Shown: piece after piece, positions 1 through 64,000 of the stretch
How the letters are laid out: every line of letters starts with the position of its first letter
Position numbering within the stretch: position 1 is the stretch's first letter
From: Flaccisagitta enflata
Taxonomy: Eukaryota
Assembly (NCBI GenBank): GCA_965153355.1
Contig: OZ231126.1
Span: 21,204,001-21,268,000 of the forward strand
Direction of reading: 5' to 3'
DNA length: 64,000 nucleotides
Program-made: the position numbers and the translations under genes
The notes under the pieces: generated by a model
Seen by the model: only the letters and a program-made list of their open reading frames with translations
Told to the model about the DNA's origin: nothing
Database searches by the model: none

Positions 1-9
1 CATTCATAA

Positions 10-257
10 AACAAGCCCGACCGGGCAACGATGCGTCCGGGCTGTGTTTCTGCGTGTATTGATCATGTGACACATGGACGAGCAGACGGGTGAAGTAGTA
101 AAGGAGGCTCTCAAAACATATTGGTTGATCATTTGTTTTATTATAGAATCTCACTGTGGCCGAAAACAGCTGAGAAACGCGAGTTTTCGCACAGGCGTTA
201 CGGTCCGACGGACGGACCGACAAACCCTCTTATAGAGATGCGAGGACGCATCTAGAA
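10..257 (-). mobile_element. HINE/DINE-1-like non-autonomous element, family 2 (tagatgcg..cgcatct 5' end; ggtcgggcttgtt 3' end); partial second copy ~290-420
   Basis: Same ends as 26437-26740; 5' palindrome, (GTCC)n tract, T-rich boundaries. Confidence 0.6.
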
Positions 258-582
258 AGGGGCACAAATCGTCTTAAAGAGCATTCGGTTGGATAGGCGA
301 CATCGCCACGGCAGAGAAGTGCCAAAAACGGCGTTTTATAAGGAGGCGTAACGGACATACGGACGGACGGACGGACGGACGGACGGACAGACCCACTTAT
401 AGAGATGCGAGAACGCATTCATATGTTCATAATCAGCGAGGCGCACACTTATGCCGTTATATTTCCTTGTTTTCTTACTTTTATACCGTTCTTTTCACAT
501 TTCTACTTCTACACACACAAACACACACAATCCCGAATGACCAATAAAATGAGAGGATGGATAGCAGCGTCATTCGCCTTCA

Positions 583-685
<103 letters not shown>

Positions 686-940
686 CAAACTCTCATTGCA
701 CGCAAACTCACACACAAACACAAAAACACACGCGCGCCCCCGTGATATATCGCGCGATATCGCGTTTATTCACTCCAAGCGTGGCAAGTCATAATTCAAA
801 AGAGAATCAGGAGATGTCGAGGCTTAAAAAAAGGAGAAGCGGGAAAAAATAAGCGCGAGCTGGGAAAGCTTAAAAGGGGAAAAACCGGAAGGGAAGCAAA
901 GTGACACCTGCTGTGACTGAAAAGGGAAAAACCCGCGTGT

Positions 941-1033
<93 letters not shown>

Positions 1034-1726
1034 GAGAGAGACAGAGAGAGAGAGAGAGAGTGATACAGGGACAGACAATTAAATAGAAATGATGAATGAA
1101 TGCATTTTTAGATTGGCGGCTTTAGAAAGTATTGAATTAAGATTTCAAGAGATAAATGGTGTTGGACAAAGTTAAACATGGTAGCATTTCTGCATTGAAA
1201 AGATGGGAAATTGTCTTTGGCGTGGGGCCCGTATTATCAGGACTGATGGACAAGCGAAATACAGCCGCGCGCTGATGCTCAATGATACCCCAGTCGTCCC
1301 TCGGCAGTAATAAGTTGGGCCTGAGTAATTCCACGATGACATTCCAATTGCACCTGGGTTTTTTCAAATATATTTGATCTACCATATCAACTCAACGGTA
1401 TATCTATTTTGCTTCCTAAACTGAAATATGAGCGCTAAATCTCATATTCCTCCGTTCAAATTTTGAGAGGGGCATAAAACATCCATGCAGATACAGCGTT
1501 CAAACGGTGTTGACTCCCCACGAATATCCAATAAATAAAAGAATAGGGCGTTCAATGTACTACAATATACAAATCAGTGTTTTGTTTTCGGTAGTCGTAC
1601 GCTTGCGTCTGCTATACAGCATTCCCATTTCCTTTTGCATGAAATTACAACCTTGGCATTTCTAGTTGCATAATTTTCATCCCACTCATTAACAGAAACA
1701 CTCAAGACCATATCAGAAGTAATTAC

Positions 1727-1822
1727 CTGACGTTCTGTGAGACTCAAGTTTCTGGCCAATTCTAATCTCCGTTGGCGTGTAATGTAGGTTGACATCAAAT
1801 ATTCTTGCTCCAATATGAACGT
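1727..1822 (-). CDS. Posterior-class Hox gene, 96-nt exon encoding homeodomain residues 13-44: [32 protein letters not shown]
   Basis: Acceptor ttttttattccttgccag and donor CAG|gtaatt; exactly 32 codons. Helix 1-2 pattern L16/E17, Y25, R31, L34, L38, LTERQ. The donor is at the common homeobox intron position 44/45. No WFQN exon was seen in 1-1726, so it is outside the window. Confidence 0.95.
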
Positions 1823-2107
1823 CTGGCAAGGAATAAAAAAGAACGGATGGTTAGCAAATGTAATCTAAAATGTTGATTCTTTAGTCACATTTTCAACATT
1901 AAAAATTCACTTATCCGTAGGTCAGTAATCAAATTTTTAGGAATTTATGCAGAGTCTGCCTTGCATACTTTAACTTGAGAAGACCAGACACCACCGATAA
2001 GTATAAACTAACCCAATAGCCCCCGCCCCTCCTGTTCATCCCTTTACTTGACACCCCCCCCCCTCCGCCACCGAATTACTTCTCTGATAATTAGCTGTAG
2101 GACTCAC

Positions 2108-2184
2108 TTGATGCTTGGTGTAGGGTTTCCGTTTTTTCCTGCCTATCGTGACGCCGTAAGGAGCCGCGTGGTGTTGATGAAAGC
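2108..2184 (-). CDS. Posterior-class Hox gene, exon encoding linker + homeodomain residues 1-12: (x)[25 protein letters not shown]
   Basis: Manual translation. Acceptor cttttctcgttttcag (phase 1) and donor CAA|gtgagt (phase 0). RKKRKPY is the N-terminal arm typical of Abd-B/Post/PG9-14 homeodomains. Splices in frame to 1822-1727. Confidence 0.93.
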
Positions 2185-2766
2185 CTGAAAACGAGAAAAG
2201 CAGTCGGTCTGGACATAGGAAAAGAGAAGGAAAGAAGATGAGAGAGAGGAGAGTAGATGAGAAAGATGTTGAGGATGGAGATGAGGTGAAAGATGTTGAA
2301 AAGAAATTGAAAGAGGAGAGATGAGGAAAGAAAGACCCCGAAATTTCAGGATGAAGAAATGAAACAGAGAAGATGAGGGAGGAAAGTAAAGGAGAAAGGG
2401 GGAGGTTTGGAAAATGGAGGGAAAAGGGGAGAAAATTGATGATTACTACAAACTAATGAGGAGGAGAAAATTGCAGAAAAAAGATCCTGAAATTTTGTTT
2501 GTTTGTCGAATTGTCATTAAACGGATGTTGTTATCATTCTTTACTTAGCCACCACAAATATACATTTCCTCAATTCCCATGCTGTATGTTATTACTGTAT
2601 GTTTATCGGATTACCCCCCCCCCCCCCCCTTTGCCTTTCGCCCTTCCCCCTTCGTTCTCTCTTTCTCTTTCCATCTCTCTGCAGAAAATGTGGGATGAGT
2701 CTCAACAGCGGATTAAAGTCTCTTTCAGGTCAAAGGTTAGCATGGATCGCATCAGGAACAGTTTAC

Positions 2767-2949
<183 letters not shown>

Positions 2950-3821
2950 CAGATTTATTTTGGCTCCGGTCGATGCAACTGTGTGGGAAGATCATGAAGG
3001 CCAAAAAATGTATTATTAGCAATAGAGGAAAATAAGTTGAGTGTCACTGCAAAAGTCTCAGACTTTCTCTTCATCTCAACCACCACCACCTCCATCAACA
3101 TGTAGAGGATTAGGGTGTCTGGGTGGTGATTGATGGTTTTGGTCGGTCAGTGCTGCTGGGTGGTTTTTTCAGCCCAGAGTGATAGGGGGGAAAGGTGTCT
3201 GGGTGGTGATTGGTGGTTTTGGCCGGTTAGTGCTGCTGGGTGGTGATTTCAGCCTAGTGTACACCGCCCCCATCAAAACCACCACCACTACCATTACCAC
3301 CACCATCATCATCTTCACCACCACCATCATCATCACCACTATCATCGCAAACATCATCACCACCGTCCATCGGAACATTGTGAGCAAACTGCGTCTAAGG
3401 CCGTTTTTTTCTAAGTGATTACTCGATGCCCTAGTGTGATAATTAGTGAGTCTAAATGAGCTCCATCGCAATTAGAAGTTGGAAATCTCCGGGAATACAT
3501 ACAAGACGGACGCGAGTTAAGTAAATGACGAACTTGACGCTAACGATGACGACGACGACGGTGACGACGATGATGATGACGATGACGACGATGACGACGA
3601 CGATGTTGACGTACAAAAGATAATCAGGACATGGTTTTTGTGCTCGCCGTCTGCTGCCCAAGGCCCAAGTCATTATGCATGTTACGATAACGAGGACCGG
3701 ACTATGGGCATATTCAAGAAGCCCTTGTGTTCTTTACAAAGTCGAGGGAATTCTTTTTCCCTTCCACTCTCCACTGCTACTCCCTTCCCCACTCCCCCCC
3801 TTGCTTCTGTCTACGATTTCA

Positions 3822-4355
<534 letters not shown>

Positions 4356-5408
4356 AAATACTGTGAGGGCAGAGTGAGGCAGAGCTAGAAAAAAAATCTT
4401 TTGAATATTCAGAGCGAAGACGCGCGCAAAAAGTGAAAGAAAAAAGGAAAATGAAAAAAAAAAGAAAAAAAGAAAAGATATAGAAGACAAGAAAAATGAG
4501 AGGATGAACGAGACGCAGGAAAAATTGAAAGGAAAGAAAAAGGAAAAAGGAAAAGAAATGAAAAAGCTCATTAGTTGGAGTAAGAGAGGTTGTTTTTCTC
4601 TTTTCTCTCGACAGTCAGGAGAAAAAAAACTAAGGAATGGCTGAAAGATTCTTTGTATAAATCTCAGAATACAACCGTTTTTTTTTCATTTCCCTTATCT
4701 GCACCAGTCAATGCATCGTACAGACGTGATCCTGTTTGTTTACATGTTTCGTCATTTCGTCCCGAATAATCTGCGAAATAACCTCTTGCACATTCGCAAG
4801 GAGAGAATTGATCAAATCTTCCAGTGGGGTAGAAAGCTAAGGTACTGGTCAATCATTGCAATGATTCACCATTGCGTTAATTCTTGGTCATGGATTTCCC
4901 GAGGCCGCTGCTCAAAACAGAAAGAAAGAAAAGAAAAAAAAAAAAGAAAAAAGGAAAAAAAAAAAAGAAGAAGAAAAGGAAGAAATGAGTCTTTTGTTTT
5001 TGCTGCAGACGTTCCAGGGAGTGAAAGACGCAATTAGATGGCGGTGGGGGACCAATGCTAGGAAATATCGCGCCATAGGAGAAGGCCGTTAGCAAGAAGG
5101 CCGAGTTGAAATAACCCACAAAACACAAATTATCAAACACAAACAGACAACAAACAGATAAATACAGGCAACCATTAGACAATAAGCAAACAACAAACCG
5201 ACAGCAATCTGTCAGAAAAGGCGTTGGTGTGGTGGAAATGAATAAATGAATAATAGATAATTAATAATAGATAATAATAGATAATAAGTAGTAAATAATT
5301 GTACTGTTGAACCATGCAATCATGGATGTCAAGGAAAATTTTTTTTTTCAACCAGAGGCGGAGTTCTCTTTTTGCCAATATAAGAAATAATAAGAAGTGA
5401 AATATCTA

Positions 5409-5970
5409 CAGTAGATCTAGTCTAGACTTGAGATAATGGGGGCAAGCATTGTAGGAAAACGAATGAAGCTAGGGGATTGATATTTGGAACATTGACTAAT
5501 AAAATGATGTTTTATTGCCCATGATAGTTAGCTGCCATGGAAACGCATTTTCATGTATTAACGCTACAATATCAGAATTTTGAGAATTTTTTTGAAGGAA
5601 CACTGCTAGAATTAAATTTGCTACAACTTTCCCACTGTATGTTCTGTAAGAATGTCACTTGTTAAGCTGTTGCTAAGGGTTGTCACACATGGATACGCTC
5701 CCTAGCGACAGCCAAACAAGCAATATTCTTACAGAATATATTGTGGGAAAGTTGTAGAAAATTTGATTTCAAGCATTGTTCCATAAAAAAATCTCTCAAA
5801 ATAATGATATTTTAGCAAGAATACATGGAAAAGTGTTTCCATGGCAACCGAGTATCATAGGGAATAAATCATTTTTTTATTAGTTTACATTCCAAATATC
5901 AACCCTCTAGCTTTATGTATTCTTCCACAATGCTTGCCCCCGTCATCTCAAGTCTAGATGAGATCTACTG
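5409..5970. mobile_element. Fully palindromic 562-bp MITE, Tc1/mariner-pogo type
   Basis: TA|CAGTAGATCT...AGATCTACTG|TA. The imperfect inverted repeat continues to the centre (e.g. ccatggaaac/gtttccatgg, ctacaactttccca/tgggaaagttgtag). Confidence 0.85.
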
Positions 5971-6273
5971 TACACTTCGTGGACAAAATTCCATTATTTG
6001 GGGAGTAACTCAAACTGCAAAGAACTGGCACGAGAGTTGAGGAGACAGGAAAACACAATCAGAATGGAGACTGTGATCCTGCTATTAGAGGGCAAAGAAT
6101 CGGTGTCTGCCTCATGAGGGACAGGGACCTACTGCCTCTTTAACTTTGGTCAGCAGACAGCCACCTTTTAGTTTGAGTTGTCACTCCGTCTATCCATCTG
6201 CCTGTCTTTCTGTCTGCCTGTCTATCTGTCTGTCGGACTGTTTGTCGAATTGTCTATGTCTGACTGATTGACA

Positions 6274-6338
<65 letters not shown>

Positions 6339-6546
6339 TTTTCCGGATTTCTAATTAAGATCATGTGAGTGATGAATGAATGTCTATTGAAATGTTGCTG
6401 CTTTGGTCGTTGCGCCGCTGCCTTCATATATTCACAGCCAAAGGCTCACCTCCTCATTCCATGACCCCTTCATTCAGTAGCGTGGCAATTCCATCGCACT
6501 CTTAATTGATTAATTTTTCCCTGCATTCTCTTTGAAGATTACCAGC

Positions 6547-6862
6547 TTCATTCATGTATGCATTCATTCATTCATTCATTCATTCATTCCTTCATTCATT
6601 CATTCATTCATTCATTCATACATTCATTCATTCATTCATTCATTCATTCATTCATTCATTCATTCATTCATTCATTCATTCATTCATTCATTCGTTCATT
6701 CATTCATTCAGTCAATCATTCATTCATTTATCCATTTGTTAATTTTTCATTCATTCATTCATTCATTCATTCAATCATTCATTCATTCATTCATTCATTC
6801 ATTCATTCATTCATTCATTCATTCATTTATTCATTCATTTATTCATTCATCCATTCATTCAT
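6547..6862. repeat. (TTCA)n tetranucleotide microsatellite
   Basis: Directly visible. Confidence 0.97.
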
Positions 6863-7008
6863 ACACACAGCCAGTAGTGGCGTCGACGTTGGTTGTAGAA
6901 ATGAATGTTTAGTTTGAATCGACCGTAGCCGTAGCCGTGGCTGTGGTGTCCGTGGCATGGCATGGCAGTGGTTGTTGCGGTTGTGACTGTGGTGGCAGCG
7001 GATGCGAC

Positions 7009-7040
<32 letters not shown>

Positions 7041-7166
7041 TGGCGGTGGTGGCGGTGGTGGCGGTGGTGGCGGTGGTGGCGGTGACGGCATTCATCAAGC
7101 AGAGCGTCGCCTAGATTCTCTTTCAAATCCATTCACGTAGAACATTTCCGTGTAACGGCACGGGAA

Positions 7167-7277
<111 letters not shown>

Positions 7278-7615
7278 CAAGATTTGGTAGGCCATTATGT
7301 TTGAAATATTGTAAATGAATTTCCTGAATATAGTATGGTTTACCGTCGTAAGATTTTACTTAATGAAACTGTTTCAGATATTTTCGTGAGCTACATGTAA
7401 GTGGAATTTTCTGTTTCCTTTTGGGTGGTGAAAAAATGCGCTCTTTTCACAAGAGGAAAATGTTTCAATAAGGAAAGTCAGACGGCCAACGTATATAGAA
7501 AAAAAAATTCCAAGGATTGAAAGAAAAAAAGGACAATCAGGGAAAATGAATTTCTTTGTGTGTAAAAAGACCCATCCGTGCGGAAAGTTGGCGAGAATTA
7601 TTGAAAGAAAGAGAG

Positions 7616-7718
<103 letters not shown>

Positions 7719-7885
7719 CCAGAGGGAGAAGACAGTGGGAAAAAGATACAGACCTTGGTGGTCGGTAGGTATGCCTGTTGGTCTGACATGGGTGAGAATA
7801 GAGCACCATCACTGGGAGGCCAGGGTTGGCCAGGGTTGGACGATTTCACATCTCCGGCTCACTCTTGTGTAAAGACAACCAGTTA

Positions 7886-8059
7886 CAGTGGAGCAACGCT
7901 AGAAGGCATCCGCTGTTAAGGCAAGCCCGCCTATGAGGCATGCAACTTACAGTCCCTTGAGAAACTTTGAAGTTATTTCGATATCAGCAATAAGGCAGCT
8001 TCACTATAAGGTATAATTTGGCCCAGTCCCTTGGCATGCGCTCCAGTGAAGCTTAACTG
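7886..8059. mobile_element. Short TA-flanked pogo/Tigger-like MITE
   Basis: TA|CAGTGGAGC...GCTTAACTG|TA; related copy at 37161-37337. Confidence 0.7.
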
Positions 8060-8769
8060 TATATTCGTAGAAAATAAGAAGAAAAAACATTTTTTTCCAT
8101 TCTAGCTCAACCAAAGGCCAAAGGAAACAAAAGCGCAACGCGTCTGAAAATGCAGATGAATTAGTTTTAAGGAGTGAAAACCGAAGTCAAACTAGAAGAA
8201 TAAATTTGAATTTCAAGTTTCTCATTGGTTTTGAATTTCAAGGCGACGGGAAGTTTTCTGTGTGAGTGAGAGTGAGAGAGAGGATATTCTGACTCACACA
8301 GTGAATGAGGAGAGAGTGATGTTGATAGGTTGCTACAAAAGGGGTTAGGGAAACATGCACAAGGCGTGTTTAGTGAGAAGAAAATGTCAAAAGGGAAATG
8401 ACAGAGCGGGAAAATGGCGTCAAACAAATGGACATGATTTTACATAATCATGCATGACCATTTCAATAACTCTTGAGATGAAAAAAAAAATGAAACATTG
8501 TTTCTAGATGATTCACTCCATTTTGAAGACTGGGACGATGTCCGCCGAACTTTTTCAAACTCAAAATGACATCCTCTCATTCATATTGAGACAGCCTTCC
8601 TCATTGTGGCTCGTCAGACAGTCAATCAACAGCGAGACTAATTGACATTGAGTGTCTCAAGTAAGTGCGCGGATACTATAGAGGTGGTGGAAGGGATGGA
8701 GGAGGTAGCTGCAGAATATCTGCTGAGAAGCGGCTGGAGAGGAAGATGGAGTGCCGGTTGAGAAGCGGC

Positions 8770-9830
8770 AAAGAGGCGGTTGAGTGAAGAGGCGGCATCA
8801 GTGGCGGCGGAAGTGCAGATGTAGTGGCGGCGGGAGTGGCCGCCGTATTGGCGGCAGAAATGGCTGCAGATGTGGCAGAAGAAACGGCAGAGAGGGCAGC
8901 GGCAGCATTGACAGCAGGAGAGGCGGCTGTACTGGCGGCTGTGCTGGGGGCAGATCGGGCGGCAAAAATGGCAGTAGGAGTAGCGGCAGAAATGGCAGTG
9001 GAAGTGGCCGCCGCACTGGCGGCAGAACTGGCAATGGAAGTGGCCGCCGCTCTGGCGGCAGACATGGCAGTAGGTGAGGCAGAAGAAATGGTAGAGAGGG
9101 CAGCGGCAGCATCGGCAGCAGGAGAGGCGGCTGTACTGGTGGCTGTACCGGCGGCTGTACTGGTGGGAGAACTGGCGGCAGAAATGGCAGCATGATGGTA
9201 GCAGCATCGGCCCAAGCAATGGCAGTGGGAATGGCGGCCGCATTGGCGGCAGAAATGGCAGTGGAAGTGACAGCAGCACAAGCAGTAGAAATGGAAGTGG
9301 GAGTGGCGGCAAAAATAGCAGTGGAAGTGGCAGCTGTACTGGTGACAGAAATAGCAATGGGATGGTAGCAGCATTGGCCCCAGCAATGGCAGTGGGAGCG
9401 GCGGCAGAAATGGCAGTGGGAGTGGCTGCAGAAATGGCAGTGGGAGTGGCTGCAGAAATGGCAGTGGCGGCAGATATGGCAGATGGAGTAGCGGCAGCAT
9501 TGGCGGTAGAAATGGCAGTGGGAGTGGCAGCTGCACTGGTGACAGAAATAGCGATGGGATGGTAGCAGCATTGGCCCAAGCAATGGCAGTGGGACCGGCG
9601 GCAGAAATGGCAGTGGAAGTGGCGACAGAAATAGCAGTGGGAATGGCGGTAGAAATGGCAGTGGGAATGGCGGCCGCATTGACGGCAGAAATGGCAGTGG
9701 AAGTGGCGACAGAAATGGTAGTGGGAGTGACGGCGGATATGGCAGATGGAGTAGCGGCAGCATTGGCGGTAGAAATGGCAGTGGGAGTGGCGGAAACGGC
9801 ATCGGCGGAAACGCCGCTGAATTTGGCGCC
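8770..9830. repeat. Degenerate GC-rich minisatellite (~24-bp core ggcagaaatggcagtgggagtggc) with higher-order units
   Basis: Repeated core. Higher-order units begin atggtagcagcat at 9195, 9362 and 9559 (spacings 167 and 197). Gives Ala/Thr-rich ORFs that shift frame at unit boundaries. Confidence 0.85.
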
Positions 9831-9906
9831 AGTGAGAACATTGAAAAAGTCTGAGTTGAAAAGAAGGAAAATCGCGAAAGCAATTTGGAAGGTAAACTAT
9901 AAATAG

Positions 9907-9939
<33 letters not shown>

Positions 9940-10898
9940 CGCACAAGAAAAAATTCATCAGTGAAAGAAAAAGAAGAGAGCGTTGGTATCATTTGGAGAT
10001 CTCATCGTTGAGAGTTTGGCTAATTTTGTTGATGGTGAGTTGTTTGATTGTTGATCAATTCTCATCACTCTCAATTGAAGTTCTTGTTTTGGGTAACAAA
10101 GCAGAACTTCATTTGTAACCAATACAATTACTAGGCAACAGACATGAACCAAATGCTCATTAAACCTAATTTAAAAGATGAAATTGTAAAGCAGAACTCC
10201 AGCCGCAAAAATGGATAATTTGTTTGACTGCTGCAAAATACTGAACTGAATACGAGATTGTGTAACTTGTATTTCATTATCCTTGCTCAATTCAAAGCGG
10301 AAAAAAAGATTTCATCCATCTTCTCTCTCTCTAATTTCTTTCCTTAAGACTGACGTTTCTTTCTTCCATACCCTCCACCGCTCCTTCCCCCCCTCCACCG
10401 CTTTTGCCCCCCCCCCTCCACCGCTCCTACCCCCCCATTCACCACTCCTACCCCCCCCCCCTTACTCCCCCTCTACCACCTAGCCTCCATTCTCAATTCC
10501 TTTTCCTTTCCTTTTGTTCGATTTCTAATTTCTTTCCTTCACCTTTATCTTTTTTTTCCTTCACCCATTCCATCCAAACAGAAGATGGAAGGCGAAAAAG
10601 ATCGCGCGCTTGAAGCCTCCTCATTCATCTCCGTTTTGCTCAACCATCACTACTAGCACAATCACCATCACTACCACCACTACCACCACCATCACCACCG
10701 CCGACATCGCCACCGCCGCCACCGCCGCCGTAGCCCAGGAAGACAATAAAAGGAGTGAAAGAACCAGGAAAACAACTCCATATCAATCCCGGTAGAAGAA
10801 AAGAGCGTCGGTGTCACAATCTAGCCGGTGTTGAGCTTGAGGTGGCCCTGCGTTGGGCCTGTGATGAACTGACATCAGGCCAACGCGGCACATCTGGC

Positions 10899-11390
10899 TT
10901 TTTGGGCAGCGGCCCCGAAGGGGAGGAAGTCCTTTAGAACACAGGGGGACTTTTGTTTGTCCGTACATCCATCCGTTAGTCCCCCCAGGCCCTCTCAGGC
11001 CTGAAATCTGCCCTCTTAGGCCTGAAATCTGCCCTATCAGACCTGGAATCTGCCCTCTCAAACCTTGAATCTGCCCTCTCAGGCCTGAAATCTACCCTCT
11101 CAGGCCTGAAATCTGCCCTCTCAGGCCTGAAACCTGTCCTCTGAGGCCTTAAATATGCAGATTTCAGGCCTGAGAGGACAGGTTTCAGGCCTGAGAGGGC
11201 AGATTTCAGGCCTAAGAGGACCTGGGGGGGACTGATGGACGGACGGATGGACGAACAAAAGTCCCCCTGTGTTCTACAGGACTTTGTCTCCTTCGGGGCC
11301 GCTGCCCTGCTTCCTCTCACTCTGATTCACAAACATGCAAAGCAGGGCAACGGGTATCGCTGACCACATATTGCCCTTGGGCGACCTGTT
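10899..11390 (+). mobile_element. Foldback HINE-like element with internal 21-bp tandem repeats (aggcctgaaatctgccctctc)
   Basis: ttttGGGCAGCGGCCCCGAAG... is inverted at ...CTTCGGGGCCGCTGCCC, followed by an asymmetric ~80-bp tail with a stem (agggcaa..ttgccct) ending cctgtt. Several copies in the window. Confidence 0.75.
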
Positions 11391-11978
11391 CCTTACATCG
11401 ATCATGTTCGCTTCAGCCTTCAACGAGATCTAGAAAACATAAACGAAGTAATGTTACTTAACTTCATTATGATCAAGATGCAAAACAAAAGGACGGAGCA
11501 ACAAAAAAAAAAACATCGATGACAGTCTTCATTTCCTGCCAGTTATGTTTTTTGATGTAAAGAAACAACGATAATACCTGAGAATGAAGTTTATTTTCTG
11601 CAAAGAAAAGGCATCTAAAATGCTAATAATCACAATTTGGCGAGTGTATTAGGATACCGACCGACCAACAGCAAGACTTATCTACAGACAGACAAAATAT
11701 AAGAAAAAACAACCAGACATTCAGTCATTTAGAAAGACAACTACAGACGGACAAAATGAAAAATAAACTGGCAAACAGCAAACTTATCTGCAGACAGACG
11801 AAATGAAAAGCAAGCAGACAAACAGTCATTTAGAAGGACAAATGAGAGGTGGAAACTGGAGAGGAGCTTTTTCCGCTTGAGAGTCGGAGGAGGAAAAAAG
11901 ATTGATGGCGCTGCCTCTCCTCTCCCATCTGTCTCCCTCTTTGTGCCGGCAAGAGAAAGTATCTTTCCTTATTACTTA

Positions 11979-12198
11979 TTTTTAGTCGCGTGCTTCGCGA
12001 CTCTACACCCCGCTTTGTCAGTTCATCGGTCCGTCGGTCCATCGGTCTAGCGGTCCGTCGGTCCGTTCGTCAGTCCGTCCGTCGCACTTTACTTTTTTTG
12101 GGTTTTTGTGGTTGTTGGCCTCACAGCTCCTGCTCATATGATCAAGTGACCCATGCCTACCCGCACGCGACTGGGGTAGCCGTGTATCCGGCCTTGTT
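11979..12198 (+). mobile_element. HINE/DINE-1-like element, family 1
   Basis: ttttAGTCGCGTG..cgcgact 5' palindrome, (GTCC/GGTC)n, 3' subterminal CACGCGACT, stem gccg-tgtat-ccggc, end ccttgtt. Confidence 0.75.
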
Positions 12199-12389
12199 TT
12201 TTGTGTCTGTCTCCCATACATCTTCGTTTTTGTACCTGTGTGCTTTGTCTTATTTTTTCTGTCTCTGTCTCTCTTTCCCGGCCTTTGTTTCTGTCTGTAC
12301 CTTCTGCAGCATGTCTGTCTCCGTCTCTTTCTTTTGCAGCCTGTCTGTCTCCCTCTTTTTCTTTTGCAGCCTGTTTGTCTCTGTCTCTG

Positions 12390-12486
<97 letters not shown>

Positions 12487-12588
12487 GCGGTGTCTCCGTC
12501 TCTATCTGTTAGGAAATGAGGCAACCGCGGTGGCACAAAAGCGGAGGAATGTGAAATATCTCGTGAAAGATAAACTTGAGTTACGGGA

Positions 12589-12830
<242 letters not shown>

Positions 12831-13036
12831 AGAGAGAGAAAGAGAGAGACACACACAGACAGACAGACAGACAGACAGAGAGACAGAGACAGAGAGAGAC
12901 AGAGACAGAGAGAGACAGAGAGGGACAGAGAGAGAGACGGACAGAGCGATAAAAATGGACCAGGAGAATTGAAAAAAGGCAGACAGACAAACACACTATG
13001 TGTAGTTGCAATTGAAAGAGGGTGATCAATCTTGCC

Positions 13037-13104
<68 letters not shown>

Positions 13105-13170
13105 CTGCAACAGAAAAACAAAAACAAAAACAACAACCGGCAACATCTTCACGAGCCAGGAAAACAATCG

Positions 13171-13329
13171 AACAAGGCCGTATACACGAGCCGAAGTCGC
13201 GTGCGGGTGGGCAGGAGCGGCGAAAAAGCTAAAAAAGCTAAGTGTGACCGACCGACCGACCGACGGACGGACAGACGGACCGACAGACGGACAGAGTGGG
13301 TCATAGAGTCGCGTGCACGCGACTAAAAA
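13171..13329 (-). mobile_element. HINE/DINE-1-like element, family 1
   Basis: aacaaggccgtatacacg ... agagtcgcgtgcacgcgactaaaaa. Confidence 0.75.
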
Positions 13330-13384
13330 CTGTTTTGGTCCCTGGAGGGAAGATAACCTTAAAAATTGGAGGCGAGGCAGAGAG

Positions 13385-13450
<66 letters not shown>

Positions 13451-13512
13451 GCACACAGAGAGAGAAAAAAAAACAGAAAGACTGAAAGAAAGAAAGAGCA
13501 AGAGAGCTGATA

Positions 13513-13975
13513 AACAGGTCGCCCAAGGGCAATATGTGGTCAGCGATACCCGTTGCCCTGCTTTGCATGGTTGTGAATCGAAGTGAGGGGAAGCAGGGCA
13601 GCGGCCCTGAAGGGGACGAAGTCCTGTAGAACACAGGGGACTTTGTTTGTGTGTCCGTCCATCTGTCCGTCCCCCCCAGACCCTCTCAGACCTGAAATTT
13701 GCCCTCTCAGGGCTGAAATCTACCCACTCAGGCCTTGAATCTGGTCTTTTGGGCCTGAAATCTGTCCTCTCAGGTCAAAATCTGCCCTTTCAGGCCAGGT
13801 ACAGATTCAAGGCCTGAGAGGGTAAATTTCAGGCCTGAGAGAGTAGATTTCAGTCCTGAGACAGCAGATTTCAGGCCTGAGAGGGCCTGGGCGGACGAAC
13901 GAACGGATGAACGCACGAACGAAAGTCCCCTGTGTTCTACAGGACTTCGTCCCCTTCCGGGCCGCACCCCAAAAA
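13513..13975 (-). mobile_element. Foldback HINE-like element with 21-bp repeats (inverted copy of 10899-11390)
   Basis: Reverse-complement match of the ends and of the internal repeats. Confidence 0.75.
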
Positions 13976-14143
13976 GGTAGAGAGAAAAATGAGACTAGTC
14001 AACGAAATGGGCCACTATTAAAGGCATAGGAAAGAGAGGGCTGGGACGTGCTTAATGTCTTACCGCTCTGAATGCTGGAATTTACAAAGCAAAAAACGTT
14101 CCCGATAGAACAATTAATCCGACGCAATTTTTCTCCCGAGCCG

Positions 14144-14550
14144 CGATGGAGAAATCCCAATGCATTCTGTGTTGTAGATGTGACTCTAATTTGGGGATCA
14201 TCATGCCAATCTATCGACTGCGATGAAGAAGTCTTTCTGCATTCATAGTTGTAGAAGTGATTTAAGTATGAGGATTATCATGCCAATCTATTAACTGCGA
14301 TGAAAAAGTCTCACTGCATTCTTTGTTGTAGAAGTGACTTAAGTATGGGAATTATCATGCCAATCTATTGACTGCAATGAAGAAGTCTCACTGCTTTCTT
14401 TTTGTAGAATGGCCTCAAGTATGGGAATTGTCATGCCAATTTATTGACTGCAATGAAGAAGTCTCACTGCATTCTTTGTTGTAGAAGTGACTCAAGTAGG
14501 GGAATTGTCATACCAATCTATTGGTTGCCGATGAAGAAGTCTCACTGCAC
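14144..14550. repeat. 77-bp minisatellite, about 5.3 copies
   Basis: Units start c(g/a)atgaa at 14221, 14298, 14375, 14451 and 14529, with a more diverged first unit at ~14144. Confidence 0.92.
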
Positions 14551-15645
14551 TTCTTTATGGAAACGAGCCAGATGTAGGATAACCAATTTAGTCTTGGATG
14601 TGCTGGTCAAGTCTCACTGCAATCTTGTTCGGACGAGACTTGACTGAAATACAGTGATAAACATTCCAAACCAGTCATTACTCATAAATCGTGAATGGTG
14701 AATGGTGACAGCGATGAAAGGTCATTTTCAGATCAATATCGGAATCAAAAAAAAGAAAAAAAAAAAAAAGAAAAAAAAAGAGATTTTGGACAAAAAAGCT
14801 TCATCAGTCTCAGATCCTCAATCGCCTCTTCAGAAAAAAAAATCTGCATAAGAAATAGAGGATAGAAAAAAAAAGATAGAAAGAAAGAAAAGAGCCTTTG
14901 AATTCTTCCGCCGCCTCGTAACAGTCTCATCATCCAGACATATTTCAGCCACATCACAAACGAAGGCGACGATGACGACGACGATGATGACGACGATGAC
15001 GATGACGACGACGATGATGACGACGACAAACGAAAAAAACAATCTTTGCGCCGGGTAACCCTGTTTTGAGAAGAATGGCCAGTGACGTCGTCAGTAAAGA
15101 CTGAAAACTCTGTCGGAATGCCATACCGCGTGACGTAAGGAATTTGAAAGCTGAATGCAAAAAATGATCTTTAAAAAAAAATACACACAGGAAGAGATGC
15201 CTGTGATATAGACAAAATTTCGATCGCAAAAAAAAAAAAAAAAAAAGAAGATAAAAATGAAAAAAAAAAAAGAAAGAAAAAAGAAGAAAAAGAAAGAAAA
15301 CGAAAAAAGCTACTATGTTTTGATTGAAACATGCCAATAATTACAACTTCGTCATGACAGTATTATGATCTCCTCTTGACTTTAACCGTGACGAAAAAGA
15401 GTGAAAATGTTTGACTCATATGCGATTTGACAATAATTTTCTGTCCAAAGTATAGATTCAATAACTTTTAAAGGCATTTTGAAACGATGGTTTTGGCCAA
15501 AATGCAACGATTTGAAACAGGCAATACAGTCGGTTCCAATCAATTGTCACCAACGCATCAGAATTCTCGTTATTGTTACCATTCAAATTTTAAAAGAATC
15601 TTATCTCACTCAGTATCTGCTTTTTTGTCCGCTTGTCCATCCGTA

Positions 15646-15822
15646 CAGTTGAACCCCGCTCTAACGGATTCGCCACCAACGGAATTTCGCCTATAACAGA
15701 TGCCAATTCATAGTGCTTCAAAATAAATATCTTTCATTTCCTTTGTTGGCAATAATAAAAGTCCGCCTATAAAAGAAAAATATTGTTTGTCCCTTGAAAT
15801 CCGTTGGAGCGGGGTTCTACTG
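15646..15822. mobile_element. Short TA-flanked pogo/Tigger-like MITE
   Basis: TA|CAGTTGAACCCCGCTCTAACGGA...TCCGTTGGAGCGGGGTTCTACTG|TA. Confidence 0.85.
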
Positions 15823-15862
15823 TATTTGAACTTTTTTGCGGTTAACCCTATCTATCTATCTG

Positions 15863-15913
<51 letters not shown>

Positions 15914-16259
15914 CTCAGCCAGTAAAACTACTTGCCCGCCTTTCCTCTGTCCCGGCCTGTCTCCCACTCTCTCGCCTTCTCCTACTTCTAATTTTAAGCG
16001 ATTATGATTTTGAGGGCCATCAACGTCATCGTTTAAGCTTGACGTCCACTCGTAAAAATCATCGTAACTCCACTGGATAGACGACCGTATTTTGCTTTTC
16101 TTCGGTTCAGTTAGAAAAAAAAAATGGCTAAAAAAAAGCGATGGGAGAAAACAAGAATTCTTTGCTGCCACGATATATCGATATTATGAATCTGCTGTAA
16201 AAATTGAAGAAAAAAAAAATTGCATGTCATGGATATTCATTCTTCTCGCGCGTAATTGA

Positions 16260-16423
16260 AACAAGGCCGGATACACGGCTACAAAAGTCGCCTGCGGGTG
16301 GGCAGGGGCCATATTTGAGGTCACCAGCTCATTTGGGCAGGAGCAGTGGGGTCAAAAACAAAATCGTAAAAGAAGTAAAAAGTGACCGACCAACCAACCA
16401 ACCGACCGACCAACCGACCGACC
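16260..16423 (-). mobile_element. 5'-truncated HINE family 1 copy flanked by a 36-bp direct repeat
   Basis: aacaaggccggatacacgg...(GACC)n; flanks 16226-16261 and 16424-16459 match with one mismatch. Confidence 0.7.
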
Positions 16424-16763
16424 GTCATTGATATTCATTCTTCTCGCGCGTAATTGAAAAAAAGAGAGGATGATCAAAAATAGACAAAAAAAAAAAAAAA
16501 AAACAATATTTATAAAAGACGGATATTGTACCACAAATCGAGCATTCGCATACTTTGATTTATGAACTATATATATGAAATTTAACAGAATGTAATCTTC
16601 TTTAAAAAAAAAAACCGATTACCGATATTAGTATGCGGCAAAATGTTTCGTGACAACAAAAAGAATGAGAAAAATGGGAGCGAAAAATTGTTTTGGGGAA
16701 TGGAAAAGTCAGTAGATGTCAAGGCAAAAATTTTGAGGGAGCAAAGAACAGTTGATGCGGGCC

Positions 16764-16855
<92 letters not shown>

Positions 16856-17257
16856 ACGATTGGGCCTTCATGCTATCTTCTAATTAATTCAAACCACGAT
16901 TTCAATTTCTTTTGAGAAATTGAAGGGCGAAATTTGAATAACAATTATGGTAGAGATTAATTTATGTTCAAACCAAGGTGCCAATAAACAAGGCCCAAGA
17001 CAAGGCTTTTTCAGTCAATTGATTCGATATAGATTAAAGGTGTCCAACAAACACGAGGCGCAAAAAAAGCAGCTGCGCGTAGCTTTTCCTGTCCCGTTGT
17101 AACGTCTTTCTGAACAAAGTCAGAAAACGGGATCAGGACTCATACTGCGCGCAAAATTAAAGCATGATGAAAAATGTACGGCACAATCAAAAAAATGGGG
17201 TCTGACGTTTTGTTGCATAGACCGATCATTCAATTAACCATCATTTTCTTCTGAATA

Positions 17258-17659
17258 CAGATTCAATGATAATACAATGAGAGGGGCAGCAAAATCGCTT
17301 GCAACCCTACCCACAGCTTAGAGGGGTAATGTCACAAAGCAAACTAAGGTGACAGCTGGAAGCTTATCCCATAACAATTCCCGCCATTGAGGCGTTTTGC
17401 GAATTTCCTTCTCATTCTATAGAAAATGGTCATAAAAGGGCAAAATCCAACACTACTGAAAATGGCCGATTTTCACCCTACAAAGAGCTATATTTCTAAA
17501 ACTAGGTTGAGATTACAAAATCGCCTCGATGGCGGGAATTGTATTAGGATAAGCTATCGGCCACCACCTTTGATAACCTTGTGATATTGATTATCTGCGC
17601 TACAGGTAGGGGTGCTAGCGATTTCGACTACCCCTCTCACTGTATTATCATTGCTTCTG
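17258..17659. mobile_element. Palindromic ~400-bp TA-flanked MITE
   Basis: caatgataatacaatgagagggg / cccctctcactgtattatcattg; inner arms acaattcccgccat / atggcgggaattgt. Confidence 0.75.
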
Positions 17660-17859
17660 TATATTCTTAATCATTAAACATTTTGGCTAAAACATATCCA
17701 TCGCAAGGATCTATAGTTTGTCGGTGATCAATGATTCATCGTTTTGAATCATATCGTAACCAATCAATTATGGCGCTCATGGCAATGATATTTTTTGAAA
17801 ACATGAATAAAAAATGCATTTATTGAAATCGAATATTTTGAAATTCATCAGAAACACGG

Positions 17860-18215
17860 TCTCTACAATGGTGGATTGGTTACAGCGACGGAGCGTGTGT
17901 GTAATTGAGCCGCGGCTAAGATGAAAGGGCGGTGATGAGAAAATTGACCAAAGAGCAGCATCAAAGTCGCCGCCGATCCGCCAAACCGCCATTTCTGCCA
18001 CGTCGATCCGGCGTGACTGATTGGCCTATTATTTATCGTCTGCTCACAGGATCGGCCTCTCATTTGTCCATTTTCGAGAACGCTTCGATCGGATTCTCCC
18101 GAGTGTGATTGGCTGAATGGGAGTCGACGGGTGAAGTCAGTGTATGAAGCGCTTAAAAAATCGTCGGGCTTAAACACATTTACGACGGGGCGCTGGACGC
18201 GAGCGTATGATCCAA
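17860..18215. promoter_or_regulatory. CpG-rich unique block with CCAAT boxes, a TCF-type site and a posterior-Hox-type site (candidate promoter/enhancer)
   Basis: GATTGG at 18019 and 18107, CATCAAAG at 17959, TTTACGAC at 18179; locally high CpG density. Motif evidence only. Confidence 0.3.
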
Positions 18216-18282
18216 GTCCACTCTCTAGCTTTCATCATTTGTCATTAGAAAATGGCGTAAACGAGGGCGGATAGGAGAGAGA

Positions 18283-18347
<65 letters not shown>

Positions 18348-18459
18348 GCTGGCTCGTTGCATGATACACTTATGGATGAAGATTGTTTCTAACGAACTAA
18401 CCAACTGTAGCGAATCGAATTTGCTCTTGTGCAACTCGAGCAATGATTACCATTCACTT

Positions 18460-18960
18460 GGGTGCAAAAGTTGGGGGTATCCCTTCTCCCTATTTGGGTA
18501 ATGTGGAGAAGCAAAAATCATGAAGATGATCATTTTCCTTTTTTTCAAAATTCCTTCATCTTCCATTTTTGTTTTAGTCCTAAATTTCCACAGATTTTCC
18601 TGAATTCAGCAAAATCCTGTGTAGTTTGTTACAAAAGGGACAATCATTTTTTTAAAACAATCATGATATTTGTAGAAATAAACAAAGATCTAAGAATATA
18701 AGCTATGAAAGAGCTTATAAAAAAACAGATTAACAATTCTATGAAGAATAAAAATATGTAAAAATTGATTCAAAGAATGTCAGCATATTGTTTTATCCCA
18801 CTGCATTATGCAATTTAGGTCCTCAAAAAACAATTTTTTTGAAAAATGGAAGTTGAACAATTTTTGATTAAAGAAAAATAGTGAGGGTCCTAAATTTGGC
18901 CACTCTGCATTAGATAAAGAGGGTGAAAGAAGTAACCAACTTTTGCTATGTGAAGCACCC
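18460..18960 (-). mobile_element. ~500-bp TIR element (GGGTGCTTCACATAGCAAAA ends), inverted relative of 27669-28179
   Basis: Reverse-complement similarity along its length; the left TIR is internally deleted. Confidence 0.75.
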
Positions 18961-20330
18961 AAACCATTCACGTTTAAAGCATTCCAGGCCGTGCTCTTAT
19001 GGACCAAGATCAAGTCGCCGTGGATATTTACCACAGCTTGCTTCTTACAAAGAGTCGCTGAACACGAATGGAAATGGTGTTGGTTCAATTATGGACATGA
19101 TTGCGGTGGTGTTATGTCGGTCACTGTTATAACGGTCACTGGTGCTATGTTGCTAACAGTGGTAATCTTTTACAATTGCGGTTTTAGTTATAATAACGGT
19201 GTTGGTACTCTGACTGATGACTAATTCTTTAGCCAACTTTGCTTCGTGAAAAAAGTCCTCTTTATCAGCAATTAGGAGATCAAAGCAAGCGCCGAAGTTT
19301 TCCGACCAGCGGATCCAAGTCATATCACTCCACAAACGTTTTGTCTTCACTTGACATTAAACCACTTTGTGATAAGGTACGCATTTTCCTATCATGTGCA
19401 ATAGCATGTGTGAAAAACGTATCTGTCTTTGCAGTATATTTTTTAGATGAAATGAGGGGCCACGTATGTCTTCGTAACTATGTGAGAAAAAGCAGTGAAT
19501 AAGACTTTTGAGACAAAACCCTTGGTTGGGAATGGTTAGCTGAGAATGAGTACATAACAACAAAGGGTTAACATGATCATGAATCCCCAACGAAGCGAAA
19601 AAGAAATAAAAGGTTTTCAATTTTGGATGATTATCGATCTTATCAATGAACATCAATGACACTTCAAGAGTCATAAAACAAATCTTCTGGACAGGATCTT
19701 GACAACGAGGAAAACAAACAGGTTGACAAAAGTAGGAACGGAGAAGGAGATAAGTGAGATAACGACCCTTTTTGTGAACTCTGTTGTAATTTGACAAAGG
19801 TAGTACATCAAAGCCACTTCAAAGGGAGTGTTATCAGTCATCATGTGAGGCGTTCCGGGGTAGATAGTTGGATACTTAAATGAGCATGTGTGACGATTTC
19901 GAGTTCTATGGCAATAGAGTCTTGGTGAAAAGCATTTGGTATACCCATCTATGCTTAACGCGATATGGCCGACTTGAGGGGAGGCGGGTTCGTCAGGATC
20001 TAGGGACTCCTAGCCGTGACTCGCACTGTCAAGAACATCAAAAATCGCAAGAACCGCAAGATCGATTTTAGAAGCAATTTTGACTCAAGGTTATTATTAC
20101 TTTCCTCGATAGCTATCAATATGTTTTCCTGATCAACCAAAGTCGATTGGATTAGAGATGTTAGCACTAAGGCGAGCAGTCAAAAAACGCATTTAAGTTT
20201 TACAAAATGAACACGATTCTCAGTCAGACAAAAAGAAAGGGCTCTCAAATGTGAAATATGACTCAGGATTTGGAAGAAAGATGACCACGATATGCAAATT
20301 GGATAACTGAATCAAGAATGAGAGAGAGAG

Positions 20331-20399
<69 letters not shown>

Positions 20400-20905
20400 A
20401 AAGTCATGATGAAGAATCATGCGTGAGTTCATTGGGTGACGCTTTAGAAAAAGGTGGTGAAGAAAATGATGACGATAGAGGAAATTCAGCTTAACTTTTA
20501 TCGTCACGGTCATTTGTCATCACGTTCTAAAATTGAAATTGCAATTTCACTCCGTTCAATTCACGACACTCAATTGTCACTAAACGCTTTGAATAACGTT
20601 AATTTGTACTTTCAAAAACGCTAATCTTTACATCCACAAACAGCCTTTCAGATGAATAGGAATCTATTTGCATGCGCATTGTTTAATCAAGGGCCTACAA
20701 TTGGGATGTATGCTACTTTTTGGAGATATTGAAGCATTTGAATAGTTGCGCTGTACTTCTCATCTCTTTACTTGATGAGAAGGTCGTTGAGAAGGGTAAA
20801 AGGAAAGAATTCTCAAAATATGCATTTTTGAGTGGATGCCATTACATCGTCTGCGGCCTACGGATCAGCCGCCATTTAGGAGGAAGATGTAGGGGAAAAT
20901 GTATG

Positions 20906-21921
<1,016 letters not shown>

Positions 21922-22104
21922 TGTGGAGACAGCGCATGGATACAGACAAAATAAGACATTCTGACAAAAACAGAAAAAGATACATCAGAAATGAGGGCAT
22001 AGGGTAGCCTGAGACACTCAGTCTTCCTCCATTCGCGATGCGTGGCCCAGAATGGAAATAGAATTTTTATGCAAAATTGAAAAAAAAATGTGACAAACAA
22101 GAGA

Positions 22105-22192
<88 letters not shown>

Positions 22193-22451
22193 AAGAGACG
22201 GGCCATGGGTGACAGAAACGAAGTGGGAGGATGCAAAAGAAAAGTTTGAGTGGGAGGAGATGCTGGGGGAGGAGGTGAAGGCAGAGGAGTTGGAGGAAAA
22301 ATAAAGAAAAAAGAAATGACGAATAGAGAAAGACCGAGAGAGAGGAAGGAAGAAGAGGTGAACAATTCTCATTATTTATAGGATTTTGAGGCGGAAGGAA
22401 GAACAAAAAATAGAATTGAAAACCCTTTTTCCGCCAGGCACATGTCTGAAA

Positions 22452-22485
<34 letters not shown>

Positions 22486-22788
22486 GGAAAGAGAGAGTTG
22501 GCAGATAAATGATGCAGGGTGTTGAGTTGGTGACTGATCTCGTACGAGAGAGAATTGGGTAACAGGTTGTGGAGAAATAGAAAGTGTAAAGGACAAAAAA
22601 AGAAAAAAACTGAAAAAAAGAAAATAGAGAGAAAAGATGAAAAGAGTAAATGACTAAGTAGAAAAAAAAAAGCAAAAAGAGCAAAAGAGCAAGGAGAAAA
22701 CGAAAAAAAGTGCCGACGCGTGCGCAAACAAATTAGAGACTCTTAATGTTTTCCAGACTTTTCCTTTCAAATAACGAGTCAGAAAAAA

Positions 22789-22873
<85 letters not shown>

Positions 22874-23725
22874 GTCGTCTCCAATGAGAGATGACACTGA
22901 ATAGGAAAAGCTATTAGCAGAAAAACTGCAAAGTTCCATTTTCTCTCTCAAATGGTAAAACCAATTCCGATGGAATTGGAAAAAGAGAAAATGACAGCGA
23001 AAATAAAGTGAAAAAAAAAAACAGGATAACGAAAAAAAAAAAGAATGTTATCCAATGTGGTCAACCATTCCTTCTTTCTGTTTTTTTTTTTCAAAAGCAT
23101 TCACACACGATATAACTATTTGTCTAAAAAGAGAAGATACTAATCCGTGAAATCTTTTATCGTGCCATTTTATGTCCCACAGGATTTATACCAACAATGA
23201 CCATTACCAAAAATTGAAAAAGGAAATAGAGAGAAAGTGAGAGAGACAGACTAACTGCCAGGAGAAGAGAGTGGGAAACTATTCACACTTTTAGAATTAC
23301 AGAAACGAGGAAGGCGTAGAAAGAGCTTCAAAGAGACGCTTCTGCAATTCGGAAAATAACCACTTCTCCTTCGCCTCGGATCCTTGATTGCGTCTACTAG
23401 ACAGTATCTAGGATGGTGAGCTTTTTCCCCTTGTCTGTACTGTCTTTTCTCTATTTCCGTTTTTGTCGCATACATGTATTTTTTTTTGTTACTGATGTGA
23501 TTGTGAGAAGAAATGATTAAAAGAAGATATCCGTTGCCCACAAACAACGTGAGATCTCGTATCTTAATTGGGACATGTTGAAAAGAGACCATTCTTTTTC
23601 CAAGCGACTTCCGCTCTCGAGTTGCAGCTTCTCCTCACAGTTTTAAATTCTCTTCCACTTTCTTTGCTTTGCTTTACTTTCTTGTCGTCGATGGTGACGC
23701 ATCTTTTTTCACATCTTCCCTTTCC

Positions 23726-23951
23726 TTTTTGGTTGCGGATACGGCTTTGTCCGTCCGTCCGTCCGTTGGTCCGTTGGTCCGTCGGTCTGTTCGTGAGCAC
23801 GAGTCGAAAAATGGGAAAACGAGGGTTTTAGAAGCTTCTTTTGTAAGTATCTGTGTTGGAAGGGGGGTTGGGTGAAGCGTTGGGTGTGGATGGGGGTTGG
23901 CTGCCCCTGCCCACCCGTCCGCAACGATATTTGGATCCCGCGTCACTTGTT
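23726..23951 (+). mobile_element. HINE-like element (ggttgcgga..tccgcaac subterminal repeats); paralog ~43018-43266
   Basis: T-rich start, (GTCC)n, 3' subterminal inverted motif, end cacttgtt. Confidence 0.65.
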
Positions 23952-24525
23952 CGATTAATGCTTCATTTATGTCCGGCAAACGTTTAAGATTATTTGGAAA
24001 AAAGTTGAAGAATACCTTCGGATTTTTGAGACCTACGGCGGAAATCGAATTTCCCTTTTTCTCATGAGTGGTTTGAGAAAGTTGGTCAATTTTGGGGGCC
24101 AAATGAGACTACGCATGAAATTAATAGTTAAGAAAGAGCTAAATCTCCTCTTTCAGATGACGCCAAGCAGAATTCTGTGCGATCGATAGTTTCAGAGCTA
24201 TGATTTTCTGAATCTTTTTTTATTTTTTCGCATTTTTCCAAAAAATGAGGAATGAAGTTATTGAAGTCTATTTGAGCTTAAATTATCCCAGATGATGATT
24301 GTGCATGCTGGCAGCAAAGTCCCTCACTCTTTTAGTCATGGAATTATAAGAGGCTTTGTCCATCTGTCCATCAGTCTATCCATGGTGATCAAGTCGAAAA
24401 GTGGAAAAAACAAGCATTCTCTCTCTGTCTCTCTCTCTCTCTTTCATTCTCTGTCTGTCTGTCCATCTGTCCGTCTGTCCGTCCTTCTGTCCATCTGTCC
24501 GTCCGTCCGTCCATCTGTCTGTCTG

Positions 24526-24737
<212 letters not shown>

Positions 24738-26016
24738 TCTCTTTTTCTCTCTCGCTCTCTTTCTCAGCATTTACGATTTTTTCCTACGGCGATTAGCCGC
24801 CTTTATTGGAAATGATTTCAATGTTTAAAAAATGATTATTAAGCTTATAAAAGGAAAATCGATTAAATGAGAAATGACTCGATTCAGAGGGGTTAGATTC
24901 AAATCTTTGAATACATAAACATAGCATCTCAGACAAACGACTTCCAAAGAGAGAGAACCTAGATTTGCAGATTAGTTGTCTTTACCTCGGTCTTCCCGAG
25001 GTTTTTTTTTCTTTTCTGATTTATTTAAGTATTTTAATCAAGGAAAAAATTTTTACTGATGACTTTGTTGAATGATTTGCTTTATGGTGCTACAAATCCA
25101 CATGTCACGGAAACTGTGCGAATCCGCATCATCTCCTGATCATCATTAGCAGGTGGTTTTGACATGATCTTGCTATTTATGCGGAATTATGACACCCCTG
25201 ACCCGCTGAGCACCATGAAAACCACTAGAATGACTTCGCTTCAACTCGCATTCCAGATTCATGACCTGGAACGTACATCAAACATCGAATTAAAGAGTTG
25301 GCGCAGAAAAATGAAAACGGCAGTTTGTAAAAAAGGTCGTTAGCAGGCCAGGAATGACGTGTTTTAATCAAATCATATCAATTAGAGTGATATCTGAATG
25401 TGTTTCTTTAGAAAATATATGTTTTATCACATTCTGGGAAATAAATTGAAACACGGTATAAGCAAAAAATTGTCTACCACAATTTTTTTCTGCTTGGTCA
25501 CCAACTTAAAAAGGCAAGACACTTTTCTGAGATGGATACCTTTCCAAATTCAAAAACATTTAAACGTGACTCACGTCGATACTGTGTCACCAAAAAATGT
25601 AAACGCTGTTACACTGTTAAAATTCTCTTCTCTTATTACATATTACACAAATGGTAAATTGCAAAGTTATAAATCTCCCTCGTTTGCCTTCTTCTTATTG
25701 AAACCATTTCATTCATTCCTTCCACACCATTTGCCTCACTTTTTTCGCCCATCCTAAGACAATTCATCTTTCTCTTTCTCATCTCCACAGACAATTCATC
25801 TTTCTCTTTCTCATCTCGTTGTCAATCCATCTTTCTTTTTCTCATTCGTGCAGTGACCAACTCTCACCTTTTTCAGGGTCTCACTTTTCGCACTCTCTTT
25901 TTGTTCTCTGTCTCTGTCTCTATTTCAATCACTCTTTTTCTGTCCCTCTCAATCTCATGAACTTTCTCTGTCTCTTTCTCTGTCTCTGTCAATCTTTCTG
26001 TCTGTTTCTCTCTCTT

Positions 26017-26120
<104 letters not shown>

Positions 26121-26436
26121 CCTACTCAGTGTCTCACATTTTGAAGAGGCATTCCTAGCACGTCCTTTACCCTTGACCCTCTGGGCGTGCATGACAACTG
26201 CATTTTTCGTGTGACACGTTTCAAACCCACACAATTGCGAGTTGGTGCTGATGTTGAACTTACAATCTTCATTCTCTGCATTTGCTAGGTTTTACATCTG
26301 CATTCGCTTGAACAATAGTTAAAAAAGAGAAATGACCCATCGATTCTTTTAATAATGCGAGTTCATTGTTACAATGCCATCATGATTCTATGGACCCAAA
26401 TCCGATATCTCTGTTACTATTACTACCCTCAATCGC

Positions 26437-26740
26437 TTTTTAGATGCGTCCGTCAAGAACGCATCTCTAGAAGAGGGTTTGTCCGTCCGTCCGTCTGTTG
26501 GTCCATCCGTACGTACGTCCGTACGTCCGTCTGTTGCGCCTGTGCAAAAACCTCGTTTCGCGGCTGTTTTTGGCCACGGTGAGATCCTATAACGAATCAA
26601 ATGGTAGACAATCATATTTTGAGAGCCTTCTCCACTACTTTGTCTTTGCATCTGTCTATTTGTCCATCTGTCTCTCCATATGTGTCACATGCTCAATACA
26701 CGACTCAGTCCGGACGTATCGTTGCTCGGTCGGGCTTGTT
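26437..26740 (+). mobile_element. HINE family 2 copy (paralogs ~44309-44625, ~52523-52839)
   Basis: ttttagatgcgt..acgcatct, (GTCC)n, end gttgctcggtcgggcttgtt. Confidence 0.65.
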
Positions 26741-26891
26741 TTTCTATCAGTCATGACGTAGGCGATATTGCTTAGTTTGTCTGACTTTGTTTTTGTCTCT
26801 GCCTGTCTATCTGTCTGTCTGTCTGTCTGTCTTTCTGTCTGTCGGTCTGTCTCTGTCTGTCTTTCTATTTGTCTGTCTGTCTGTCTCTTTT

Positions 26892-26991
<100 letters not shown>

Positions 26992-27668
26992 GTCGACCTT
27001 TGGGGGTTCAGAGGTCTTTCTGGTTCCATTTCTTGGCGATCTCAAGCTGAGGAAAATGGTTGATTGCGGTCTTAGGATTGACTCCCGAAAAAACTTCCCC
27101 ATGGCCGAAAATGGATCATGAGAGAAAAAAAATGGGGGAACGAGAGGAAAAAAGATATGAGGGTAAAAAGCAACAAGGCCGGATACATGGCTACCTACCC
27201 CAATAGCGTGCGGGCGGGCGGGGGCAGTGATATTGGGCAACGAAAGGTGCCTGATGAATTACGCCGAATGTACCGGCAGTGGGCACGCTTTCTAATCAAC
27301 AGCAGGTGAAGCCAAACCTAATGCACTGTAACAAAAAAAAAAAACAAAAACAAAAACAAAAACAAAAACAAAAACAAAAACAAAAACAAAAACAAAAACA
27401 AAAACAAAAACAAAAACAAAAACACTGTAACAAAGAAAAAAAAACAAGAAAAAAAAACGTGGATAACTAAGGCATCAGTCCGGCCTGTATGTAGGAGAAG
27501 GGAGCGTCGAGCTTGATGGTTCCTAACACTGTTAGTAACAGTTGCGTCGGCAAATGCATGACATGATTTTAACCTGATTCAAATGAAAAGATCAATGAAA
27601 ATTGCATCGTGATCCATAATTTGTAGCTAAAAAAAATGATCTTACTTTGTTGCATCATCGTCTTACTT

Positions 27669-28179
27669 GGGTGCTTCACATAGCAAAAGTTGCTTATTTC
27701 TTTTCATCCTCTTTACCTAATGTGGAGTGGCTAATTTCAGGACCCTTACCATTTTTCTTTTATCAAAAATTGTTCATCTTCCGTTTTTTAGAAAATTGTT
27801 TTTGAGAGCCTAATTTGTATATTGCAGTGGGATAAAAAAGTATGCTAATCTTTTTTGAATTAGCTTTTATATATTTCTTCTCTTTAGATAATTATTAATT
27901 TGCATTTTCACAAGCTCTTACATTACTTATACTCTGATATTTTAATTTATTTTCACAAAAAACATGATCTTCTAAAACTAACAGTTGTTCCTTTTGCAAC
28001 AAGACTACACAGGATTTTGCTAAATTCTGGGAAATCAGAGTAAACTTTAAGGCCAAAACAAAAACGGAAGATGAAGGAATTTTGAGAAAAGGAAAACGGT
28101 CATCTTCATGATTTTTTTCACTTCATGTTGGGTTAGCGGGACGAGAAGAAAATCAAATTTTTTGCTATGCGAAGCACTC
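27669..28179 (+). mobile_element. ~510-bp TIR element present only in copy A
   Basis: GGGTGCTTCACATAGCAAAA...TTTTGCTATGCGAAGCACTC; absent at the paralogous sites ~45497 and ~53655 (gtcttactctttcat). Confidence 0.85.
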
Positions 28180-28321
28180 TTTCATATCATACATGCGTTT
28201 CGTAAAGTGACTCTCTTGTAAAGAAAGGCAGAAAAAAAAGGAAGATGAAAAAAAATAAAGAAACCATCTGGACAAAAACACTATGTTTGAGTTAACTTGA
28301 ATGTTTGCATTTCTCATTTTC

Positions 28322-28522
28322 AAACAAGGCCGGATACACGGCTACCCCGGTCGCGTGCGGGTTGGCAGGGGCTGTAATTGAGGTCACCAGATCATTTGGG
28401 CGGGAGCAGTGAGGCCAAAAACCGCGAAACCCCCAAAAAAGTAAAGTGTGACGGATGGGCGGGCCGACGGACGGATGGACTGACAAAGCGGGTTGTAGAG
28501 TCGCGTAGCACGCGACTTAAAA
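28322..28522 (-). mobile_element. HINE family 1 copy (paralogs ~45644-45843, ~53801-54001)
   Basis: aacaaggccggatacacggctacccc ... agagtcgcgtagcacgcgact. Confidence 0.75.
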
Positions 28523-28744
28523 TTGTGTCCCTGAAATTAAGATCTAGACGGAGATACGAGATCTGCAATCATCAGTAAAACCTTTTTGTCAATATCAGCA
28601 ACCCAATAACCTTTGAATGTAAAGTTTCCTAATAAGATTAAGACTTCTAGAAAAAAAACTTACAGTGCTTTTTCCAGATGAGCAAAACAGAAAGAAGTCA
28701 AGAGAGATAGTGAGAAAGAAAGAGAGAAAGAAAAAAAAGAATGA

Positions 28745-28819
<75 letters not shown>

Positions 28820-29068
28820 GAAGAAAGAAAAAAAAAAAAAGGAGAAGAAGAAGAAAAAAGAAAGAAAGAGAGAAAGAACAGAAATAAAGAAAAAGAAAGA
28901 TAGAAAGAAAGCTCCGAGTTTTTCTCGTTCTCGCCTTCTCCATCATTATCAACGATTTGTATTCAAGGATTTCTCGACCCTCCTTTCTTTTCCATAGCTT
29001 CTTCATTCTATCATGGTTCCAAATATCGTCCTCATCGTCGTCCTCTGCGTCAAATATTCGACTTTGAA

Positions 29069-29137
<69 letters not shown>

Positions 29138-29196
29138 GGTTGTGGTTTTTGTTTTTGTTTTTGTTTTTGTTTTTGTTTTTGTTTTTGTTTTTGTTT

Positions 29197-29271
<75 letters not shown>

Positions 29272-29504
29272 TGGTTATTGTTGTCCAAACAAAAATTCTT
29301 TTAAACAACCTTCTCAAGCGGTCTACAGTGATTTGGGTTCCCTTTTTTTCCTACTCGTTCCGCGTTTCGGGTGAGTTTGTGAGTGACTTTGATTGCTCAC
29401 TAAGCAAATCTGACTGTCTGGTGATCATAAAGCAAATGTGGGCCTCATAAAAACTCCCTCTGACGACTTCATAAATGACAAAAGAGGAAAAAAAGAGAAG
29501 AAAA

Positions 29505-30060
29505 GATGGCTGGTCAAGAAGGAAGGGAAAGGGAAAAAATTGACCACGACAGGGTGGGGATGAAGGAAGGAAGATAAAGGAAGAAATGAAACAATGGCTG
29601 GTTAAAAAGGAAGGGAAGGGGAAGAATTGACCACGACGAGGTGGGGATGAAAAAGGGAGATACAGGAAGAGATGAAAAGATGGATGGTCAGGCAGGAAGG
29701 GGAGGGGAAGAACTGACTATGTCGGGGTGGGGGTGAAGGAAGGGAGATAAAGAAAGAAATGAAAAGATGGGTAGTCAAGAATGAATGGAAAGGGAAAAAT
29801 TGACCGCGTCGGGGTGGGGATTAAGGAAGGGAGATAAAGAAAGAAAGGGGAGGGGAAGAACTGACTATGTCGGGGTGGGGGTGTAGGAAGGGAGATAAAG
29901 GAAGAAATGAAAAGATGGATGGTCAAGAATGAATGGAAAGAGAAAAATTGACCACGTCGGGGTGGGGGTAAAGGAATTGAGATAGTGGAAGAAGAGAAAG
30001 ATAGCTAGTCAAGAAGGAAGGGAAGGGAAAAATTGACTATGTCGGGATGGGGAAAAAGGA
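29505..30060. repeat. Degenerate purine/G-rich minisatellite (~80-bp units with ggtcaa..ttgacc); paralogs ~46888-47465, ~55147-55725
   Basis: Repeated ggtcaagaaggaagggaa...aaattgaccacgtcggggtgggg. Confidence 0.8.
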
Positions 30061-30282
30061 GGGGGAGAGATCGATGATTCCGGCGCAGTTACGGGGAGAA
30101 ATTTTTTTTTTCAAGAGGTCATAAACGAAATAGATTAAGGAGGGGTAAGAAATTCATCGAGTATGTTCGAAAAAGTTGAAGAAAGATTTACACAACCCTT
30201 GAGAAGCGGGGGGGGGGGGGTACTGTTGGTCAGAGAATGATAATGAATGCTTTCAACGTGTGGAAGCAGAACATCTAAGAAA

Positions 30283-30437
30283 AACAAGGCCGGATACACG
30301 GCAATCCAGTCGCGGACGGTTGGGCAGGAGCAGTACCACAAAAACCGCTCGGAATTCAGAAATGTGACCGACGGACGGACGGACGGTCGGACCGACCGAC
30401 ACGGCAAGGTGTAGAGTCGCGTGTCCGCGACTAAAAA
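30283..30437 (-). mobile_element. HINE copy present only in copy A
   Basis: Empty paralogous site atctaagaaaaaaagtgaatac at ~47681 and ~55940; inserted into an A/T run with no distinct TSD. Confidence 0.85.
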
Positions 30438-31132
30438 GTGAATACACGCTCGTCCATATAAGATAAATAGACGAATGTAAAAATAAAAATAGCCCAATAA
30501 ACCAAACAATGCCCATGAGTGCAACAGTCGCATAATCCGTATGCTAAGCTTGTCAGCGTGATAAGTATGCTTGGCTTGACAGCTGCACACTTCAAACGAC
30601 TTGAATCGCGAGCTTGGCATTAACCAAATGATATTACAGACAGACGGATGGCCCGCCCGACGGACCAGGCGACCTAGTAACATGTCCATTCACGTACATG
30701 CAAACAAATAGAATGGAACAGCGTGGACAAAGAAAGGGAGCCAACAAAGACTTGAGGCGCAAAAAAGGAAAGGAGCCAAAAAAGCCTCTATGAGTAGAGG
30801 AGTGCAAAAAAAAGAGAAGGAGCCAAAAACTCTCTCTCTCCGATGCACACGTAAAAAGGTCGGTAAACGATTTGGAGGGAAAAAGAGGTGAAGAACTTTG
30901 ATGAAATGAATAGAAATGACTGGAAAAGAGGTGGGTAACAAAAGAGGTTAGGACTCTCTTTCTTTCTTTCTTTCTCTCTTTTTCTTTCTTTCTTTCTTTC
31001 TTTCTTTTTCCTTTGTTTCTTTGTTTCTTTGTTTCTTTCTTTCTTGTCTTTTTTCTTTTCTTTCTTTTTTCTCTTTCTTCTTTCTTCTTCTTCTTTCTTT
31101 CTTCTTTCTTTCTTTCTTTCTTTCTCTCTTCT

Positions 31133-31168
<36 letters not shown>

Positions 31169-31965
31169 AAAAGATGGGAAAGGAGGGAAAATTATTTGGA
31201 GATGGGAAAGGAGAAAAAAGAATGAGTACAACTTGGACGGGGTTGAAGGCAAGAAGAAGGCAAGGAGGACGAAGATCACAACGAGGACAACAACGAGGAC
31301 AACAACGAGGACGAGGACGACAGCGAGTTTGAGGAAGAGGGCGAAACCATTCGTATGCATGTTCATGTCTATGAAGTCCCGGGCACTGCCTTCCAAACGA
31401 GAAATGACTTTGAAAAAAAAATGGAGGCGAGAAAAAAACACGAAAAAAAAAATGGAGAGGAAATGAGAAATTTTGTAAGGTGAGTCTGGAAGCTGAAGGA
31501 AATAAAATCGGATAATTTTTTTTTGCTTTATTTCGGTTAAATTTTTGGATTATTATGCAATTCTCTGATTTTGATTTGGAGAAGAGAGACAGAATAGAAA
31601 AAAACCCAACGAAATATTACCTATGAAATCGTTATGATGACGTTGTATAAAGATAGTATTTCTTGATATTGATCTTGATATTGTAAGTTAAAAAGATAAA
31701 TGATATGAATAATATGACCGAGATAATTCCAAAGAAAATACAAGCTATAGAGGGGTAGTTTGAATGCAGTTGTTAACATGATGAAGAATTGGGAATGCAG
31801 AAGCCTATCTTATTTCCACTTGGCAAGAGAAATTCTCTTCTGGAGTCTTGAAAACAACAAAAATTCTGCGGATTGAAATCAATAAATTATGAATATTTAG
31901 CGGCTGTATCTTATCCAAAGAGAGAGAAAGAAAGAAAAGAAAAGAAGAGAGAGAGAGAGAGACAC

Positions 31966-32084
<119 letters not shown>

Positions 32085-32097
32085 AAGAAAAGAAGAG

Positions 32098-32200
<103 letters not shown>

Positions 32201-32383
32201 ATAGGCGGAAAAGAGGAAGAGGGAAAGAAGGATGAGAGAGGAAAGATGCGGAGACATTCTTCATGAATTTCCAGACGCGGTTGACACTTATTCGCGCGAG
32301 CGGCCAAACTGATGATACGATACCATTTCGAAAAACAAAAACATCACCAATTCAATGCCTCTCTCTCTCTCTCTCTCTCTCTT

Positions 32384-32903
32384 TTTTGGGCAGCGGCCCC
32401 AAAGGGGGCTGAGTCCAGTAGAACACAGGAGACTCTTGTTTGTTTGTCCGTTTGTCCATTTGTCCGTTCGTTTGTCCCCCCAAGGCCCTCTCAGGCCTAA
32501 AATTTGCCCTCTTAGACCTAAAATCTGCCTTCTCAGGCCTGAAATCTGTCCTCTCAGGCCTTAAATCTGCCCTCTCAGGCCTGAAATTTATCCGTACAGG
32601 CCTGAAACCTGTCCTCTCAGGCCTTGAGTTTGCCTTCTCAGCCCTTTTAGATTCAAGGCCTGAGAGGGCAGATTTCAGGCCTGAGAAGGCAGATTTTAGG
32701 CCTAAGAGGACAGATTTCAGGCCTGAGAGGGTCTGGGGGGTGTGTGGACGGATGGACAGACGGACAAACTAACGAAAGTCCCCTGTGTTCTACAGGACTT
32801 CGTCCCCTTCGAGGCCGCTGCCCTGCCTCGCATTCCGATTTACAACCATGCAAAGCAGGGCAACGGGTATCGCTGACCACGTACTGGCCTTGGGCGACCT
32901 GTT
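32384..32903 (+). mobile_element. Foldback HINE-like element with 21-bp repeats (paralog ~58437-60268 is interrupted by a 1.35-kb insertion)
   Basis: Same ends and internal repeats as 10899-11390. Confidence 0.75.
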
Positions 32904-33600
32904 TTCTTTTCTCTTCGGCTCCCTTATTCTGCTCTGTTTTCTCTCTTCTGCTGTCTCTGCTTTCTTCTTCTAAGTTCATTCTCAGGCTTTCTTTATTTGC
33001 TTGGTAGGTTTTTCCTCTGCAGCTCTGCCTCAAGGAAGATGCCAAATCTGTCGTTGATTAACGCGATTCCACTTGGATGAGAAATTCTTTGGGTTTTGGA
33101 AGAAACAAAGCCGAATACTCGGCTACCCCAGTCGCGCAGGGGCAGTAATGGAGAGGGTCACTCGGGCATTTGGGAGGGAGCGGTGAATTAAAAAAGCTCA
33201 TGTAAGGGTACCGTCCAACTAACCGACCGACCGATCGACCGACATAGCGGGAAGAGTCGCGTAGCACACAATGAAAAAACAGATGAAGGGGAAAACCGTA
33301 TTTTAATATAGCATGATATAGGTTTGTCCCTTTTTGATCGATAAATAGGCAACTTCAAAGTACGATATCAAAAACACGTGACCATTGACCAATCAGTTTT
33401 CCCATATCCCCCGCCAATAACAACTCATCCATTCCCACCCCCTTTTGCGCGACCATCTCTATGCTCTGCGTGACCGTCTGCCCCACGATCGAGTATTCCA
33501 TCGCGGTCTCTTTGATTTCCGTTGACCCTCCACAACCCCCATCAAAACCGCTAGCGTCCTGTATTGTCTCTTTCCACTCAATAATGGCAACCAATAAAAT

Positions 33601-33650
<50 letters not shown>

Positions 33651-33707
33651 CTAGACCACGACTGTCCGCCATCCTAAATATGGAAAGGAATCAGTGGGTA
33701 GAGAAAA

Positions 33708-34458
33708 AACAAGGCCGGATACACGGCAATCCAGTCGCGGACGGTTGGGCAGGAGCAGGAGGGTAAAAACCGCTCGGAATTCAAAAATGTTACGGACGGA
33801 CGGACGGACCGACGCACTATGTCCCCGAAGGGCGTCACCTCAAGACAAAAAAAATTATGCTGGCACTTTTGACCTAAATAAACGGCTGAAACTTATACAT
33901 TTGCTTACCCTGAGCAAGAAAACATATGGTTTTACCTGCGTCATAGCTAATCCAAAGCCTCCTTTTGCCCCTTGAAGTTAACTACTTCTCTCAAACTAAA
34001 ATGCGGCAAAAAATGTTTTTTCCATTTCATATGGTACTATTCTAGAAATGAAAAATGGAACTTATGATAAGAGGGAGGATGCCAAATCTTTAGTAAAGGT
34101 TCAGGATTGATTGAATACGCCATGTGTAAAATTTGGTAAGCCTGCTCCTAAATTTGTAGGACCTATTAAAAAAAACTCGCAAAATTCCAATCTCAGTTGA
34201 AAAAAATCTTCTCCATTCAGAGCCTCCAAAATGTTGAACCTTCTGAGTTCAAGACTAAAGAAATGTCCCTAGATGAATCATGACGCAGGTAAAACCCCAA
34301 ATAGGTGTGACTTCACATACTTAAGAACATTTTTATACCATAGCTGTCATCTCTAGGCACTGGTTTATATTTTTGTCCTGTTATGGTACACTCTCCGATC
34401 TACGTGCGACGGACCAACCGACACGGCAAGGTGTAGAGTCGCGTGTCCGCGACAAAAA
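33708..34458 (-). mobile_element. HINE copy (same subfamily as 30283-30437) interrupted by the 33815-34406 element; absent from the paralog at ~61100
   Basis: The two halves rejoin to match the intact 30283-30437 copy. Confidence 0.85.
33815..34406. mobile_element. Non-autonomous Transib/RAG-like DNA transposon with RSS-like termini
   Basis: CAC...GTG ends; 5-bp direct repeat CGACG at 33810-33814 and 34407-34411. Left end CACTATG-N23-ACAAAAAAA; right end (reverse complement) CACGTAG-N23-ACAAAAATA. No ORF inside. Confidence 0.7.
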
Positions 34459-34953
34459 CGAAAAAAAACGAACCCCCCATAAGAAAACAACAAACAAAAA
34501 CAAACACGGAAAAAGATACATTCAAATCATTCTCTCCTATGATTGGCTGAAGATGCACATTTATCAAACGTTAGCGAATCAATTATTCTTGGTTACATTA
34601 GTGACACGACAGTATATCATTTGTAGAAAAAAAAATCCCTCCCTCCTCCCTTGTTGCATTGCGTTTGCTGGTACGTTGCGTTTCTCATTTTCTTCCATTC
34701 TCCTTGACATCTTCTTCCCTATCAACTTGTCCTTTTTTTCCCTCTTTTTCTTCTTCTTTCTCATCCTATTTTCGGCTCCGGTCTCAGCCTTCGGCTCGCG
34801 AGTGAGATGCGAGTGTGAATTTGCGTCTCTGCCGAATTTATTCCCACCTAATGTAATTTGTCACGATATCGTTGTGAGTTATGAAAGAAAACGCGGCATA
34901 TAACGCAGAGGAAGAAAGAGAGAAAAGAATAGCGGCGGAGAGCATCTACAGCG

Positions 34954-35073
<120 letters not shown>

Positions 35074-36809
35074 GTAAGATAGAGAGAGGCAAAGGACAAG
35101 AAGTCAATAGAGGAACTGGAAAGAAAGAGATAGAGACGAAGATGTAGACACTCTGTGTCAGAAATTCTTAACGATACTGAAATGGAGGCAAAAGAAGGAG
35201 AAAGTGGAAAAGAAAGAAGAAAAGACAAGAAGAAAGATGGGCGAAGAGATAAGGACAGAGTCACCAAGAAAGACAGAGAAAGAAACAGAAGACGAGGAAA
35301 AAAGATGGGATGTGGAAAGTGATACGGCAAACTGGAGGCGTGCTAAATGGGCGAAGATGGAAACGAAGATAATCATTTAAGCGAACAAAAAAAAAAAAAA
35401 AAAACAAACAAAAAAACAAGGCCGACATAGCGGCTTCTAGAGTCGCGTGTCCGCGACTAAAAAACACGATGAACAGAAAAACATTCGAGCAAGTATTGCA
35501 CGTATAGATCGAGGGGAAAAAGAGCAATGTGCAATGTGGTGACATGATTCAATGACAATGACTGCGATGGGTGATAAAGGAGAAACAAGTGGCAATATCT
35601 GGATGGAGAATGGTATCGAGAAACGGGGAGAGCTTGTAACACTCTTCGATATTAAAAACCTTTTGACATTTTTTTGTCTCGCATAAAATAATCATGCTAC
35701 GTCGGTGAATGTCACAGTCCAATTTCTGAAAAGACAATTCCTTCCCGCTACCTAAACAACTACGAATTTATTTGGTATTAAGGGGGACTCGCGTTTACCA
35801 CGGAATCGATTTCGAAAAAATTTTTCTGTGATATTCCAGAAAAAAAGGAGAAAAGAAAAACGGAAAATCAAATGAATTTGACAAAATTGAGATAAAAAAA
35901 AAACCTGCAAAAAATAACTGTTTTACATGTTATGTAAGACAGCAAGCATAAAGTGAAAAAAATGAAGATGAGAAAATTAAAGACAAAAGAAACAAATTAG
36001 AGAGAAAATCAGAACGAGAAATATCGAATCATGAACCAGAAAAAAAAAAAAAAGAACAAAAAAAGAAAAAAAAAAAGAAAAAGGAAAGGGTTCAAAAGCT
36101 GCCGGAAGAAAAGAAATTCAACCATAAAGTTATGAGTCCTAAAAGTCCAATATCAAGCGCAGTAAATAACAAGATGGTCTTTCAAAGGGAACACGGCCTA
36201 AGTCATGAAAGGACACAGAGAGAAAAAAAAATGGAAAAAAGGGGCAAAGAAAGAGACAGATGAGGAGGGAAAAAAAGAAAAAAGGAATTGGGCAACACAA
36301 ATATTGCTTACTGAGAGCATTGCTTAATTGCTTTCTTATCTTTTCATCTCGTGCATTGCAATTTCAGACATGCGCCCCTTTCATGCCCCTCTCTTTCTTC
36401 TTTTTCAATACTTCTGTCTGTCTGCTTGTCTGTCTGTCTTTTTCTCCTCTCTCTCTCTCTCTCTCTCTCTCTAAGCAAACACCCACACAGCCATATCCTC
36501 CTTGTTGATATTCCCAAATGGTCCATGGCAGGAAATGGAAGGGTGCAGCTCATTCCACCTCGACTCGCCTTCTGAAAGCCAATTGCGCCCTGATGGTCCA
36601 TCACAGTCCAAACCCGAAATTGATGTCCGGCTCGCAGTCTTCTAACCCTTCGTCTGTACTCTCTCTCTCTCTTCGACGAATAACTGTCTATTCTGCTCCT
36701 CTATCTCCTTCTCTATCCTGTCCTTCTTTCCTTCTGTCTCTGTCACTAGTCACCACCCTGCCTTCTTGTGGTTCACTGGTCTGTCCGCTCCTGTTTCCCG
36801 TCATCTCTG

Positions 36810-36872
<63 letters not shown>

Positions 36873-37160
36873 TTTCATCGCCCACCTTGGGCTACATTAA
36901 GCCGTCATTCGGTCACTCTGTGAGCCATGACCTTAATTATCCAGACCTTTTGCTCAATGTGGATCAGCGTTAACTGAAGGAATTGAAAGCGGATTGAAAA
37001 GGAAAAAAAAGGAACGAAAGAAAAGGAAGGAATTAAGCTCAAAAGAAGGAGGAGAGTAAAGGAAAGAATCAAGGCAGAGAAAAATGGACAAACAAATAGT
37101 TTCTTTTTAAATGATAATGATAATGGTCAATGTTTCCATGTCAACTTATCATTTAAGATT

Positions 37161-37337
37161 CAGTGGAGCACCGCTAGCGCGAACCCGCTAATGAGGCATA
37201 CCCGCATATAACCTACTGTCTCATGATAGATTTTGTTGTTATTTCTATTTTGGCAATATCTCATTGAATAAGGTAGCTTCACTGCAAGGCGTAACTTTGC
37301 TCAGTCCTTTGAAATGCGCTCTTGTGAGGCTCAACTG
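37161..37337. mobile_element. Short pogo/Tigger-like MITE, same family as 7886-8059
   Basis: CAGTGGAGCACCGCTAG...GGCTCAACTG|TA; internal similarity to 7886-8059. Confidence 0.65.
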
Positions 37338-37937
37338 TAGTTCCATTAACCACGGTTTATTCATCATTATCAAACATGTAACAACATAACGCTTCGCGCA
37401 CATGTTGTCCTCACAAATCACGTTTCCTCCATTCAGTTTCTCAACTAGGATCCAGAATACAAAATGGGAAATGCAGGGAATACTGAGAGTGAAAGACAGA
37501 CAGAAAACTAGACAGAGTGAAGAAACATCGGGGTGATAGAGTTAGACAAAGACAGAGAGAGTCAGACAGAACCAGACAGAGTCAGCCAGAGCCAGAATGA
37601 GTCAGATAGAAACAGACAAAGGCAAAGTGAGTTATGAAATGTAAATAATAGATGAGAAAGAGAACCACAGGAAAACTTTATTGAATATTTGATGCTTGAA
37701 CGAGGATGATCTCTGTCAAGAGCAACCCACTCGTTAAGCCTCTCTGGCTCGTGGCTTGGCATGATGGATGGTATGGAAGAGGCATGGAAGAGGCATGGCA
37801 AAAACCATTGTTCGCTTTTGCCTAGTTTGTTGAGTGAGAACGTGTTGGGTACGGTCAATTTGATGCGCCAAATTTCATAAGAAAACGCTCAGTAGTTTTT
37901 TCTGGGTGCAAGCGTGGTTTGAAAATCAGAAAAAGCA

Positions 37938-38129
37938 TTTTTAGTCGCGTGCTAAGCGACTCTTTAAGCCACTTTTCTGTCCGTCGGTCGGTCGGTCTGT
38001 CAGTCGGTCCGTCCGTCCGTCATAAAGTCGTTTTAAAGGCATGTTTTTTTCGTTTCATACATTTTTGATCATTAGAGAAGACACTGGGGTGTGGTGGCCA
38101 CTGATTCAGAGGTCATTTCCAAAATTTTA

Positions 38130-38217
<88 letters not shown>

Positions 38218-38261
38218 GACTTTTTTCTGAAACTGCCGACGCACGCGACTTAGGTCTTGTT
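37938..38261 (+). mobile_element. HINE-like element (related copy ~63061-63288)
   Basis: ttttagtcgcgtgctaagcgactct, (GTCG/GTCC)n, (GTCT)n, cacgcgact, end ggtcttgtt. Confidence 0.65.
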
Positions 38262-39172
38262 AATAATGGCAAAGCCTATAATACTTTTCACAGCTTACGA
38301 GCACACTTTGTTGCTTAGCGACTTCGCCACTGTCCCTTACAATAAATGTGCACTGAAGACATCAAGGAGAAAAGAAAGAGAGAAAGATATAGAAAAGAAA
38401 GGAAAGAAGAAAACAGAGATATTTTTGTCTTTCGGCTGGAAATTCTGAGGTCATGCGAGTCTTTGATCAGCCTTCACCTCGCGACTAGCGCAGCGTGAAG
38501 CAATTTTTTATGCGGTTTTCCCCTTCTACATAAAAAGCAATTTCTCGCGGTTTTTTTCCTCCTTCACTCTTATCCCTTCACATACTAGTACAAACAGTGG
38601 TTAACTTATATCTACTGCGCTTGTTCACACAGCTTTCTAGTCGGCCTTGTTCGTGATATTTCCCCTTGTCTGCATGGGAGGTACCAAACTTTCGTGTCAA
38701 ACTTATTAGACTCTCATGTAAACTAAATCAATTTGATTTTCAATTATTTTTATACCATTAGATTCTAGAAATGCCTCACGGCTCACGTTGTCACATAAAA
38801 AATTTTGAAATGCAAATGACGGACAGTCGATAATACGAAGCAGCAGAATTTTATGCATAGATTTTTTTTTTATTGAGATCTTAAAATCCTGTCAAGAATA
38901 CGTGCTCATCAAGAATCAGCATTATTCTTTTTTTTTTTTATTGTTTATTGTAGTTTAAAGACCGGCATCGAGAACCACGGTTATCGCCTTTTATTTATTT
39001 TTTTTTATTTACACGTAATTTCTGTTTTCTTTAGTTCGTGTAATTAAATCTAAATACGAGGATCGTAATTGCCTGAAATGGTCGATTTTACAGGCGAGAA
39101 AAAGAGGAAAACACTAAAGAAAGACCCTTCGCTCGTTTTATGAGTCCTAAAAAGAGTGGCTGGGAGAAAAAA

Positions 39173-39213
39173 GGAAGAAGAAGAAGAAGAAGAAGAAGAA
39201 TAAGAGGAAGAAG

Positions 39214-39245
<32 letters not shown>

Positions 39246-39470
39246 GAAGGAGACGAAGAAGAAGAAGAAGAAGAAGGAGAAGGAGAAGAAGAAGAAGAAG
39301 AAGAAGAAGAAGAAGAAGAAGAAGAAGAAGAAGAAGAAGAAGAAGAAGAAGAAGAAGAAGAAGAAGAAGAAGAAGAAGAAGAAGAAGAAGAAGAAGAAGA
39401 AGAAGAAGAAGAAGAAGAAGAAGAAGAAGAAGAAGAAGAAGAAGAAGAAGAAGAAGAAGAAGAAGAAGAA
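39173..39470. repeat. Long (GAA)n tract; further (GAA)n/(GAAAAA)n tracts at ~40555-41145
   Basis: Directly visible. Confidence 0.97.
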
Positions 39471-41790
39471 AGAAAATGGAAAAAGAAAGAGAAAATAGAA
39501 GGGGAAGACCAAAAGGAAGGAGAAGACGAGGAAGAAGAAAGGGGCAACAGGGAAACGACGGAACAAGATATAAGATTAAGACAAAGTTTTCTTCTCTCTT
39601 TTAATCTTTTTCCTTCGATTTTATAGATCCGTAAAAGTTTTTAATGAGCTTCCTTAATTGACCGTAATCATAGCCTTTTTTCGAGGTGGTCGTAATAAAT
39701 TTCTCTGTTTTTTTTTTTTTTTGTCTGAATTCGATTTTTGGTGGGAGGATTACCCATCCAGGATCAAAAGACTTCAAATCATTTCATTAAATCAAACGAT
39801 CGTGTTTGAGCCATGTTAAGAGGAACAGAATAGGTCAAATTATAAATACCAAGGATTTTTTTTTGAGACCCATAACACCACATACCAAAGAGTTTGGTTG
39901 GACAGGGACAGTAATTGGGATGGAGTTGTAATTCATTTGGGTTAACAGCAGAGAAAACGGTGTGAAAAAAAAGCAAAAATGCGTGATGGAGCCGACGAAG
40001 TTGAAAGCCCAACATCAAACGTTTTAAAGAATAAATGTCCCCAATTGAGACTTTCAAAAGATTTTCTGATACAGGATTTAATCTTGAAAAAAAAAGAAAG
40101 GATTGTTCTGATACCTTTTCTCCACCCAGTAACATCCGTGTCAATCATATTTACTTTCAAGTTTTTTTTCTTCCTTTCCATTTCCATGTTCAATCAAAGA
40201 ACGACAATTCTTTTTTTAGTTCAAAAGAAAGAAAAGGAAATGTTTTTGTCCTCCGCCTTTTTCAGCCACCTTCTCCCCACGAAACTTACTAATGATGTTT
40301 TTCATTAATGAACGACAAATCCTTTTCTTGTCTTTTCTTGTCTTTGTCGCGTCTTCGTCATTTGTCTCCCGAGGGGAGGCAAGAAATATTGAAAACGGAG
40401 ACACATACACACACAGAAAACGAGGAGGAGGAAGAGAGAGATGAAGGAAAAGGGAGAAGAAGAAGAAGGTGGAGGGAGAAGAAATGTGGAAAAAAGTAGA
40501 GGCAGAGAATAAGGAGGAGATGAGAAGTTAGGATATTTAGAACAGGGGGGAAAAAAGAAGAAAAAGAAGATGAAGATGAAGAAGAAGATGAAGATGGTTA
40601 AGAAGAAGAAGAATAGTTAAAGAAGAAGAAGAAGAAGAAGAAGAAAATGAAAAAGAAAAAAAAAAGAAAAGAAAAAGAAAAAGAAAAAGAAAAAGAAAGA
40701 AAGAAAAGAAAAATTAAAGGAAGAGAATAATAGAAAGAAGAAGAAGAAAGAGGAGAAGAAGATGAACAAGAAGAAGAAGACAAAGTTGAAGAAAAGAAAA
40801 GAAAAAGGAGAAGAAGAAGAAGAAGAAGGATTTCATCTTATCTGAAGAAACACCATAGCAAAAAAGAAAAGAAAAAGAAAAGAAAAAGAAAAAGAAAAAG
40901 AAAAAGAAAAGGAAGATGTAGAAGAAGAAGAAGAAGAAAAAGAAGAAGAAGAAGAAGAAGAAGAAGAAGAAGAAGAAGAAGAAGAAAAAGAAAAAGAAAA
41001 AGAAAAAGAAAAAGAAAAAGAAAAAGAAAAAGAAGAAGGAGAAGAAGAAGAAGAAGAAGAAGAAGAAGAAGAAGAAGAAGAAGAAGAAGAAGAAGAAGAA
41101 AAAGAAGAAGAATAAGAAGAAGAGGAAAGAAAGAAAAAGAAAGGGTAAGAATGAAAGGGAGGAAAAAAAAGTTGGTAAGACAGAGACTAAGACGGCACCA
41201 GATCTTAATCAGCCAATCCTTGGAATTGAGACAATATTCAATAGATGAGAGATACTAGCAAGCCAGATAGAATAGATATGATGAGATGAAAAGGAAGAGA
41301 GAGAGAGAGAGAAATAAAGAGAGAAAAAAAGGAAGAAAAAAGAAAAAAAAGGAACAAAGGGAAAAAGATCATTGTCAGGAGTAAACAAAAAAATCTCGTG
41401 CATTGTTTTTCTGCTTTATGCAAGGCACGAATTCAATCAATTTGAATCAACGTTGGAGCTAGGAATTATTTAGCTTAGATTTACTGCCCGGAAAACTAGA
41501 TGAAATTAAAAAGAATCCAAGGGGAAACGTCTTGGAATTGCAGAGCAAGAGACACAAAAGTAACTGTTTCTAACAAAGATCAACAATTGCTCAGCGACTT
41601 ACGAATGACTCAATGAGTTACACAAATAATCAAGAAAAAAGAAAAGACGAATAGAGAGAGACAGAGAGAGAGGAAGGAAGAAGAGCTGAACAATTCTCAT
41701 TATTTATTGGATTTTGAGGCGGAAGGAAGAACAAAAAATAGAATTGAAAACCCTTTTTCCGCCAGGCACATGTCTGAAAAAAAAAAGAGT

Positions 41791-41843
<53 letters not shown>

Positions 41844-42126
41844 GGCAGATAAATGATGCAGGGTGCTGAGTTGGTGACTGATCTCATACGAGAGAGAATT
41901 GGGTAACAGGGTGTGGAGAAATAGAAAGTGTAAAGGACAAAAAAAACTGAAAAAAAAAGAGAGAAAAGATGAAAAGAGTAAATGACTATGAAGAAAAAAA
42001 AGCAAAAAGAGCAAAAAAGCAAAAAAGCAAGGAGAAAACGAAAAAAAGTGCCGACGCGTGCGCAAACAAATTAGAGACTCTTAATGTTTTCCAGACTTTT
42101 CCTTTCAAATAACGAGTCAGAAAAAA

Positions 42127-42181
<55 letters not shown>

Positions 42182-43875
42182 GGAAAAGCTATTGGCAAAA
42201 AAGCTGCAGTTCCATTTTCTCTCTCAAATGGTAAAACCAATTCCGATGGAATTGGAAAAAGAGAAAATGACAGCGAAAATAAAGTGAAAAAAAAAAAGAA
42301 CAAGATAAAAAAAAGAAAGAAAGAATGTTATCCAATGTGGTCAACATTTCCTTCTTTCTGTTTTTTTTTTTTCAAAACCATTCACACACGATGTAACTAT
42401 TTGTCTAAAAAGAGAAAATACTAATCCGTGAAATCTTTTATCGTGCCATTTTATGTCCCACAGGATTTATACCAACAATGACCATTACCAAAAATTGAAA
42501 AAGGAAATAGAGAGAAAGTGAGAGAGACAGACTAACTGCCAGGAGAAGAAAATGAGGGTGGGAAACTATTCACACTTTTAGAATTACAGAAACGAGGAAG
42601 GCGTAGAAAGAGCTTCAAAGAGACGCTTCTGCAATTCGGAAAATTACCACTTCTCCTTCGCCTCGGATCCTTGATTGCGTCTACTAGACACTGTCTAGTA
42701 GACAGTACCTAGGATGGTGAGCTTTTTCCCCTTGTCTGTACTGTCTTTTCGCCATTTCCGTTTTTGTCGCATACGTGTATTTTTTTTTGTTACTGATGTG
42801 ATTGTGAGAAGAAATGATTAAAAGAAGATATCCGTTGCCCACAAACAACGTGAGATCTTGATATCTTAATTGGGACATGTTAAAAAGAGACCATTCTTTT
42901 TCCAAGCGACTTCCAAGCAGCTTCTCCTCACAGTTTCAAATTCTCTTCCACTTTCTTTGCTTTGCTTTACTTTCTTGTCGTCGATGGTGACTCATCTTTT
43001 TTCACATCTTCCCTTTCCTTTTTGGTTGCGGACACGCAACTCTATAAGAGGTTTTGTCCGTCCGTCCGTCCGTTGGTCCGTTGGTCCGTTGGTTCGTCGG
43101 TCTATTCGTGAGCACGAGTCGAAAAATGGGAAAACGAGGGTTTTAGAAGCTTATTGTGTAAGTATCTGTGTTGGAAGGGGGGTTGGGTGGAGCGTTGGGT
43201 GTGGATGGGGGTTGGCTGCCCCTGCCCACCCGTCCGCAACGATATTGGGATCCCGCGTCACTTGTTCGATTACTGCTTCATTTACGTCCGGCAAACGTTT
43301 AAGATTATAATGATTTCAATGTTTTAAAAATGATTGTTAAGCTTATAAAAGGAAAATCGATTGGATGAGAAATGACTCGATTCAGAGGGGTTAGATTCAA
43401 ATTTTTGAATACATAAACATAAACACCTTTCCAAATTCAAAAACATTTAAACGTGACTCATGTCGATACTGTGTCACCAAAAAATAAAAACGCCGTTACA
43501 CTGTTAAAATTCTCTTCTCTTATTACATGAAACAAATGGTAGATTGCAAAGTTATAAATATCCCTCGTTTGCCTTCTTCTTATTGAAACCATTTCATTCA
43601 TTCCTTCCACGCCATTTGCCTCACTTTTTTCGCCCATCCTAAGACAATTCATCTTTCTCTTTCTCTTCTCCACAGACAATTCATCTTTCTCTTTCTCATA
43701 TCGTTGTCAATCCATCTTTCTTTTTCTCATTCAAGCAATGACCAACTCTCACCTTTTTCAGGGTCTCACTTTTCGTACTCTCTTTTTGGTCTCTGTCTCT
43801 GTCTCTATTTCAATCACTCTTTTTCTGTCCCTCTCAATCTCATGAACTTTCTCTGTCTCTGTCTATCTTTCTGTC

Positions 43876-43993
<118 letters not shown>

Positions 43994-44779
43994 CCTACTC
44001 AGTGTCTCACATTCTGAAGAGGCATTCCCAGCACGTCCTTTACCCTTGACCCTCTGGGCGTGCATGACAACTGCATTTTTCGTGTGCGCGTTTCAAACCC
44101 ACACAATTGCGAGTTGATGCTGATGTTGAACTTACCATCTTCATTCTCTGCATTTGCTAGGTTTTACATCTGCAATCACTTGAACAATAGTTAAAAAAGA
44201 GAAATGACCCTTCGATTCTTTGAACAACGCGAGTTCATTGTTAAAATGCCATCATCATTCTATTGACCCAAATCCGATATTCATGTTACTATTACTACCC
44301 TCAATCGCTTTTTAGATGCGTCCATCAAGAACTCATCGATATAAGAGGGTTTGTCCGTCCGTCCGTCTGTTGGTCCGTCCGTCCGTGCGTCCGTGCGTCC
44401 GTATGTCCGTCTGTTGCGCCTGTGCAAAAAACTCGTTTAACGGCTGTTTTTGGCCACGGTAAGATCCTATAACGAATCAAATGATAGACAATCATATTTT
44501 GAGAGCCTTCTCCACTACTTAGTCTTTGCATATGTTTATTTGTCCATCTGTCTCTCCATATGTGTCACATGCTCAATACATGCAGAGACACAGTCCGGAA
44601 GTATCGTTGCTCGGTCGGGCTTGTTTTTCTATCAGTCATGACGTCGGCGATATTGCTCATTTTGTCTGACTTTGTTTTGGTCTCTGCCTGTCTTTCTGTC
44701 TGTCTGTCTGTCTGTCTGTCGGTCTGTCTGTGTCTGTCTTTCTATTTGTCTGTCTGTCTTTATCTTTTGGTTCGTCTGT

Positions 44780-44902
<123 letters not shown>

Positions 44903-46057
44903 AACGTCGACCTTTGGGGGTTCAGAGGTCTTTCTGGTTCCATTTCTTGGCGATCTCAAGCTGAGGAAAATGGTTGATTGCGGTCTTAGGATTGACTCCC
45001 GAAAAAACTTCCCCATGACCCAAAATGGATCATGAGAAAAAAAAATGGGGGAACGAGAGGAAAAAAGATATAAGGGTAAAAAGCAACAAGGCCGGATACA
45101 TGGCTACCCCAATAGCGTGCGGGCGGGCGGGGGCAGTGATATTGGGCAACGAAAGGTGCCTGATGAAATACGCCGAATGTACCGGCAGTGGGCACGCTTT
45201 CTAATCAACAGCAGGTGAAGCCAAACTAATGCACTGTAACAAAAAAAAACGTGGATAACTAAACGTGGATAACTAAGGCATCAGTCCGGCCTGTATGAAG
45301 GAGAAGGGAGCGTCGAGCGAGGGGCCTTCGACATCATACTTGATGGTTCCTAACACTGTTAGTAACAGTTGCGTCGGCAAATGCATGACATGACATGATT
45401 TTAACCTGATTCAAATGAAAAGATCAATGATAATTGTTTCGTGATCCATAATTTGTAGCTAAAAAAATGATCTTACTTTGTTGCATCATCGTCTTACTCT
45501 TTCATATCATACATGCGTTTCGTAAAGTAACTCTCTGGTAAAGAAAGGCAGAAAAAAAAAGGAAGATGAAAAAAAAGAAAGAAACCATCTGGACAGAAAC
45601 ACTATGTCTGAGTTAATTTGAATGTTTACATTTCTCATTTTCAAACAAGGCCGGATACACGGCTACCCCATTCGCTTGCGGGTGGGCAGGGGCTGTAATT
45701 GAGGTCACCAGATCATTTGGGCAGGAGCAGTGGGGCCAAAAACCACAAAAACCCCAAAAAAGTAAAGTGTGACGGATGGGCGGGCCGACCGACGGACGGA
45801 CCGACACAGCGGGTTGTAGAGTCGCGTAGCACGCGACTTCAAATTGTGTCCCTGAAATAAAGATCTAGGCGGAGATACGAGATCTGCAATCATCAGTAAA
45901 ACCTTTTTGTCAATATCAGCAAGCCAATAACCTTTGAATGTAAAGTTTCCTAATAAGATTAAGACTTCTAGAAAAAACGTACAGTGCTTTTTCCAGATGA
46001 GCAAAACAGAAAGAAGTCAAGAGAGATAGTGAGAAAGAAAGAAAAAAGAAAGAATGA

Positions 46058-46105
<48 letters not shown>

Positions 46106-46298
46106 GAACAGAAATAAAGAAAAAGAAAGATAGAAAGAAAGCTCCGAGTTCTTCTCGTTCTCGCCTTCTCCATCATTATCAACGATTTGTATTCAAGGAT
46201 TTCTCGACCCTCCTTTCTTTTCCATAGCTTCTTCATTCTATCATGGTTCCAAATATCGTCCACATCGTCGTCCTCCGCGTCAAATATTCGACTTTGAA

Positions 46299-46413
<115 letters not shown>

Positions 46414-46440
46414 TTGTTGTCGTTGTTTTTTTGGTGCTGC

Positions 46441-46512
<72 letters not shown>

Positions 46513-46558
46513 GGATGTGGTTGTTGTTTTGGTTGTGGTTGTGGTTGTGGTTGTGGTT

Positions 46559-46657
<99 letters not shown>

Positions 46658-48286
46658 ATTATGGTTATTGTTGTCCAAACAAATATTCTTTTAAACAACC
46701 TTCTCAAGCGGTCTACAGTGATTTGGGTTCCCTTTTTTTCCTACTCGTTTTGGGTGAGTTTGTGAGTGACTTTGATGGCTCACTAAGCAAATCTGACTGT
46801 CTGGTGATCATAAAGCAAATGTGGGCCTCATAAAAACTCCCTCTGACGACTTCATAAATGACAAAAGAGGAAAAAAAGAGAAGAAAAGATGGCTGGTCAA
46901 GAAGGAAGGGAAAGGGAAAAAATTGACCACGTCGGGGTGGGGGTGAAGGAAGGGAGATAAAGAAAGAAAGGGGAGGGGAAGAACTGACTATGTCAGGGTG
47001 GGAATGAAGGAAGGAAGATAAAGGAAGAAATGAAACGATGGCTGGTTAAAAAGGAAGGGAAGGGGAAAAATTGACCACGTTGAGTTGGGGATGAAAAAGG
47101 GAGATACAGGAAGAGATGAAAAGATGGATGGTCAGGCAAGAAGGGGAGGAAGGAAGGGGAAAAATTGACCACGTCGGGGTGGGGGTAAAGGAAGTGAGAT
47201 AGCTGAAGAGGAGAAAGATGGCTAGTCAAGAAGGAAGGGAAGGAAGGAAGGGGAAAAATTGACCACGTCATGGTAGGGGTAAAGGAAGTGAGATAGCGGA
47301 AGAAGAGAAAGATGGCTAGTCAAGAAGGAAGGGAAGGAAGGAAGGGGAAAAATTGACCACGTCATGGTGGGGGTAAAGGAAGTGAGATAGCGGAAGAAGA
47401 GAAAGATAGCTAGTCAAGAAGGAAGGGAAGGGGAAAGATTGACTATGTCGGGATGGGGAAAAAGGAGGGGGAGAGATCGATGATATCGGCGCAGTTGCGG
47501 GGAGAAATTTTTTTCTTTCAAGAGGTCATAAACGAAATAGTTTAAGGAGGGGTAAGAAATTCATCGAGTATGTTCGAAAAAGTTGAAGAAAGATTTACAC
47601 AACCTTTGAGAAGCGGGGAGGGGGGGGGTACTGTTGGTCAAAGGATGATAATGAATGCTTTCAACGTGTGGAAGCAGAACATCTAAGAAAAAAAGTGAAT
47701 ACACGCTTGTCCATATAACATAAATGGACGAATGTAAAAATAAAAAAAGCCCAATAAACCAAACAATGCCCATAAGCGCAACAGTCGCATAATCCGTATG
47801 ATAAGCTTGACAGCGTGATAAGTATGCTTGGCTTGACAGCTGCACACTTCAAACGACTTGAATTGCGTGCTAGACATTAAACTATCGATGTTAAAGACAG
47901 AGGGATGGCCCGCCTGACGGACCAGGCGACCTAGTAACATGCTCATTCACGTACACGCAAACAAATAGAATGGAACAGCGTGGACAAAGAAAGGGAGCCA
48001 ACAAAGACTTGAGGCGCAAAAAAGTAAAGGAGCCAAAAAAGTCTCTAAGAGTAGAGGAGTGCAAAAAAAGAGATGGAGCCAAAAACTCTCTCTCTCTCCG
48101 ATGCACACGTAAAAAGGTCGGTAAACGATTTGGAGGGAAAAAGAGGTGAAGAACTTTGATGAAATGAATAGAAATGACTGGAAAAGAGGTGGGTAACAAA
48201 AGAGGTTAGAACTCTCTTTCTTTCTTTCTCTCTTTCTTTCTTTCTTTCTTTTTTCTTTCTTTCTTTCTCTCTTTCTTTCTGTTTTT

Positions 48287-48401
<115 letters not shown>

Positions 48402-48416
48402 CTTTCTTTCTTTCTT

Positions 48417-48525
<109 letters not shown>

Positions 48526-49088
48526 TTTATAAAAGATGGAAAAAGAGGGAAAATTATTTGGAGATGGGATAGGAGAGAAAAGAAAGAGTACAACTTGGAC
48601 AGGGTTGAAGGCAAGTAGTAGGCAAGGAGGACGAAGATCACAACGAGGACAACAACAAGGACAACAACGAGGACAACAACGAGGACGAGGACGTCACCGA
48701 GTTTGAGGAAGAGGGCGAAGCCATTGGTATGCATGTTCATGTCTATGAAGTCCCGGGCACTGCCTTCCAAACGAGAAATGACTTTGAAAAAAAAAATGGA
48801 GGCGAGAAAAAAAAAACACGAAAAAAAATGGAGAGGAAATGAGAAATTTTGTAAGGTGAGTCTGGAAGCTGAAGGAAATGAAATCGGATAATTTTTTCTT
48901 CTTTATTTCGGTTAGATTTTTGGATTATAATGCAATTCTCTGATTTTGACTTGGAGAAGAGAGACAGAGAAAAAAAAAAGAAAAAAAAAAAAAACCCGAA
49001 ATATTACCTGCGAAATCGTTATGATGACGTTGTATGATCTTTATATGAAGATAGTATTTTTTTTATATTGATCTTGATATTGTAAGTT

Positions 49089-49620
49089 AACAAGTCATCC
49101 AAGGATTGCATATGGTCAGCGGTACACGATGCCCTGCTTGGAGTGATCAACTGAAGAGATGGAGTGAGAGCAGGGCAGCGGCCCCAAAGGGCCAATGTCC
49201 TGTAGGACACAGGGGTGAATTTCCTTACGTCCTGAGAAGGCATATTTCAGGCCTTAAAGGTAATTTTCAATGATATTTAATGGGAGCTATGTATTTTCTA
49301 CAATTTATTGTCAATTTTCTATGTTATTCAATGGGAATTTCATTTTTTTGTCAATTTTCTATGTTATTCGATGAAAAATGTGCATTTTTCTATTGTTTGT
49401 AAATTTTCCATGTTATTCAATGGGAAGTTTGCAAGTTGTAATGGGAAGTTTGCATTTTGTTATTTTCCCATGTTATTCAATAGAAATTTGAGAATTGAGA
49501 AGGTTCAGGGGGGACGGATGGACGGACGAACGGACGTACAGACGGATGGATGGACGGACATAAGGAAATTCACCCCTGTGTCCTACAGGACTTCGGCCCT
49601 TTGGGGCCGCTGCCCAAAAA
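49089..49620 (-). mobile_element. Foldback HINE-like element with a different AT-rich internal repeat; in B and C (57264-57796), absent from A
   Basis: gggcagcggccccaaagggcc / ggccctttggggccgctgccc inverted repeats; empty site gtaagttaaaaagataaatg at ~31683. Confidence 0.8.
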
Positions 49621-49848
49621 GGTAAATGATATGATTGATATGACTGAGAATTCCAAAGAAAATACAAGCTATAGAGGGGTAGTTTGAATGCAATTGTTAA
49701 CATCATGAAGAATTGGGAATGCAGAAGCCTATCTTATTTTCACTTGGCAAGAGAAATTCTTTTCTGGAGTCTTGAAAACAACAACAATTCTGTGGATTGA
49801 AATCGATGAATTATGAATATTTAGCGGCTCTTTGTTATCCAAAGAGAG

Positions 49849-50037
<189 letters not shown>

Positions 50038-50311
50038 AGGCGGAAAAGAGGAAGAGGGAAAGAAGGATAAGAGAGGAAAGATGCGGAGACATTCTTCATG
50101 AATTTCCAGACGGGGTTGACACTTATTCGCGCGAGCGGCCAAACTGATGATACGATACCATTTCGAAAAACAAAAACATCACCAATTCAATGCCTCTCTC
50201 TCTCTCTTCTTCTTCTTCTTCTCTTTTGGGCAGCGGCCCCGAAGGGGACAAAGTCCTGTAGCACACAAGGGACTTTCGTTTGTTTGTACGTTTGTCTGTT
50301 TGTTCGAGATA

Positions 50312-51658
50312 TTCCGTGGCGTTCCTTTATAACGTATTAAACCGTCAAAAATCGTTTCAAAAATGAAAAAAAGTGGATTATTGTAACAAAAATTATGAAT
50401 TTTTGTCACAAAAATGCTTAAAAAAGCCGTTTTGAAACGGGCGTTCTTATGCAGTTTTAAAACGATCTTATATTGTCGTTTCAAAACCACAAGTATGCGC
50501 AACTTTTGAAACTAATTTTGAAGCATAGTTGCCGTTTCAGAACTTGCAATTCTAAAGTTTTAAAACCATGAAATTTTTGCGTTTCAAAACGCTTGAAAAC
50601 AGCGCTAAAGTTACAGTCAGCAAGGGAGAAAATCTATATATCTTTGTATTCTTATCACCATTTTTACCGTTTTGAAAACGCAAAAAATTGAAGTATTGAA
50701 ACTAAGAAAAAATGCGTTTAAAGATTTAAACATGGTTATATGCTAGGTGGAACAATTTCCCTAACTTTACCCAAACTGAAATAAATGGAAGAGGGCCCCG
50801 TTAGCCCTCACTGACTGGCTAATATGCGCGCCACTCTTGGTTTTCCATAAAACGGAATCTGAAAGACATCCTTTTGGACAGCGGCCCCAAAGGTTGATGA
50901 CCTATGCTTTCATACATATGGGGAATTTTCTCCTCCTCCTTCTTCTCCTTCGTATCCCCCTTCCCCCAACCTCAAGGCCCATATCCCAGCCTTGAGGCTT
51001 TTATCCCAGCCTCGAGGCCCAAATCCCAGACGTGAGGCCCAAATTCGATGGACGGACAAAGCAGGGTGTAGAGTTGTGTAGCACGCGACTAAAAATGGGG
51101 TGAAACACTATGTGTTGCCATCAAATGCTTGCCGTCCTATTGTTGTTGAATTGTGACTCCATGTCACTTGTATTTTATGTAAATTTGCTAATGTGTAATG
51201 TTTTACTACTTTGAAGGACGTTACAAAAAGCTTATTTTTTACAGTTTTGAAACTGCAAAAAATTGAAGTTTTGAAACTGCAAAAAATTGAATTTATGAAA
51301 CGTTTTTACAAGCAACTTTTTGACAGTTTCAAAACTGCAAAAAAATTGCTTATGGGTACGGCGATTTCATATTTCATAATTTCACTGACACTGCCACTGC
51401 CACTGCCACTGGCTAGAGGTGAGAAAGAAATGTTATTTCAGTCATGTTTTCAAAAGCCCTTTTTATGCAGTTTTGATACTCCCCAAAAACGCGGTTTCAA
51501 AAGGCAGCACTATGCCTGCGTTTTGAAACCTAGATAACCTCAAAGGACGTTGTTGTATGCATAAATGATTTTGGACGTTTTGAAACTGCTGCATACTAGG
51601 AGTTTTGATACGTCGTTCCCCTATTTGGGACGATAATGCCATAATAACGCCAACGGAA
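50312..51658. mobile_element. ~1.35-kb TA-flanked TIR element rich in gttttgaaac/gtttcaaaac sub-repeats, nested in the 21-bp-repeat element (copy in C 58525-59879)
   Basis: TA|TTCCGTGGCGTT ... AACGCCAACGGAA|TA; absent from copy A; contains HINE fragments at ~50870-51095. Confidence 0.7.
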
Positions 51659-52200
51659 TAACTGGTTTGTTCTTCCCCCCAGCCCTCTCAGGCCCAAAAT
51701 CTGCCCTCTTAGGCCTAAAATCTGCCTTCTTAGGGCCTGAAATCTGCCCTTTCAGGCCTTGAATCTACCCTCTCAGGCCTAAAATTTATCCTGAAACTTG
51801 TAATCTCAAGCCTTGAATTTGCCTTCTCAGCCCTTTTAGGGTCTGTTGGTCTCTCGCTGAAGTATTTCAAAGAAAAGTTGCCTCGGCATCGGCAGGGGGA
51901 GGGATGCACAAGGGCCAAAATTGGTCAAATTCATCTGTACTGAATACAGAGACAGAATAACAACACTACAGACAGACGGAAACAAATACTGCAACAGAGA
52001 AATTTCAAGACTACTCTCTTTGTTTTATAGGTCAAACAAGTCATGATATTCTCGAAAATGTTTCTTATAAAACTTGGAAAGAAGTTTGACTGGATTTGAA
52101 ATGAAAACCTGTTTGTTTAAAACAAAACTATCGCATTGAATGCATAAAGTTTGGTAACAGGAATAAGAAATTGTTATCTAACTTTTTATACGTCGTTGCA

Positions 52201-60060
<7,860 letters not shown>

Positions 60061-60976
60061 ATTCAAGGCCTGAGAGGACAGATTTCAGGCCTGAGAGGGT
60101 CTGGGGGGCGGACGGATGGACAGACGGACCAACAAACGAAAGTCCCCTGTGTTCTACAGGACTTTGTCCCCTTCGAGGCTACTGCCCTGCCTCTCATTCC
60201 GACTTACAACCATGCAAAGCAGGGCAACGGGTATCGCTGACCAAGTATTACCCTTGGGCGACCTGTTTTCTTTTCTCTTCGGCTCCCTTATTCTGCTCTG
60301 TTTTCTCTCTTCTGCTGTCTCTGCTTTCTTCTTCTATGTTCATTCTCAGGCTTTCTTTATTTGCTTGGTAGATTTTTCCTCCGCAGCTCTGCCTCAAGGA
60401 AGATGCCAAATCTGTCGTTGATTAACGCACTTCCACTTGGATGAGAAATTCTTTGGGTTTTGGGAGAAACAAAGCCGGATACTCGGCTACCCCAGTCGCG
60501 CAGGGGCAGTGATGGAGAGGGTCACTCGGGCATTTGGGAAGGAGCAGTGAATTAAAAAAGCTCATGTATGGGGACCGTCCAACCAACCGACCGAGCGATC
60601 GACCGACATAGCGGGGTGAAGAGTCGCGTAGCCCATAAAGAAAAAAACAGATGAAGGGGAAAACTGTATTTGAATTCAAGGACAATATATAATGATATAG
60701 GTTTGTTCCTTTTCTATCGAAAAGTAGGCAACTTCAAAGTACGGTATCAAAACACGTGACCATTGACTAATCAGTTTTCCCATATCACCCGCCAATAACA
60801 ACTCATCCATTCCCACCCCCTTTTGCGCGACCATCTCTATGCTCTGCGTGACCGTCTGCCCCACGATCGAGTATTCCATCGCGGTCTCTTTGATTTCCGT
60901 TGACCCTCCACAACCCCCATCAAACCCGCCAAGCGTTCTGTATTGTCTCTTTCCACTCAATAATGGCAACCAATAA

Positions 60977-61033
<57 letters not shown>

Positions 61034-61606
61034 TCTCTTTATCCACTAGACCAAGACTGTCCGCCATGCTAAATATGGAAAGGAATCAGTGGGTAGAGAA
61101 AAAAAAAACACGAAAAAAAACAAACCCCCCATAAACAAAAAACAACAAACAAAAACAAACACGGAAAAAGATATATTCAAATTACTCTCTCCTATAATTG
61201 GCTGAAGGTGTACATCTATCAAACGTAAGCCAATTGATCATTCTTGGTTACATTAGTGTCACGACAGTATATCATTTGTAGAAAAAAATCCCTCCCTCCT
61301 CCCTTGTTGCATTGCGTTTGCTGGTACGTTGCGTTTCTCATTTTCTTCCATTCTCCTTAACATCTTCTTCCCTATCAGCTTGTTCTTTTTTTTCCCTCTT
61401 TTTCTTCTTCTTTCTCATCCTATTTTCGGCTCCGGTCTCAGTCTTCGGCTTGCGAGTGAGATGCGAGTGTGAATTTGCGTCTCTGCCGAATTTATTCCCA
61501 CCTAATGTAATTTGTCACGATATCGTTGTGAGTTATGAAAGAAAACGCGGCATAAAACGCAGAGGAAGAAAGAAAGAAAAGAAAAACGGCGGAGAGCATC
61601 TACAAC

Positions 61607-61715
<109 letters not shown>

Positions 61716-62211
61716 GAGAGACAGAGAGAGAGAGACAGAGAGAGAGACAGAGAGAGAGAGAGACAGAGAGACAGAGAGACAGAGAGACAGAGAGAGAGAG
61801 AGAGAGGCAAAGGACAAGAAGTCAATAGAGGAACTGGTGCATTACGCCGATTCAAGAACACTTTTTTTCATTCCACAGTAGCTACAATGGGCTAGAAATG
61901 TTGAATTTCATTAGTATAATGTGCCCTGAAAATTTCAGGATGATAAATAACCGAAACCAAAAAGCATATGGACCTTGGAGTATTTAAAAAGCGGTAAAAG
62001 GCGTTTCTTTTGCATTTTTATGCATTATCTCGATAAAGACCCGGGAGAAACCTGTGTAGCAGCATGAAATTTGACATGGGCTGACTATCTATAAATTATT
62101 ATGACTCAGTTGTGCTTTTGAGGCAGAAATTTTGTACAATTAGACCACAAAACAGATTTTTTCATCACTTTTTCCGTAAGCAGCAAAAAAAAGAAAAAAA
62201 AATATCAACAA

Positions 62212-62255
<44 letters not shown>

Positions 62256-62330
62256 GCAGCAATGACAACAACAACAACAGCAACAATGACAACAACAACA
62301 GCAACAACGACAACAACGACAGCAACAACG

Positions 62331-62382
<52 letters not shown>

Positions 62383-62719
62383 CTTACCTGCTGTCTTTAT
62401 CTTTATCAATGCCGACTATGATTGAACAAGACAAATACCATGGCGACCATGACGCGCTTTTGAAACAACGATGCCAGTGCTAAGGAATTTACGTTTATGC
62501 TAATGTTGACAATGAGAGCCAAGATAGCAAGGCATTCCAAACTAACATAACATCAGCGTAAAACCAATGTTTAATTTCGTCCATAAGAGTTAGTTTCCTT
62601 TACGGTTATGTTGATAGTATCCCCGTTTACACGCCGTCGACTTGTTAGAGAAAGCTGCTTTTAAATTCATCCTCGACAAAGGGGGAATTCAAAAGCTTCC
62701 GGACAAAGTGAAGGAAAAT

Positions 62720-63050
62720 CGATCATGCGGCGGTTCCGCCACTCAGAATCAACTACGACAATGACTTCATGAATTAAGCTTTGAATGAACTCAGAGAGAG
62801 CTGTTACCACATGATGCGAGATTCCAAAGCAAGAAGCGATCGGCGGGAACTGGCAGAGCTTGTGCTTCATTCATTCATTCATTCATGGATTCCCTTTGCC
62901 AAGTAGCAGTATCAGAAGCGTGCTTTGGCCAAAGTGGACTCTACGTTCCGAAGATGCTGCGGTATTGCGAGCAAAGGGGTTATCCAGAGGAGAATGTGCA
63001 GAAGCTACATCAATTTTGCAAGTTCCAAGTCGTCTTTGTTCCATATCGTC
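62720..63050 (+). pseudogene. Possible degenerate DNA transposase fragment
   Basis: RSDRRELAELVL (from 62832) then, in another frame, AVSEACFGQSGLYVPKML..Q...LHQFCKFQVVFVPY. This resembles the R-x-D-x-RELxEL / PGAxxxAR(W/F)...Y-x-x-K pattern I recall from invertebrate transposase-like proteins. Stops, a frameshift and a (TTCA)n insertion are present. Confidence 0.3.
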
Positions 63051-64000
63051 AAAGCGTTGGTTTTTAGTCGCGTGCTACGCGACTCTATAAGCCACTTTTT
63101 GGTCCGTCGGTTGGTCGGTCACAAACTTGTCTTAAAGGCTTTTTATTGAATTTTTCATGTTTTTGAGTAGTAGAGAAGAAGCTTGGAGTAGTAAAACACT
63201 ATTTTGACTGTCGTTATGAAAAAAAAGTCGTTTGTCTGTCTGTCTGCCTGGATTTTTTTGAAAGTGCCAACGCACATGACATAGGTCTAACACCCCTCTC
63301 AAAATTAGGCGAACTGGGATCAGAACAAGTCTGTAAATGCTTCATAAATTACTTATAAAGAGTCTGAGTGTTAGGTTAACTTTAATATATGTAATTTCCG
63401 GCAGGGTTATACAAAAATTGTCCGAAGAATGTCAACCAATGACTCCTAATCTCTTCTTTCAATTAATACCATACTATTGTATTTTTGATGGAAGTTCCAA
63501 ATTGACCGGTGTAACCAACCTATTCGTCAATGGATTCAGTCGCTTTGTGGTGCTGCTCCTTATTCCCATTGCGTCATTGTTGCTTGGTAGTTATATAACA
63601 ACTCGGGAATGGCAGTTTTGGCCCAACTCATATGGGGAAAAATGAGAAAGTTTGCGCAGACTCTAGCTCATACGAAGATTTCTTGTCAAAATCAGTCAAA
63701 ATCTTCCACCCCATTTTTAGGTGCCCCATAGCACCTCTATAAGAGGCTCTGTCTGTCGGTTGGTCGGTCGGTTGGTCTGTAACGCTCGAGTTGAAAATCT
63801 CGAAAAGAGGCAAAAATCACTGGAAATGATTCAGAAATATGCTAGGATAATTTTTAGATGCGCCATAGCATCTCTATAAGTAGCTCTGTTAGTCCGTCCG
63901 TCCATCTTTCTGTCAAGCTCGAATGAAAAATCGCTAAAAATGTTTGAAATCAATAGAAAACTCATTTTGTTCATCATAAATGATAGCATATACATCATAT

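What the first reader, a model, noticed from the sequence alone, without database searches (positions are those of the whole stretch)
33810..34411. Transib/RAG-like mini-transposon whose two ends both mimic a V(D)J 23-RSS
Seen: a 592-bp insert splits a HINE, whose halves rejoin to match the intact copy at 30283-30437. It starts with CAC, ends with GTG and is flanked by CGACG on both sides. Left end: CACTATG (33815-33821) + 23 nt + ACAAAAAAA (33845-33853). Right end, reverse complement: CACGTAG (34406-34400) + 23 nt + ACAAAAATA (34376-34368). The two spacers are largely dissimilar in sequence but identical in length. Established: the RSS is CACAGTG-12/23-ACAAAAACC; Transib and ProtoRAG transposons have CAC termini and 5-bp TSDs and are the accepted source of RAG1/RSS. 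Inference: a non-autonomous member of a Transib/RAG-like family recognised by heptamer-spacer-nonamer geometry (23/23) rather than by continuous TIR identity, implying a cognate transposase elsewhere in this genome. It inserted after the A duplication, since it is missing at ~61100. Caveats: the TSD lies in a (GGAC/CGAC)n tract, and A-rich nonamers arise easily by chance.
Basis: partly seen in the sequence, partly recalled or inferred. Interest (0 to 1): 0.8.

Follow-up and report, generated by a model that had tools for sequence, protein, structure and literature searches.

The report
Small Transib-type transposon inside a repeat
A 592-base non-coding mobile element of the Transib/RAG-like kind sits inside another repeat; it is real, but its RSS-like ends are what the literature already describes for Transib transposons, so it is an ordinary new member of a known kind.

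Summary
A 592-bp insert (33815-34406) splits a short, very abundant repeat ("HINE"). It starts CAC, ends GTG and is flanked by CGACG on both sides. Each end carries ACAAAAA exactly 23 nt after a CAC heptamer. Removing the insert plus exactly 5 nt rejoins the HINE without a gap against the intact copy at 30280-30440. The target is 71% GC in a 41% GC window. The two ends share only three islands: CAC, GACAAAAA and a 17-nt subterminal inverted block. There is no coding capacity.

Contigs of public runs show the unit is highly repeated, at about 10^3 times the depth of the unique flanks. Two contigs lose similarity within 1-2 nt of the proposed ends.

This is best read as a non-autonomous Transib-superfamily transposon. 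The "23/23 heptamer-spacer-nonamer" plan is not new: Kapitonov and Jurka 2005 give it as the consensus Transib end.

Not shown: the 5-bp duplications of other copies and the cognate transposase. No genome is held, and collection scans found no further copies.

Novelty: new member of a known kind. Interest about 0.3.

The parts
33706..33814 (+). Left part of the host repeat (HINE), ending in an (NGAC)n tract
   Evidence: 90% match to the intact copy 30270-30450; alignment of 7 HINE copies
33810..33814 (.). Left copy of the 5-bp target-site duplication CGACG
   Evidence: Sequence. Removing exactly 5 nt restores a gap-free HINE
33815..34406 (+). 592-bp non-autonomous Transib-type element
   Evidence: Insert in the HINE. 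Single copy in the window. No ORF over 55 aa lies wholly inside it. Summed contig depth is about 10^3 times that of the unique flanks
33815..33821 (+). Left heptamer CACTATG
   Evidence: Identical to ProtoRAG TR1 as quoted in PMC8289069; 6/7 to the Transib consensus CACAATG quoted in PMC1131882
33845..33853 (+). Left nonamer ACAAAAAAA, 23 nt after the heptamer
   Evidence: 7/9 to ACAAAAACC
33928..33944 (+). Left arm of the 17-nt perfect subterminal inverted repeat GGTTTTACCTGCGTCAT, 113 nt from the left end
34280..34296 (-). Right arm of the 17-nt inverted repeat, 110 nt from the right end. Most family copies read C at 34290, which makes it 16/17
   Evidence: (table 3)
34368..34376 (-). Right nonamer ACAAAAATA (read on the minus strand), 23 nt after the heptamer
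34400..34406 (-). Right heptamer CACGTAG (read on the minus strand)
34407..34411 (.). Right copy of the 5-bp target-site duplication CGACG
34407..34458 (+). Right part of the host HINE
   Evidence: 96% match to the intact copy
30283..30437 (+). Closest intact HINE copy, used as the empty-site reference
61093..61112 (+). Paralogous site of the older segmental duplication that lacks the HINE and its insert
   Evidence: 33640-33709 and 34458-34600 are colinear with 61035-61104 and 61110-61255; sequence

Best explanation
The 592-bp insert is a non-autonomous (MITE-like) cut-and-paste DNA transposon of the Transib superfamily, the group to which RAG1 and the RAG-like transposons belong.

Inferred mechanism: a Transib/RAG1-like DDE transposase, encoded elsewhere in the genome, binds each end through the CAC heptamer and the A-rich nonamer 23 nt further in. 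It excises the element at the CAC borders and inserts it into a GC-rich site with 5-bp staggered strand transfer. Repair of that stagger gave the CGACG duplication.

Here the element landed in the (NGAC)n tract of a HINE repeat. That HINE had itself inserted after an older segmental duplication.

Shown: the insertion, its exact borders on this copy, the 5-nt duplication, the bipartite end similarity, the lack of coding capacity and the high repetition of the unit. Inferred: the enzyme, the chemistry and the role of the nonamer.
For: 1. Borders and duplication. CGACG|CAC...GTG|CGACG. Only removal of the insert plus 5 nt gives a gap-free rejoined HINE (0 gap columns in 160; 1-5 gap columns for 0-4 or 6-9 nt). 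A chance repeat in a period-4 tract would be 4 or 8 nt long, not 5.

2. Ends. Both ends fit CAC-N27-ACAAAAA. The window holds 4 such sites against 0.36 expected, and 0 of 100 shuffles reach 4. End-to-end identity is heptamer 4/7, spacer 9/23, nonamer 8/9 and the next 21 nt 3/21. Positions 1-39 beat 500 of 500 shuffles. The spacer alone does not (69 of 500 reach it), and positions 40-113 do not (310 of 500).

3. Target. The 35-bp target is 71% GC in a window of about 41% GC. The duplication is near-palindromic (CGNCG), like the CASTG, CAWTG and CARTG motifs reported for Transib families (PMC1131882; bioRxiv 10.64898/2026.08.26.747230).

4. Published definition. Transib is described as the only superfamily with 5-bp duplications, with GC-rich targets and an end made of CACAATG, a ~23-nt variable spacer and AAAAAAATC, mostly RSS23-like on both sides (PMC1131882, passages).

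5. Family. In the organism's own run X1 the summed contig depth is about 79 over the unique flank and 70,000-135,000 over the element. An X7 contig matches from 33813 with 28 unlike letters before it. An X2 contig matches 34071-34407 at 96% and then runs on for 137 unlike letters.

6. No ORF over 55 aa lies wholly inside the element.
Against: Only one full copy could be read. The 5-bp duplications of other copies, which are the defining test, were not seen.

The same empty site also fits a 593-bp element (GCAC...GTG or CAC...GTGC) with a 4-bp duplication, although its ends would then be asymmetric.

The right heptamer CACGTAG matches the Transib consensus CACAATG at only 4/7.

Two contigs (X1 record 2, X7 record 27) begin to match only at 33846/33847. 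Some relatives therefore do not share the terminal 31 nt at 80% likeness or more.

No transposase was found. The 35 longest of the 145 ORFs of at least 110 aa in the window gave no transposase or RAG1 family in Pfam. Pfam is a weak detector of Transib transposases (remark in the preprint read).

A-rich 9-mers are common here: ACAAAAA occurs 92 times in the window against 36.5 expected.
Confidence: 0.7

Rival explanations
1. It is a non-autonomous element of the related CMC (CACTA/Mirage/Chapaev) superfamily. The true duplication is then 4 bp (CGAC or GACG), and one more base belongs to the element.
For: The left end begins CACTA. Because the flanks read CGAC-G and the element is bounded by G...C, a 593-bp element with a 4-bp duplication gives the same empty site as the 5-bp reading (sequence; reasoning). 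CMC and Transib transposases are placed close together in a tree described in bioRxiv 10.64898/2026.08.26.747230 (figure legend seen).
Against: This reading needs asymmetric termini (GCAC...GTG) and a 1-in-4 coincidence at the border. With the symmetric CAC...GTG borders, 4 nt leaves one gap column and 5 nt leaves none. The right end reads CACGTA, not CACTA. The A-rich block at an RSS23-like distance on both ends is the published Transib pattern.
Confidence: 0.1
2. It belongs to a RAG-like (RAG1L/RAG2L, ProtoRAG-type) transposon family rather than to Transib proper. It is mobilised by a two-protein RAG-like transposase.
For: The left heptamer CACTATG is identical to the ProtoRAG TR1 heptamer. 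ProtoRAG also makes 5-bp GC-rich duplications (PMC8289069, passages). RAGL-A ends carry an AT-rich nonamer-like block (PMC10629977, passages).
Against: The ends share no TR2-like block next to the heptamer (3/10 identities at positions 8-17). The ProtoRAG TR5 sequence GCCATCTTG is not in the 60 nt at either end printed, and the spacers are 23/23, not 27/31 as in ProtoRAG. RAGL-A ends are asymmetric by 10 bp; these are symmetric.
Confidence: 0.1
3. It is not a cut-and-paste transposon. It is a fragment of some other repeat (a solo LTR, a SINE or filler DNA captured during break repair) whose RSS-like ends are coincidental.
For: Only one full copy was read. The site lies in a repetitive tract, and A-rich 9-mers are frequent. 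Some related contigs share only the interior of the unit (records 2 and 27).
Against: The ends are CA...TG, not the TG...CA of an LTR. There is no A-tail or simple-repeat tail, and the duplication is a short one of exact length. Three inverted islands lie at matching distances from the two ends, including a 17-nt perfect one. Independent contigs lose similarity within 1-2 nt of both borders. The joint chance of CAC plus ACAAAAA at one fixed distance is about 1e-5 per end.
Confidence: 0.1

Closest known systems
Non-autonomous Transib families (TransibN1-N3_AG, TransibN1_DP, TransibN1_SP, Hopper/Kodama), named in PMC1131882 and bioRxiv 10.64898/2026.08.26.747230
   Same: A short non-coding unit with CAC...GTG ends, an A-rich block about 23 nt from the heptamer at both ends, a 5-bp GC-rich near-palindromic duplication, and many copies
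   Different: No sequence similarity was tested, because no Repbase copy was on hand. The nonamer here (ACAAAAA) is nearer the vertebrate RSS nonamer than the quoted Transib consensus AAAAAAATC and sits about one position further in. The two ends are alike only in islands. There is an extra 17-nt subterminal inverted block.
HzTransib (Helicoverpa zea), the biochemically and structurally studied Transib
   Same: Symmetric ends, CAC heptamer and 5-bp duplication (as summarised in PMC8289069 and PMC10629977)
   Different: PMC8289069 says Hztransib ends have little or no similarity to the RSS nonamer. This element has 7/9 matches at both ends.
ProtoRAG / RAGL-B transposons of lancelets
   Same: Heptamer CACTATG (left end identical) and 5-bp GC-rich duplications
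   Different: ProtoRAG has a conserved TR2 block, a non-A-rich TR5 (GCCATCTTG) and 27/31-bp spacers. None of these is seen here.
Vertebrate V(D)J 23-RSS
   Same: The CAC core of the heptamer, a 23-nt spacer, and an ACAAAAA nonamer core with the critical A positions
   Different: Here two 23-type signals flank one mobile unit as inverted ends with a target duplication. There is no 12-type partner and no antigen-receptor context.

Membership tests
Transib superfamily (non-autonomous member) | 5-bp target-site duplication | tested here: met
   CGACG on both sides. Only removal of 5 nt gives a gap-free rejoined HINE. This rests on a single copy, and a 4-bp reading with shifted, asymmetric borders gives the same empty site.
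Transib superfamily (non-autonomous member) | Termini 5'-CAC...GTG-3' with an RSS-like heptamer | tested here: met
   CACTATG and CACGTAG. CAC is exact at both ends. Matches to CACAATG are 6/7 and 4/7.
Transib superfamily (non-autonomous member) | Second conserved A-rich block (nonamer) about 22-23 nt after the heptamer | tested here: met
   ACAAAAAAA and ACAAAAATA at positions 31-39 of both ends. They are 8/9 identical to each other while the spacer is 9/23. 4 sites against 0.36 expected in the window.
Transib superfamily (non-autonomous member) | Preference for GC-rich targets | tested here: met
   The 35-bp target is 71% GC against about 41% for the window. One site only.
Transib superfamily (non-autonomous member) | Many copies with the same ends and differing flanks and duplications | tested here: inconclusive
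   Summed contig depth is about 10^3 times the unique flank. One contig starts to match at 33813 and one stops at 34407, both with unlike sequence beyond. Contig letters are not given, so no duplication could be read. Scans of metagenome, genome and viral collections gave no true copy.
Transib superfamily (non-autonomous member) | Autonomous partner encoding a Transib/RAG1-like DDE transposase with the same ends | not testable with these tools
   No genome is held. No transposase family was found among the 35 longest of the window's 145 ORFs of at least 110 aa.
RAG-like (ProtoRAG/RAGL) transposons | Conserved TR2 block beside the heptamer; a convergent RAG1L-RAG2L gene pair in autonomous copies | tested here: not met
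   Positions 8-17 of the two ends share 3/10 letters. TR5 GCCATCTTG is absent from the ends. The gene pair cannot be tested.
CMC / Chapaev | 2-4-bp target duplication and CACTA-type ends | tested here: inconclusive
   With symmetric borders the duplication is 5 nt. A 4-nt reading needs asymmetric borders. Only the left end reads CACTA.
Solo LTR | TG...CA termini | tested here: not met
   The ends are CA...TG on either strand.
SINE / retroposon | A-rich or simple-repeat 3' tail and a variable, longer duplication | tested here: not met
   No tail at either end. No Rfam match within 33815-34406 at E up to 1.

The most novel reading that the evidence does not exclude
The family is mobilised by a Transib/RAG1-like transposase that reads an RSS-type nonamer (ACAAAAA) at a fixed 23-nt distance on both ends. 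That would imply a RAG1-type nonamer-binding domain in a marine planktonic eukaryote outside the jawed vertebrates. The 17-nt subterminal inverted block about 110 nt inside each end would be a third, so far undescribed, protein-contact site. Such a natural 23/23 substrate with a near-canonical nonamer would let one test when nonamer reading and the 12/23 restriction arose.
Probability: 0.15. Interest if true: 0.55.

Novelty: new member of a known kind. Interest (0 to 1): 0.3.

Why it matters
Transib and RAG-like transposons are the accepted source of RAG1 and of the V(D)J recombination signals. Each new family with clear heptamer and nonamer blocks adds a data point on how end recognition evolved. 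This one has nonamers unusually close to the vertebrate consensus, and its ends are alike only in the blocks that RAG1 would contact. That makes it a possible natural substrate for testing nonamer reading by an invertebrate or protist enzyme. Taken alone it confirms the published architecture and does not change it. It also dates three events at this locus: segmental duplication, then HINE insertion, then Transib-type insertion.

Tried and rejected
- Whole-genome search: none is held for this window.
- Other copies in the window: none. The best extra hits are 17-23 nt.
- Other copies in public collections:
  - The right-end 20-mer found nothing in metagenome contigs or genome contigs.
  - The left-end 20-mer found nothing in genome contigs.
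  - An internal 20-mer gave one metagenome contig (L001) that shares only 21 nt, a chance hit.
  - The 17-mer gave nine viral contigs (L002-L010) that share only 18-23 nt, also chance hits.
  - A HINE 20-mer found nothing in viral contigs.
- Empty-allele search in laid contigs: the many joints across the insert (for example 33813 to 34413, skipping 599) come from other HINE copies with different tract lengths. They say nothing about this site (table 5).
- Earlier notes of this scan: nothing by place, sequence or words.
- Rfam over 30200-34600: only sub-threshold microRNA-like noise outside the element.
- Pfam on the 35 longest ORFs: only low-complexity, sub-threshold matches. The two longest ORFs are translated microsatellites.
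- Literature search for two HINE strings: 0 papers.
- A fourth CAC-N27-ACAAAAA site at 35671-35707 (minus strand) has no partner end with a matching 5-nt flank in the sequence read. I treat it as chance.
- A 12-type nonamer at either end: none seen in the end sequences printed.

Full report
**What is there**

Reading 33500-34800 confirms every coordinate of the finding. In order, the sequence is:
- CGACG at 33810-33814
- CACTATG at 33815-33821
- 23 nt of spacer
- ACAAAAAAA at 33845-33853
- the interior of the element
- TATTTTTGT at 34368-34376
- 23 nt of spacer
- CTACGTG at 34400-34406
- CGACG at 34407-34411

Its two parts, 33705-33817 and 34410-34458, match the intact copy at 30270-30450 at 90% and 96%. 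The unit occurs once in the window; no other hit exceeds 23 nt. No ORF longer than 55 aa lies wholly inside it. It has no Rfam match.

**Is the 5-nt duplication real?**

I rejoined the HINE in a script after removing the insert plus 0 to 9 further bases, and aligned each version to the closest intact copy, 30280-30440.
- Removing exactly 5 nt gives 160 columns, 0 gap columns and 14 mismatches.
- Removing 0-4 nt leaves 5, 4, 3, 2 and 1 gap columns.
- Removing 6-9 nt leaves 1-4 gap columns.

In a period-4 tract a chance flanking repeat would be 4 or 8 nt long, not 5, so the tract does not explain the repeat.

One ambiguity remains. The flanks read CGAC-G, so a 593-bp element (GCAC...GTG or CAC...GTGC) with a 4-nt duplication yields the same empty site. 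That reading needs asymmetric ends and a 1-in-4 coincidence.

**The ends**

I compared the two ends without gaps:

| Segment | Identities |
|---|---|
| Heptamer | 4/7 (CAC and the final G) |
| Spacer | 9/23 |
| Nonamer | 8/9 |
| Next 21 nt | 3/21 |

In shuffle tests, positions 1-39 beat all 500 shuffles. The spacer alone does not (69 of 500 reach it), and positions 40-113 do not (310 of 500).

The only other shared island is a perfect 17-nt inverted repeat, GGTTTTACCTGCGTCAT. It lies at 33928-33944 and 34280-34296, which is 113 and 110 nt from the respective ends.

The pattern CAC-N27-ACAAAAA has 4 matches in the window against 0.36 expected, and 0 of 100 shuffles reach 4. Two of the four matches are this element's ends. 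ACAAAAA itself is common, with 92 matches against 36.5 expected, so the A-rich motif alone proves little. The weight lies in the combination with CAC at the independently fixed borders. That combination has a chance of about 7e-5 per end and spacer length, using the frequencies.

**Target**

The 35-bp target is 71% GC in a window of about 41% GC. The duplication CGACG is near-palindromic.

**Is it a family?**

No genome is held. I therefore laid the contigs of two runs of the source organism (X1, X7) and two seawater metagenomes (X2, X5) on 33300-34900 at 80% likeness.

In X1 the summed contig depth is about 79 over the unique left flank, 70,000-135,000 over the element and 5-8 million over the HINE. 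The tool warns that this is no copy number. It does show that the unit is highly repeated, roughly a thousand-fold, and that the HINE is far more repeated still.

Evidence from individual contigs:
- An X7 contig (record 26) matches from 33813 to 33961, with 28 unlike letters before the match.
- An X2 contig (record 15) matches 34071-34407 at 96% and then runs on for 137 unlike letters.
- So independent copies lose similarity within 1-2 nt of both proposed borders, in flanks that are not this HINE.

Against a uniform family, two contigs (X1 record 2, X7 record 27) begin to match only at 33846/33847. Some relatives therefore do not share the terminal 31 nt.

Eighteen listed positions between 33894 and 34364 show the window copy differing from most copies. 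None of the listed differences lies in the terminal 79 nt on the left or 42 nt on the right. The list is truncated (122 rows not shown), so that absence is weak evidence.

Contig letters are not returned, so I could not read the duplications of other copies. Scans of the metagenome, genome and viral collections gave no true copy.

**Order of events**

The flanks 33640-33709 and 34458-34600 are colinear with 61035-61104 and 61110-61255. The longer duplicated stretch is 88% identical. The paralogue lacks the whole HINE together with its insert. The order is therefore segmental duplication, then HINE insertion into an A-run, then the 592-bp insertion into the HINE tract.

**Comparison with what is known**

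Kapitonov and Jurka 2005 (PMC1131882; passages read) state four things:
- Transib is the only eukaryotic DNA-transposon superfamily with 5-bp duplications.
- Its targets are GC-rich, and some families use palindromic 5-bp sites.
- The consensus end is a CACAATG heptamer, a variable ~23-bp spacer and an AAAAAAATC nonamer.
- Most families carry RSS23-like ends on both sides.

The ProtoRAG heptamer is CACTATG, identical to the left end here. ProtoRAG, however, has a conserved TR2 block, a non-A-rich TR5 (GCCATCTTG) and 27/31-bp spacers (PMC8289069, passages). RAGL-A ends are heptamer, TR2, an asymmetric spacer and an AT-rich nonamer (PMC10629977, passages). Neither pattern fits: the two ends share only 3/10 letters at positions 8-17 and are symmetric.

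Non-autonomous Transib derivatives are common (listing; bioRxiv 10.64898/2026.08.26.747230, passages). That preprint also reports Transib relatives with 3-bp or TA duplications, so duplication length alone is not fully diagnostic.

**Verdict**

The best reading, at confidence about 0.7, is a non-autonomous Transib-superfamily transposon mobilised in trans.

Two points are mildly unusual. The nonamers match the vertebrate RSS consensus at 7/9, whereas PMC8289069 says Hztransib ends have little or no nonamer similarity. There is also a third symmetric island, the 17-mer.

Neither the transposase nor per-copy duplications could be examined. The supplementary figures of PMC1131882 that list Transib ends and duplications are image or PDF files; I did not see them, and they could refine the comparison.

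Novelty: a new member of a known kind. Interest 0.3.

Noticed in passing
window 33706-33814 + 34407-34458; 30283-30437; also about 53801-54004, 45643-45846, 28322-28525, 13171-13332, 12201-11979 (minus strand): The host repeat (HINE) is extremely abundant. Its summed contig depth is 5-8 million against about 79 for unique sequence in the organism's own run, and it is also present in seawater metagenomes. Copies start AACAAGGCCGGATACACGG, carry a variable (NGAC)n tract and end GTCGCGT..GCGACTAAAAA. A longer subfamily has an extra block of about 46 nt. It has no Rfam match and no literature hit for two of its strings.
   Followed up: partly
window 32466-33712 vs 59886-61107: A segmental duplication at 88% identity over about 1.25 kb. 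It continues past the HINE site to at least 34600/61255.
   Followed up: partly
window about 44000-52000 vs 52000-60000: Repeat hits recur at an offset of about 8.2 kb: HINE copies at 45643/53801, 94-bp tandem arrays at 47051-47431 and 55310-55690, and matches at 50135/58348. This suggests a tandem segmental duplication of about 8.2 kb.
   Followed up: no
window, whole: Very high microsatellite load. There are 47 tandem-repeat rows scoring at least 200, mostly AG/TC, GT/CA, TGT and GAA arrays of 100-590 bp. The long ORFs are translated microsatellites, and no protein family was found among the 35 longest ORFs.
   Followed up: partly
window 35671-35707 (minus strand) and 34422-34458 (plus strand): These are the two other matches to CAC-N27-ACAAAAA. 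The second is the HINE tail abutting its A-rich target. The first has no recognisable partner end in the sequence read. All four matches read GACAAAAA.
   Followed up: partly
window 34630-34900: Seawater-metagenome contigs match the unique right flank with 1 difference in 271 nt (X2, record 16) and 1 in 168 nt (X5, record 24). The source organism or a very close relative is therefore present in seawater samples. In all, 24 runs of 13 studies hold part of the stretch.
   Followed up: no
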